Shown: in pieces, positions 1 through 64,000 of the stretch
Layout of the letters: each line of letters opens with the position of its first letter
Position numbering within the stretch: the first letter of the stretch is position 1
From: Rebecca billardiae RCC1528
Taxonomy: Eukaryota > Protista > Haptophyta
NCBI GenBank assembly: GCA_965240325.2
Contig: OZ251255.1
Span: 372,001-436,000, forward strand
Length of the DNA: 64,000 nucleotides
Reading direction: 5' to 3'
Position numbers and translations under genes: made by a program
The notes under the pieces: model-generated
What the model was told of the DNA's origin: nothing
Databases searched by the model: none
The model's input: the letters and a program-made list of their open reading frames with translations, nothing else

Positions 1-254
1 GTTGGGGAACACCCGCGATTAGAGCACCGGTGGCGCAGCGGCGACGTGGACGCCGCCACACGCGCACGCACGGCGCGCGCTCGCACCGCGAGTCGAACGT
101 CCGCTCGCCAAGCCCTGCGACGGCGTCCGTGCGACGCCGAGCGACGAACGCTCTCGGGATTTGGCCCGGACCACCAGATTCAGCCGTTAACGGCCGAAAA
201 TTCATTTGTTGGAGTTTCCTTAACGGCCGCTTTAAAAAAGAAATCGTTGCTGTG
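1..254. mobile_element. Right end of a CACAG...CTGTG TIR element (second copy of the element at 40841-44390; rest lies outside the window)
   Basis: 1-254 reads identical to 44137-44390; identity stops exactly after the TIR end ...AAATCGTTGCTGTG. Confidence 0.9.
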
Positions 255-353
255 ATGCACTTTATTTTGTCTTTTTCCTTATTCACTTTTATTATTTCCG
301 CGCGCGATGAGAGATACATGAGTATTACATCGTCCGATGACGATACACTACGC

Positions 354-393
354 CTGCCTGAGCTGTGTGCGTCTCTTATTCTTAGTAAACTGT
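354..393 (+). mobile_element. 40-bp 5'-truncated retroposon-like snippet
   Basis: 355-393 identical to 44846-44884 with the same right boundary (...TAGTAAACTGT); flanked by ACACTACGC (345-353) / ACACGACGC (394-402), an 8/9 TSD. Confidence 0.6.
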
Positions 394-731
394 ACACGAC
401 GCGAATACGATGGCGATCCGGCGGCCGCCCATGGCGGCCCACCGGCCATCGCGGGCCTACCGCACGCCCCGATGCCGCGACGAGCTGTCTCAGTGCGTGG
501 GCGCACGCCTCGCTCGGTGCATGCTCGACGCGCGCTTGAGGCCCTCGCGAGCACGTGCGCTGCGTGCCCCGATCGCGGCACATCGGCACAGCGCCCGCGA
601 CGGCCGACCGGGCCGACGGGGCGCCGAAGCGGCCCGAGCCAGCGGCGGGTCGCGCGCTCGTGCCGCTCGCGGTTGAGCGGCGCACTGCCTCGCACCGCAG
701 CAGCAGCTGGTGGCACATCGACTGGGAGCCG

Positions 732-3700
732 TCATCGCCTTGCCCATGGCCAGCCGCCACCGGCACCACCGCCGTCACCACTGCTGCGACGTCGGCCGTT
801 GGCTGCGGCCGGGCTGCCGGCAGCGTCTGCCGGCGCCACGGCCGCGCCGCCGGCGGAAGCGCCGGCGCCGCGCAGCCAGCCGCCGAGCCCAAGCGGCGAC
901 TGGGCGGATGCCGCCGAGTCACGCTGGTCACTCGGCCCCAGCGAGGCCGCCCGCATCACGGCGCCGCCGGCCGCCGTGCCGCCACCACTGCCGCCACCAT
1001 CGCCGCCGCCGCCGCCGCCGGCGGCGGCGCCCGCCGCCTCCGCGTCGGCGGCAGCGCCTGCCCACGGTGTCCAGTACAGCACCGCCGCGGCCGCCTCCTC
1101 CCCCAGCAGCCGCGTGCGCACCCACAGCGCGCCCACGCCCGACTGGTCGTCCGGGTCGCCCCTCTCGAGAAGGCTCCGGAAAGCTCCGCGCGGCACGGAC
1201 GGCAGCGCGTCGGCGAGCGCGCGCACGCCGGCCGCGCCGACGCGGTTGCCGGCCAAGTTGGCCACACGGAGCGGCGGCGGCGGCGCGTCTGCGTCCGGCC
1301 GCATCGCCGCGGCCAGTGCGACGGCACCCTCCGTGCCCAGCCCGTTGCCGTGCAGGTCGAGCTCGAGCAGGTGCGCGCTCAGCCCCGCACGGAGCGCGCC
1401 GCCGAGCGCGCGCGCGCCCGCGGCGCCGAGCGCGTCAAACCCTAGGAGAAGGGAGCGCAGCTTCATGCGGGCGGCGAGGCCGGCGCCGTCGGCGCCGTCG
1501 GCGAGCGCGCGCATGCCGGCAGGCCCGAGGTTGTTGTAACCGCCGTCCAGCTCGGTGAGCGTGCGCCTGACGAAGCGGAGCGCGGCGCCGAGGTGCGCCG
1601 CGCCAGCCGGGCCGAGCCCGCAGCCGCGCACGCGCAGGCTCACGAGCGGCGCGCCGCCGCCGAGCCCGACGCCGAGCGCGCGCGCGCCCGCCGGCCCTAG
1701 CAGAACGTTCCCGGAAACATCCAGGACCGTGAGCGCGCGGTTGGTGCGCACGCGGCGCATCGCCGCCGACATGTGTGCCGGCGTGAGCCGCCGGCGGGCG
1801 AGGTTGACGGTTGGCGCGGTGCCGAGCGCAGCCAGGGGGCCAAGGGCCTGCTCCGCCTCCGCCAGCCGCCGCGCGCCGCCGCCGCCGCCGCGGCTGCTCG
1901 GCAGAGCGCGCCCGCCCGCATGGCCGCCGCCGCCTGCGGGCCCAGTGCCGCCCTCGCCGCCGCCGGGCGCGCCGCCGTCGGCCTCGATCTCGGTGCCGAG
2001 ATCGTCTTCGTCGAGGGCGGTATACGCCAGGCCGCCCCCGAGCCAGCCGCCCCCGCCGCCATCCCCTGCCGCCGCGCCCCGCTCGCGCTGCAGGCCGCAC
2101 GCACAGCCCGCCAGCGCCACCGCAAGCGGTCTGAGCAAGGCGAGGAGCAGCGCTGCCGCGCAGAGCGCGCGCGAGCGCGTGAGCCGCGCGCAGGCGGTCG
2201 TGCCTCCGGCCGCCGCCGCGGCGCCACCGTGGCCGGCGTGGGTGCAGCCGCCCGCGCACGCGCCGCGCGGCGGAGCGCCGCCGCACGCGCCGGAAGCGCG
2301 CCCGCCGCCACCACCAACGCCGCCGCGCGGCGTCGCGCCGAGCGCGCTGGCAAGGGCCAGCGGTGGACTGTAGAGCGGCGCGCGCGCGCCCGGCGCGGCG
2401 CCGTTGGCATCGCCGCCGCCGCCGCCGCCGTCGACGCCGAGCGCCACGGCGTACACGCGCCCGACCGCGGCCCAGCCGGCGTGCGCGTCGGGCCGCGCGC
2501 CGTACACGTGCGCGGCCGTCCACGCGCCCCACAGCACCGGCCCCGCCGCCGCCTGCGCGCCCAGCGCAATTAAATAAAGGCCAAGAAATCTCGAGGTTCC
2601 GCGGCGCTGCGGCTCCGCCCAGCCGTAGGCTGTGTCGAGCGCGGCCGCCGCCGCGCGCGAGGGCGCGTCGGCGCGCGTCGAGAGGAGCGGCAGCGCCGTC
2701 CGCACCGCCAGCAGGCAGAGGGCCCCCGCGAGGAACGGCGGCGCCGCCAGCGGGAGGAATAACACAGAAAATGCTGCCGAGCCTGACAGCAGCCACGCGC
2801 CGAGCGCGCCGCCGAGCGCGAGCGCCGCGCACGCGCCGAGCGCGCGCAGCACGCCGCGCCGCGTGCCCGCCGCGACGCGCGCGCTCGCGCACTGCACCCA
2901 CGCCGGCCCCAGCGTCCGGTTCGCCGCGGCGCCGCCGGCGAGGCTGAGCAAGCAGAAGAAGCTCAGAAGCAGCGGAGAAAAAACGGTCGGGTGCAGAGCC
3001 GCTGAACACAGGAGCGCGAGGTCGAGCGCACGCGCGCCGCCCTCAGCGCCGCCGCGGAGGAGCGGGAGCAGGCACGCGCGCCCGGCGGCGCCGCCCACCC
3101 ACGCGGCCGCCACGTGCGCGCCCGCCGCCGCGCCGAGCGCCGCCAACGCCAGCGCAGCCTGCGCCAGGGTGAGCGCTGCCCAAATCGCATACGCGGCTAC
3201 ATGCGCCGGCGCGTCGCCGGGCGCCGGCACGCCGAGCTGCGAGAGGCCCGCCAGCGCAAAGGCGCTGAGCACGTTCACCGTCGCGGCGCGCACGCCGCTG
3301 CCGGCCGCCAGCGCGTCCAGCGCCGCGTGGGCGCCCGCGGACGCGCAGCAGTCTGCGCGCGCGGCCGCACGCGCGCACGCGCCGCCACCCGCGCCGTCAG
3401 CGCGGGCAAAGAGCGCGCGGGAGAGCGAGCGGCTCGGCGGCTCGGCGTTATCGCCGGGCGGAGTGACCGAGCCACGCGGCTCGGCCAGCCGAGGCGGTGG
3501 CGAGGGCGCGCGCGCGCGCGGCGGCGCGCTCGGCGGCGGACGCGGCGGCGGCGGCGGCGACGACGCGAGCGCTGGCGGCGCCGAGGGCGGCGGAGTGGGG
3601 CTCGGCAGCGGCGCTGGCACCGCAGGTGGCTGGCCGTCGGCAGATACGTTCCCACTCGACGCCCCCACCGCGCCGCCACCGGGCGCGGCGGGCTGCGCCG

Positions 3701-3911
3701 CTGCGAGCTGCAAGTGGCAGCAGCCCTCGCACGCGCAGCCCACCAGCGCCAGGCGCGCGCAGTCAAACGAGCCACGAAGCGCGCCGCACGTGAGCACGCC
3801 GCATGCGCGCAGGCACGGCGACGGCGGCTCCGCGTGCGCGTGGCGGGCGAGCGCGCCGAGTAGCGCCGCGGCGAGGACCGAGCCCCGGCGCGCCCGCGGC
3901 CGTGACGCCAT
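732..3911 (-). CDS. Multi-pass membrane protein: signal peptide, Cys-rich motif, Pro-rich linker, several TM helices, C-terminal RNI-type leucine-rich repeats
   Basis: Continuous ORF from ATG 3911 (MASRPR...LAAALLGALARHAHA); CxxxC..CxCxGCC motif; repeated LxxLxLxxNxLGxxGAxAL units (LTVLDVSGNVLLGPAGARAL, LLELDLHGNGLGTEGAVAL). Confidence 0.8.
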   Translation of the reverse strand: MASRPRARRGSVLAAALLGALARHAHAEPPSPCLRACGVLTCGALRGSFDCARLALVGCACEGCCHLQLAAAQPAAPGGGAVGASSGNVSADGQPPAVPAPLPSPTPPPSAPPALASSPPPPPRPPPSAPPRARAPSPPPRLAEPRGSVTPPGDNAEPPSRSLSRALFARADGAGGGACARAAARADCCASAGAHAALDALAAGSGVRAATVNVLSAFALAGLSQLGVPAPGDAPAHVAAYAIWAALTLAQAALALAALGAAAGAHVAAAWVGGAAGRACLLPLLRGGAEGGARALDLALLCSAALHPTVFSPLLLSFFCLLSLAGGAAANRTLGPAWVQCASARVAAGTRRGVLRALGACAALALGGALGAWLLSGSAAFSVLFLPLAAPPFLAGALCLLAVRTALPLLSTRADAPSRAAAAALDTAYGWAEPQRRGTSRFLGLYLIALGAQAAAGPVLWGAWTAAHVYGARPDAHAGWAAVGRVYAVALGVDGGGGGGDANGAAPGARAPLYSPPLALASALGATPRGGVGGGGGRASGACGGAPPRGACAGGCTHAGHGGAAAAAGGTTACARLTRSRALCAAALLLALLRPLAVALAGCACGLQRERGAAAGDGGGGGWLGGGLAYTALDEDDLGTEIEADGGAPGGGEGGTGPAGGGGHAGGRALPSSRGGGGGARRLAEAEQALGPLAALGTAPTVNLARRRLTPAHMSAAMRRVRTNRALTVLDVSGNVLLGPAGARALGVGLGGGAPLVSLRVRGCGLGPAGAAHLGAALRFVRRTLTELDGGYNNLGPAGMRALADGADGAGLAARMKLRSLLLGFDALGAAGARALGGALRAGLSAHLLELDLHGNGLGTEGAVALAAAMRPDADAPPPPLRVANLAGNRVGAAGVRALADALPSVPRGAFRSLLERGDPDDQSGVGALWVRTRLLGEEAAAAVLYWTPWAGAAADAEAAGAAAGGGGGGDGGGSGGGTAAGGAVMRAASLGPSDQRDSAASAQSPLGLGGWLRGAGASAGGAAVAPADAAGSPAAANGRRRSSGDGGGAGGGWPWARR

Positions 3912-4539
3912 CAGCACCGCGCACGCCGCGCCGCCATTTGCGCCGACTGCCGATTCGCCGCCCGCTGGAGCCGAACACTGTCGTGTGTACAGTGTTGACA
4001 CTACATCTTACACGCGACGTAGTAGATTCATACCGCGTAGTAGTAGTACTACGACGGTATTGTATGTAGCATACACCCGTCGTAAAGTACTGTATCATAG
4101 CAGTATACTTTAGCTGCGCGTACGTACGACAGTCTGAGTCGTAGGGCAATGTCGTCATATCCGAAGCCTGCTGAAGCCACCAGGCGGGCGTGAGTGACGC
4201 CTAGCGCCGCCTGCGGGCCGAGGGACTCTTTACCGCGCAGGATTAGCCGCAAAGTAGTAGTACGTAGCGTTCGAGTTCATCGGCGAAGTTACTCTACTGT
4301 CGGTCGGCGCCCGGTGTCTGGCAGGATGCCGCGCCAACCAACTGCTGTGATCATGATGCTGACGCGACGGCGCGAAGCGACGACGCGAATGGATGATGGC
4401 CGGCGCGGATGAAGATATCAGCTGCGCTGACGAAGTAGCAGACGATGATGACGACGTCGACGGCTCGCTGTCCGGCTGTCCCGCCAGCTGTCGTGCGACA
4501 TGCCGTGCGGGCATGACGATGATCAGTCACGACGGCTCG

Positions 4540-7048
4540 TCACGAGGTCGACGCGCTGGCGTGCTCGTGCGCAAGCAGCGCCGCGCTCGCCGCCGCGACG
4601 CCATCCTCGTCTTCCGCAGCCGCCCAGCGCGGCGCGGCGAAGTATCCCCCCACCCACTGGCGGAGGGACTCGGCTGTCGACGCGTCCGCCGCGGCGCCGG
4701 CGCGCGCGGTGGCTGCCGAGCTGCCGCGCGCCGCGGCGCTGGCTCCGAAGCGCGGTGCTGCGCCGCTGGCGCCGCCGTCGCGCGAGGGCACAGCGCCCAT
4801 GCTCGCGCCGCTCCGGATCGCAATCGTTGCGTGGGAGAGCCAGCCGCCCCCGCCCTCGCCGACCTCGAGAAGCTCCGCCACCGCGGCGGCGGCGGCGGCG
4901 GCGGCGGCCGGGCCAGCATTAGCGGCAGCGGCGGCCGAGGCGCGCTGAGGGGCCGCCACGGCCGCCCGGCCCGCGGGAGCGGATGTGTCGGCGGGCGAGG
5001 CGCGGGGCGGGGCCGAGGGCTGGAGCAGCCCACCCGCCCGCCGCGCGGCGCGCCGCGCGGCGGCGAGCACGAGCACGCACGCCACGAAGAGGAGGAGGGC
5101 GGCATGCAGTACCGTGTTGTGCTGGGAGGTGGCGAGGCCGGCGGGGCCGCGGAGTCCGGGGCCGCTGAGTCCGGGAGGGCCGAGCGCGCCGCCGGCGCGC
5201 GCAGAGCCGCCGCCGGCGGGCGTGGCACCCGCAGAGCTCGCCGCGGCGTGCCAGACTGCACGCAGCGCGCGCGGCGCCGCGTGCAGCAGCGCGCGCGCCG
5301 CCGCGCCTCCCGGCTGCCGCGCCGCGAGCAGCGGCGGCGGCGCCAGCAGCGAGTCCGGATACTCGGCGCCAAACACCCGGACTGAGTCGACGGTGAGCGC
5401 GGCGGTGCCGCCAGGCCACTGCTGGGCAAGTGCGTCGGCGTTGAAGCCTGCCGCGCGCAAGAGACGCACGCAGGGCGAACGTCCGGGACGCGGGCATTCA
5501 GCCGGACTCAGCCGGACTGCGGACCGGACTGCGGAGCAGTGCGCAGCGGGCGCAGCGCGCCGCGGGCCGCGCGGCCCCGCGCGGCCCCGCGCGCGGCAGC
5601 TGCCGTCCCCCCGGTGTCGCAGCCTGGGCCCCCCATGTGCAGCGCCCCGGCCCCCCGCGCGCCCGCCCTGCGCGCGCGCGCGCACCATACGGCCGATAGT
5701 CTTTGAAGAAGTTGCCGCCCACCGCGAGGTTGAGGATCAGCTTCATCGGGTTCTGGTCGAAGGGCGCGCCTGCGTGCGCCTCGGCCGGGAAGCAGCCGTC
5801 CAGCCTCTGGTGGTGAAACTTGAAACCGTCGACGAACCACTCGATGGCGTGGTAGCTAGGGACGGCGGCGGGGCGGCACGTGGGCGCGGCGCGAACTCAG
5901 ACGCCGCGTGCAGCCGCGCGATGCGCGCGCGCGCCGCCGAGCACGCGCGGCGGCCGATCCGCCAGGCGTGCAGCGCGACGGCGCGGCGGCGTGGCGGCGC
6001 GGCGGCGCGGCGGCGCGGCGGCGCGGCGGCGCGGCGGCGCGGCGGCTCGGCGGCGCGGCGGCGCGGCGGCGCGGCGGCGCGGCGGCGCGGCGGCTTACGT
6101 CCACTCGACCGCGTACGTGTGCGGGCCGTCGGTGAGGTCGACGTTGGGCATCTGCTTGTGCCCCTCGAGCCAGAGGTGGTGGATGTAGTCGTGCCCAAAG
6201 TGGATCGTGCCGAACGTCTCGTTCGCCCCCTTCCCGCCGCGCACCTCCGAGATATCAATCTCGCCAGACTTGGGCCAGGGGCCGTACTTGTTGGTCGCGG
6301 CGACCATCCAAAGAGCGGGCCACGCCCAGTGGCGCGCGGGCATGGTGGCGACCACCTCGAAGCGGCTGCGCGAGCGCGCGCGCGCGGGAGGGGCGCGCCC
6401 GGCCGTGGTGTGCGCCGCGCTCCGCTCACGCGCCCTCGCGCCGCCCCGCGCCGCACCGCGCCGCACCGCACTCGCTCGGGCGCGCGCGCGTCCGCGTGGG
6501 CGCGCGCACCCGTAGGCCTGCGAGGTGAGGCTGTCGACGCGGCCGGAGCGGAACGTGCCGCCGTGGAGGCACCAGAACGCGTCCTCGTCAGTGCAGCCCG
6601 CGCGCGTCCCCGCGTAGTCCTCCCGGACCGCCTGCAGCCACAGCTGGCCGCCGCGCACAAACACGTTGTCTGACTGCGCAGTATAGCACTGCGCCTCGCC
6701 GTTGCCGCCGCCGCGGCAGCCAACGTACGGGCGCCAGCGCGAGCGATCGAGCTCCTCACCATCGAACTCGTCGCTCCACGTGGGTGCGCTCAGGTCGATC
6801 GAGCAGTCGAGGCCCGCGCGACCCGGCTCGCACGCGCATGCGCCCTGCTCGTCGCAGCTGCCGTGGCCGCTGCAGGCGGTGGCGGCGTCGCACGCCTTCC
6901 AGCGCGCGCACGCGTCCAGGTCGTTCGTGTCGCACTTCGCGGCGAACGGCTCCGGCCGGGGATGGCACGATGCGAGCGGCTCGAACATGTCGCGCTCGCA
7001 GCACGCCACGTCCACGGCTTGATGACGCCTCTCGGCCTCGGCGAGCAC
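4540..7048 (-). CDS. Membrane-anchored GH16 beta-1,3-glucanase (laminarinase-like) with an N-terminal EGF-like domain; 5' end unresolved
   Basis: Exons ~7048-6510, 6365-6099, 5855-5686, 5447-4540 join in frame via GT-AG introns; motifs CSGHGSC..CACEPGRAGLDC, WSDEFDG, WPALWM, catalytic WPKSGEIDISE, PFDQ..LILNLAVGG; C-terminal TM segment LHAALLLFVACVLVLAAA. Confidence 0.88.
5979..6094. repeat. GGC/GC-based microsatellite in a GH16 intron
   Basis: Runs of GGCGC/GGCGGCGC tandem units directly after the GTAAG donor. Confidence 0.85.
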
Positions 7049-8860
7049 TGCACGAGGGCGTTTCGTCGGACGACGACGGATGAGCCGCCGATTTCAGATC
7101 ATTCTTTCTTCGGACGCTCAGAGCTCGGTTCCGCTCCGTCACGAGCGCGGAGGCAGTGGACCGCCGCGCGCTCGCGACCCATGAGACGCCGAGATAGTCT
7201 CGGGCGCGCGTGCGCGTGACGCTGGTGGGCGCTACTGGCCCGCTCGTCTTTGCGCCACCAGCGGCTCACCACCCTGTTCTCGGCCACCTCGCGCCGTGCG
7301 TGGCGTGCGTCGGCCGGCTTGAATTGGCGCGCTGAGTACGCTCATCACGCTACCGCGCGGTATGGCTCATGATCAACTCGCACCGTTGAGATCGATGCTC
7401 GCACCAAGTGCACATGTGTGTGTGTGGATGCCCAGCTCGCCTAGCCTGCCCTGCTGCGCCGGAATCGCCGTCAGCAGACCGGCGCGAGCTCGCGCGCAAC
7501 ATCTCCGCGGAGCTCGCAACTGCCATGTTCCGCTTGTAGGGCCCGTGTTTGCACCTGCCGTGGCACTTGCGATGGTCAGCGCGTTGGGTATGGGTCACGT
7601 GCGTCTCCAGATGGTGTCGGGGCGCCTCCAATTCGCCTCTCAGGACGTCGCGGACGTGCTCGCAGGCAGCGGATGCCTCATTCGACAGGTCCGACGTGCA
7701 CTCGACCGTGCCTACAAGCGCGCCCCTGTGACGCTCATCCCTGCAGAAGCAGATGCAGATGGGCCCCCATGCACCCTGATGCGCCCAAGACCGGCGGGAG
7801 CGTCAGAGACCGTCTCAATATTGACACCTTGCACACGCTGGCAGTTACCGTTGGGCTGCGCGCAGCCACGGACGGGAGCGGCGAACAGCGCCAGATCAGC
7901 CTCTGTAGGCCGAATATCCGCCCCAAAGCCCATAAGCAGCGCGGAACAGGGTAGGGCGTACATATATGGACCGATCCCATCCAGCCTGGCCTGGTGCAGA
8001 GACGCCAGCCACCGCCTGGCGAGCAGGCGTTTGCTGCCGAATCGCATGCTCTGCCGCACCGTGATCGGTGATGAGTGCAGCGCATTCTGCGACGACGACA
8101 GATTGGACCTGCCCCGTAGGTCTCGGCCAGGGAGCGGTGACGGTTGGCTCGGGTGACTTTAAGCCTTGGCTATACGACCGAGAGTACTCCTGGCGGGCTG
8201 AGAACATGGGGCCGGTGCTTTTAATGGGTCCGACTATGTCTGCAATACCGGCCGGACGCGTGTCCCGTAAGGGGTTAAGCCACTATAACTGTCAGGCAGC
8301 GCCATCGTGCCGACGTGCCCACGGGCCCACGTGCGCGAATTTGTGCGACATTCACAGCGACGAGGTCGCGGTCCCCGGCCGCTCCGACGCGCTCTTGACT
8401 TTCGCGTGGGACGTGCGGAGGTCAAGAACCCATCCTACTCGTCGACGGTGCCGACCTCGCCGCCCTGAATGTCGCACAAATTTGAGATTGGCACCTCGCG
8501 CGTGCAGGCCGCGACACGCATGCCAGGTCCGCGCGGCGCTCTGTGGGCAAGCGAGCCAAGGGGCGCAGCGAGTCCGGTGCGGCTGTCGTACGGGTCGAGC
8601 GCGAGCGCCGAGTCGCAGCCGCGCGCGCGCCGCGCCGCTGGCGCCGGGTCGCCCGGGGGAGAAGGCGCAGCTGCAGTGCTCCTCTGCCATCACGCGATCC
8701 GCCGGCAGAAAGACCAGACTTTGCGCCCAGTTTTGACCAAAACGATGGGCTTTTAACTCCGCGCGATCTGCTGGGTAACCTGACAGTTCATAGTGGCTCG
8801 GCCCCTTATGTACACAGTCTAAAATATATAACACAGGTCCAGGACATGCCCGCGCAGATT

Positions 8861-8921
8861 TCGAACACTGCCAGCGTCACGCACGCTGGCAGTGTTCGAC
8901 ACTGCCAGCGTGCGTGACGCT
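8861..8921. repeat. Triple fold-back: 17-bp perfect hairpin followed by a partial copy with the loop inverted
   Basis: TCGAACACTGCCAGCGT-CACGC-ACGCTGGCAGTGTTCGA then CACTGCCAGCGT-GCGTG-ACGCT. Confidence 0.9.
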
Positions 8922-9588
8922 TCTGTCGTCATCACGCTTCTACTATCGATTATTACACGATCGTCGTGCGGCATGCTTCTTTTCGGCCTTCTGTAAGCAC
9001 TGGGTCCCGGCCGCCATGCCGCCAATTGATTAGAGCCGCCAATGTGATGATTGATGATGATGAGCGCCCAGCACGTCGTGCCATGGCAGTAGCCGCCGGC
9101 AAGGCGTGGGCAGGGGCCCGTGCTATATCCGCGGTGACATGCTCACCCCGGGGTCGCAGCACGCACCGCGACGCAAACCCGATGCGTGCGTGCGTACCGG
9201 GCCACGCCGCTACGCGATGCGTGTCTGCTCCTTCATCACACCGCTGACAGAAGGAGTTGCGCGACTCAACCGGCAGCCTACTCTACCGGCTACGTGTGCC
9301 GAACAAGCTGGGCAGCACGGAGACGCAGCAGACCTACGCATCTGCCATCACAACACGCGACTGCCCGATTCAGCAGGTGATCGGCGTGTGCCGGGCTCTC
9401 TTGCGTGCTGGCCATTCCGCGGGAGAGCGAGCCATCCGTGAGCGTGGGACGTCTAGAGGGTGGTCGGCGCATTCGGGTACCTTGCGCGCTGCCCCTGGCC
9501 GGGCCTGTCTCAGGCCAGCACGCTGGCGGCGGCGCCGCTGTTGTTGCCGACACAAGGCGTCCAGCTACGGGGGGCGGTCCGATTCGCT

Positions 9589-10052
9589 CAGGGCTCAAAG
9601 ATCCGGTGCTCGGTACGCGTACCGGTGCACCGGCGCCGCAGGCGCCGGTGTACCGGTACACCGGTGCGCGCACCGCGGGGGGGTCCGGGGGGGTGTCCCC
9701 CCCGGGGCCCCGCCGGCCCGAGGCGAAGAAAATTTTTGGGCCTATTTACTGATAGAAATAGCCCAATTATTCAGGACGAAATCGGCCGGCGTATTCGCCT
9801 TCCCTCGGAGTCGGGGCACGGCCTGAGAGTGCCAGCAGTGACTACTCAGTCAGTACTCCGACGACCTCGGACACTGACTGACAAGTGACAGCTCCGCCGT
9901 AGTCCGTACTCGCGGGTGCTGTGGTCCGGGCGCACACGACCCCTCCCGGACTCTCACCGGTGCGCGGCAGTTTGTGGCGGTGCGTACCGGTACGCACCGG
10001 TACGCACCGGTACGGTATTTACCGGTGTCCGGTGTACCGTCTTGGAGCCCTG
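9589..10052. mobile_element. hAT-type MITE (464 bp)
   Basis: TIR CAGGGCTCAAAGA / TCTTGGAGCCCTG (12/13); perfect 8-bp TSD GATTCGCT (9581-9588, 10053-10060); subterminal ACCGGT repeats at both ends. Confidence 0.92.
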
Positions 10053-10499
10053 GATTCGCTGAGAAGCAATCGAAGGCATGCGCCCTTACATGTTTGCCTG
10101 CCCCTCCACTTACAAAGATCACCGCTCTCGCCCAAGTCAAAGGCGAACCAGCACTATTGATCATCGAGAACATCCGCCGAGCGCTCGGCATCGTCGGGGT
10201 AGACCTTCCATTCCCTTGCAAAGAAGGAACCTCACAATCTCTCGTTCCTGAATGAGTGGGTGGTTAGGTGCCGACCCTTGTCATCATTGCGACATTGCGT
10301 GGAGCTTCGCCTTTTCGGCACCCCATGAGCCATCACTTTGATCGATGAAATCGGTGGGTTTACTCAGTCTTGACTCTTGAGTAGTGAATGGGCAAAGCCC
10401 CCATAGTTGCTTTGCGCTTGACCCTTTGACATCACGTTCCCCACGCCGATCGAGCCGCGCCGCGACGACGGCGTGAGCGTCGCCGCGGCGGCGCGCGCC

Positions 10500-13400
10500 A
10501 TGTGGGCGCCGCCTCCGGGGCACGGCTTGGCGGCGAGCATGCAGGCCGCGCATGCTTCGCCGCAACCAATCGATCGCATCCATCGACAGCACCCGTCGGG
10601 CGAGGGTGCGACGTCGCGCGGAGCAGCGCTGACGCGCGAGACCATGTTCGCGCCCGTGACCGGCGCACCTCCTGTGTGCGCGAGCGTCGACGACGGCGCC
10701 GCTTCCACCATTCGCGCGTACAGCAGCGCAACTGCGCCATGGCCCGTGCCCGCCGGCCCCGACAACGTTGCCTCCGCCTTACCCGCGGGATGCGCGGCCA
10801 TGACGCTGCCGCAAGCACCGCCACGCCCTCTGACGCCGGAGATGGAGCTCACGCTCTTGGACGGTGGGCAGGTGCGAGCGGTCCCGAGGGAGCCGCCCGC
10901 GCAGGCTGCCAAGCGGCCAAGGAGCAACGGCGGCTTTGACCTAGACGCCGTCGCAAGCTGCTCACCGGCTCCTCCAGCACACCGCGCCGCGCCGCACGAC
11001 GGGCCCGGGCGGCCACCAGCCATCTTGTGTGGTGGCAGCCGCGCTTTGCCACGACAAGGCGTGTGCACGCCCAGACCCGGCCACGGTTGCTGGGCGCTGG
11101 GCGCAGCAGGGAGCGCGCTGTCGGTTACTTTCGACGCGGGTCACGGGTTGCCGCCCGACGTGCCAACGGCACCATGTGCGGACGCCGTGCCCTTCGGCCA
11201 GCGGTTGCCTCCTGCAGAGGCGACGCGTGCTCGCTCGACCGGCAACCCTGCGCATGACGCGCGTGGGCTGATGATGGCGCCGCCACGGCCTGCTGCCGCG
11301 CGTGGCGCGCATCTCGCATACACCACTGCCGAGCAAGACGCGTACGCACGCGGGGTCCTGGATGGCCGGCTCGATGGGCGCGGCCTTTTTTTGTCAGCCG
11401 CGGCGGCGGTGCCGCCTCCGCGCCATCCCCGTGTGGCCGCGCCAGAGCCACACGCGGCTGGACCGCCATGGGTTGGGCAATCCCCACGGGGCTACGCAGA
11501 CCAACGCGGGGCAGGCTGGGCGCACGTGCCGATGCCACCTTCTGCCGGCCCGCCGCCGTACCCACCGCACGAGGCGGGGCATCAGGCGTCGATCTCGGGC
11601 CTTCTTGCCGAGCCGGCGGCCGTGGTGGACGCGCCGCCCGGCCACACGGGACCCTACGAGACTTGCCCTCCTCCGCCCCCGCTGCCGCCCGCGTGGCCGG
11701 CTCACGCGGCGCTTGCGCCGGCGTTTTTGGCGGCTGTGCCGCTCCCAGCAGGCTGGGCCGCCAGCTCGCGCGATGTCGCAGGGAGCGAGACGAGTTCCGA
11801 CCTGCAGCCGCAGGGACATCAGCACCCTCCGCTGCCGCACCAGCCGTTGTTTACGACACGACCATCCGCGATGCACGCACCACCCACGCGTCGGAGCGGC
11901 GCGGCCTCGCTGCCGGCCCTGCTGCGCGCGGACAACGAAAGTCGCAGCACCAGCCAGTACGGGGGGTGCGACGCAGACGCCCACGCTGACCCTGCGTGGT
12001 GGCCGATCGGTGCTGAGGCGCGAGAAGGCGGCGTCCGAGGCGGTGGCATCGGCCTCACAGCGTGGCGCGACGACGTGGCAGACGAGCTGAGCGGCGCCAA
12101 CGAGCCGTGTGCCGATGACGTTTTGCGGGCGTGCAGGCGCGGCGCTCCAGCGCCACTGCCGATCACGTGCGCGCTCCTGCACGCGATGGGAGAGCGGCTT
12201 GCCTTCAAGCTCGAATGTGTACGCGCTCGCGCCCGCGCCAGACTTGCCGGGCTGTGCCATCATCTGCGTGCCGCGCGTCTCCGTCCGGCTGGCGCGCGCA
12301 TGGGCGCGGGCCGTATTGCGTGGCGCGCGGCCCCGCGATTTGCAGCCTCGCCGCGACCACGCCACCTACGCCGCGCCCCCGCTTGATCGCTCACTTCCCC
12401 TTTCCTACCCGCCCTTACGCGCTCCTGCTATGTGGCCGTGCCTGCGGGTAACTCGCGCGCTGTGCTGACCGCGTCTACTACTACTGCTGCGCACTGCCGG
12501 GGACGCCGTGACTCGCAGGTGGAACGCCTCCTCTTGCAGCACGGCACGCGCACGTCGCCGCAGGCCAACGCGCACGTGGACTTTGATCTGGCTGCCGAGT
12601 GCCGCAAGCTCGCCACGCGCGCCAGGCTGGACTGTCGCACGCTCCCACTGGCTGCGGTCTCGACTGAGCGCGAGCGAGCGCGCTCGTACTCGCCGCTGGC
12701 GACTGCAGCAGCTGGAGGGCCCCAGTCGCCGGGTGCCGGGGCGGGCAGGCCCACCGCGGCCGTTGCGCGCTCCGCCACCGAACGCGCGGGGTCTGCCGAC
12801 GTACCCGCGCACAGCAGCAGCGCCGCAGCCGCCAGCTGCAGCCGCGGCGACTGCAGCCGCGCGGTCGACAGCAGCAGCGGCGGCGGGGGCGGCCCTCCGA
12901 TGGATGCCGGCCCGCTGCACGCGGCCGAGCTGTTCCGCGCGCTGCAGACTCTTTCGAGCTGGCTGGATGACCTGCTGCCAGATGCCGCCGAGGCACGCGC
13001 GCGTCTCCACCCAGAGCCCCGCGCGGAGGTCGCGCGCGGAGCCTGCACCGTGTCGGCCACGCGCGCGGCGCGTGCGCCGCGGCGCCGCGCACCTGCGCAA
13101 GGCGGCCCGCGGCGCGCGCCGGCGCCTGCTGCTCATGGCTGACCTCGCTTTCCTTCCGCGCGCCCATCCCGCGCGCACCCGGCAGGGCGATGCGAGGCCG
13201 CAGCACGTGGTCGTCCATGATCCCGAGCTCTCCACGCCTGCGCCGGGCGGTGGGCTACTCGTCCCGATCAACGCGCGCAACACGCAGAACGGCTGCGCAG
13301 TCACAGCAGCGTATGACGGCGCGCCAACGGCCCTGTTGGAGGAGACGGGCGCGCGCGCGCAGCTGGCTGCGGCCGCCCGCGCACCGGTGGCCGAATGCAG

Positions 13401-15977
13401 CTCGGCGCAGCACACGCGAAGCGCGGTGGCTGCGGCGGGCGCAGCTGCGCCCGCCATCAGCGCCGGGAATGCCGCGGCTGCCCGCCAGCTCCACGGCAGC
13501 AACGATCCGGGAGCCCGCACGAGCGCGCCAGCCGTTGCCGCCGCGACGTCAGCGACGCCGCCGACGCGCGATGACGACGCAGCAAGCGGCGCCGCACCAG
13601 CGGCAGCGGGGTGCGCGCCACGCGCGGCGCGTCACGATCCTGCTGCTGCGCGCGTGACCGCCCGCTGCGCGCGCACGACGGCGCCGACCTGCGCCCTGCC
13701 GACCGCCCTCCCCGCGCGCGCCGCGCACCGCGCCTGACACTGGTCGGTCGCGCTGCACGCGCGCCTCGGCACCCCTGTTTGACCCCGCGCTGCCACGTCA
13801 CGCCGCGCGTGCCTCAACGGCCATCGCGTCCGACCTGCCCGTGGCTGCTGCGGCCGCTCTGACGGGCTGCCCACCAGTCCTCCCAACTCAGCCGTCCTCG
13901 CGTCGCTGCGTGAGAAACTCTTTGCGAAGGTGTGCGCGGCGCGACCCGCCCCGCGCGCGCGCAGCAGCGCGTGCGCGCGCATGCGACGCCCAAGTCTGCG
14001 CGCGCGTGCGCGCGCTCCTGCTGATCGGTGCGCGTTCGCGCGCCCCCATGGCAGATGGCGGCGGGTGCCGTGCAGACGGCAAACGGCGTGCGCGCCAAGA
14101 CGCAGCGGCAACTCGCGGCGCGTGTGGATGTCGCCGCGCAGCTGCGGACCGCGCGCGCGGTGGACACCCGGCTGCGCGCGTGGCGCGCCTCTCTCCTCGG
14201 CTTTGTGTCCGTGGTCGTGCACCTGCGCGCCAGCAGGGTGGGCGCACCAGCAGCGGCGAACGGGGCGGTGGACCTCAAAGCGCTGATGGCCAACCTCTCG
14301 CCGCAGGCGCTCGAGGGCGGCATCAACCCGCACGGCGTGCGCCACGTCGTCGAGACGAACCTTCTGTGGCAGTCAGGCGGCAGAACGGCGGCGCCCCTGA
14401 GCGCTTGCCCGATCCGTCAGCGGACGGACGCTCTTCCGGCCGTGGGCTCGAGCGAGGGTCCGACCAGCAGCGCGAGCGCGAACCCGCTCACGCCGGTGCT
14501 ACCTGTGGCGGCGCGCGTTCTCGGCTGCGTGGCCGCGGACACGCACGCTGCCGGCGTGTTCGAGGCGGGTGTGGGTGTGGCGCCAGACGAGAGTTTGTGC
14601 GGTGGCGCGCACGCGTGTGCTGCTCTCGAGCCCGGCGCTGACGGCGCGACGCCAACCGCGGCGCGGGCGCGACTCGCCACGGCCGCCGTGATCCAACCCG
14701 AGCGCGCCGTGAGCGAGGCGGTCCGCCAGCGACACCGGGCGCTGCGTGAGCGGCTGGCAAGGCTGCCGGAGGCGGTGGACGCTTGGCGCGTCGGCGGCGG
14801 TGAGGACGGTGGGGCGGGATCGGACACGGACGACGTTGGCTCTGACCACGGTCGCCAGCCCGGCGGTGGCGCGGACGCGCGGCTGGGCGGCCGCGGCGCG
14901 CCAGGCGCGCGCAGCGGCGTGGTGGCGCCGGAGCTCCCGCCGCCGCCGTTGCCACCCGGCGTGATGCCCGTGCCCACGCCACGCAACGCGCTCGGCAAGG
15001 CGCTGACTCGCATTCTGCGGCATGCGCCGCCGCTCACCAGCCCAGCGGGCCCGGGCAGCGCAGGCACGGCCGAGCCGGCGTGCGCCCACTACCTCGTCGT
15101 GGTGAACACAGGGTGCCCGCCGTTTGCCGCGCCGACGGGTGTCTTTAGCCGCGACGTGCCACCCGGCCCGTGCTGGCCGGGGATGCGGCCGAGCGACTAC
15201 CACCACGAGCGCTTCTCCGGCGAGGCCGCGTCGCGCAGGTGCGCTGCGCCGCCAGCCGGCGTTGCGCTGCACGCTGGCGCGCAGGCCGATGCGGGCAGCT
15301 GGGGCCACGCGCAAGGCGCCGCGGCCGGTGCCAGCACCGCGCGCGGCCAGCACGGCCCGGGCGCCGGGGACGGGGAGCCAGACGCAGCGGGCTATGGTAC
15401 GTGGCCGCCGTCGGTCAGCGAGCCGCGCCTCGCGCCGCTGCCGCTGCGCGACGGGCAGCCGCCGCTGGACGTGCGGCGCTGGGCGCGCGCGTGGCAGCCG
15501 GAGGGCAACGTGAGCGAGTATTTTCCAAACCTGATCTGGACGGCGAGGGGCGTGTGGGCTGAGCCCGAGCAGGCGCCGATGGGCGAGCAGCAGCGGGCGC
15601 GTAACGCATGGGCGTGCGCGTGGCGAGGCGGGCCCGGGCAGGCGGATGCGGCGGAGCCCGACGCGCTGGGATCGGGCAACGGACGCGACGGTGCGCATGA
15701 CGCGGCCGCGTGCGAGCGCGCGCCACCGCACAGCTACCGCAACGCCGACCCAGCCGGCGCCGCCATCGGCGCGAGGCCGGCGCCGTTGGCGCCGCCGTGG
15801 CGGCTGCGTTACGTGGCGGTGCCTGCGCTGGACTTGCCCGCGCCGTCGGGTGACGACGGAGCGTCGCCGCCGGGTGGTCGACGGAGCGGCAATGCCCGTC
15901 GCGGCCGCAGCATCGGCCGCAAGCGCGCGGGCGATGGGTCTCGACGTCGCTCTCTTGGCGTCCCGCCTCCCGGCTGA
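10500..15977 (+). CDS. Large multi-exon hypothetical protein; disordered N-terminus, several globular-looking blocks
   Basis: Chain of same-strand ORFs (10473-12386, 12432-13142, 12508-13737, 14028-15977); a phase-compatible GT-AG intron at ~12219-12518; no family recognised; might be two genes. Confidence 0.55.
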
Positions 15978-16647
15978 GGCGCCTGCCACCGCACCGCCGG
16001 TGTGAGTGTGATTACCGGGCCGCCGCGCCGCGACGCCGCGCGCGTACCATTGTATCTCCTGCTGTGTGAATAGCAGCAGTCACTGTTAGTTGGCACTCAC
16101 CAGCACGGCAGAGTGATCGTGTGGGCGGGCAATAAAATCACGAAAAATAGTAAAGCATAGATCGAGTCGTATGGGTAAAAGCTGCTGGTAATAAAGTCGT
16201 TCGTCAAATCGTCGAGCTGGGTGAGACGATTTTAGAAACCTGCGGTCGAGCTTGTGAACCAACTCTGTGATAGGATGATGAGTCTCGACGAATATGCGAT
16301 TTGCACCGAATCGGTTCCAATGCCCCATGCTCATCACCTTCCTCATCGCCTCATAGAATTGATCGGATAACTACGGCCCTTGATGAGAGAACGTTCTTTC
16401 CAGAAGGTCACCGTTTTAGCTTCCGGGTACGATCATCATCACTCGGGTGAGCAGTCCTTCCGAACAGCGCTCGCCAGCCGGACCTCGGTCGGGTTGCCCT
16501 CGTCGTTCCGGGATGGTCGGAACTTCGGCGCGAATCTGCCGAAGGCGTTCATCAGGATCCGTCGGCATCGTGCGAGTCCGGCCGCCACCGAAATTACGAT
16601 TTATTAGCAGCGCCGCACCCACTGCGCACCGCTCGATCGTCGCCGTC

Positions 16648-17992
16648 ATGCTCACGTCGTTCGCTCTCTGCGCAGCGCTGGCGTTCAGCGGGCCGGCGGT
16701 CCGCCCGGCGACGCGCTCGTCGCGCGTGGTGGTGCGCATGGAGGACGCCGCGGCGCCCCCGGCCGAGGAGGCGCCCGCGCCCCCGCCGCCGCCGCCGCCG
16801 CCCAAGATGTCGCCGTCGGTGCCGTTCCTGCAGATGCAGCCGGCTCTGGCGGGCATGGTGGGTGAGGAGGTGGCGTTCGATCCGCTCGGCCTCTCGAGCG
16901 CGTTCCCGATCGACTGGCTGCGCGAGGCGGAGCTCAAGCACTGCCGCGTGTGCATGCTCGCCACCCTCGGCTTCGTCGTCGCAGAGTTTGCCCACCTGCC
17001 GGTGCGTGCTGCCCCGCGCGCCGCCGCCGCGCGGGCGGCTTCCGCGCGAGTGGGGCGGCGTCGGTGGCTGCGTGGCGCGGGTCAGGGCGCGGGGGCCGTT
17101 GGTTTGCGGCTGGTCCGTGTGCTCGGAGACGGGCCGCGAGCAAGCGTCCGTGCCCACGGCTGGCCCTGCCCCAGCCGCGCGCGGGCGGCGAGGTCGGCTA
17201 GACTCGCATGCGCCGCGCGTGGCCTCCAGAGCACCGCGCCTGCGCGCGCGCACGCGCCCTGCGCCGCGCTCACCGTGCCCCGCGCGCCCGCGCGCGCCGC
17301 GCGCCCGCAGGGCCGTGAGTTCACCTCGGTCGCCGCGCACAACGCCAACCTGGAGACGGGCGCGATGACCCAGCTCATGATCTGGATCTCGCTCGCCGAG
17401 ATTGTCTCTGCGGTCGCGGTTGCGCAGATGATGAACGGCAGTGGCCGGAAGCCGGGCTACTTCGGTGCGTCGGCGCGTGCGCGGGGTTGTGGGTGGGCGG
17501 GCTGGGCGCGGAGCACGCCGGCGCGGTGGGTCGTGCTGCCCCAGCCGCGGCGGCGCACGGCGAGGGCAGCGACGCGCGGCCGCGTCCCGTCGGCAGGCGG
17601 TGCGGTAGTCGCTCACGCGCGGCCTAGCGCCTTGGGAGGCGGTTTCGGGGCGCCGGGCGCTGTCCGGGGCATCGGCAGCCGCACGCGCGGGGCGTACGCA
17701 CCTCGCGGCATGCCCGCGCCCCGCCCGCCGCTCGCTAACCCGCCGCCCACCGCCCGCCTCCCTGCATCTTCCCCGCCCCTCCTCGACGCCTACGCCTACT
17801 CGTACTCCTCGTGTTCGTCCGCTGACGCGCGCGCGCGCAGGCTTTGACCCGTTGAAGTTCTGCAAGGACGAGGCGTCGACCAAGAAGATGGAGCTGGCCG
17901 AGCTCAAGAACGGCCGCCTGGCGATGCTCGCGTTCTCGGGCATGGTGACGCAGGCGGCGCTCACGGGCAACGGCTTCCCGTACCTCTACTAG
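16648..17992 (+). CDS. LHCR: Light-harvesting chlorophyll a/c-binding protein, probably Lhcr-type, with bipartite plastid-targeting peptide
   Basis: Exons 16648-17001, 17311-17464, 17841-17992; [48 protein letters not shown]; N-terminus [14 protein letters not shown]. Confidence 0.95.
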
Positions 17993-19218
17993 GCGCGCGG
18001 CCTTGCCGACTGACGGCGGTGTCCCCGGTGAGTCGGACGCCGGCCACTAGCGGCGGCGGCCGCAGGGCACCGTGGGGGTCCGCGGCGGCAGGGGCCCCGC
18101 GTCACCACCGGCGCTCTGACAGCAGACTGCTACTGCCAGAATATCTGACCGAATGAAACCAGCACGCCTGCGGCGGATGGGATGGCCGTCGCGAGTGTGA
18201 CGGCCGCTCGAAAGTCCGACGTGAACGCCGCGGCGCCTGTAGGAGTGACTGCCAATGTGACAGCGTACGACTGAGAAAAAAACTGATGATGAATGAATCT
18301 GACCGAGCAGCGCCAGTCTGACATTGTCAGTCGTTTGGCGGTCAGAGGCCGCCAAACGAAGACTGGTGAGCAGGACCAGGCCAGAGGCCGCCAAAAGCCC
18401 CAAAATAATGGCGGTTGCCCGGTGGCCCGCATTCTCAATTCGGTGCCACCGGGTGCCGGCGCAGTGCGGAGTAGTGATGGCACGCCATTGGCGCATTCGC
18501 GCGTGCAGACGCTGCACGTTGGCGAAATATGCTGCCAAGCCATGCTGCTTCGCCATGCCACGGTGCTTTCGCTTTGACGCAGGGGTCATTGGTAGTGTGA
18601 CCGGACGCGCCGACTCGGCAAAACGCGCAGCAGATGTCCCGCTGCAAGCTGCAAGCACTCTGCCTTGGAGGCGTCGCACCCTTGCCAGTTGCCGACGATA
18701 GACCTGTCGTAGACGCCTGGACTGCAATCGACACCAGCTCTACTCGCTTCGCCGCCACTACTGTCGAGCTTGAGATGCTTCCGACGGTGCGCGTGCTCGC
18801 ATGCAGCTTGCCGCCTGCATTTGAACGTGGGCACGGCAGGTTGGTTGTCCGGATGATCTGGCCTCCTCGGCGCAGACTACGACACGATGCGTGTCACGCA
18901 AGCCCTTGCCGCCTGGGAAGGCGTGAACACGTGCCCTCGTGCATCTGGCAAGATGATGAGCAGTCGGCGAGCGCGCGGCCAGCCAGTTCCGCGTGGCACT
19001 GCTACCTACTGCTACAGTTCTGGGATGCGATCCCGCCGACCCATGATGGATGTATCTCGCGTGCGCGGTTGCGCGGCCGCATAACTGACGATCGATCGAC
19101 ACTGGCACCGTACGTCGGAGCAGTCAAGTCTCACTGAGGCGGCGCGCGATCGACTCAGGAGTGACTCAGATGAGGGTAGTCGGACCCGCGCAGCAGCGAC
19201 TGAGTACTTGGCCGCCTA

Positions 19219-20130
19219 TTATGAGCTGACAGGCGGCATCCTGGCCGCGCAGCCCGATGCTGCGCCCGCCATCGCGCCCGCACATTCGCCGCCGCCACCG
19301 CCATCGTGCGCGGCGCCGAGCGCCGGCGGTGCGCCGCGCTGCGGCAGCGCGCTCTGGCGAAGCGCCTCCACCGCCTCCGCCGCGCGCACGTGTCGCGCCT
19401 CCTGAGCAACTGCGCAGCACGGGCAGAAGAGGTGCACGGCCGCGTCGGCCAGCGCGGTACCGTCGATCGCATGCGTCCGGCGCAGCACGCCACGGCGCCA
19501 CGCGCGCCACAGCGCATCCGCCACCACGCCGAGCAGCGAGCTGAGGACAACGATCGCGACGTAACGGCCGCAGCGTCTAATATTGAGGCGGTTACGCGTG
19601 GACTCGTGGTACTTGGCGTTGTGGCACGGGTCGTGTGGCGGCAGCAGCAGCGCGACGATCGTGAGCAGCACCGCGGCATACCGGCATCCGAGTGCGCCGC
19701 CCCGCCGCCAGCCCGCGAACCCGCAGGCGGCGGCGGCGGTGACGACACCCGCCTGCGCCAGGCTGAGCCCCCACGTGTCGGCAATCAGGTGAGGCATGGT
19801 GAGCACCACGAGGACCAGGATGGCGGCCACCTTGGCGAGCCCGCCCACGAGGCAGAAGCTGCACAACCACGGCCCCACACCCGAGCCGGGCGCGAGCTTT
19901 GCCTGCGTGCGCGCCCACAGCACACACGGGCAGAGGGCGGCCATTGCGCACACGTCGCCATCCACGCCGCACTCGAAGAGGCCCGAGGTGAAGCGCCCTG
20001 TGACGGGCGGCGGCGGTGGGTGGAGGAGCGCCGTGCCGTCGCCGGTGCCCGCCGCGTGATGCTCGACGTCGTCGGCGGGCGGGATGATGACCTGCTCGTC
20101 GCGTGTGACCTGCTCGTCGCGCGTAATCAT
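19219..20130 (-). CDS. PLAC8/PCR-family Cys-rich membrane protein with an extended hydrophobic insert
   Basis: FTSGLFEC..CAMAALCPCVLW and DAAVHLFCPCCAVAQEARHV motifs; single exon. Confidence 0.85.
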   Translation of the reverse strand: MITRDEQVTRDEQVIIPPADDVEHHAAGTGDGTALLHPPPPPVTGRFTSGLFECGVDGDVCAMAALCPCVLWARTQAKLAPGSGVGPWLCSFCLVGGLAKVAAILVLVVLTMPHLIADTWGLSLAQAGVVTAAAACGFAGWRRGGALGCRYAAVLLTIVALLLPPHDPCHNAKYHESTRNRLNIRRCGRYVAIVVLSSLLGVVADALWRAWRRGVLRRTHAIDGTALADAAVHLFCPCCAVAQEARHVRAAEAVEALRQSALPQRGAPPALGAAHDGGGGGECAGAMAGAASGCAARMPPVSS

Positions 20131-20460
20131 GCTGCGCAGCCTGCGCTGGTGCAGACGAAATGTTCAACGTCGTCGTCGTCGAATCGCGATATATTATTCG
20201 TCCCTGTCCCAACTCCCAACCGATTTCAGCCCGGCGCGGCGAGTAGCGCGCAATGAATAAAAAGACATGCGTGATGAACCTGATGAGTAGTGATGACGAT
20301 GCACGCGCCGCCCGTGATGGCGGCATACCGTACCGCGTACCGCCACTCCATCAGCGCAGCGGCTGGACGTATCGGCCGGACCACGCCGGCCGCCCGACGA
20401 GCCAGCTGCCCCTCGTCGTGCTAGCCGCGTGTGGGCGGCGCGCGGCCGCTTCCACGCGGC

Positions 20461-22314
20461 TCAGCCCGTCGCCGCTGGCGGCAGCCCCGCCGGCAGGGTG
20501 CCGCCGTTCAAGCTCTGCAGCCGGCGCTTGGCCGCGGCGAGCCGCGCGCGCTTTCGTGCGAGGCGGTCCGGCAGCGAGAGGGCGGCCTCGCCGCCGTCGC
20601 TGTCATCAGCCGCCGGCATCTCCCGCGCGGGCCCCGCGCCACCATGCCCGCCCGGACTACTCCGCACCGGACTGCTGCGGTGGCTCGAGGAGGCGCCGCT
20701 GCTGCGCCTCCGCTGCTCGCGCGCGCCGCCGTCGCGCGCGCCGTCGGCGACGTACGCGCCATCGTGCGCCTCTTCCCCGCCCGCACCGGACATGCGCCGG
20801 GCAATGCGCCGGCTCCCGTCTGCAGCCCCGCCACCGTGTGGCTCCGCGGCCGTGGCGCCGAGCCGAGCAGCGCCGCGGCTGTAGCCACGGCGCGCGCCGA
20901 GCGCGCGGCGCGGCGCGGCGCTCGCGCCGTCATCACCGTCGTCGTCGCTCTGCGGCGCTGCGGCGCCGACGACGCGGCGCCAGTCGGCGTGCGGACGCTC
21001 GCCGCGGCCGTCGTACGCGTCCGCCACGCTGCCCTCCGTCTCGACGCCCTCCGCCTCCTCCTCCTCCCCTCCGGCGCCGTCCGAGGAGTAATCGGAGTAA
21101 AGCGGGTAGCGCTCCTCCTCATCATCGACAGCGCGCCCGCGCCTCGCGCCGCGCGGCGCCGCGCGCGCCGCCACCGTCGGGTGGCGGTGCCCATCCACGA
21201 CGCCATGACTCTCGGCGTAGGGGGCGAAGGCGTCGGATCGCGCCTGGGCGCGGCCACCCGCGCGCGGCGGGCTCCCGCGTGGCCCGGCGCGCGCCGCCGG
21301 CTCGCGAGCGCCTGTGCCGCCGCGCACGGCGCCCGCATCGGCGCGCGCGCGCCTGGGCGGATGGTCGGCGCCGCCGCCGCCGCCACGGCTGAGGCTGTGC
21401 TCGGCGTCGCTCCCGAGCCGGGCCGAGCTGCCACGCCGCGCGCCGGCCGACGGCTCGCGTGCAGCCCGGCCCGAGCCCACGGCGCCCCGCGCCTGCCCGC
21501 CGTGCCACTCGGCGGCGGCCGCCGCGGCAAGCTGCAGCGGAGCTGACTGTTGGTGCGGTCGTGCGCGCTCCGCGCTTGCGGCGCGGCGGATGGTCCGGCG
21601 CGGCTCGACGCCGTCCGCGGGGCGGGCGTGCGCGGGGCCCAGGAGCTGCGAGGCCGACGACGAGCGGCGCGACCACGCGCCGTTCTCGCCGCCCTCCGCC
21701 TCCGCCCAGGAGCGCGCACCGCCATGGCCGCCGGTGCCGTCGCTCCAGCCGCAGCTGCCGCCGCCGCCGCCCGCGCCGCCGCCGCCCGCGCGGCCGGTGG
21801 CGGAGGGCCGGCGCGAGCTCGAGCCGCGCCTGCCACCACCGCCCGGCGCCGCCTCGGCATGGGCCGCGGCCAACGCCGCCGACGAGCCAAACGCCGCCGG
21901 CGGCGGCGCGCGCGCCGGCAGCGCGGCCGCCACAGGCACGCCCGCCGCGAGCGCGCGCGACGTGTGCTGCTGCGAGCGCTCGGCGAGGCGCGCGAGTCGC
22001 CAGTTCTCGCTCCTGAGCTGCTGCAGCTCGTGCTCCGCGCCCGCCTGATGCGCGCGCACCGCGTCCGCCTCCGCCCACGCGCGCACCGCCTCGGCGCGCG
22101 CCTCGGCCACCTCCGTCTCCATCCGACGCCGCGCGCGCTCGGCGGCGAGCTCGGCGGCGCGCGCCGAGTCGGCGGCGAGGTCCCGCTCGAGCTGCGCCTC
22201 GGCAAGATCGGTGCGCACGCGCTCGAGCTCGGCCTGCAGCGCGAGCACCTCGCCCTCGAGGTGCTCGCGCAGCGCCGTGACCTGCGCGTGCAGCCGGCCG
22301 ACGTCGGCGTCCAT
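20461..22314 (-). CDS. Hypothetical protein with N-terminal coiled coil and disordered tail
   Basis: ORF from ATG 22314 (MDADVGRLHAQVTALREHLEGEVLALQAELERVR...) with heptad pattern. Confidence 0.7.
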   Translation of the reverse strand: MDADVGRLHAQVTALREHLEGEVLALQAELERVRTDLAEAQLERDLAADSARAAELAAERARRRMETEVAEARAEAVRAWAEADAVRAHQAGAEHELQQLRSENWRLARLAERSQQHTSRALAAGVPVAAALPARAPPPAAFGSSAALAAAHAEAAPGGGGRRGSSSRRPSATGRAGGGGAGGGGGSCGWSDGTGGHGGARSWAEAEGGENGAWSRRSSSASQLLGPAHARPADGVEPRRTIRRAASAERARPHQQSAPLQLAAAAAAEWHGGQARGAVGSGRAAREPSAGARRGSSARLGSDAEHSLSRGGGGGADHPPRRARADAGAVRGGTGAREPAARAGPRGSPPRAGGRAQARSDAFAPYAESHGVVDGHRHPTVAARAAPRGARRGRAVDDEEERYPLYSDYSSDGAGGEEEEAEGVETEGSVADAYDGRGERPHADWRRVVGAAAPQSDDDGDDGASAAPRRALGARRGYSRGAARLGATAAEPHGGGAADGSRRIARRMSGAGGEEAHDGAYVADGARDGGAREQRRRSSGASSSHRSSPVRSSPGGHGGAGPAREMPAADDSDGGEAALSLPDRLARKRARLAAAKRRLQSLNGGTLPAGLPPAATG

Positions 22315-22563
22315 CGCTGGCGAGGCCGCAAGCCCGCAAGCGTGAAGGTAGTGTGCTGGCAAAGTTGAAAGTGGGGAAAGTGCCCAGCAAGGAAACCTCA
22401 CCACGGACTCGCGAGGCTCTTGATCAGCTCGTCAGCTACTGCTTTGGGAGCGCTGCTGACCACCGAGCGGCCACCCTTGCTCTGAGTCTGTAGTCTGAGC
22501 TCACCAGTCCTGCGACCTGACGGCCCGGCACTCTTACTCGCTGGCGACGGCCTGTCGACGATA

Positions 22564-22567
<4 letters not shown>

Positions 22568-22602
<35 letters not shown>
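22568..22602. repeat. (TA)n microsatellite
   Basis: Direct observation. Confidence 0.98.
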
Positions 22603-22604
<2 letters not shown>

Positions 22605-22880
22605 GAGTTTTCTGGGGTTTTTGGGACTCAAAAATGAGTACCCACGGCTCGCAAAATGAGCCCTGTGGGTGCTGCTGGAAACCGGGTCAATCCCCGTGCC
22701 CCTTTCGAAAGGGGTATGGTCACGGCTCGCCGCCTACGGCGGCTCGTTAGGCAGCCGGGCCTTCGGCCCTCTGCCCCCAGCTCGCTTCGCTCGCAAAAAC
22801 TAACCAGTTTAAACTGGTTAGGTGGGGCGGTCCGGCTCGCCGCCTACGGCGGCTCGGGGTTAGCCCAACGAGATTAGTAG
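22603..22880 (-). mobile_element. Hairpin/palindrome-dense element between TA arrays, possibly a non-autonomous rolling-circle element
   Basis: Perfect palindromes 22699-22714 and 22800-22821; 24-bp direct repeat 22723-22746 / 22833-22856; GNA-triloop hairpins on the minus strand. Confidence 0.45.
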
Positions 22881-22944
22881 TCCACGAACTCTACTTGGGC
22901 GTACACGTACTTCAGCTTCCACGAGGTCTGGTTGACCTCCGAAC

Positions 22945-23166
<222 letters not shown>

Positions 23167-23286
23167 CATCAGTGACGCGAATCAGTGAAGCGTGTACTGA
23201 TCAGCACGCGTTTTAATAGTGTAAGTGAGCCGGCGAGTGTGAATAATGTTAAAAGTATTCGCAATTATTCGTCATCATCATCGTCT

Positions 23287-23538
23287 ATATATTAACGGCG
23301 TGGCAGCATCGGACAAGCGTCAGCAGGCGCTCAGAGTGCAATAACAGACACATAGAATGCGTCCGCGCCTTCCGTCCAGGTCAGACAGTGCGCCACCCGC
23401 AGCCCTGCGGCCCCTACGCCTACGGGAGCGGGGCCGGGATGGAGCACCGCCTCGGCCTGGGGCACGCGGCGGCGACGGCAGATGCCGCCGCGGCCGAGCG
23501 CCTTCCGGAGCACTTGTATGAGGGTGAGGTCGTAGTCG
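23287..23538 (-). mobile_element. 3' fragment of a non-LTR retrotransposon (RT thumb region), interrupted by later insertions; continues at 27200-27269
   Basis: Minus strand reads DYDLTLIQVLRKALG...VPQAEAVLHPGPAPVG..AGLRVAHCL..*, matching the post-RT D..lrk.lg..lh.P...GGxGL motif; diverged second copy at 46159-46331. Confidence 0.6.
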
Positions 23539-23642
23539 ATAAGCCTATTTCCGCGTAAGCGTTTCTCTCTCTAAGAGCCGCGCGTCCACGACAGTCTGAA
23601 TACGAAAAGTCGCGTGCCAAGCCGGGCTCGGCGGGGTGCACC

Positions 23643-24199
23643 CATGGCACTGGTGCCAACTGCGGGTTCCTTGCGGTACTGGGCGTCACCCGCGCAGGGG
23701 CCCGCGAAGACCCAGCAGGGGCAACCAGGAGCGCCCAGGCACTGAGGCAAGCCACCGAGTACAGCACGCCCTGTCCCTGAGTGCGCAGCACCAGGGGGTC
23801 CTGGCGGCCGCAGTGGCCCCCCAGCCGGCCCACCTCGAGCCCAATGGGAGCGCACAGAGGGCAGCAGCAGCGGCTGCCACCCTGGGCACGGTTCGAGAGG
23901 CTGGCACCCCGTTGGCAGATGCACTCCTCCCCTGTGTGGCAGCAGGGGCGAACACCACAGTCGTCCTGGTCACCAGAGACCCTCACACCGGCGCCCCTCT
24001 TCGTATGGTCCAGGTCTTCCACAGCCCAGGCTCCCCCCAGTACAACCGGCACGACCCGCTGCACATTGAGGTGCTACCCTGGCCCCAAGTGGCCACCAGG
24101 CTGGCAGCGGGCGCACTCGGACAGACCAGGGTCATCTCTCACTGGAGAGGCCATTACAGGACCACAGTCCCAAGGGCACTGCCAGGTCAGGCCCACTGA
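23643..24199 (+). pseudogene. Frameshifted OTU-like cysteine protease fragment inside a 1.5-kb insert (23644-25160)
   Basis: HGTGANCGFLAVL...SAQALRQAT, frameshift near 23757, VQHAL...LLPCVAAGANTTVVLV...VISHWRGHYRTT: Cys-loop, LR helix and His-loop in OTU order. Confidence 0.6.
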
Positions 24200-24384
24200 G
24201 GCCACTGGCCCGCAGGCAGAACTCAGGCTGGCCAGAGGCCCCTGCTGGGGTGAGGGTGGGGGAACTGCCCAAGCGCCGGGGGGGGGGGGGGGGGGGGGGG
24301 AGGAGGAGGACCGGAGCTCAACCAGAACCACCAGGCCCAGCAGAGACACGACCATCCCCCACAAGTACCGGAACCAGTCCCCGA

Positions 24385-24822
24385 CGGCGAGTCCAACTAC
24401 TACTAACTTCGGCGAGTCCAACTACTACAAACTTCGGCGAGTCCAACTACTACTAACTTCGGCAAGTCCAACTACTACTAACTTCGGCGAGTCCAACTAC
24501 TACTAACTTCGGCGAGTCCAACTACTACTAACCTCGGCGAGTCCAACTACTACTAGTAACCTCGGCGAGTCCAACTACTACTAACTTCGGCGAGTCCAAC
24601 CACTACTAACTTCGGCGAGTCCAACTATATATACTACTAACTTCGGCGAGTCCAACTACTACTAACTTCGGCGAGTCCAACTACTACTAACTTCGGCGAG
24701 TCCAACTACTACTAACTCAGGCGAGTCCAACTACTACTAACTTCGGCGAGTCCAACTACTACCAACTTCGGCGAGTCCAACTACTACTAACTCAGGCGAG
24801 TCCAACTACTACTAACTTCGGC
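24385..24822. repeat. 25-bp minisatellite, 17 units
   Basis: Unit CGGCGAGTCCAACTACTACTAACTT, head-to-tail, no spacers, a few variant units. Confidence 0.97.
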
Positions 24823-27269
24823 CACAACATCATCCACCAGCTGCTGACCAAGAACAGGCTACACCATCGTCCACCATGACCTGCCACTGACCAAGTAGGC
24901 GACGACATCATCCGCACCAGCTGCTGACCAAGTAGGGGACGGCCTGGCCGACGCCAACATGCTCACTCGCCTTTGATTTCGTACCCATGCACTTCCTGGT
25001 GGGCCTGACGACGTCCGGACGACGACAACAACGACATCCGCCATGGGGACCAACATCAACGCGCTCACACCACTGCCACTGCTGCAAGCTTCGACCAGTA
25101 CCACTACAGACGAATCAGGAGAGCTGCGCCCTCGTGCCTGTGTCTTTAAATCATAGAATTGGTCCGCAGTGGCTGAGCCCGGTGGCAGCCATGGACAGGT
25201 CGCACGGGTGCCGCGGCGTGAGGTCCTGCGGCCGTGGCGTTGCCTATGGCGGGCGGCGCGGTGCGCGCGCGGCTGCAAATGCGTGGTATACTCCACTCTG
25301 CGCTGCGCGCCTGCCCGCCCTCGTCACCTCCTTCGCGCCTGAGGCTGGCGCGCACACGCGCGCCGTGCCGTTTGAGGACGAGAGCTTGCGCACGCGCACG
25401 ACGAGGTCGGTGCGGAGCGCGAGCAGGCATGCAGTGGGCCGTGTACGTCCTCTACACACGCCGTGCAACCTCCCGCCTTGCGTGTGCGCATAGCCAGCGA
25501 TCTCAGCGCAGGCAGGCAGTTGAGTGCATGCATACCGCAGGCGCGTGCAATCTGGTCGGCTCAGCGTGTAGGCGGCCGCTGTGGGAGACATCAGCATCTC
25601 AAGTGCGCTGGCTCACTGCCAGTAAGCGCGCTTGCACGCTGATGTGAGTCCGCACACGCATCCAAACTGTGTGAACACTGGGCCCAGTGCACACTACGGT
25701 ACAGGCAGGCACGCAAGTCACTAGCTGCGCCAACATGGGCTGGGCTGGCGTTACGCGTCATGCCGTCACGAAACGTCATGTCATGACGTCATGGCGTGAC
25801 GCTAGGAATGGCGTCACGTGACGGCCGGACAGTGCTCTGTCCACGTCTGGCACTCCCGGAACCACGTAGTCCGTGCACTCGGGGCTGATAGCGCGGCGCG
25901 CGCCAACCGGCGGGATGCGCCGGCGCCGCGCCGCCGGCTGAGGCAGGGCCAGCCGACCCGGGGTCAGGAGAGAGCGCGGCTACTGGCTGCGGGAGTCGTT
26001 GCGGATGAATACAATAGCACCATTGCTTCCCGTAGCAGTGGCAAGCCGGCCCCCGCCGGATCAGCATGCAGGTAGCATCTGCACGTTAAGCGCTGAGGTG
26101 TGCGCAGCGGCGTGACATGTAACCTACGACGACATGTAACCGACGCGAAACGGTCCCCACTAGAGTGCATATCGGCATAACGTGTAAAGTACACGTAAAA
26201 CGCGTTACGTCGTCATGACGTGACAACAGAGATGCGCGTCATGACGTGTATTGGCCTACTAGCCTTGGCTCCTAAGATGCTGTGTGCTCCGCTAATCTGA
26301 AAGGCGGGTGGGGAGTCCGGCACTGGGACTGGCTGCACGTATTAAACACCTTCCAAGGCATGGTGCTGCATGTACACCAGTAGCGCGGGCGTCCATCACA
26401 ACTCACAAGCCAGTCCAGTCTAGTCGACTTCTAGTACCGTCGGCGGCTCTAGACCGCAGTCATGTTCCGACGACAGCCGCCGCCGGCAGCAGTCGGAGTG
26501 TAGAGTATTGAACATTCGGACCGTCTAACTCGTAGTCGCTATGCAGCAGACTTGCGTTAAAGGTTGCCAAGAGGCCCCATCTCGTGCAGCAGCCGCCCAC
26601 GACCACGACCGACAACCCATATGATTATCCCCAACATTGCCACGCACATGCCCGCCAGAGTAACAGGCTTACCCTTGTTTCCTGCGAGTGGCGGCGGCAG
26701 TCAGCCAACAAGTGATGAATGACTTTCATCTGAGATCGCTGGCTATGCGCACACGCAAGGCGGGAGGTTGTACGGCGTGTGTAGAGGACGTACACGGCCC
26801 ACTGCATGCCTGCTCGCGCTCCGCACCGACCTCGTCGTGCGCGTGCGCAAGCTCTCGTGGCTCAAACGGCACGGCGCGCGTGTGCGCGCCAGCCTCAGGC
26901 GCGAAGGAGGTGACGAGGGCGGGCAGGCGCGCAGCGCAGAGTGGAGTATACCACGCATTTGCAGCCGCGCGCGCACCGCGCCGCCCGCCATAGGCAACGC
27001 CACGGCCGCAGGACCTCACGCCGCGGCACCCGTGCGACCTGTCCATGGCTGCCACCGGGCTCACCGCTCAGCCACTGCGGACCGGGTGCACCCCGCCGAG
27101 CCCGGCTTGGCACGCGACTTATTTTCCTATTCAGATCGACTGTCGTGGACGCGCGGCTCTTAGAGAAAGAAACGCTCGCGGAAATATAGGCTTATGTCGC
27201 CGCCCGCCGACCTAGCGGCGAGCAGCTCCGGCAAGCGGCAGCCGCGGCTGTCGCCCGCCCGCCTGCGCC

Positions 27270-29226
27270 TAGGTGGGTCCCTCCCAACTGGGGCGATATT
27301 CTGGCGCACTCAGAATGACGTCCTAGATTTTGTCTCTCACCCAGAATCGACGCTATAAATGCGTCCCATCGGGGCGGAGCAAAAGTTTCGACCTCAAAAC
27401 CTACTCCGCGTGCCGTCGCGCGGCCGAGCGCGCGCGCGCCGCGCCAGTAGTGTCACATAGAGATTTTGCGAAGCGTTACTTCATGGTTATGGTGGCTAGA
27501 TGGCGACATGCGATCGGAATTACTTATTGACAACCGTTGACACCCGACCGAACCATTTTATGAAGCAAAGAGTGGGGCTCTATGCTGTGCGCTGATACCT
27601 CCAACAAACTACAGCAAGATCGAGCACATTACCCACTTCATATATAACCACTTACCCGTATATAGTATGAGTGTTACCCACTTTATATTGACTGTGGATG
27701 CGGTTCACTATATATTCAAATTCGTTCCGATATGTGGGTACGTTTGTTGGGTCATATCGAATAGGCGCCGAGCGACGCGGACACAGGCAACCCGGGCCGC
27801 AACCGGACTGCCTGCGAGTGGCAGTGTTTGTGGCGGGCTGCGTGCCGAGGCACACACCATCGCCCGCCACCGAGCATGCCACCGTCGTCACACGGGAGCC
27901 CTCCGCCGTCGAGGCTGGACTATCAGCCAACGCCACCGCCGGAGCTTGCCGCGTTCGGCGGCTTCCGTGCTCGTACTCCGCGTGTCACCGGTCGTCGTAT
28001 GCCCACCCGCGTGAGGCCGCCACCAGTCCATGACTACCGCAGCTGCAGCCCATGCCGCCGACGATGCCTCCTACCATCTTCTCGCCAGGCAGCAATACGA
28101 TAGGTTCACCGACGCTGCTGCTAGGCTGAGAGCACTCAGCCAGTTGGCCGGCGAGACGTCAGATGGTTGAGCTGCTGGCCTAGCCATCACGTTGCGGCTT
28201 CCGCTCGCTCAAGTACACCCAACGTGACGACGAGAACGTGCCGGGCAATCATCAGACATGCGTCTGAGGGGTCTACTACGCCTAGCCGTAGAGTTGCTGA
28301 GTACGAGTCTTCGCAGACCACAAGCGGAACGAGTGGGACCACCCGATGGCAGGAGCAACAGCGTGGGGTGGCACCCGCGCCTGTCAACGCGACCGCGTTC
28401 TGTCAAGAATGGACCCATATCCTGCGATCACCCTCGAGCACCGCATACTATGCCCACACTCGGCATAGGGAAGGATCGCTGAGCGCCTGCTGCCGCTGTC
28501 AAAGGCCCTGCTGATCTTCCTGGCGCTAGATCGTGCACACGGATGGCAAGTCGGCGTGCTCGCCGCACATCGCGGCGGCTTCTCAGCATCCCAAGTCCTC
28601 AGTGCACCCATCCTAGGCCTGCTGGTCGATGATTGGTACCAACCCCCACCAAACACGCCCTCTCGGAAGTCGCCAATCGCTTACATGGCTCCCCGAGAGC
28701 CCGGGGCTGGCTGTCGTGCGTTCTCACGAGCAGCTTGCGCACAGCCCAAATGTCACCTTCACGGTGCGTTGAGCTGCTCAAGATGGCGGGAGCGTCAAGA
28801 GCATGCCCGTGCACGACACTGGCCCATGCCTCCCGTCGCCTGACCCGCATGTGGCAAAAACTGACCCTGCTCGAAGGCACGGGTCGAACACCCGCCGATC
28901 GTTTCAAGTTGTCTGTACGCGTCTAGCCGGGCGAGAGTCAAACATGCGGGCACGTGCCAGGCGGGGGATGTGTGACCACGGATCCCATCCGTGAGCACGC
29001 GCAAAGCGCTGGAGCGCGCGATAGGTGTTGGCTGTGGTCTACCCGACACACGGCGGCTCGGTCGCGCTGGAGAGGCGCTCCGACATCGTCGGGAGCGTTC
29101 AGATCGGACCTCGGCCGGCAGCCCGGCGATTTTCCCGAGCCGCGCCCCGCGCGAAAAGAAATCAGGCCAGAAAACCCGGTAAATGTTTTAAAAAAGACCG
29201 CTGGAAAATCGCCAGGGACCCACCTA
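27270..29226. mobile_element. Non-autonomous TIR element with 7-bp TSD (P-superfamily-like); decayed coding-like interior
   Basis: 13-bp perfect TIR TAGGTGGGTCCCT/AGGGACCCACCTA with further imperfect match; TSD CTGCGCC (27263-27269, 29227-29233). Confidence 0.82.
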
Positions 29227-29704
29227 CTGCGCCCGCAAATATTAATATATGTATATATATCGTCGATATATCATCAATATAATATAATAATTAGATGAGT
29301 GACGCGTCATCATCGCGCGCGACAGGCTGACGATGCATTATTCAGTATTGCACTACCAGCTGCACTGCGCCGCAGCAGCAGCTCGCAGCTGGCCGCGCAC
29401 TGATCTGTTCCGAATCAGGGCCCCGTCTCGGAGCTCTCCTGACTCCTGCGTCTTCTGGCACTCCCGGCGCTCATCCGGCTCCGAGCACGCGGCTGGGCCG
29501 AGCGGACACCCCGGTCGGGAGGAGGCGCGTGCCGAGCACTCGCGGAGTCACCATCCGGTGGCGGCGAGTGGGCGCACTGCTCGGTCGGGCGGCCGGCCAT
29601 CGGCCGGGCGAAAGTGAAAGTGCATGCTGACGCAGCTGACGGGGAGACGGACGGCTGGGAGGAGGGAGGACGAGGGATTATTGACGAATTTGACGAAGCG
29701 GGGC

Positions 29705-32204
29705 TCAGGCCTGGAACTCGAGGCGGCGCGACTTGAGCGGCGCCCACTTGAAGCGCTTGTAGTACGTGGTGAAGGCGAAGGCGATGGCCATCGCCGTGAT
29801 CCACTTGAAGCCTGCGCGCGAGGGCGCGAGGGGGGGCGGGCGGGCGGGCGCGCGCGCGCGCGCGCGGGCGTGCGGGTGAGTGAGTTGGGCGCCGGCCGGC
29901 GCGGGGCTGCGCCCGCCAGCCGGCGCGCGCGCGCACGCGCCGGCCGCGCACCCATCAGCTTGCGCTGGTCGTGCTCCGGCTCGCTCGCCCACTGCAGGAA
30001 CGCGCTCACGTCCTTGGCCATCTGGCTGCGCGTGCTCGGCGTGCCGTCCTCGTAGTCCAGGAGGCCGTCCTCCTCCAGCGGGGGCGGCATGCCGATCCAG
30101 CCGCCGGGGAAGTAGGGGTTGTAGTACTGCGTCTCGCGCGGCGGCACGCCGGCCGGCGGGTCCTTGTAGCCGGTGAGCAGTGCGAAGATGTAGTCCGGGC
30201 CGTTGTGCCTGCGGGTCCGGCGGTGCGCGTCCGGGAAAAGTCCGGTGGGAGGGAGGGGGCGGGCTCGGCGCGTGAGGTGCGGCGGCGGCGGGCGGCGCGC
30301 GGGGCGTGCGTGGACTGCTGGCCGCCGCCACGGGAGCAGCCGGCGGCGGACACGGGAGCAGCGGCCATCCCCGCTCCGCCCGCTCGCACACCGAGCAGTT
30401 CAGGCCCCAGCCCGCTCACTTGTTCGCGCCCGCGCCCACGGCCCGCCCGCCTGAGCGCACACGCGCCCCAGCGCGCACGCGCCCGCGCGGCCCTTCCGCA
30501 GCCCGCGCCCGCCCGCGCGCCCGCGCCTACACCCACGCACGCGCCCGCGCCTACGCACGCCCACGCAGCCGCAAGGCCCGCGCCTAGGCCCGCTCGCGCC
30601 GCCCTCCCGCGCCCCCGCCCGCCCGCCCGCCCGCGCCGCACCCGCGCCCCCGCCCGCCCGCGCGCCCGCGCCGCACCCGCGCGCCCGCGCCCGCGCGCCC
30701 GCGCCGCACCTGGCCTTGACGATCAGAGAGAGGTCGGGCGGGTACGCGCCGCCGTTGGCGTAGCGCGCCGCCTCCTCGTTCGGGTAGGGCGAGGGCAGGT
30801 AGTCCGCGAGCTTGCCCGGACTGGGTAGGGTTGGGGGTAGGGTTGGGGGTAGGGTTGGGGTGAGGCGCGTGGCAGGCCGGCTGAGGCGCGTGCGCGCGGT
30901 GCAGCGCGCGGCCCCTGCGCGAGTGCGCGCGCCGCCGGCCCCTCTGCCCCGCGCACAGGCCCCGCGCAGGCGGGCGCCCGTCCGCATGCAGCGGCAAGGC
31001 AACACAGGAAACGGGGCCGGGCACGTGCCCCACGCGACGGCCACGCGGCGCGCTGCAGCAGGGCGGCGCGGCGCGCTGTGGCCCGGCGGCGCGGAGCGCT
31101 GCGCAGCGCGCTGCGGCTCCGGCGCGCGCGTGCGGCGCTCACCGCTCGAACATCTCGCCCTCGTCGTTCGGCCCGTCCACCACGTCCACCTCCTCCGCGA
31201 GTGCCTTGGCCTCGTCCTCCGTGTAGCACACATCCACCAGGTTGCGAAAGGCAATCCTGACCGGCACACAAAATAATCGGAAATCCAAATATTGAAACAA
31301 GGCCGGAAGGGGGAGTCCGGAAGGGCGCGGAGCCCGGGCGGGCGAGGCGACGGCGGGCGCGTGGGACTGGTGAGTGGCGCGGCGGCGGCGGCGGCAGAGA
31401 CGCGCGCCGTGCCAGCGCCGTGCCAGCCGGCGTGCGCTCACGCAGCAGGGCGCGGCCGTCTAGACCCACGCAACTGCCGGCGCGCCGCCCCGCGGCCGCC
31501 GCCGCCCGCCGCCGCCGCCGCCGCGCCGCGCCGCGCGCAGCGCGCGTGCGCGCACCGGTTGAGCGAGTGGCAGGTGGCGCAGACCTGGGTGTACACCATG
31601 TGGCCCCGCCGGATCGCCGCCGCGTCGTAGCTGCGCAAGGGCCGGCGGGCGGTCCGCGCGCGGTGCCGGCGGCGGCAGCAGCCAAGGTCAGTCGGGTGCG
31701 ACGCCGCGCGGCCGAGTGTGGCAGCCGGGTGCACGCGCCGCGCTGCGCTCGGTGGGTGCCAGCCGGCCCGCTCGCGCGCGCGCGCTCCAGCGCGGGCGGC
31801 GGCAGAGCGGGCGTGCCTCGACCGCACCGCGGCGCGGCCGGCGCGCGGCGCGCGGCGGCGCGGCGCGCGCGCTCACGCGCTGAGGAAGCCGTTGAAGGTC
31901 CACGGGTAGGCGGGCGCGTGCAGCACCGAGTCGTCGGCGAGCGCGACCGAGGGCGCGAGCGTCGACGCCGCCGCAACCGCCGCCGCAGACGCGCCCGCGG
32001 CCTGCGCGCACACAGCCGCGGACAAGGGGCGCGTCGTCGTCAGCCGCCGCGGCGCGCCGCGCGCGGCGCGCGCGGGCGGCGCGGCGACGGGCGCGCACGG
32101 CGGCGGAGCGGCGTGGCGAACGTGTGCAACGCGCGCGCGCGCGCGCCCCGCGTGCGCCGCGTGCGCACCTGCGCTGCTCGGGAGGAGAGGACGCGCGCCC
32201 ACAT
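29705..32204 (-). CDS. CYC1: Cytochrome c1, mitochondrial complex III (7 exons)
   Basis: Exons 32204-32169, 32001-31877, 31630-31556, 31256-31143, 30820-30710, 30208-29952, 29811-29705 join in frame; heme motif [51 protein letters not shown]. Confidence 0.97.
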
Positions 32205-33295
32205 GGCGACAGCTACTGCGTCTGCGCTGGTGCACAGCGGTGCAATCGCGAGAGTCGGGCCCTGCCCGAGGGCTGAGATGCGGCCGGACACAGGCGCAAG
32301 GAGGTCCGGGCAATTTAGCGCCGCCGCCATGCTGGAGCGCTGGCACCTTTTTAAGTTTTTTTATCCGCCGCGCGCGATCTTTGCTGCTGCTGATGAGCCG
32401 GAATTCCCGCGCCCGGCTCCTACCGCTCTCCGCCGCCTCCGGTCTCCACCGGCGCCGCGCCCTGCCACACGCCCGGCGCAGCCCGGCCTGGTCGCACCGG
32501 AAGCCGCGCGCAGCCCGCAGTCCGCGTCGCTGCTCACAGCCGATGATCGGTCGTCGCCCGTTATTGGCGTTACAGACGGGCAGAGTCGTGTCCGACAGAG
32601 CGGAGTAACGTCTAACGACTTCCGCCTTCCGGGACACCGTCACTACTCTGTACTCAGTACTCACAGTCACTTGTCGACTGACGCCGTGACGTCTATGTCC
32701 GCGCCGGGCGCGGGAAGCTTGGGTACTAGCGCCGCGGCGGCTCCGGGCGGCGCGGGCAGCTATCCAGTTCATCCGTTCAATGACAGAGAGTGACAGACCC
32801 GGGAGTGTCAGACGGCGTTCACATCCGATATCGTCATCATGGACGCCGATCAGTCATCACATTCACAAGCAGATGTCAGTGTCGCCTGACGTGTCACAGT
32901 GCGACACTGACGACTGTCTGACAGATAGTGACACGGTGACACTCAGCACTCACACTCATCGGTTCAGGCAATCAAGTGGCCAGCCGCGAGGCAGGCCGTC
33001 GGTGCCACGGCCGGGCCGCCCGCCTGGCCGCGCAGACTCGCGGGACTGATGTGAGTGATGATGAGTGACAGCGCGCCCGGCTCCGTATTATCCGACGACG
33101 AAACAGCGCGGGGGCCTGGCCGGCCTTCGGTCCCGGAGGGGCTGGTCGAACACAGCGCGTCTTGGACGCGACGGAGCAGCTCGACACTCACTCGACAGCT
33201 CCGGCCGGCGGCTTCCGTTTCGAGCTGGTCGTTCAGCCGTCAGCGCAGCAGCTCCGCGGTCTGTCTCAGATTCTCTAGTGACACTGTCACTGACT

Positions 33296-33640
33296 GCCCG
33301 GGACTCGTCACGCGCCGTACCGCTGCTGCACGCCCGCGTGCGCGCGCAGCGCGGCGTGGAGCTGCGCGCGGCTGGTCCGCTCGGGCGGCCACGCCATCGC
33401 GCTAAATTCCGTCGTCGCCATGTGCATCGGGTGTAGCCCCTGCAGGGACAGCGCCAGCCCGCCCGGGCCCGGGACTCGTCACGCGCCGTACCGCTGCTGC
33501 ACGCCCGCGTGCGCGCGCAGCGCGGCGTGGAGCTGCGCGCGGCTGGTCCGCTCGGGCGGCCACGCCATCGCGCTAAACTCCGTCGTCGCCATGTGCATCG
33601 GGTGCAGCCCCTGCAGGGACAGTGCCAGCCCGCCCGGGCC
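33296..33640. repeat. 171-bp tandem duplication covering the NUS1 3' coding end and stop
   Basis: 33296-33469 vs 33467-33640; three substitutions; GCCCGGG microhomology at the junction. Confidence 0.95.
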
Positions 33641-33806
33641 GAAAAGTCCGGGCGGGCCCGCGCCCAGCCAGAGTCCGGCGAGTCCGGGCGGGTCCGGGTC
33701 CGGGAAGGCGAGGACGAGCTCCGGCGCGGGCAGCGTGGCGAGCGTGCGGTCCAGCCCGGAGCGCAGCTCAGCCATCGACAGCTGCGCCGCCCCCACCTCC
33801 GACGGC

Positions 33807-33844
<38 letters not shown>

Positions 33845-34621
33845 GCTGTGGCCTGTCAGGCTGCAGGCCGGCGTGGCGCGCGCGCGCTCGGCTGCGCCGA
33901 CACCGCCGCCGGGCTCGACGGCGCGGCATGCGGCGCGGACGGCGCGCACCACGTCCGCCCGGCCCGAGCCCCCACCGAGCACCAGCAGCCGAACGGGCGC
34001 CACCGCGCGAGGGGCCGCCGATTCGTCCGCGCCGCCGTCGTCCGCATCCGCATCCGCCGCCGCGTCGGCGCCGGGCGCCGGCGCGGCGCCGAGCGGTCTC
34101 AACGGCCCACGGCCGCCGCCGTCGCTCCACAAGCGCACGCGCGCGAGCACCCGGTCGTCGGGCCCGGCGGCGGCGCCCCAGCTGCCCGCCGCGCCTTCCA
34201 AAGTCGCGCCGCCTCCCGCCGCCGCCGCCGCCGTTTCGGTGGCCGCCGCCAGCTGGCCGTCCAGTGCCTGGGCGAGAGTGCGCGCGCGCGCGTCGGCGGC
34301 GTCGGCGTCGGCCACGTCCGCGGCGAGGCAGACCGTGAGGCACGAGCCGCCGCACTCGACCGCCCACGCGCAGATCCGCGCGAGCGCGCCGAGCTCGGCC
34401 GCGGCGCCGCCGTTGGCCGAGAGCCACAGGTGCTCCGGGCAGCGCGCGCGCGCACCCGGCGGCCCGGACGCATCGCGGCCGTCGCGCGCGAGGCGCGCGG
34501 AGAGGCGGACGGCGAGGGTGCACGTCGACGCGAGCACGGCGTACAGCGTGTGCAGCAGCCAGAGCGCGGCCGACGCCAGTCGCACATCGAGGAGCCTCGT
34601 GTCGCGCGCCGCGGCCGCCAT
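33479..34621 (-). CDS. NUS1: NUS1/Nogo-B receptor (cis-prenyltransferase complex subunit)
   Basis: N-terminal TM; PEHL..LARICAWAVECG, GRADVVRA, PAPELVLAF, LQGLHPMHMATTEF, C-terminal QRYGA* (RxG motif). Confidence 0.85.
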
Positions 34622-34761
34622 GATTGTGGGCGCGGATGGAAAGTTGAAAACCCGAAAAAGCCGCCGTCGAGAAATAAAAACGTGCCTGCCCAGACTCCCA
34701 GAGCAGAGAGCCGCGCTGAGCCTGCGCCGCCATCAGCGCGCCGTGCACGCGGCCGCCTGGG
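34622..34761. promoter_or_regulatory. Probable bidirectional promoter
   Basis: Only 140 bp between divergent ATGs (34621 minus, 34762 plus), with an A-rich core. Confidence 0.55.
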
Positions 34762-35286
34762 ATGGCGCTGCGCGCGGCGGGGCAGCGCTCGCCCTTGGGC
34801 GAGGGCGTCGACGCGGAGAAGGGCTTCCCCCTGGACGCCCTGGACGCGCAGGCGCACAGCTGCTCGCGGTGAGAGCCGCCGCCGCCGCCGCGGCCGCCGA
34901 TGCGCTGCGTCCGACGCGGCTGCGCGGCCGCGCCGCGCGCGCGCGCGCGCGCACGCACGGCCACGCCTGGCGCGGCACGTCGCACGCGCGAGCGTGCGCG
35001 TGGGCACGCACCCTGGCTCCACGCGTGCGCTCGGTGGCCTTTGCTCACGCGCGCCGAGCGCCCCGCGCGCGCCGCGCGCCGCGCGTGTGCGCCGCGCTGC
35101 GCCGCGCCGCGCGCGCGTCGCACCAGCGCGAGTAGCTCCCGATCGATGGCGGCCGACCGCGCGGCGAGCTGCTCGCCGAGGTCCCACCACTCTGCCGGCG
35201 CGGGCGCGTCCGGCTCGGGCGCGGAAGCCGACGACGACGACGCGGACGCGGACGCTACGGAGGCCACGGCTTTGCTGGCGGAGTCG

Positions 35287-35318
<32 letters not shown>

Positions 35319-38250
35319 GGGCGGGTCTGGCGCCGGGGGGCACCAGCAGCACCGGCATCACGGCAGCGGCGTCGGTGGCGTCGGCGGGCACCACGGCGCG
35401 GGCTCGCGCGGCGGCAGCGTGCGCGCGCGCGCGCTCGCGTGGTGCCACTGGGTGAGTACAGACCGGCGCCCTTTGGCAGTTGGCTCGTGCGTGGCCTGGG
35501 CGGCCGCGTCGAACGGGCTGATCCTGGTGAACAAGGTGCGCGCGCGCGGTGCACGCCCGGGCCGCTGCCCCCGCCCCCCCGCGCGCGCCCGCGCCCGCCC
35601 GGCCCTCTCTCCGCCGCGCCCCGGCCGCGCGCCGCGCTCCGGACCGCGCGCCGCGGGGGCCAAAAGTCCGGGCGCCGGCTCCCGGAGAGTCCGGGAGAGT
35701 CCGGGGCTGGGCGGCGGCCCACGGCGGGCGGACGGGTGCCGGCGCGTGCGGCGCCTGCGGGGCGTGTGCTGGGGTGCGCCCGAGGGCGCAGCCCGACCAC
35801 GCCACGCGGAGGCTGGCTGGGCGGCTGGCCGCCGCGCGTGCGCCCTGCCGGGGTCACCGCCGCCCCGGTGCCATCAGCATTCGGGCTGCCCAAAAAAAGG
35901 ACAACCCGCCTCCCCACCGCGCCCTCCCGCCCGTGTGTACCGCCCGCATCCCCTCCCGCGTGCGTGCCGGTGCCCCTGCGCGTGTGTGTGTGCATACACC
36001 CCTCCTCTTTGCGTCTTCCCATTCGAATAAACCCGCGCCCCGCGCGTGCGCACAGGTGATCATGACCTCCGACCGCTTTGTGTACCCCATGGCGCTCAGC
36101 TCGCTCGGCATGGCGGCCTCGAGCGTGTGCTCGTACGGGGCCGTGCGGCTGCTGCGCATTCAGACGCACAGGCTGGGTGCGCGGCCGCGCGGCGCGGTGC
36201 GGCGTGCCGCCGCCGCGTGCGCGCGCCGCCATCGCCTGCGCGGATGTGGGAGCGCGCGCACGCCGCACGCGCGCGCGCACACCCGACACTGCGCACGCCT
36301 GGCGTCCGCGCTCGGTATTGCGCGCCGCGCCGTCGCCGCCGCGCGCGCGCGCGCTCGGCGCAGACGCGCGCATGTTCGTGCTCCGCATCCTCCCCGTCGG
36401 CTTCTTCATGGCCGTGATGTTTTACTTCGGCAACCTCTGCTACTTGTACATCTCACTCAGGTGCGCGCTTCTACTAAGCATGAAAGCAGCGACCGTTATT
36501 GTTGCTGAATATGAATTGCGCGCGTGGCGTGCTGCCGCTTGCTGGCTAGCGTGTCGCGCCACGGCGGCGGGTGGAGGGGGCGCGGCGGCTGGGGGCAAGG
36601 CCGATGGCAGCGCGGGCTGCGCCAGCACCCAGCCACCACCAGGCGGCCGTCTGAGACGCACGCCGGCCGCGCGGCGCGACGCCGGGAGTCGCTCCGCGCG
36701 CCGAGTGCCGCGAGCGGTCGGACGGCGCCAGGGCCCGAGCCAACACACACAGCGCGCGCGCGCGCCGCCGCACGCGCCGCGCACGCGGACGGGGGAGGCG
36801 CGCGCGTGGCGGCGCCGCCGCGCGCCGATGTAACGCGCGCGCGTGCGTGCGTGCGTGCGCTCCCGGCCGCGCGCGCCCGCTCGGCCGGCGGCGCCTGCGC
36901 GTGTCTGCGCGCCCCGCGCTGCGCTGGGCGCGGTGCGGTGCTCCGGCGGCGCCGTGCGGCGGGGTGTGCTGTGCTGCGCTGCGCTGTGGTCGTGCCGGCG
37001 GCTGCCGCGCGCCGAGCAGCTACATCCAGATGCTCAAGACCGCCACGCCGATCATCACGATGGCCGCCCTCACCTTTGCGCGCCTGGAGACGCCGTCTCT
37101 GAGACTGGTGTGCTCGGTGCTCCTCATCGCCGCGGGCACAGCCGTCACCTCCGTGGGCGAGCTGCACTTCAAGTACGCGCGGCCACGCGCGGCGCACGCG
37201 CCGCGTCGCGCCACGCCGCCCGCCCGCACCCGACCAGGCCGCTGGGCGCTGGCCCGGCCGCGCGCGCGCCCGGCACAGCGCACTCCCTCGTCAGCCCGCA
37301 CGCATCCGACCCCCCGCCTTTCTGTGCCCTGCTGCGCACCCTGTGTGTCCTCGGCCGACGCCCCTCAGCTGGTGGGGCTTTCTGTACATGCTGCTGTCGC
37401 AGGTGGCGGACGCAGTGCGGCTGGTGATGACGCAGGTGCACGCTGCCGTCTGCGCGCTGCCGCCGCGCGCCGCCAGCGTCGCGCGCTCTCGAGGGCGCCG
37501 CCGCATAGCCGTGCCCCCAACCGTCCCCCCCACCCACCCCTCGCGCAGGTGCTGCTGAGCACGCTCTCCTTCCACCCGCTCGAGGGGCTGCTGCACCTGG
37601 GCCCGGCGTGCACACTCTGCCTGTGGGCGGGTGTCCTGGCGGTCGAGCTCGAGCCGATGCGCGCGGGCGGCGCGCTCGCGCAGATGGCCGCGCGGCCGCT
37701 GCTCTACACCGCCTCTGCGCTCATGGGGTTCCTGGTGAACGCGACGGCGTTCATGGTGATCAAGACCACCTCGGCGCTCACGCTCAAGATTCTTGGCGCC
37801 GTCTCGAACGCCGCGCTCGTCGTCGGCAGCTGCGCGCTCTTTGGCGACGAGCTGACGAGACTGGAGGTGCTCGGCTATTCAGTCTCCTTAGGGGGCTTCC
37901 TGTGGTACAATGTGATTAAGTTGGGCGCGTGCGGCGCCTCTGCTGAGCCGCAGCCCCACACCGGCGTCGAGCCGGTCGCCGCCTCGGCCGCGCGCAGCGT
38001 GCGCTGGCGGCTCGCGCGCGCGTGCGCCGCGTGCTGCGGCGGCGGCGGCGGCTCGGCGGACGCGCCGCCGTGCTGCTGCTGCTGCTGGGGTTGCGCCGGC
38101 GACTTGGACGGCGCGGCGGCGCTCAAGCGACACGCGTCGACGGCGGACCTGGTCGAGACGCGCTCGCTGCTGCGCCGCCCGGCGGACAAGGGGGGCGGCG
38201 GCGCGCGCGGCGGCTGGGCGGGCGCGCTGCTCGGCGCCGCGCTCGGGCTC

Positions 38251-38282
<32 letters not shown>

Positions 38283-39009
38283 GAGCGGGCGGCGGCTGGG
38301 CGGCGGCGGCACAACTCTCTCGTCGGAAGGCGACTCGGACACGGACGACGGCGACGGCGGTGTCGGCGGCGGCGGCAGTGGCGGCGGCGGCGGTGGTGGC
38401 GGTGGTGCCACGGCCGGCGCCGTGGACGCCGCCGCAGCCGAGGAGGAGGAGCGCTGCCGCCGCCGTGACGCGGACGCGGCTCTGAGCGCGAGCGCGCGGC
38501 CGCGCGCCGCGTCGGCGGCGGATCGGCACAGCGCCGCCGCGGCCGCGGCCGCCGCCGCCGGTGGCAGCGGGGCAGGCAGCTTCCGGGCCGCCGGCGGCGG
38601 GGGCGGCGCCGCGGGCCGCGCCGCCGCCGAGCTCGAGGCGGAGCTGGCTCTCTTCCGGCCGCCTGGCGTGAGCGTCGGCGGCGGCGGCGGAGCGGTCGTC
38701 GCAGCCGAGGGCGGCGGCGGCGGCGGCGGCGGGAGTGGCGGTGGCAGCGGCGGCGGCGGTGGCTGCGGCGGCGGTAGCGTGGCGCCCTCGCCAGGCGGTT
38801 CGCAGCACGGCGCGGCGGGCGTGGCGGGCGTCGTGCGCGTGCGCTCGCCGCGCGCCACCAACGCGCCACCCTCGCCATTCGACGACAGCTGCACGCTCGG
38901 CGCCGGCGCCGTGGCCGAAGGCGCGTCGGCGCAGCGCGCCGCCGCCACGCCCTTCTGGTGGCGCTCCTTCGGCGGCGGCGGTGGCGGCAGCCCGGGGGGG
39001 GCGGGCTGA
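34762..39009 (+). CDS. Triose-phosphate/nucleotide-sugar transporter family protein (multi-exon) with long Gly/Ala tail
   Basis: LILVNK|VIMTSDRFVYPMALS, ILPVGFFMAVMFYFGNLCYLYIS, YIQMLKTATP, DAVRLVMTQ|VLL, FMVIKTTSALTLKILG; first exon 34762-34868 is phase-compatible with the acceptor at 35126. Confidence 0.9.
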
Positions 39010-39734
39010 TGCGATCCGAGTGATTCCGACCGCGGCGCCGCCGTGCCACGATGGCCGCACGCGCGAACTAAATAACGGGCACCGCGCCACATCTGACCGA
39101 TATCTTACATAAATAAATGGCGGGCCGTAGGTCCGCCCCTTGTAGTGCCCGGGAAAAAGATAAGAAAAAGAAAAGGAAAAAGAAAATCGCCTCGCCAAGA
39201 AAAGAAAATCGCTTCGCTCACTACCGGGCGCCCTCGCAGCTCCCACTGGGGACGCTCGGCCGAAAACATCTCCCCGATGGCGCGGAGCGCATGGGCGGCG
39301 CGCGCCAAATCCAACGCCGGCGCGGACATCGTGAGAGGACTCCCGAGGGGGGTTTTCGCCCGATTCGCGATTGCTGCCCTCGTCGTCTCGCGTGCAGGTC
39401 GAACGGGGCCCAAATCGACGCGTTTGGAGCGGTACGCTCGGCGCGTCGACACGATCGTGAGACCTGGGGCGATCCTCGCCCGACGTGCACGTCGAAAGCT
39501 CGCACCGGCCATAGCATCATGCGCTGCGCACGATGACCGCCTCGCGCGATCCACCGTCGCGCGTCGGGCTCGGTGCGAGAAAGCCCTCATCACGAGGCGT
39601 CTCGCGGGCGGGAAGCGCCATCGCACGCGACGCAAGATTTGGCGCGGCCTTCTGAACTCGATCGCCGGAATCCGCGCACCGGACTCAGTCATTGCTCGCG
39701 GTCCGGTCCCTCAGCCGAAGCCCACGTCCGGCCT

Positions 39735-40493
39735 GCATGGCGTCGACGGTGACCAATGCGACGGAAGCGCAGCGCCAACGGCGTACGACGCGCAGCGGAC
39801 GCACCTCCCGGGTCTGTCGCCGTGGCAGCAACCGCGTCATCGCGAGTTGGCGACCCTCGCCGCAGCGCGACACAGACAAGCCCGTGATGCCATCCGCAGA
39901 GAGATGAAACGTCGAGCATGCAACATCGCCGCGCCATGGCCTCGTCCATGGCGCAGGCGCTGCGGGACGAGGCGGAAGTCGTCACGCCGGTGACGGATGC
40001 GCTGCGATTCGTGTGCTCGCGTGAGCAGCGCTTGCCCACTCTCGATCGCGAGTGGCACACGCTGTCGCTGTGCGCGCGCGCGCGCACAACCAACAGCTCC
40101 TCGTGCCGCCGAGCACGCGAGCGCCAGACCTGTCGAAGATGCGAAGAGCGACGACCGCGTGAACGTCAACGCGCTCGTGCTCAGCGTGGCGGCCGTGTAC
40201 GACGTCAACGCGACCTGCGCCGAGCCCATCATGCCCGGAGCGGACATCGGCAAGCATCCTCTCCACGACCGCTCTCGGCTGGCGGCAGGAGGACATGCAC
40301 ACGATCTACTCTGGCGGCTTCGTCGGCGGCGAATGAGGCGCTCGATTACGCCATCGCGGTCGAGATGCGGCACATACATCGCGTACCCGCGCTCGCGCGG
40401 AGTAACGGGCTACCCGCCCCGCCCCGCGTGCTGCACATTCCCTCGTGGGAGTGTGGGCCTCGCGCTGATGTGCATGAGAGTACAGACTACTGA
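39735..40493 (+). pseudogene. Frameshifted coding-like remnant, probably TE-derived
   Basis: Protein-like blocks in alternating frames (ALRDEAEVVTPVTDALRF, RVNVNALVLSVAAVYDV, ANEALDYAIAVEMRH); no family recognised. Confidence 0.3.
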
Positions 40494-40840
40494 GACTTGT
40501 ACAGGTCAAGGAGCCAACTTCACGTGTCACTGGTCCTCAGTGCACTCGACTGTCCGTCACCCACGGCCACGAGCGAATGTGGAAAGACGCGACCCCGCAG
40601 AGGATACATTGCGACAGCACTGGCACGGCCCGCCGACCCCCCGCCCGCCAGGGCACAGTTTTTTGTCAAGCCCCTTGGTCGGACGGTCGCCTGCGGCACC
40701 TGACGCCCAAACCCGAGCGGGTCCCAAGGTTTTCGAGGTCGCTGAACGCATTTGCCGCTGGGGCCGAGGTCTGAAAACCAAGCGATTGATGATGCGGCGT
40801 TTTTCGCGACGATTTTGTGGCCGGAAGGACGCTACAGTAG

Positions 40841-43800
40841 CACAGCAACGACTTCTTTTTTAAAGCGGCCGTTAGCGTGTCCAGCGGCCAGATTAATTTT
40901 CGAAAAATTACTATGCGCTGCGCGCGCGCCCCTAGGGGGCGGCGCGCGCGCGCGGCTGGTCCCCCCTGCATGCCCGCACCGTCAGCTGCCTGATTGCCGC
41001 TACCCAGCCCCGCTACCGTCGCGCGCGACATCCGCGCCGTAAATCACCGTCACCGAGCGGTCCGGCGAGCGCGCCGCCATCAATTTGCTCCTGAGTGCCG
41101 AAAACTCCTTCTCCGGAAGCCCAGCCTCCTCGCGCAGGAGCTTGCGCGCCGTCATGCACTCCGCGATCAGGTCGATCGCGTCGGTCTCCGCCCTGCGCTG
41201 CCATTCGCGCTGCCGCTTGGCGTACTTCTTCAGCCAGAGCCGCCGCACCTTGTCGCCGAACTCCTCTGCCCACGTCGCAAGCGACACGCGGCGCACGAGC
41301 TGCGCGACCGTCGAGATGTGCGGCTCCGCCGTCGACTTCTTCCCCTCGGCGTACTCGCGGACGAATGAGTCGAGTGACTTGCGCGCGTGCACGAGCGGCA
41401 TCGCACGCTTGGTCACCTGCACGAAATGCCCCTGCACCTGCTCGTCCGCGAGCTGCACGAGGCGCCCCCGCCGCCTGAGGCGAGACGCCGTCTGCGCCCG
41501 CCTCCGTGACCGCCCAGACGTTGAAGCGGAGCGGTGGGACGTTGTGCGAGCCCTGGCCGGCGAGGCTGGCGAGGCTGACGTAAGCGCCGGTGCACGCCAC
41601 GATGGCCTTCTGCTCCTCCGCGTAGTCGGCCGCCTCGGCGCCGCCGCCAAAACCGCCGCCGGCCGCGCTGCCGCCTGCCGAGGCAGTGCTGCCACCGAGG
41701 CCGCGCTGCTGCGCGCCGCCGCCGGCCGCGCCGCCGCCGGCCGCGCCGCCACCAGCCGCACCACCACCCGCACTGTCAGCCGCGCGGCTGGCCGCGCCAC
41801 ATGCCGCGCCACCGGCCACGCGGACGCCAGCACCGGCTGTGCCGCTAGCCACGCCGCTGCCACTGCCGGCCGCGCCGCCCACGCCGCCGCCCGCGCCCGC
41901 GCCCGCGCCCACGTTGCCAGCCGCGCCCCCGGCCGCGCCCCCGGCCGCGCCGCCGGCCGCGCCACCGGCCGCGCGGACGCCAGCGCCAGCGGTGCCGCCA
42001 GCCACGCAGCTGCCGCTGCTGCTGCCACCAGTGCTGCTGCTGCCGCCCGCACCGGCCGCGCCGCCGCCGGCCGCGCCACCGCCGGCCGCGCCGCCGCCGG
42101 CCGCGCCGCCGCCGGCCGCGCCGCCGCCGGCCGCGCGATCGCGAGCGCTGTCAGCCGCGCCGCTGTCCGCGCCGCCGGCCGCACCTCCGGCCGCGCCTCC
42201 AGCCGCGCGGACGCCAACGCCAGCTGTGCCGCCAGCCACGCCACTGCAGCTGCCGCCCGCGCCGCCCGCGCCGCCGCCAGCACCCGCGCCCGCGTTGCCA
42301 GCCGCGCCGCCGGCCGCGTCCGGCCGCGTCGCCGGGCGCACCGCCGCCTGGCGCGCAGTTGTCGGGCGTGCCGCCGTCGGGCGCGCCGCCACCGGGCCCG
42401 CCATCGCCCGCGCTGTCAGCCGCGCCGCCGGCCGCGCCGCAGGCCGCGCCACCGGCCGCGCGGACGCCAACGCCGGCTGTGTCGCCAGTCACGCCGCTGT
42501 CGCTGCAGCTGCCGCCGCTGCTGCCGGCCGCGCCGGCCGCGCGCGGCCGCGCCGCCGGCCGCGCCGCCGCCGGCAGTGCCGCCGCCGGCCGCGCCACCGC
42601 CCGCGCTGTCAGCCGCGCCGCTGGCCGCGCCGCCGGCCGCGCCACCGGCCGCACGGACGCCAGCGCCGACTGTGCCGCCAGCCACGCCGCTGCCGCTGCC
42701 GCTCGCGCCGGCCGCGCCGCCGCCCGTGCCCGCGGACGCGCCCGCGTTGCCAGCCGCGCCGCCCGCCGCGCCGCCGGCCGCGCCGCCGACCGCGCAACCG
42801 GCCGCGCGGACTCCAGCGCCGGCGGCACCGCCAGCTACGCCGCTACCGCTGCCGCTGCCGCCGCTGCCGCCGGCCGCGCCGCCGGCCGCGTCGCCGGCCG
42901 CGCCGCCTGCAGCGCCGCCAGCCGCGCCGCCCTGCCGCGCTGGCCACGTGCAGCGGCGGCAGCTGGCGGCGCCGGTCGCGGTGGGAGCCGGCCGCTCCGG
43001 ATCACGTCATTGATCCCGTCGGCGTCCGCACTCCATAGCTCGGGCATGTCCGAGTCCGGCCGCTCCGAGATGGCGATCGCCTCCGACGACGCGAGCGCAA
43101 CACCCTCATAGTTGCGCACGATGGCGATCGTGGCCGCGCGCGAGTGCGCTGCGTTTGGCCCGTGTCCGCCGAGAGGAGGAGGACATGCGGCTGCCCGCGC
43201 GGGCGCGCGGACTTGCCGTAGTGCTCCAAGCGATCCAGCACGGCGCCCACGGCCTGCGCCCACGGCCGCGCCGCCGACTCGCTGCCGATCATCATCACGC
43301 CCGCGCCCGCGTGCTCGCGATTGCGCAGCGCGCTCTCACGTGAGCCAGCCACCGGCGGCGGGATCGGGTGGCGCATGCCCAGGTTGAGCCACGTCGAGAA
43401 CTCTCGGGCTGGCGCGAGCCCACGATGCTCAGTGTGCGGTCCTTCTCGCGCGCCTAGTGCACGACGCCCTCGTCGTCGAGCGAGGTGAAGGCATGCAAGA
43501 CGAGCGCGTCTCACGAGAAGAGCCGCAGCTTGGCTACACGCAGCAGGTTGTTCTTCTTCCGCTGGGCCTTGATGGCGACGAGGCTGTTGACGCTGCGCTT
43601 GACCTCCGCCAGGTAGTTCTCGTTCGGCATGATCGAGTGGTCCACCTCGCTCGCGGCCTCGCGCGCGCGCAGCTTGAGCATCTCGTGCGGCTGAGCGCCG
43701 CGGCCATGCGCAGCCATGCAGATGCGGCAGAGACGTGGCGCCCGATGCGTTAGGCACCTTTGCGATGCAGCTTGGGCTTCCTAGGCTTCGCGCAGGAACG

Positions 43801-44390
43801 CTTGCCCTTGCCCACGGTGAGCACAGCCGTCGCCATTGCTGCGCGCGGCGAGCGCGGTCCCGCGCGGCCGTGCCGGGCGCAGCCGCAGCAAGTTAGTCTG
43901 ATGCAAATTCCCGGTCACCCATGCAAAAGTAAGCGTTCCCGCTGCGCATGTGCGTGCATCACGAGTAACCCGCCGCCTGAATAACAACTCCGCGCCCCTC
44001 CATACACTTCCTGCATCCCCGCGCGCAGCGGCGTGCGGGCGGGCGCGAATTCGCACCGTGTTACGAACAGACCTAGCAAAGTAGATCGGTGTGGCGCGTC
44101 GGGACGCGGAGCGGGTGCGGGGCAGGCGGGGGATAGGTTGGGGAACACCCGCGATTAGAGCACCGGTGGCGCAGCGGCGACGTGGACGCCGCCACACGCG
44201 CACGCACGGCGCGCGCTCGCACCGCGAGTCGAACGTCCGCTCGCCAAGCCCTGCGACGGCGTCCGTGCGACGCCGAGCGACGAACGCTCTCGGGATTTGG
44301 CCCGGACCACCAGATTCAGCCGTTAACGGCCGAAAATTCATTTGTTGGAGTTTCCTTAACGGCCGCTTTAAAAAAGAAATCGTTGCTGTG
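40841..44390. mobile_element. Complete 3.55-kb non-autonomous CACAG-ended DNA transposon (CMC/EnSpm-like)
   Basis: ~33-bp TIR CACAGCAACGA(C/T)TTCTTTTTTAAAGCGGCCGTTA; 2-bp TSD AG; right end duplicated at 1-254. Confidence 0.88.
41000..43717 (-). pseudogene. Disrupted cargo gene with ~1.2-kb Gly/Ala repeat expansion; no transposase motifs seen
   Basis: Protein-like blocks in different frames (NENYLAEVKRSVNSL; FSTWLNLGMRHP; IVRNYEGVAL; FVREYAEGK..RLWLKKYAKR) around the repeat tract 41700-42930. Confidence 0.6.
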
Positions 44391-44796
44391 AGCGTATATC
44401 TTCGGCCAACAAAGAGATATGGCGCCCGACCGGCCATGACCGATGATATGATATTGCATGGCCGCTAGGCGGCCATGGCCGATGGTTAGCGGTCGACGAC
44501 ACGGCCATCTCTGGCCGATGGGTATTGGCCGATGGCCGTCCGGCGGCCGGACCGCCGGAGGCCGCGCCAGATCTGGCGAGTCCAGCCGGCGCCGGCCAGG
44601 GCGCCGGCGCGTGGCCGCGTGCGGCACGCCACGCGGGCTGCAGCACTGTCCGACTCTGCACGGTCGTAGTCCGAGAGCGGAGAGGGCGGCCCCGCGGGGC
44701 TCGGCCGACCCAACTGCCAACTGGTGGACTTGATGAGTCCCAGCGGCGGTCTCGACCGGACCCGTTGCACGGGTGAGTAACCGTGAGCGTATGAAA

Positions 44797-44884
44797 AAAC
44801 GACATACTGTACTCATTCTATGATTTAACGACACAGGTAGGACGGTGCCTGAGCTGTGTGCGTCTCTTATTCTTAGTAAACTGT
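44797..44884 (+). mobile_element. 88-bp 5'-truncated retroposon-like snippet
   Basis: Perfect 11-bp TSD AGCGTATGAAA (44786-44796, 44885-44895); same 3' end as 354-393. Confidence 0.75.
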
Positions 44885-46158
44885 AGCGTATGAAATTTCG
44901 GTTTTTCCGCTAGCGCTGCCGCATGGCTGACGCCCGCGCCGATCCGAGCGTAATGGTGCATTGCGAAGCCGATTCGCAATGCACCAATCCAATCGGCATG
45001 TCAATCGGCCCAACCGTCGCTGAGAACGAACGGAAAACCCCAGGGCAGGTGCCCACCAAGAAGCCACGCCGCGCGCGCGCCGGCAGCGTCAAGCGTGAGC
45101 GCGCGGTTGCGCAGGGTTGCCCGAAGGCAGCAGGCATCAGCCAATGCTGCTGCCTTCGGCAAGCGCGCCGCCTCAGCGTTAGGATCGGGCGGCACCGTGC
45201 CAGCATTCGTGGATGTGGCTCCAACCAAGCGCCCTCGACGCGAGGAGCTGCCCGCGCCATCGGCCGCGAGCGCGCGAACCGATGCTCGTGCTCAGTGCTG
45301 TCCTCATGAGCGTGGACGAGGATTCAGGAGATGAGGCGCAGGCGGCACGGCCCGCGAGGCGCAGGCAGGACCTGGAGTGGTTCGCGGCTCGCCGACCGCG
45401 CTGGCTTCCGCGCGGCGGACCGGGGGCACCTGCCACCTGGCGAGCGCGGCGCAGCGTATAACGTGGAAGATGGTAGATGCGCTGCCACGCTCCCGCTGCC
45501 GCCGCCGCGGGCGGCAGCGGCATGCCCGCCGGGGCGATGACTGTGACTAACACTGGCACCAAAGTGTCGTTTTTTCGGCGCTCACGCGTGCAACTGGTCA
45601 CCGAGCTTGGCAGGCGGTGTGTGTGTGATGTCGTGTGTAGTGTGCTATATACTATAAATCTGATATCAGTTACAGACGACGACTATGTCGTCTACTATTA
45701 TTGTTGTATTCTGCGCGCCGGCCCGGAGACGGGAGAGTGAAGGACGCGAGGTGCAGGCGGCGAGCCGCCCGGCGCCGACCGTGACCGTCCGACGAGGGCG
45801 CCAGTCAGCGGCCACACCCGCGCCCGCGACCGCGCCCACGCCCGTGCTCGCGACCCCTACTTCTGCCACGGCTCGCGCTTGCACTGCCGCAGCAGCGCTG
45901 CTGCATCGTCTGCCGACGCGGCGCCTGCGGCAGCCTCTCAGCGGCGAGCGGACGAGCGGTGGCTGCCGCAGCACAGTCAGTCGGCTGCAAGTGCAAGCGA
46001 CAGCTGATCTAAGTCTGCGACGAGATCATGCCCAGACAGAATCAAGCCGACCTCGTTAGGGTAGTATCATATATACGTTCTGCCTTCGGAGTGTTGAATA
46101 ATATATATTGCGCCGAAAAATAAAATAAATCATGAATATACATCACAAATATATATAT

Positions 46159-46331
46159 TTATAACGACGTGGTATGCAACGGGCAAGCGTCAGGCTCAGA
46201 GTGCAGCAGACACATAGAATGCGTCCGCGCCTTCCAACCAGGTCATCAGGCAGTGCGCCACGACCCGCAGCCCTGCCCCACCTATGGGAGCGGGGCAGGG
46301 ATGGAACACCGCCTCTGCCTGGGGCACTCGG
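46159..46331 (-). mobile_element. 5'-truncated LINE-like fragment (RT thumb C-terminus plus 3' UTR)
   Basis: VPQAEAVFHPCPAPIGGAGLRVVAHCLMTWLEGADAFYVSAAL*; homologous to 23287-23465; flanked by AATATATATAT direct repeats (low-complexity TSD). Confidence 0.65.
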
Positions 46332-48211
46332 AATATATATATCGTCATTTATTCATTTATTCGTCGTAGTCGGCCTCGGCCACTGGCCGGTGAACGGGCG
46401 AAAGTGGGCATCATCCTGTGGCCGACGGGTTGGCCGACGCCCGTTGAGGCTTGATGATTCGCACACAGCTACTGACCACTTACTACCAGTTCATCCCATA
46501 TTGATGACCCGAGCGAGCCGCTCGCCGCGACCGCCCTTCCGCCCTTCTTCCGTGCCACTGCGTCCAGACGGGAGTGTCAAACGAGCGTTTATTGAACGGC
46601 ATTCCACGACGCGCAGATATTATATTATTGGACGAATATGGTCGTAGTAGTCGTGCTGAGACTCAAACCGCTGCAGCTAGAGGTGGTCGTTCAGGCAGTG
46701 CGGCGTCAGATCGGACTCGGATGCCGTGCTGGGACCGAGGGCGGGTATCACGCTATATGTCGAGTCGTAATATGGATGACGGTCGCGTCACCCGTGCGCC
46801 GGTCGGTAGGCTGCTACCCAGCGCACGTAGGCTCGTACGCTGCACCTCGAGCTCAAGATCCCTCCGATCCTCACAGTGCTGGGCTCTCGTCCGAGTGACC
46901 AGTTGACTGACTCGTCGGGCATGATTTGACGAGCGGAGGGTGTCCGGTGTGCTTGCACAGTAGTTGCACTAGCGCGTCGCGCCTGCGATCATCGACGCCA
47001 AGACAGGCGAAGAAGCGATACCACCACTCCCGCCAAGCGCCTGCCTGGCTTGCACGCGGTGCACACACCGCGTGCGGCGTGCCGCAAGGAAGGAGCTCGA
47101 CCAGTGCCTCAGCGTCACAGCGTGTCCTGGCAGTGTCCCGCGCGACTTGACTGACTGGCTGGTGGGCACTTAGTCAGCGTGATCGGTCATGCGAACGCGC
47201 GCAGAGTAACGAGCGCAGTATATACACTGTCTACAATCATCTTTGTCGGTCACCCACGTGCTTGAAGCGGCTGCCAAGGAGTGCAGCCGGGTGTCGCGGG
47301 CCAGTCGAGCGCCCAGCCAGCACGACGGCAGCTCGGCAGCGCCGCCGCGCGTTGCCATCGTGGAGGCGGTGAAGCTGGAGGGACTAGGCTGGCTCTGCTG
47401 TCGCAGGGAAGCTAGACCATTCCTGGATACTCTCAAGCCGTGTTCAACGCCCAGGCGCGCGTGGGCGGGCCGCAAAGCGCGCGCAGCGGCCGCCGCCACA
47501 TATCGTCTGCTTCCATACGAATAATAAGCAGATTGAGTAGCGTGCACTGCTACTTTAGTTTACGACTCGCCGCCGCCAATAACTAGTGACCATCGTCATT
47601 TCCCACACGCGACGAAGATTGGATGCCTCGCGCGCGAACAATGTCGTCCTGCTATTTGCAAATAGGGCAGAGGAGTCGGGGGGGATATGGTAAGGTACTT
47701 TAAAAGTGTGTAGTTGTGCGTAACTAGTGACCATCCCATCATTGCGTGATATTGCATGTCGTCATCATATTATTGAATAAGGCTCCCACATGCCGATATT
47801 GGGCGGGCATGATGCGCGCGCACTCACATCACGTACTGTCTTACAGCTCAGGCGCATCCGCAACCGCATGCATATTTAGTAGTCGTAGTAGAATAAGATT
47901 AAGAGACGACGCGCCGCCAGTCTGATCACCCGGAGCCCGTTATAAAGGGGAATTTTAAAACACTACGGCTCAGGCAGGCGACGAAGTAAAGGAGCGCATC
48001 GGCGTGCCTACTATTCGTGACGAATTCGTGATGACGGCGCGCGGCATGACATCACGTGCGGCGCGACCTTGACGGCACGACGTGATGCTAGCAAAATATC
48101 GCCGTCGACCAATCAAAACACACGGCGGCGCGGAGGTGTACGTCGTCCAGACTCCAGAAGTCGTCAACTAACGCCGCACTCTCCAGGCGGATCCCGTGAA
48201 GAGCCACCATC

Positions 48212-50522
48212 ATGAGGATCGGCGCCGCGGGGCGGGCGCTCCTCCTCCTTGCGAGTGGCACGCTGCCGCTCGCGACCGCCTCACGTGCCGCGACGTCTCC
48301 AGGCCATGCGGGGCATCCCCGCCCGACGAACCCGTCCACGGGCGGGATTGGTAATGCACTGCGGACGACGTGGTACGCGCGGACGGGGTGCGTTAGCGTG
48401 CGGCGCGCACGCACGCGGGTAGGGGTTTGGGGTAGTGCACTGATATGGAGCCGCGCCGATGCGCTTCTGCAGGCCCACGTGTGCGGTGGGCCCGCTCGTA
48501 TCCCGGGATGACAAACCCCCTGTGGTGCTGCGCCCGCTGGTCCTCGCCTGCGCCCGCTGCGCAGGCGCGGCCGCGCTCTTGCCAACTACGTCGGCAAGGA
48601 CGGCGAGGACTCCACCTACTCGATGGGATCGGGATCGGACGCATCTGGAGTGCTTACGAGCAACTTTGTCAGCGGGTCCGCTGGCGCCGACACCTTCATC
48701 GGAGGCGACGGCGGAGATGCGGCCTTCGGGAAAGATCTTGGCTACGCAGGTGGCGATGTCGTCAACGTTTTCATGGTGCGTGGGCAGATGCGACCTGAAG
48801 TCTCCGCAGCAGAAGTCGGTGCCCCTGCGCGCAGTCAGAGACTGGCAGGCGCATGCATGGTCTGCTTCTCGGAGTGCCCGCCAGCGCCGACTCACTACTA
48901 GTCACGGCCGTACGGACAGAGACGCGGACTGGCTGACAGCTGCTTGCCCGCAGATCAGCAGATGACACGCACCCGCTTGCCATCATCGGTTCACGCGCGC
49001 CACTGGCTGCGCACCAATGTGCGCGCACATTGCCGATTCCTGCGCGCGCGCCCCGTGCACACGCACACGTGTGCGCAGGGCTACGGTGGCGACGACACCT
49101 TTACTGGAGGCGTCTCGAGTGGCGATTCCGGTTGCGCCACGCTCAGCACGTCGAGGTGTTTTGCCTCAGGTACGGCCATCAACGTGTTCTTCGGAGGTGC
49201 AGGCGACGATTCGTTTGCGGCGGGAACTGCTTCTATGCTGGCGTTCTATCCGACCGCCTACACGTATAACTACTTCTATGGTGCGCGGCATACGCAGCAG
49301 GGCGTGCGCGCCAGCGGCACCATCGATCGGTCGTCGATCGGCCTGCCCACTCCCTGCCCACTGCCTGGCGTCATCCGCAGCGCCGAGCCCGGAGCAGCGC
49401 AGTGCACGGAGACAGCTGCTGCTTGCGCATCCGATGCGACCGCGCACGCGCCTGACCCTGCTGCCATCCGCGCACGCCCCGCGCACTGCCCAGGCTCATT
49501 TGGTGACGACGTCCTGACTGTGGACGGTGCGGGAGCGTACTCAAGGAACATCCTTGAAGGTGAGCGCACGCGCTGTTTTGACCGGGGAAGAAGAAGTGCT
49601 GCAGTGGGTGCTTTGATGCGCTATGCATGCACGCGCGCATTCGTTCGCGCCGCGTGCAGCCATCACTCGAATGAAGACCCGGTACACGCGCCTGCGCCTG
49701 CGCCTCCCCTACCCGGCGCGCAGGGGGCCCTGGCGAAGACATCTTCCGCGCAGATGGTGAAGGGCACATGGTAGCGGACGGAATTACTATCATCTGGGCG
49801 GACGATGGTTACTATGACAAGATCTACGCGAATGATGGTGTATATGACAAGATCTACGCGGACCCTGGGGACTACATCGACTCCGACGCGTATGACCAAG
49901 TCATCCTGTCGTACGCCTCGCCACCGCCGAGTCCGCCCTCGCCATCTCCGTCAGCACCGCCGCCAGCGCCACCGCCGCCAACTACTTGTGGCCTCGTGTG
50001 CTCCCTCACGGTGTGCGCGCGTGCTGCGCCCAGCCAAGTGCGCGCGCCCATGTGCTCTGGTGGCGTGAGATCCCCAGAGCTGTTCTGCTGCACCCCGCTA
50101 TCACGTGCATGCGCCCGCACCACTCGTCCGCGCATATGCTCAGCGGCTGCCCACGTACCCCACCGCTACGTCTGTCTGCCGCGCTGCCCACGCGGTCGAC
50201 CCGGCGCGCGCAGCGGGCAGCCGTTGGGCTGGTTGTGTACAAGGCTTGGATTTGCTTCCTCTTTGACGACTGCCCGACCGGCGCGCGCGCGTTCAAGCCC
50301 ACTTCCCGCTTCCTCGCGCTGGCGCCAGACGACCAGGCCACCCTGGACACGGTTGCACTGGTCGTCGCCGGCGCACTGGGCACCGCGCTCGTCATCGCCC
50401 TCGCCCTCGTCGCTGTTCGCCACCGCCGCCCGCCTGCTGCCGCCGTGGCCACTCCCAAGGACGCGGCTGTTCACGAGGACGCCACCACAGCTGCCGAGGA
50501 GTCTCGCCAGCCTGCCCACTGA
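48212..50522 (+). CDS. Type I membrane surface protein with RTX/hemolysin-type Ca-binding GGxGxD repeats and a Pro-rich stalk
   Basis: Signal peptide MRIGAAGRALLLLAS; GSAGADTF, GYGGDDTF, GGAGDDSF, GSFGDDVL, GGPGEDIF spread over exons; SPPPSPP stalk; TM VALVVAGALGTALVIALALVAV followed by RHRR. Confidence 0.8.
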
Positions 50523-51436
50523 TGTCTGATGCTGCGTGAAGCGTGATGGGCAGTAAGTTAGGCGAGTCAGGCCGTCGGCCTGCTTCGCCTCGCACTGGCC
50601 ACTGGGCACTGGCGTCAGATCCGGGAGCAGACGTCGAGACGCGAGACCAACGCGCCGCCCTCGGGCGGTCAGGGCGGCTGGGTCACGGGCCGCGTGCCCG
50701 CCGGCTATGCGCGGTCGCAGCAGACAGACCTAGCGCAGTGCTGCAGTGCGGTGCACGACACGACGATTAATAGTGATCCTGCCGAGCTGGCCGCTCCTGA
50801 CGACCCCGCGCGAGATAGGCATCATATATATATATATATATAAGCAGCTAGCTAGCATATACAGCATACATCGTCAGCTATTATTATTATATTATATATA
50901 TATTGATTGTCGTTCATCACGACCGGCCTATATATGTATAGCTAGCTAGCAGACCATAGAGGGGTCAGAGCCCCACTGGGCGGGGGTGCGTGGCCCAAAA
51001 TCCACACAGTGAACAAAAACGGGATTATCGTTAGGGAAAACCCCGGAAGTCCGACGAGGACCGACCGAGCAACCAGAACTCCGACAAACCTCCGCATCTC
51101 AGCACGGCGATTTCCGGACTGGCACCCCCGCCAGTTTTCCGACGGCCAGAAGCTTCGGGAGCGAGCAAATGGCGCCGCTCGCCCGCAACGCGGAAGATAC
51201 CGCTCGCGGCGAACCGGCGCGAACGCCCGCCTTGTATTCGGGCGGAGTACCCTAATGAGCGGGGGTGGGTACTTTCGTATTGCGCGCAGCCTGACGCCCA
51301 CCCGCGACGAAACGACGCCGTCGACTCCTCCCGCCCGGACCGCCGCCGGAACGTTGCTCGTCAATTAGTTAGAGAAATGCGACGCCGGGGGGCGCGCCGC
51401 AAAACTTGCTCCCGAGCTCGCCACGAGGGACGATCG

Positions 51437-54400
51437 ATGCCTCGCACGACGTTAAGGGGGTACGCCTGCCACGCGCGCGGGCGTCGTGCGCGCGCCGCGT
51501 GGTCGCGCGCGGCGCATCGCGCGCGCGTGTGTCTTCGTTCGCGCGCGCGGCGTGCGCTCGCGCATGTCGTCACGCCGTGCGTTCTGCGTCGTTGCGCGGC
51601 GTCGTGCCCGCGTGCCGCGCGCAGGCCGCCGCCGCCTGCGGGGACGACTCCGACTGCGACGAGCTTCGCGAACGGGGCTGCTGTGGACGTGGTGTACGAG
51701 CAGGGTGCACCGGCAGTCCGTGCTGTGGTCGCGGCGCTTGGGGTCGGCGCACACGGGCGAGTGCAGACGTACGTCCTCCGGGCTGCCGAGGGAGTGTCTG
51801 CTCATGCGTGGGCTGCGGTCCCTGGCGACACCGTCGGTGCGTCCGCGGATGGAACAGTCGAGGGCGCAGGCTCGTTGAAGAGGGTGCCAGCGGCGCACGT
51901 GCGTGCGCCGCCCGCCGGCGAGCAGTGCGCCGAGCAGGGGCAGGGCGCCGAGCAGGGCGCCTAGCAGGGCGCCCTGCTCGGCGCCCTGCTCGGCGCCGAG
52001 CCGGGCGCCGAGCAGGGCAAGCAGGCCGCCGAGCAGGGCGCCGAGCCGGGCGCCGAGCCGGGCGCCGAGCAGGGCGCCGAGCAGGGCGCCCAGCCGGGCG
52101 CCGGGCAGGGCGCCGGGCAGGGCAAGCAGGCCGCCGAGCAGGCCGCCGAGCCGGGCGCCGAGCAGGGCGCCGAGCAGGGCAAGCAGGGCGCCCAGCCGGG
52201 CGCCGGGCCGGGCGCCGAGCCGGGCGCCGAGCAGGGCAAGCAGGCCGCCGAGCAGGGCGCCGAGCCGGGCGCCGAGCAGGGCGCCGAGCAGGGCGCCCAG
52301 CCGGGCGCCGGGCAGGGCGCCGGGCCGGGCGCCGGGCCGGGCGCCGAGCAGGGCAAGCAGGGCGCCGAGCAGGGCGCCGAGCAGGGCGCCGAGCAGGGCG
52401 CCCAGCCGGGCGCCGGGCATGGCAAGCAGGCCGCCGAGCAGGGCACCGAGCCGGGCGCCGAGCAGGGCGCCGAGCAGGGCGCCCAGCCGGGCGCCGAGCA
52501 GGGCGCCGAGCAGGGCGCCGACGGCCGGCCGGCCCGCCACGGCAGCACGCGCGTGGGCGGCGGCAGCTACGCCGCCCAGGGCATCCAGCAGGAGGCTGCG
52601 GGGCAGCGCGGCGCGCAGGGGGCGGCTCACCACAACGGGCGCGGCGGCGTGCGGACGCGGGCCATGCGCCGCCAGCCGCCACGTGCGCCACCCGCCGAAG
52701 CGCTGCCCGGCGTCACCTCGGCGCCGACGGCGCCGCCGTCGGCGCCGACGGCGGTCGCAGGCGTCACGGCGGCGCCGGCGGCGCCGCCTGCGGCCGCCGG
52801 CGGCCCCGCGACAAGCGACGAACGCGCCGAGCCGCCACGCGCACCCGTCGCAACGCTGGCGCCGGCGCCGGCGCCGCCGCCGGCGCCGACGGCGGTCGCC
52901 GGCGTCACGGCGGCGCCGGCGGCGCCGCCTTCGGCCGCCGGCGGCCCCGCGACAAGCGACGAACGCGCCGAGCCGCCACGCGCACCCGTCGAAACGCTGG
53001 CGGGTGCCACCGGCGTCACCGCGGCGGCGCCGGCGCCGCCGCCTGCGGCCGCCGGCGGCCCCGCGACGCGCGCCGAACGCGCCGAGCCGCCACGCGCACC
53101 CGCCGAGGCGCCGGCGGCTGCCACCGGCGTCACCGCGGCGGCGCCGGCGCCGCCGTCGCCGGCTGCGGCCGCCGACGGCCCCGCGGGCGTCAACTCAGAT
53201 GACTCCGGTGGTGCTGCCTCGGGCGAGGTGGCACGGGCGGCGACGGCGTCGACCGCGACGCGCGCCGAACGCGCCGAGCCGCCACGCGCACCCGCCGAGG
53301 CGCCGGCGGCTGCCACCGGCGTCACCGCGGCGGCGCCGGCGCCGGCTGCGGCCGCCGACGGCCCCGCGGGCGTCAACTCAGATGACTCCGGTGGTGCTGC
53401 CTCGGGCGAGGTGGCACGGGCGGCGACGGCGTTGATGGGTGGAGCGGCGGCTGGCGCAGCGGGGTCGCACTCCCATGCACCACAGCAGGCGCCCGCCGCC
53501 GCGCAACCCGGCGGTGGCGGCCACGCGGACGACGGCGGCGGCGTCTACGGCAGCGGCGACGGCGGCTCACGCGAGCTGTTCGCGATGAGCGATGTCTTGC
53601 AGCACGTGGATCATTTCTTCAGCGGCATCTACGGGAAACGCCGGAGGTTCGGCGGAGACACGCCCGCCGCGCCGGCGCAGGCGCACGCGCACGTGCTGGT
53701 GCGCCCCAGCGCGGTGGCGGATGCGGACGCGCGGACGACGAAGCACGGGCCGCAACCGAACAACGGCCGATTGGTGCCGGCCATCCTCAGGTTCAACCGC
53801 GCGTTCGCGTCACGGCATCTCGGCGGCGGCGGCGGCACGGTCCGCGTGGTGAACGTGGTGTGCGATGCCACGAACAACAAGCACTTCGGCGTGCTCACGG
53901 ATGCCGACGCTGTGCGCGAGCTGTGCGCCTCGGGCGCCTTGTACACGCGCAGCGAGGTGGGCGATGCGGTGCGCGAGTTCTACGCCGGCGCCGCCGCGAG
54001 CGTCGGCGGCTCTGTCTCTGAGCTCGCCCTGCGCGCAGCAGGCGAGCACTTCGGTGTGCACGGCCCGTTGCCCTACGTCCTCGACGCGGACGTGCGAGTC
54101 GCCTTAGCGGACGCTGAGGCCGACGACGATGGCGTCGCAGGCGGCGACGCGCCCTGGGTTCACCGGGCGCTTGCGTTGCCCTCGATGCGGCGCTCGGGAC
54201 AGGCGGTGTTCGGCCTCCCCGCCGTGGTTGCACAGGCGCCCTCCTGGTGCGCGCTTGTGCCCACGCCGCTGCGGGCGCCCGCTGAGCAGGGGACGTCGCC
54301 TTTGCTGCACGCCGCCGTGGCCGTGGTGGACTACCGGTCCGTGGACACCGACGACACCGACGAGTCGGAGCCCGTCGTCGGCGCGCACGCGTACGCCATC

Positions 54401-56514
54401 CGCTTCGAGAAGGGCTGGCGCCTCCTCACCTTCGCCACGCGGCCGCCCAGTGGTGCGGCGGGCGCGATGACGGCTGCGACGTGCACGGACCTCACGGTCG
54501 ACGCCTTCGCCGCCGCCGTCAGCCGGCGTGAGGTTGCTGCGTGCGAGCTGCAGTCAGCGCCGCCGCGGGCCATTGCGCCCCCCGTCCAGCACGCCGCCCC
54601 CGCGCTCCACGACTCGCCGCCCAGCCCGGACGAGACGGACGCGTTGCCGCCCCGCCCGCGCCGGGACGTGGTCCCGACGTCCACGGACGTGCTCATGGGC
54701 GCCTCCGCGGTGTGCAGCGCGCTCGGCATCGGGCCATGCCATTGGGCGCCCGATGGCGACCCGCCCGGGCTCATGACGAACGCCGCGGCCATCGCGGAGG
54801 CGGCGCTCACGTACGTGCAGTCGAACTACGACGTGATTGGGGGCACGGCGGCGTCGGCGGACCTGCTGCACACGCTCCACCAGATCATGGTCGCCGGCCG
54901 CCCGCAGCGCTCGTTTGACAGGCCTCTCCCCCGGCCGGGCGGTGGGACGCGCGTGCGCGTCGCAGGCGTCGTCGGCGAGCTGCCCGTCCATGAACAAGAG
55001 CTGATGCTCGCCTCGAAGCACACGTGCGTCGCGGCGGCCATCGCGTGCGCCTCGGCGCTCGTGCTGCGCGTCAAGGCGGCACACCTGCGATACGACGCCC
55101 TCGCCGACGTCAGCGTGGGCGATGGTGCGTCCTTCGAGGCGGCGGACTACCTCACCAAGGTGCGCATCGTCAGCGCACGGCTCGTCGCGCCCGAGCGGAA
55201 GAAGCGGCTCACCTTCGAGCTCCTCGCCGTCTCCGAGGATAACGCCGGTGCTTACGACCGCGTGCTCAACGCCGACACGAGCTCGCGGGCACTCCACCGG
55301 GACGAGGTGCTCGAGTTCACCTACGTGCCTTCGAAGACGCGCTCGTGGAAGTCGACGGAGGCGCTGTCAACGCACAGCCGCGCGGCGGCCGGCGACGACG
55401 CCGACGCCGGCAACTTCGGCACGCTGTTCTTCGTCCCGCACATGCGCGACCCCGTGAAGGCAGCCGCCCTGGCGCGCCCGCCGCCTGCCGGGACGCCACC
55501 TGCCGCGCCGCCCGTGGGTGCGATTGTGGACTTTCGCCCCTTGTGCATCAGCGTGTGGGCTGACATCGTCCCGTTCTGCCAGGATCGGCTCTGGACGCAC
55601 CCGGCGGACCCAGTCACCGGCAAAAGCAGCGGCGTGGACGCGCCGAAGATGTACGCCGCCGCGCTCCACAGGCGCGCGCCCTCGCTGGCGCGGCACGTAC
55701 AGGCGGCGCCAGCGCGCAAGCGTCGCCTGAACGAACGCGGCGCCGACGCGGGCGGCGCGGGCGGCGCCGCCGGTGGGCGCGTGGTGGCGCGCCGGCCGGT
55801 CGGCGACCCGGGCCGCGTCGCCGTCACACGGCCATCCGCCGTCGCGCGCGCACCCGGGCCACCCGAACAGGCGACGCGCATGTGCACCGAGCTCGCTGCG
55901 GCCCACGCCCAGCTCGCTGAGATGGTGCACGGCATCCCCAACGCAATGGCACAAGCGATCGGACAACTCGCTGCGAACGACGCCAAGCGCCAGAAGGAGT
56001 ACGAGGCCTGGCGCGCGGCGGACGACGACCGGCGCCGGCAGGAGCGCGCGGCGGACGAGGCCTGGCGCCAGCAGGAGCGCGCGGAGGCGGCGCGCCGACG
56101 CGACGAGGATCGCGCGGCCGCAATGAAACGTGACGAGATCGCGAGCGCGATGGTGGCGTCTATGCAGGCGTTGACGCAGTTCATGATGGACCGCAGCGCA
56201 GGTGGCGCACAGCCCGGCCCGCACGCGTCGGCGCACGCGGCGTGCGTCCAGCTGCCAACAGGCGAAGCACCGCACGGCGCGCACGCCCCGGCTGCGGGCC
56301 CGTCGGTGAGCGCTGCGTCCGCTGCGCCCACGTCGCGCGCACCCACGGCACGGCGTGGCGCGCCGCCGCCGGTCGCATTCGGCCAGCGCGCGCGGCGCCG
56401 AGTGCCGCCCCCTGACTCGCGTGTGCCCGCCAGGCCGCTGCACTGTCGCTCCGTGCGCCGGCCGCGCAGGCCGACGAAGCCCCCGCGGGCCAGCCCCCGC
56501 CGGCCGCGCAGTAG
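51437..56514 (+). CDS. Accessory gene (~1600 aa): small beta-rich N-domain, EQGA repeats, Ala/Pro repeats, possible degenerate Ulp1-like folds, coiled coil; one in-frame TAG at 51962
   Basis: Predicted exons 51437-51459, 51625-56305, 56434-56514 (phase-compatible GT-AG introns, CTGAC branch point at ~56412); ORFs 51377-51964 and 52553-57070 share one frame. Confidence 0.65.
51920..52520 (+). repeat. 12-bp coding minisatellite (GAGCAGGGCGCC; EQGA/EPGA)
   Basis: ~50 variant units; two units inverted at ~51971-51996. Confidence 0.95.
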
Positions 56515-57066
56515 ACGCCGACCCACAAGGGCGCGTCCTGACGTGCCCACGCGCCGCCCACAGGTGCGCGCACACACCACATCGGGCGGCGCCAGCCGTG
56601 CGCACGCCGAGCGGCGTGTACGCGCAGCCCTGGCTCAGTCGCGCCCGACCGCCCCCGTGCGCGCGCGCGCGTCGCGGTGGCGTGCACAGGCTGCGCGCCA
56701 CCCGGGGCGGCCACGCGGGTGGCCGCCACCGCTGGCAGCATCTGGCCACGAGCTCGGCACCCGGGGTGCCGGCGGAGTGGCTCGTCGGAATCGCCGTGGC
56801 CTGAGCCCGGTTCTCCGAGCACACGGCCACAGGCACCCCCCCGGCCAGCGCCTCTGCGCCACTCGCAGTGACGGCGCCACAAGGGCCTACGGCGGGGCCC
56901 GCCGAGAAGGTCTTAGCGCAGGTCTTAGCGGCATGCAAGCAGCGCCACGCGCGACAACACTGATACACGCCGCCGGGGGCCCACACTGTGCCGGCCCGTG
57001 CTATGTCGTCGTCAGCTCGGACGCAGGCCGGCCGGCCGGTGCCGTGAGTCGGCGCCTGTCGTTCTG

Positions 57067-60000
57067 TTAGCTGGCACCTGGCGTGCTCAGGCGGCGTGGT
57101 GCGCACTCAACGTACCCCTGCAAGGGTGATGTAGCTCGCATGAAGTGCGCCAGACGCCCCTCGTTGTTGTCGCGCGCCGAACGCGCCTCCAGGGGCGCCG
57201 TCGCCGACACCACCGCGCCGAAGTGGCAACGGCCGTCGTACACCACGGCCATCCACGTCGTGCCCAACTGCGTGACGTCCAGACGCTGCAAGGCGCGCCG
57301 CGTGCGCTCGTCACGCAGGCGCAGGTGCGCATGCGTGCTCACTGCGACGCTGCCCTTGCGCCCGCCGTCGTCAGTCCGCCGCCAGCGAAGGCCCGGCCGC
57401 GTCTGCACGGGGTAGAACCAGACGTTGTCGGTGAACGCGCGCCACGCCGCCTCCTCCGGCGTAGCCCCGCCGCGCAGCTCAAGGACCACCAGCGGCAGGC
57501 CCGTGGCGCGCGCCGTCGCGACGTGCGAGCCCCACGCCGACCACGCACCAGCGCGCGCCGCATGCGCGCCAGCGCCGTCGCCCGTGTACCGGGCGCCGCG
57601 CGCGTACGCGCGCGCCGCTGCTCCCAGCGTCCGCACGCCTCCAGTATGTCGCAGTGGCAGTGGCAGCACCTCCTGCCAGTCCTCGTCCTGCACTTCGAGT
57701 CCTTGGCCGGTGCGGGCCCGGGGGATGGATGCTGGCTTGACGCCAAGCATGCCGAGCGCGCTTGCCGCCGACGCCGTGGCCGACGCCGTGCCGAGCGTCT
57801 CGCCCGGTCCGTGCTCGTCCTCCCACGACGCGATGTACGAGCACACGCCGTCGCGCAGCGTCTGCGCGCGCGCGTTGGCGGCGGGCAGGTCGGCCCGCAC
57901 GCCACGCGTGTCGTGCGCGAGCCACGCGTGAAAGTAGCAGTCGCCATCGCCGGGAACGTCCTGCACGCTCGTGCCGCCGCCGAAGAGCTCGCGGATGGCC
58001 GCGGCGACGTTGCCGTCGCCATCCACGCCGCCGGGTGCTCCGGTCTGTGCACCAGCCCGCGCCTCGGGCGGCAACGCCGGCGGCAGGGGCAGCACGGGGA
58101 AGCCCAGGCGCTCGAGCAGGACCGCGGCGTCGTCCACCGGCGCGTGCACGTGTGCGGCGGCCGCCGGAGCCACCGCAGCCGGCGCAGCCCCGTGCCCGGC
58201 GGGCGCCGGCGCCGCCGCACCCGCGTCCACGGTGGCGTCCGTCGCCGCCGCGGCGCGCGGCGCGGCTGCGCCGCGTGGCGCGGCATCACCCGCCGTCACG
58301 TCAGCGCGGCATCGCTCCGCCGTCACGTCAGCGGCGGTCTCGCCCAAGGCCAGGCGCAGCCCCAAGCCCACGTCGCACCGCCATGCCCCGTCGGAGCCGT
58401 CGAGAGGGACCACCTCGGTGCCGAACGCGCTCGGGTCCAGCGCATCCACCTCGCACCCGCGCCGCCTGGACGCCAGCCTCACGTGCGCGTCCGCAGCCGG
58501 CTGGAACGCACTCCAGCGCGACGCCGGCAACACCCCGTGCGCGCGCGGGGTGGCCTGCGGCGCAACCACTGCGTAGAACTGCCGGCGAGGACACACGTTG
58601 CGCACGATGGCCACCCAGCCGGTGCCCATCGCCCCGACGTCGAGCGTGCGCAGGACGCGTGCGTGCGTCTCGCGTCCCAGGCTCAGGCGCGCTTCGCACA
58701 GCGGACGTGCGTCCGCGTGCGCGGCGCCTGCGTCGGGCGTGTCGGCGCGCCGGCGCTTCGCGCCGGCGCCCCCGCGAGCGCGTGGCGCCGCCGGCGCCGG
58801 CGGCACGCGCACTGCCGTCGGAGGATACCACCGCACGTGCTCACGCATGGCGACGCCGTGCACGTCGCGAGCTCGGCGTGCGTAGGCCATGTCGAAGACG
58901 AGGAGGTGCACGCCGGCGGCGCGAGCGACTGCCGCGTACCACTCAGGGCCATCGCACGTGTTGCCCGGGCTGCTGACGTACCCGTCGCACGTGTACTCCG
59001 CCGCTCGCGCTGCCAGCGTCACTGCGTCGTCCAGATCGCGCACGCGCTGGCCGGGGCTGTGCCACGACGACGAGTCGTCGGGGGCCACCATGCGCAGAGC
59101 CCGCAAACGCGCCTGCCCAGCTTCGTCGCCACCTGCGCTCTCCGGGGGAAGTGCGCGCACGTCAGCGCCGCACAAGCCGATGAAGCGCGCCTGCGCTCGC
59201 AGGTCCTCTGCCGACTCGGCCGGGCCCAGCGCGCCACCCCAGCCGACGGAGTGCTCGGTGGGCGTGGCATGCGCGTGCGCGGCCAGCCACGACGCGGCCG
59301 CCGCGCGCAGGCGCCGCGCGCAGCACGCCCACCACAGGGCCTCAAGCGTGCTGGGCGGACGCGCCCGCGCGTGCGCGTGCGCGAGCACCGCGTGCAGCAC
59401 GTCGTCACCGTCGGCTGGCACGGGCAACGGCTGTGCGGCGCCCGCGCCCCAGAGGTCGTCGAGCACTGCCTGGGCGCAGCAGAGCCGTAATCGGGCGAAT
59501 TCGGCGTCGTGGTCGTCTGCGCCGGCGGCGGCGTCGGCGGCGTGGAACAGGCGCACCGGCGCGTGGCGGTCATCGCCCGCGGCGCGCGCTCCAGCGTCGC
59601 GCACCGGCAGACCAGTGCGCGCCAAGTGGGCGACCGCGTCGTCCGCGGTGGCGACGGCTGTGTCGTCCGCGGCACCAGACGTGCCACGCGCCGTCCCCAG
59701 CAGGTCGGCGCCTGCGCGCGTTGGGCCCGGCGTCGGCACCGACCGCGCCGCCGACGATGGCCCCGCCGTGGACGCGCGGGCGCCCGCCGCCTGGCGCGAA
59801 GCCGGCGGCAGGCGCCCATCCGCGGCCGCACCGCCCGCGTCGTCGGCGGCGGCCGCAGTCCGAGGGCGCTTGGGCGCGCACGGCGCAGACGCGGCCCCCG
59901 CGCCCGCGCGGGAGGTGCCAGCCGCGGCGCCCGCCTGGCCTGCGGCGCCTGCGCCCGCGCCGCCGCCGCCAGCCAGGACGTCCGCCAGGCCCGCCGCCGC

Positions 60001-63000
60001 CGCCGCGACGTCGTGTGCGCCTGCGTGCGCCCACACGTGGGAGGCCGCGTTCGGAGCGGCGCCGCCCGAGCCCCTCGCGCCGCCACTGCCCTCGGCGGGC
60101 ACGGCGGGCGACGCGTGCGCGCGCGCCAGCTCGGCGGGGGCGGCGGCGGCGCGCGCAAACTGTGCCAGCACCTTGCCCGTCGTCGCGCTGGACGCGCCGA
60201 ATGCGTCACCGGCCGTCTCGCTGAGCGTGGGCCACGGTGCTGACAGGCCGCGACTGCACATGAACATGGCTGCCCTGCCCCGACCGATGCCAGGTATGCG
60301 CTGCAACGCCGCGAGCACTGCGGCGCTGTCGTCAGCGAGGCGCGCGTACGCCGACTCGGACTCCGCCGCCTCCGCCGGTGGCTCTGCCGCGCCCGCGCGC
60401 GCCCGAGGGACTCGCGCACCCGGTGGCGGTGGCGCGTGGGCGCCGGGCCACGGGGGGCGGAAGGGATGCTCAGTCGCCGCCAGCGGTACTGTGTCGCCCG
60501 TGGCCGGCAGCGGCTCCGCGGCGTGCGCGCGCGCGCGCGCGGCGGGCGTCGTGCCGGCGTCCGCGCCACTGCGCGGGCCCGTCGTGCCCTCAGGCGGTGC
60601 GGCCGGCCGCTGCGTGGCGGCGTTTGGCATCGGTGCCGTCGCGAAGCCCATGCGTACGCCGGTGCCGCCAAGTGCCTGCGAGGCGATCGCGCGCGCGCAG
60701 TGCCGGCGCGGGCCGCCGCGCGCGCCCGCGCCCGCCGCGGCGGCGCCGTCGCGCGTCTGGGCGGCCGCCGGCTGCGCGCGCCCGGGCGCGGGCGCCGCCG
60801 CGCCGCGGCCCCCGCGGCCGCCTGCGCGGCCCCCGCGCGCGCCTGCGGTGCGCGCGGGGTCGCCGCGCGCGGCCCCACCGCCGTGCTGTCCGCGCATACG
60901 GTGGTATGGCACGTCCTCCGGCCTCGCGCCGCGCGGCCCGTCGGGCGCCGCCGCCTCGCCCGCCGCGGCTGCGCGCGCTTCGCGCAGGCGCTTCCACGCC
61001 CCCGCGACGAGCAGGAAGTAGCAGCACGTGCACATGTACAGCCCGCTGTCCAGCGCGCCGAGGTGCCACACATACTTGCACTGCGCGGGCGAGTGGATGA
61101 AGCAGGCGCAGCCCTGGCACGCCAGTCGGGGGTCGATCGGCGGCGAGTCCGCCGGCCACGCCGCGCTGAGGTCCGCGGCCTCGGGGTCGAAACACGCGCA
61201 GCAGCGCAGTTGCGCGGCGGCGGTCGTGCCGGCCGTGTACGTGGCAAAGTGGCGACGTCGCTGGTTCGCAACCACACCCTCGCGGAGCGGGCCGGCCACG
61301 CGCACGAGCACGTTAGTGTCGTCGAGCACGTGCGTGTGCGCGATGCCGTACAGGTGCTCCGGCAGCCCCTCGAGCACACGCGCGAGCTCGTCGCGGTGCG
61401 CTTCGCGCACGCGCCGGGCGAAGTCGCCGTCCGGGGCTTGCTCCCTCAAGGGGCGCACGTACGACGCCGCGGATTTGCCCAACTGCACGCGCGGCGCGCG
61501 CGCGCGCGGTGCGCGCGGGTGGCGCGCCCCGGCGCGGCCCTCCCAGAACGCCAGCCGTCGCGCCGAGGACGCGGGCCTGCCCACGCGCGCGGGCACCGCT
61601 GGCATGGCCACGTACTTTTCGAGCAGGGCGCGCTTGGCGAGAGCGGGCAGCAGCAGAGCCGCAATGGCGTCCTCCAGGCGCTGGGGCGGTGTGATGACGT
61701 CGAGCTTGGTGATGGCCACGACGCGCCCGAGCGTGTCCACCCGGGTGTCGTTGGCGTCGCGCTCGACCCGAAGGCCCACCTGCGCGAACCACGTCTCGCA
61801 GCGCAGGTCCTGGGGCAAGCACGTGCCCATGGCACGGCCGACGGAGGTCGCCACGCGGCAGAAGTGCATGCACGGCAGGCGCTTGCGGCGCAGCAACGCG
61901 CAGCACCGGAACTCGTCGAGGTACACGTGGCGCGGCGCCGAGCCGTCCGTGGTGTTGAGCATGCGCAGGGCACCTGCGTGCGGCCCGTCGAGGACACGGT
62001 GCACTTCCACCTGAGAGAGCGTGCGCGCCGTGCTCACCTGCTGGCGCACGTATTCCAGGTGCCGTGGCGGCAACCCGTGCACCTCATCATCGGCGTCGGG
62101 CTTCAGGGCGTGGCGCACGGCGACGCTGCGGTGCGTCGCGTAGAGGCGAAAGAGGTTGTCGTGCAGGTCGAGCAGCATCCACACCGGGCCCTGCGCCTTG
62201 CGCACCGGCAGCAGCCAGTGCATGAAGGACTCCGCCGGCGCGGACGTCACGTAGCCGCGCAGGGACACCGGCGCGAAGCACGGGAAGAGCTCCTCGCGGG
62301 GGATGACGTCGAGGATGCGCTTGGCCGACTCTGGCATCTCCACCCAGGCGGCCTCCCACACCTCCTCGGTCAACGCGTCCACGCACGCGTCGAACACGCG
62401 CAGGATGGTGGGCACCTCGTTCGCCGAGTGTGCGTAGCCCGTGATGAAGGTCTGGCGCTTGTGGAACGTGCACAGGAAGAGGTGCCTGCGCGGGCACAGC
62501 AGCTTCCACGCGCCGCGCAGGCCCTTCTGGCCGTCCGAGATGGTGACGCCGTTGGGGTCGTCCCACACAGCCGCCCCGCCGAGGTGCTGCATGAGGTATC
62601 CGACGTGCGCGCACCACGAGTCCAGGCACTCCACGTCGACGATGTACGACACGCACAAGACGAACAGCTGCCGGTTGGCGTTCACGGCCAGCGTGACGAA
62701 GAGCATGCCTGCGTCGCGCGCGTGCGTGCGCGCGGGCAGGTCAGACGGGCGGGCGCTGAGGCGGCACGGACGCACGCGGCGTCGCGAGGGCGTGCCCGGG
62801 TGCGGCGGGCGCGCGCACCCGCGCGCTTCGCGCCACCGCTGGCGGGGCGGTGCAGGAAGCACGCGTCGCTGAACGCGGCCGTGTTGCCCTTCGCGTGAAA
62901 GTGCTCGCGGTAAAGCGCCTTGGCCTGCTTGGGCACGTAGTGGAAGCCACCCACTGCCTTCTTGCCGCGCACGTCAGCCAGCGCCTTCTGCACCTCCGCC

Positions 63001-64000
63001 GCGTCGGGGTTGAAGGCCGCGCGCTGCGCGCCCGCCGGCAGCCCCTGCTGCACCTCGTCGTGCACGCGGCCGAACATGGCCAGCAGCGCGTCCTCGACCG
63101 AGTTCTCGTGGAAGATGATGGGAGCGACCTCGTTGCCCTCCTGCGACAGCGACGCGCACACGGCCACGAGGTCGCGCGACATGGCCGTGTCGTCCCCGTA
63201 GATCTCGGCGCGCGCTTCTTTGTGCGCTCGCGCGATGAGCGATTCACCCATGGGGAGCTCTGCGTCCAGCTGGCGCGCGACCTCTCGTGCTTGCTGCGGG
63301 CCGTAGCACAGCTGCGCGTGCGTGGTCCCGCGCCGGGCCAAGCGCGCCTTCCAGTCCTCGACGATCGCCCGCCCGAGCTCGTGTTGGGAGTACGGCGTCG
63401 TGCGCACGCCCGGCTGGTTGGTCGGGCGCGGCAGCGAGCCGATGGGGTGTTCCTCGGACCCCTTGCCCATGCGCAGGTTGCGGCACATGGAGCCGTGCGC
63501 GACCGAGCGTTGCACGGCCCACGGCGGCGCGCCAAACGTGTCCACGTACTTCGACGGGCCCACCACCACCACGGACGGGCACCCGGGCGTGGGGCATCCG
63601 ATCGTCAGCTTGGCGCGGTCGACGCGCCGCGTCGGCGGCATGGCCCCCCGGTGCAGCGCGCACTCCAAGGCGTGCGTGAGCGCGTCGGCGAGGCGCGGGT
63701 ACACCTGGCGCACCATCGGGGGCTCGAGCAGGGTGGCGTCCGCCTTCACCTGGGAGTACGGGCGCGGCGCCCGCAAGCCCATTTTCCTCCACAGTGCCAG
63801 GGGCCGGAGCTCGAGGCGGTGCGCTGCCGCCGACGTGCTCGCCGAGGTGCTCGACGGCGCGGAGTAGCGGAAGTACCCGGCGTCACCGCCGTGGTGCAGC
63901 GACTCCGGCGCAACAAGCCGGGCGCCGGCCTGGCCGGCGCGGGGCTCGGCGGGACCGGTGGAGGGCGGCTGCGCGCGAGCGACGATGGGTGGACACGGCA
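57067..64000 (-). CDS. MULE (MudrA-like) transposase fused to SWIM, PHD-like, HhH and tandem OTU domains; 5' partial
   Basis: Zn-finger CPTPGC..W....AHGSMC; intron 62818-62709 gives FSDACFL..GMLFVTLAVNANRQL, ISDGQKGL, LCTFH, TSAPAESF (DDE); SWIM CC..RLPCMH; frame open to the window edge. Confidence 0.93.

Follow-up and report, generated by a model that had tools for sequence, protein, structure and literature searches.

The 64,000-nucleotide stretch of DNA analysed here (the window) holds the central and 3' part of what is best explained as a single giant transposase gene, carried by a recently active, autonomous Mutator-like element (MULE) of 17.8 kb. In this reading, to which as a whole we assign a probability of roughly 0.6, the protein opens with a long N-terminal region and a WRKY-like finger, followed by a MULE catalytic core of the D-D-CxxH-E type with a SWIM-like motif. 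The core is followed by a conserved Cys/His-rich extension, low-complexity linkers rich in Ala, Gly and Pro, a small block resembling a helix-hairpin-helix (HhH), a dead OTU duplicate and, at the C-terminus, an OTU domain.

The structure and mobility of the element show that it is a recently mobile MULE. BLAST comparison of the 20-kb regions around ten copies revealed a common sequence of 17.74-17.79 kb, 99.4-99.8% identical between copies. The copy studied here measures 17,763 bp and lies on the minus strand at 51032-68794 in window coordinates (contig C39, 423032-440794), so that it runs past the window edge and its in-window part is 51032-64000. The initial annotation had drawn its limits at 57067-64000; the motifs it listed are indeed located there, but the element itself is far longer. 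Its termini read GGGAATCC...GGTTTTCCC, and an inverted self-match of 491 bp with 97.1% identity defines terminal inverted repeats of ~490 bp, the 3' one at 51032-51522 and its partner outside the window at ~68305-68794. Perfect 9-bp target site duplications surround seven of the nine full copies, including the one in the window (TAACGATAA); those of Mutator elements and MULEs typically measure 8-11 bp. Tandem Repeats Finder and BLAST self-matches located arrays of subterminal tandem repeats at 51919-53432, whose units measure 12/105 bp and 141/183 bp. The host is a GC-rich photosynthetic eukaryote, an alga, with a small genome.

The transposase gene is read from the minus strand. A frame of 1,931 codons runs without a stop from the MULE catalytic core to the end of the gene (62862-57070), which bears out the earlier observation that the frame continues past the DDE core and SWIM-like motif. 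At ~78% GC the chance expectation for a stop-free frame of this length is roughly 1e-9, and the frame is unbroken in all nine copies examined in full. The motif positions in the initial annotation were all right. This frame does not, however, contain the start of the gene, and FSDACF, with the first catalytic Asp, belongs to another frame. A putative phase-1 GT-AG intron at 62709-62818, or up to 62836 if an alternative donor 18 nt upstream is used, would measure 110-128 nt, with donor G/GTGCGC or G/GTGGCG and acceptor GACGCAG/G (junction CAG/G at 62709/62708). Either donor restores the frame and joins the first catalytic Asp to the remainder of the MULE domain. The last exon (57067-62708, minus strand) would then have 1,879 codons followed by a TAA stop at 57067-57069, and its frame is stop-free in all copies. 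Upstream of the intron lies the 3' end of a 1,790-codon frame, ORF A (62819-64000, minus strand), which continues to ~68054, 4 kb past the window. Both ORF A and the downstream frame are open in all copies, and a Pfam scan of ORF A gave no match. If just that intron is removed, ORF A and the 1,931-codon frame would be joined into a protein of ~3,600 amino acids.

Since all copies are less than 0.6% diverged, an open frame among them proves little, and the tail past the Cys-rich block could be hitch-hiking DNA, a captured piece or an independent gene, which is no working part of the transposase and whose frame persists just from the youth of the copies and the very high GC content of the DNA. 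Consistent with this, GC3 falls from ~0.95 in the core to ~0.85 in the tail, the low-complexity linkers lack codon periodicity and could hide in-frame introns, and none of the RNA runs searched for the region contains it; one sequencing run that does contain it holds short DNA-type contigs, near-identical to the window and without joints. Over most of both OTU units, GC2 < GC1 <= GC3, which is the usual coding pattern. Three findings make a passenger tail improbable. The 1,931-codon frame is far beyond chance at such GC content, and the OTU domain is unlike any host OTU gene at the Pfam level (see below). A sister family found in this genome, with identities of 66% over the transposase and Cys-rich block (601 residues) and 34% in the OTU, still keeps the transposase, the HhH block and one OTU, with its Cys and His intact, in one frame; its transposase and OTU matches share a frame of 3,254 codons that is open throughout.

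Outside this genome, an exhaustive HMMER search of 1.84 billion representatives yielded one match, P0001, a metagenomic fragment and the only homologue found. Word-index protein searches gave no match, either with tail residues 1070-1931 or with the 601-amino-acid transposase and Cys-rich piece, also when long candidates were allowed for the latter, nor did a PHROGs search. With one homologue found in the protein searches, no deep alignment could be assembled.

The catalytic core (62218-62879, minus strand) is recognizable by eye from its D/D/CxxH/E motifs: the first Asp in FSDACF at 62856-62879, the second in ISDGQKG at 62521-62541, CxxH at 62461-62472 and the catalytic Glu in PAESFMH at 62218-62238. 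Frame residues 51-134, from the exon that lacks the first Asp, match Pfam PF10551 below its cut-off (E 0.0038; 18.1 bits versus 27.6). Upstream of the core, a C-x4-C...H-x3-C motif was noted by eye at 63483-63596 (minus strand), where a Pfam scan gave no match; its location is that at which MULE transposases bear a DNA-binding finger of the WRKY/GCM1 type (PMC1702500). Downstream, at 61858-61905 (minus strand), lies a SWIM-like CC...C-x-H motif; the SWIM zinc finger model PF04434 gave no Pfam match, including with a 50-residue piece.

Beyond the core, a Cys/His-rich cluster at 61021-61203 (minus strand) has the pattern C-x2-C-x24-C-x2-C-x4-H-x4-C-x15-C-x2-C. Judged from this pattern, the cluster is likely to bind zinc. 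The initial annotation saw in it a PHD-like chromatin reader and combined it with a deubiquitinase and a ubiquitin-binding pseudo-domain into a self-contained anti-silencing or targeting system. In its full form this model would have the HhH motif bind DNA, and the device could, for instance, remove ubiquitin marks from histones at the element. The eight ligands do resemble a C4HC3 arrangement and lie inside the 601-residue block, where identity to the sister family is 66%, and some transposases of the Mutator and Ginger1 groups do have PHD fingers (PMC2836005, PMC1702500). The PHD assignment itself did not hold up: Pfam, PDB sequence searches and atlas (language-model) features gave no PHD match for the cluster, an AF2 model of the Cys-rich piece reached a pLDDT of 41 with no match in a fold search, and when the transposase core and the Cys-rich piece were searched against PDB sequences, the matches were at chance level. 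The first loop has 24 residues, and the spacing H-x4-C departs from the canonical H-x2-C of PHD fingers. A conserved block at 60049-60345 (minus strand) carries the HhH-like motif LQRIPGIGRGRAAMF at 60262-60306, where it had been reported, and aligns to the N-terminus of P0001 (E 6e-7), in which GIG is replaced by GVG; its match to Pfam HHH (PF00633; motif h-x-x-h-x-G-h-G-x-x-x-A) stays below threshold, with E 0.053 and 13.8 bits versus a 24-bit cut-off. The OTU is itself supported (see below), but with a PHD signal absent from the Pfam, PDB, atlas and fold searches and a pseudo-OTU that the sister family lacks, we regard the complete device as improbable.

The C-terminal domain (57208-58131, minus strand; frame residues ~1578-1885) is a predicted OTU-like cysteine protease that keeps Asp1639, Cys1642 and His1880, and the earlier call of an active-type OTU is to that extent upheld by sequence and model comparisons. 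Its identity is supported by four weak but concordant lines of evidence. OTU cysteine proteases have a D-G-x-C Cys loop where a helix starts and, towards the C-terminus, a His on a beta-strand; the corresponding motifs here, DGDC(1642)YFHA and CH(1880)F, both kept in P0001, lie in the VPGDGDC segment at 57922-57957 (Cys codon 57937-57939) and the CHF segment at 57208-57234 (His codon 57223-57225); the Cys loop VPGDGDC.FH is a run of ten residues identical to nairovirus OTU structures, and the motif is identical in bacterial OTU structures too. The top three matches in a PDB profile search were OTU domains (E 0.02-0.07), the significant part being a 14-residue motif, with a weak second match in the correct order over the W..GV..vv segment. 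A comparison of atlas features with OTU clusters scored 0.93, with 186 of 256 features common to PF02338 clusters and OTU domains accounting for 60 of 100 matches. On an AF2 model with a pLDDT of 42.5, built from a 3-sequence alignment, the best 25 Foldseek matches were all OTU domains, but with E >= 0.36, and among the best 50 VIA-align matches were eight OTU chains with Z 3.4-4.5, each over most or all of the model. No Foldseek or VIA-align match to the model is individually significant (best E 0.36; best OTU-chain Z 4.5). The OTU matches of both programs take in the C-terminal His strand.

Some OTU families have an Asp or Asn two residues after the catalytic His. Here that residue is Gly, which would leave the Asp three residues before the Cys (position -3) as the acidic member of the triad. 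The Pfam OTU model (PF02338) gave no match at E <= 10 on the domain, its duplicate or P0001, and a six-frame scan of the genome with the same model found 14 host OTU genes, none of them in MULE copies. Recent capture of a host OTU gene was rejected, as all 14 host OTU loci are located outside the element and the domain, being invisible to Pfam, is unlike any host OTU gene at that level. The silence of the Pfam model, the shortness of the significant PDB match and the low model confidence would also be expected if the likeness were misleading, the protein having another papain-like or an unrelated fold that shares a short D-G-D-C motif. We think this very improbable, as independent methods converge on the OTU assignment: the profile search with its second, ordered match, the atlas features, and structural matches that cover most or all of the model, the His strand included.

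Upstream of this domain lies a degenerate, OTU-like duplicate, the pseudo-OTU (58564-59640, minus strand; frame residues ~1075-1433). The two repeats are homologous in a full-length alignment (BLASTP E 4e-6; tblastn 5e-5), and tblastn with both units gave no match at window 23644-25160. As had been noted, the first repeat lacks the catalytic residues of the second: Cys is replaced by Asp1154, in VPADGDDV at 59386-59421, and His by Gln1428, in RRQF at 58564-58587. The suggestion that this repeat is a ubiquitin-binding pseudo-domain finds no such backing. A search of the sister family for the pseudo-OTU found it absent, and the changes in this repeat among copies of the present element, 11 non-synonymous versus 2 synonymous, look neutral. 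The pseudo-OTU would most likely be a duplication confined to this lineage, now acting as a spacer or undergoing decay.

We propose that the C-terminal OTU accompanies the transposase as an active isopeptidase or protease, and that it may free the transposase itself, or nearby proteins at the site of excision or insertion, from ubiquitin or a ubiquitin-like modifier. This role is proposed by analogy with viral OTUs and with the Ulp1 and OTU domains that other transposon proteins carry. Another possible function is cleavage of the polyprotein at the linkers. In a stronger version of this last idea, the OTU would mainly be a cis-acting processing protease that, in the manner of viral OTU-like and papain-like proteases, splits the ~3,600-residue polyprotein at the linkers so as to release an N-terminal module, the transposase and the tail, with deubiquitination secondary or absent. 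Most characterised OTU domains are isopeptidases, which counts against it; the exceptional length of the protein and the Ala/Gly/Pro-rich linkers between its modules fit it. The linkers also hold RGG and L-x-GG strings, with one LRGG at residues 1796-1799, but RGG strings are expected by chance in low-complexity sequence and the sole LRGG is within the OTU domain. By analogy with the Medicago MULE-OTU fusions, for which Babu et al. proposed such processing (PMC1702500), we hold this to be a real, if minor, possibility, one compatible with the main explanation and not exclusive of it. A bolder conjecture, to which we give little credence, is that giant algal Mutator transposases have retained a deeply divergent, transposon-specific OTU lineage in which the dead duplicate holds ubiquitin while the live domain cuts, and that with the Cys/His and HhH modules this pair would strip ubiquitin from chromatin or repair factors at the element ends as a built-in counter-defence.

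The element carries a second, convergent open frame on the plus strand, ORF C, which is open from 51965 to 57067 and spans 2,013 open codons in most other copies. Its coding-like core was delimited by GC3/GC2 periodicity at 53500-56290, where GC3 is 0.87-0.92 versus a GC2 of 0.49-0.64, and the periodicity is gone outside it. A Pfam scan of ORF C gave no match, and the Ulp1/C48 domain PF02902 had no match in ORF C or in any frame piece of the transposase gene.

Proteases for ubiquitin-like modifiers have been gained repeatedly by transposon proteins: Ulp1 in MULEs, OTU in Ginger1 and Helitrons, VTD in Helentrons. The family described here offers a clean and apparently active system, in that ten intact, near-identical copies have a predicted live OTU adjoining a dead one and the sister family with its single OTU provides a natural comparison. 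At 17.8 kb, with a predicted transposase of ~3,600 residues, it also illustrates how large cut-and-paste elements and their transposases can become. Pfam does not see the OTU domain, which routine annotation will therefore overlook.

Among known systems, the closest match to the Cys loop is VPGDGDCFFH of the nairovirus L-protein OTU (PDB 7y5m, 3phu, 6oar), which also sits in a giant multifunctional protein encoded by a selfish genetic element, but is N-terminal in an RNA polymerase. Evidence for common descent of the two goes no further than the OTU superfamily. The viral triad includes an Asp two residues after the His, where the algal MULE protein has Gly.

The OTU- and/or VTD-bearing proteins of Helitrons and Helentrons (Erven et al. 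2022, PMC9741609; PMC6431247) are similarly very large and have one or two deubiquitinase-type domains, two tandem VTDs in the case of zebrafish DrT1. Their catalytic residues are conserved in autonomous copies, and their proposed role is to shield transposition proteins from ubiquitin-dependent degradation. They differ in that the elements are of the rolling-circle type, with a RepHel protein in place of a DDE transposase. Experiments have demonstrated VTD activity, but none has yet assayed a transposon OTU domain (PMC9741609). Among cut-and-paste elements, Ginger1 transposases carry OTU, Ulp1 and PHD domains, and Mutator transposases Ulp1 and PHD (Bao, Kapitonov and Jurka 2010; PMC2836005). 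Like the present protein, Ginger1 transposases can carry an OTU at the C-terminus (in others it is Ulp1, and a PHD finger is present in some), and those authors suggest a tie to the ubiquitin pathway or DNA repair (PMC2836005), but their DDE domain is Gypsy-integrase-like, the elements measure 2.6-7 kb, the OTU is seen by pfam02338 and there is one protease domain per transposase. The Ulp1-bearing MULEs of plants and animals, KI-MULE/Kaonashi and the VANDAL20 type (cited in PMC2836005), are Mutator elements with a papain-like protease for ubiquitin-like modifiers; theirs is Ulp1/C48, not OTU, and in many plant elements a separate gene.

The nearest precedents are MULE transposases with a C-terminal OTU-superfamily protease in Medicago truncatula (Babu, Iyer, Balaji and Aravind 2006; PMC1702500) and those with a C-terminal PHD finger in Ciona and C. 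elegans (PMC1702500). The former combine a WRKY/GCM1-type finger region at the N-terminus with a papain-like OTU-superfamily protease at the C-terminus, and some MULE relatives have a Cys/His finger after the core. The present protein, of ~3,600 residues, differs from both in its host, an alga instead of a land plant or animal, and in having one metagenomic fragment as the sole sequence relative found beyond its own genome. Its OTU, too divergent for Pfam, also departs from that of Medicago and is preceded by a dead tandem duplicate and an HhH-like block. The architecture singled out by the initial annotation, a MULE with PHD, HhH and two OTUs, has precedents in the MULE-OTU and MULE-PHD fusions known since 2006, and the features that set the present protein apart include the dead tandem duplicate and the HhH-like block: the design is an established one, of which the present form is an unusual variant.

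The element that carries the frame under study is Mutator-like and has moved very recently. A DNA search of the 72-Mb Rebecca billardiae assembly recovered ten full-length copies of its 3' part at 99-100% identity, and comparison of 20 kb taken around each copy delimited a common unit of 17,744-17,791 bp (99.4-99.8% identity) with inverted repeats of ~490 bp (97% identity) at its ends. The present copy spans window positions 51032-68794, thus reaching 4.8 kb beyond the window end, and is flanked at 51023-51031 and 68795-68803 by the target site duplication TAACGATAA. Perfect 9-bp duplications were found at seven of the nine full copies; they are AT-rich (0-3 G/C of 9) as opposed to a genome region of ~71% GC, and the copies on contigs C22, C5 and C35 are inserted in the same 9-mer, TACAGTTTA, of a target that is repeated and partly palindromic. 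The copies on C10 (L014/L024) and C12 (L013/L023) are without matching duplications, and the near equality of the C10 left flank (TAAAGTCAT) and the C12 right flank (TAAAGTAAT) suggests either that copies have exchanged sequence or that an assembly join is responsible. Mutator-like identity and recent movement follow from the long terminal inverted repeats, the 9-bp duplications, a sub-threshold Pfam MULE match (E 0.004) and the D / D / CxxH / E motifs present in the transposase core. Dense subterminal tandem arrays of 12-bp and 105-bp units, then of 141-bp and 183-bp units, adjoin the 3' inverted repeat (51919-53432), and their length differs among copies. The host is a photosynthetic eukaryote, with over 40 loci for chlorophyll a/b-binding proteins in the assembly; one light-harvesting gene, with two exon-sized matches to this protein family (PF00504), lies in the window at 16843-17968 on the plus strand.

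Three long open frames, ORF A, ORF B and ORF C, are common to all nine copies examined in full. ORF B runs on the minus strand from 62862 to 57070 for 1,931 codons with zero stops, a length for which chance cannot account, since ~78% GC predicts roughly one stop in every 90 codons. Alternative frames across this DNA also contain shorter open stretches of 700-800 codons, as is usual in the shadow of a gene whose third codon positions are GC-rich. ORF A (1,790 codons, the final 440 inside the window) overlaps ORF B in a different frame and carries the first catalytic Asp (FSDACF), the remaining MULE domain being in ORF B. Between the two parts there is a potential donor, G/GTGCGC (or G/GTGGCG, 18 nt upstream; the slash marks the junction), and an acceptor, GACGCAG/G; excising the intervening 110 or 128 nt, as a phase-1 intron, would bring the two parts into one frame. 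We infer that an intron joins ORF A and ORF B into one gene encoding a predicted protein of ~3,590-3,600 aa. A search for RNA runs containing the sequence returned none; the sole public run that does contain it consists of short DNA-type contigs. As the Ala/Gly/Pro-rich linkers at ORF B residues ~640-830, 920-1070 and 1520-1575 have no codon periodicity, they could hide in-frame introns. An H-x-D ... H pattern occurs outside the window near residues 760-835 of ORF A (the frame being at L021:3685-9054, minus strand, in sequence fetched around the copies), where Pfam found nothing. ORF C is a convergent frame inside the element (51965-57070, plus strand), whose TAG (57068-57070) overlaps the TAA of the transposase gene (57067-57069, minus strand). 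It has zero Pfam matches, a charged coiled-coil-like stretch near frame residues 1340-1390 and strong codon periodicity only over ~53500-56290, and measures 1,701 codons in the window copy versus 2,013 in most others.

All motifs listed in the initial annotation of ORF B were found at their positions on rereading the sequence, and the assignment of the C-terminal one (VPGDGDC at 57922-57957, CHF at 57208-57234, minus strand) to an OTU domain was pursued along several lines. Pfam did not match this domain in direct scans, nor when the genome was scanned in six frames, a scan that recovered 14 ordinary host OTU genes. A PDB search with a profile of the domain, its internal duplicate and P0001, the single homologue outside this genome, returned as its best three matches two nairovirus OTU domains and one bacterial OTU (E 0.02-0.07); identity was complete over the Cys loop VPGDGDCF.H, and a second, weak match was placed in the correct order. 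Protein-language-model features grouped the domain with PF02338-carrying clusters (score 0.93; 186 of 256 features shared), OTU making up 60 of the 100 matches. The AF2 model, built on a three-sequence alignment, is poor (pLDDT 42.5), but when it was compared by Foldseek with 350,542 chains the best 25 matches, and ~40 of the best 50, were OTU domains, each individually non-significant (best E 0.36). A Foldseek-independent aligner placed eight OTU chains in the best 50 of 48,161 representatives, aligning 126-154 residues at Z 3.4-4.5; every one of the eight spanned most or all of the model, most other matches covering its helical middle only. From these four concordant lines outside Pfam we conclude that the C-terminal domain is a predicted, very divergent OTU-fold cysteine protease. 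Asp1639, Cys1642 and His1880 are present; the residue at His1880 +2 is Gly, so the acidic member of the triad, if any, would need to be the Asp at Cys -3.

Upstream, the OTU-like repeat marked by VPADGDDV (59386-59421) and RRQF (58564-58587, both minus strand) aligns to the C-terminal domain over its whole length (residues ~1075-1433; BLASTP E 4e-6), with the catalytic Cys replaced by Asp1154 and the His by Gln1428, so that its earlier description as a pseudo-OTU is apt. At 58543-59460 (minus strand) it varies more among copies than any other segment of the protein, two copies being only 97% identical here, compared with 99-100% for the transposase core and the live OTU. Non-synonymous to synonymous changes number 11:2 in the pseudo-OTU, 7:2 in the linkers, 2:3 in the transposase core and 3:3 in the live OTU, ratios which, at very small counts (Fisher's test, p 0.05), weakly suggest that the pseudo-OTU is free of constraint.

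The remaining motifs, all on the minus strand, fared unequally. A SWIM-like CC..C.H is present at 61858-61905. The HhH-like motif LQRIPGIGRGRAAMF (60262-60306) coincides with a Pfam HHH match at exactly the expected residues, at 13.8 bits against a 24-bit cut-off, and the block is kept in P0001 (E 6e-7); the motif is plausible rather than established. The Cys/His cluster at 61021-61203, C-x2-C-x24-C-x2-C-x4-H-x4-C-x15-C-x2-C, offers eight ligands with an aromatic residue ahead of the last pair and had been read as a PHD-like finger. Canonical PHD fingers have H-x2-C in place of the H-x4-C seen here; Pfam, PDB and atlas searches gave no match, and an AF2 model of the piece (pLDDT 41) had no fold match, leaving the PHD identity unsupported. 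As it lies in a block conserved with a sister family, the cluster probably forms a functional extension of the transposase that binds zinc.

This sister family is a second MULE family of the same genome, with three loci (C13:2399414-2402953, C24:1210477-1214016 and C27:994628-998167). Identity is 66% over the 601-residue transposase and Cys-rich block and 34% over the OTU domain, with ~245 residues between the two matches, which at the C27 locus share a single open frame of 3,254 codons. The pseudo-OTU query matched this family only within its single OTU. P0001, from a 3-kb Logan contig, has the same order, an HhH block followed by one OTU with Cys and His, in a frame open upstream as far as the contig end. 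Since the sister family and P0001 each have one OTU, the pseudo-OTU appears to be a lineage-specific duplicate. The transposase-HhH-OTU fusion has been kept despite substantial divergence, a point in favour of the OTU being a functional component of the transposase protein.

As a member of its family, the transposase part would cut and paste the element. The OTU domain is probably an isopeptidase acting on ubiquitin or a ubiquitin-like modifier, its targets being perhaps the transposase itself or nearby repair and chromatin proteins, and may in addition cleave the polyprotein at the linkers. Polyprotein processing has been proposed for Medicago MULE-OTU fusions (PMC1702500), and a role in transposition or in post-transposition activation of DNA repair for the OTU and Ulp1 domains of Ginger1 (PMC2836005). 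Helitron VTD domains have been proposed to shield transposition proteins from proteasomal degradation, and Helitron OTU domains are thought to provide similar deubiquitinase activity (PMC9741609). No description of this element family was found in the literature searched, Repbase lying outside that scope. The general design is known: a 2006 study described MULE transposases with an OTU-superfamily protease at the C-terminus and others with PHD fingers there (PMC1702500); in 2010, Ginger1 transposases were reported to carry OTU, Ulp1 and PHD domains, and Mutator transposases Ulp1 and PHD (PMC2836005); and a zebrafish Helitron has tandem deubiquitinase domains (PMC9741609). New features here are the occurrence in an alga, the size of both element and protein, the pairing of a live with a dead OTU, the HhH-like block, and a predicted OTU domain too divergent for Pfam and with essentially no relatives among 1.84 billion representative proteins.
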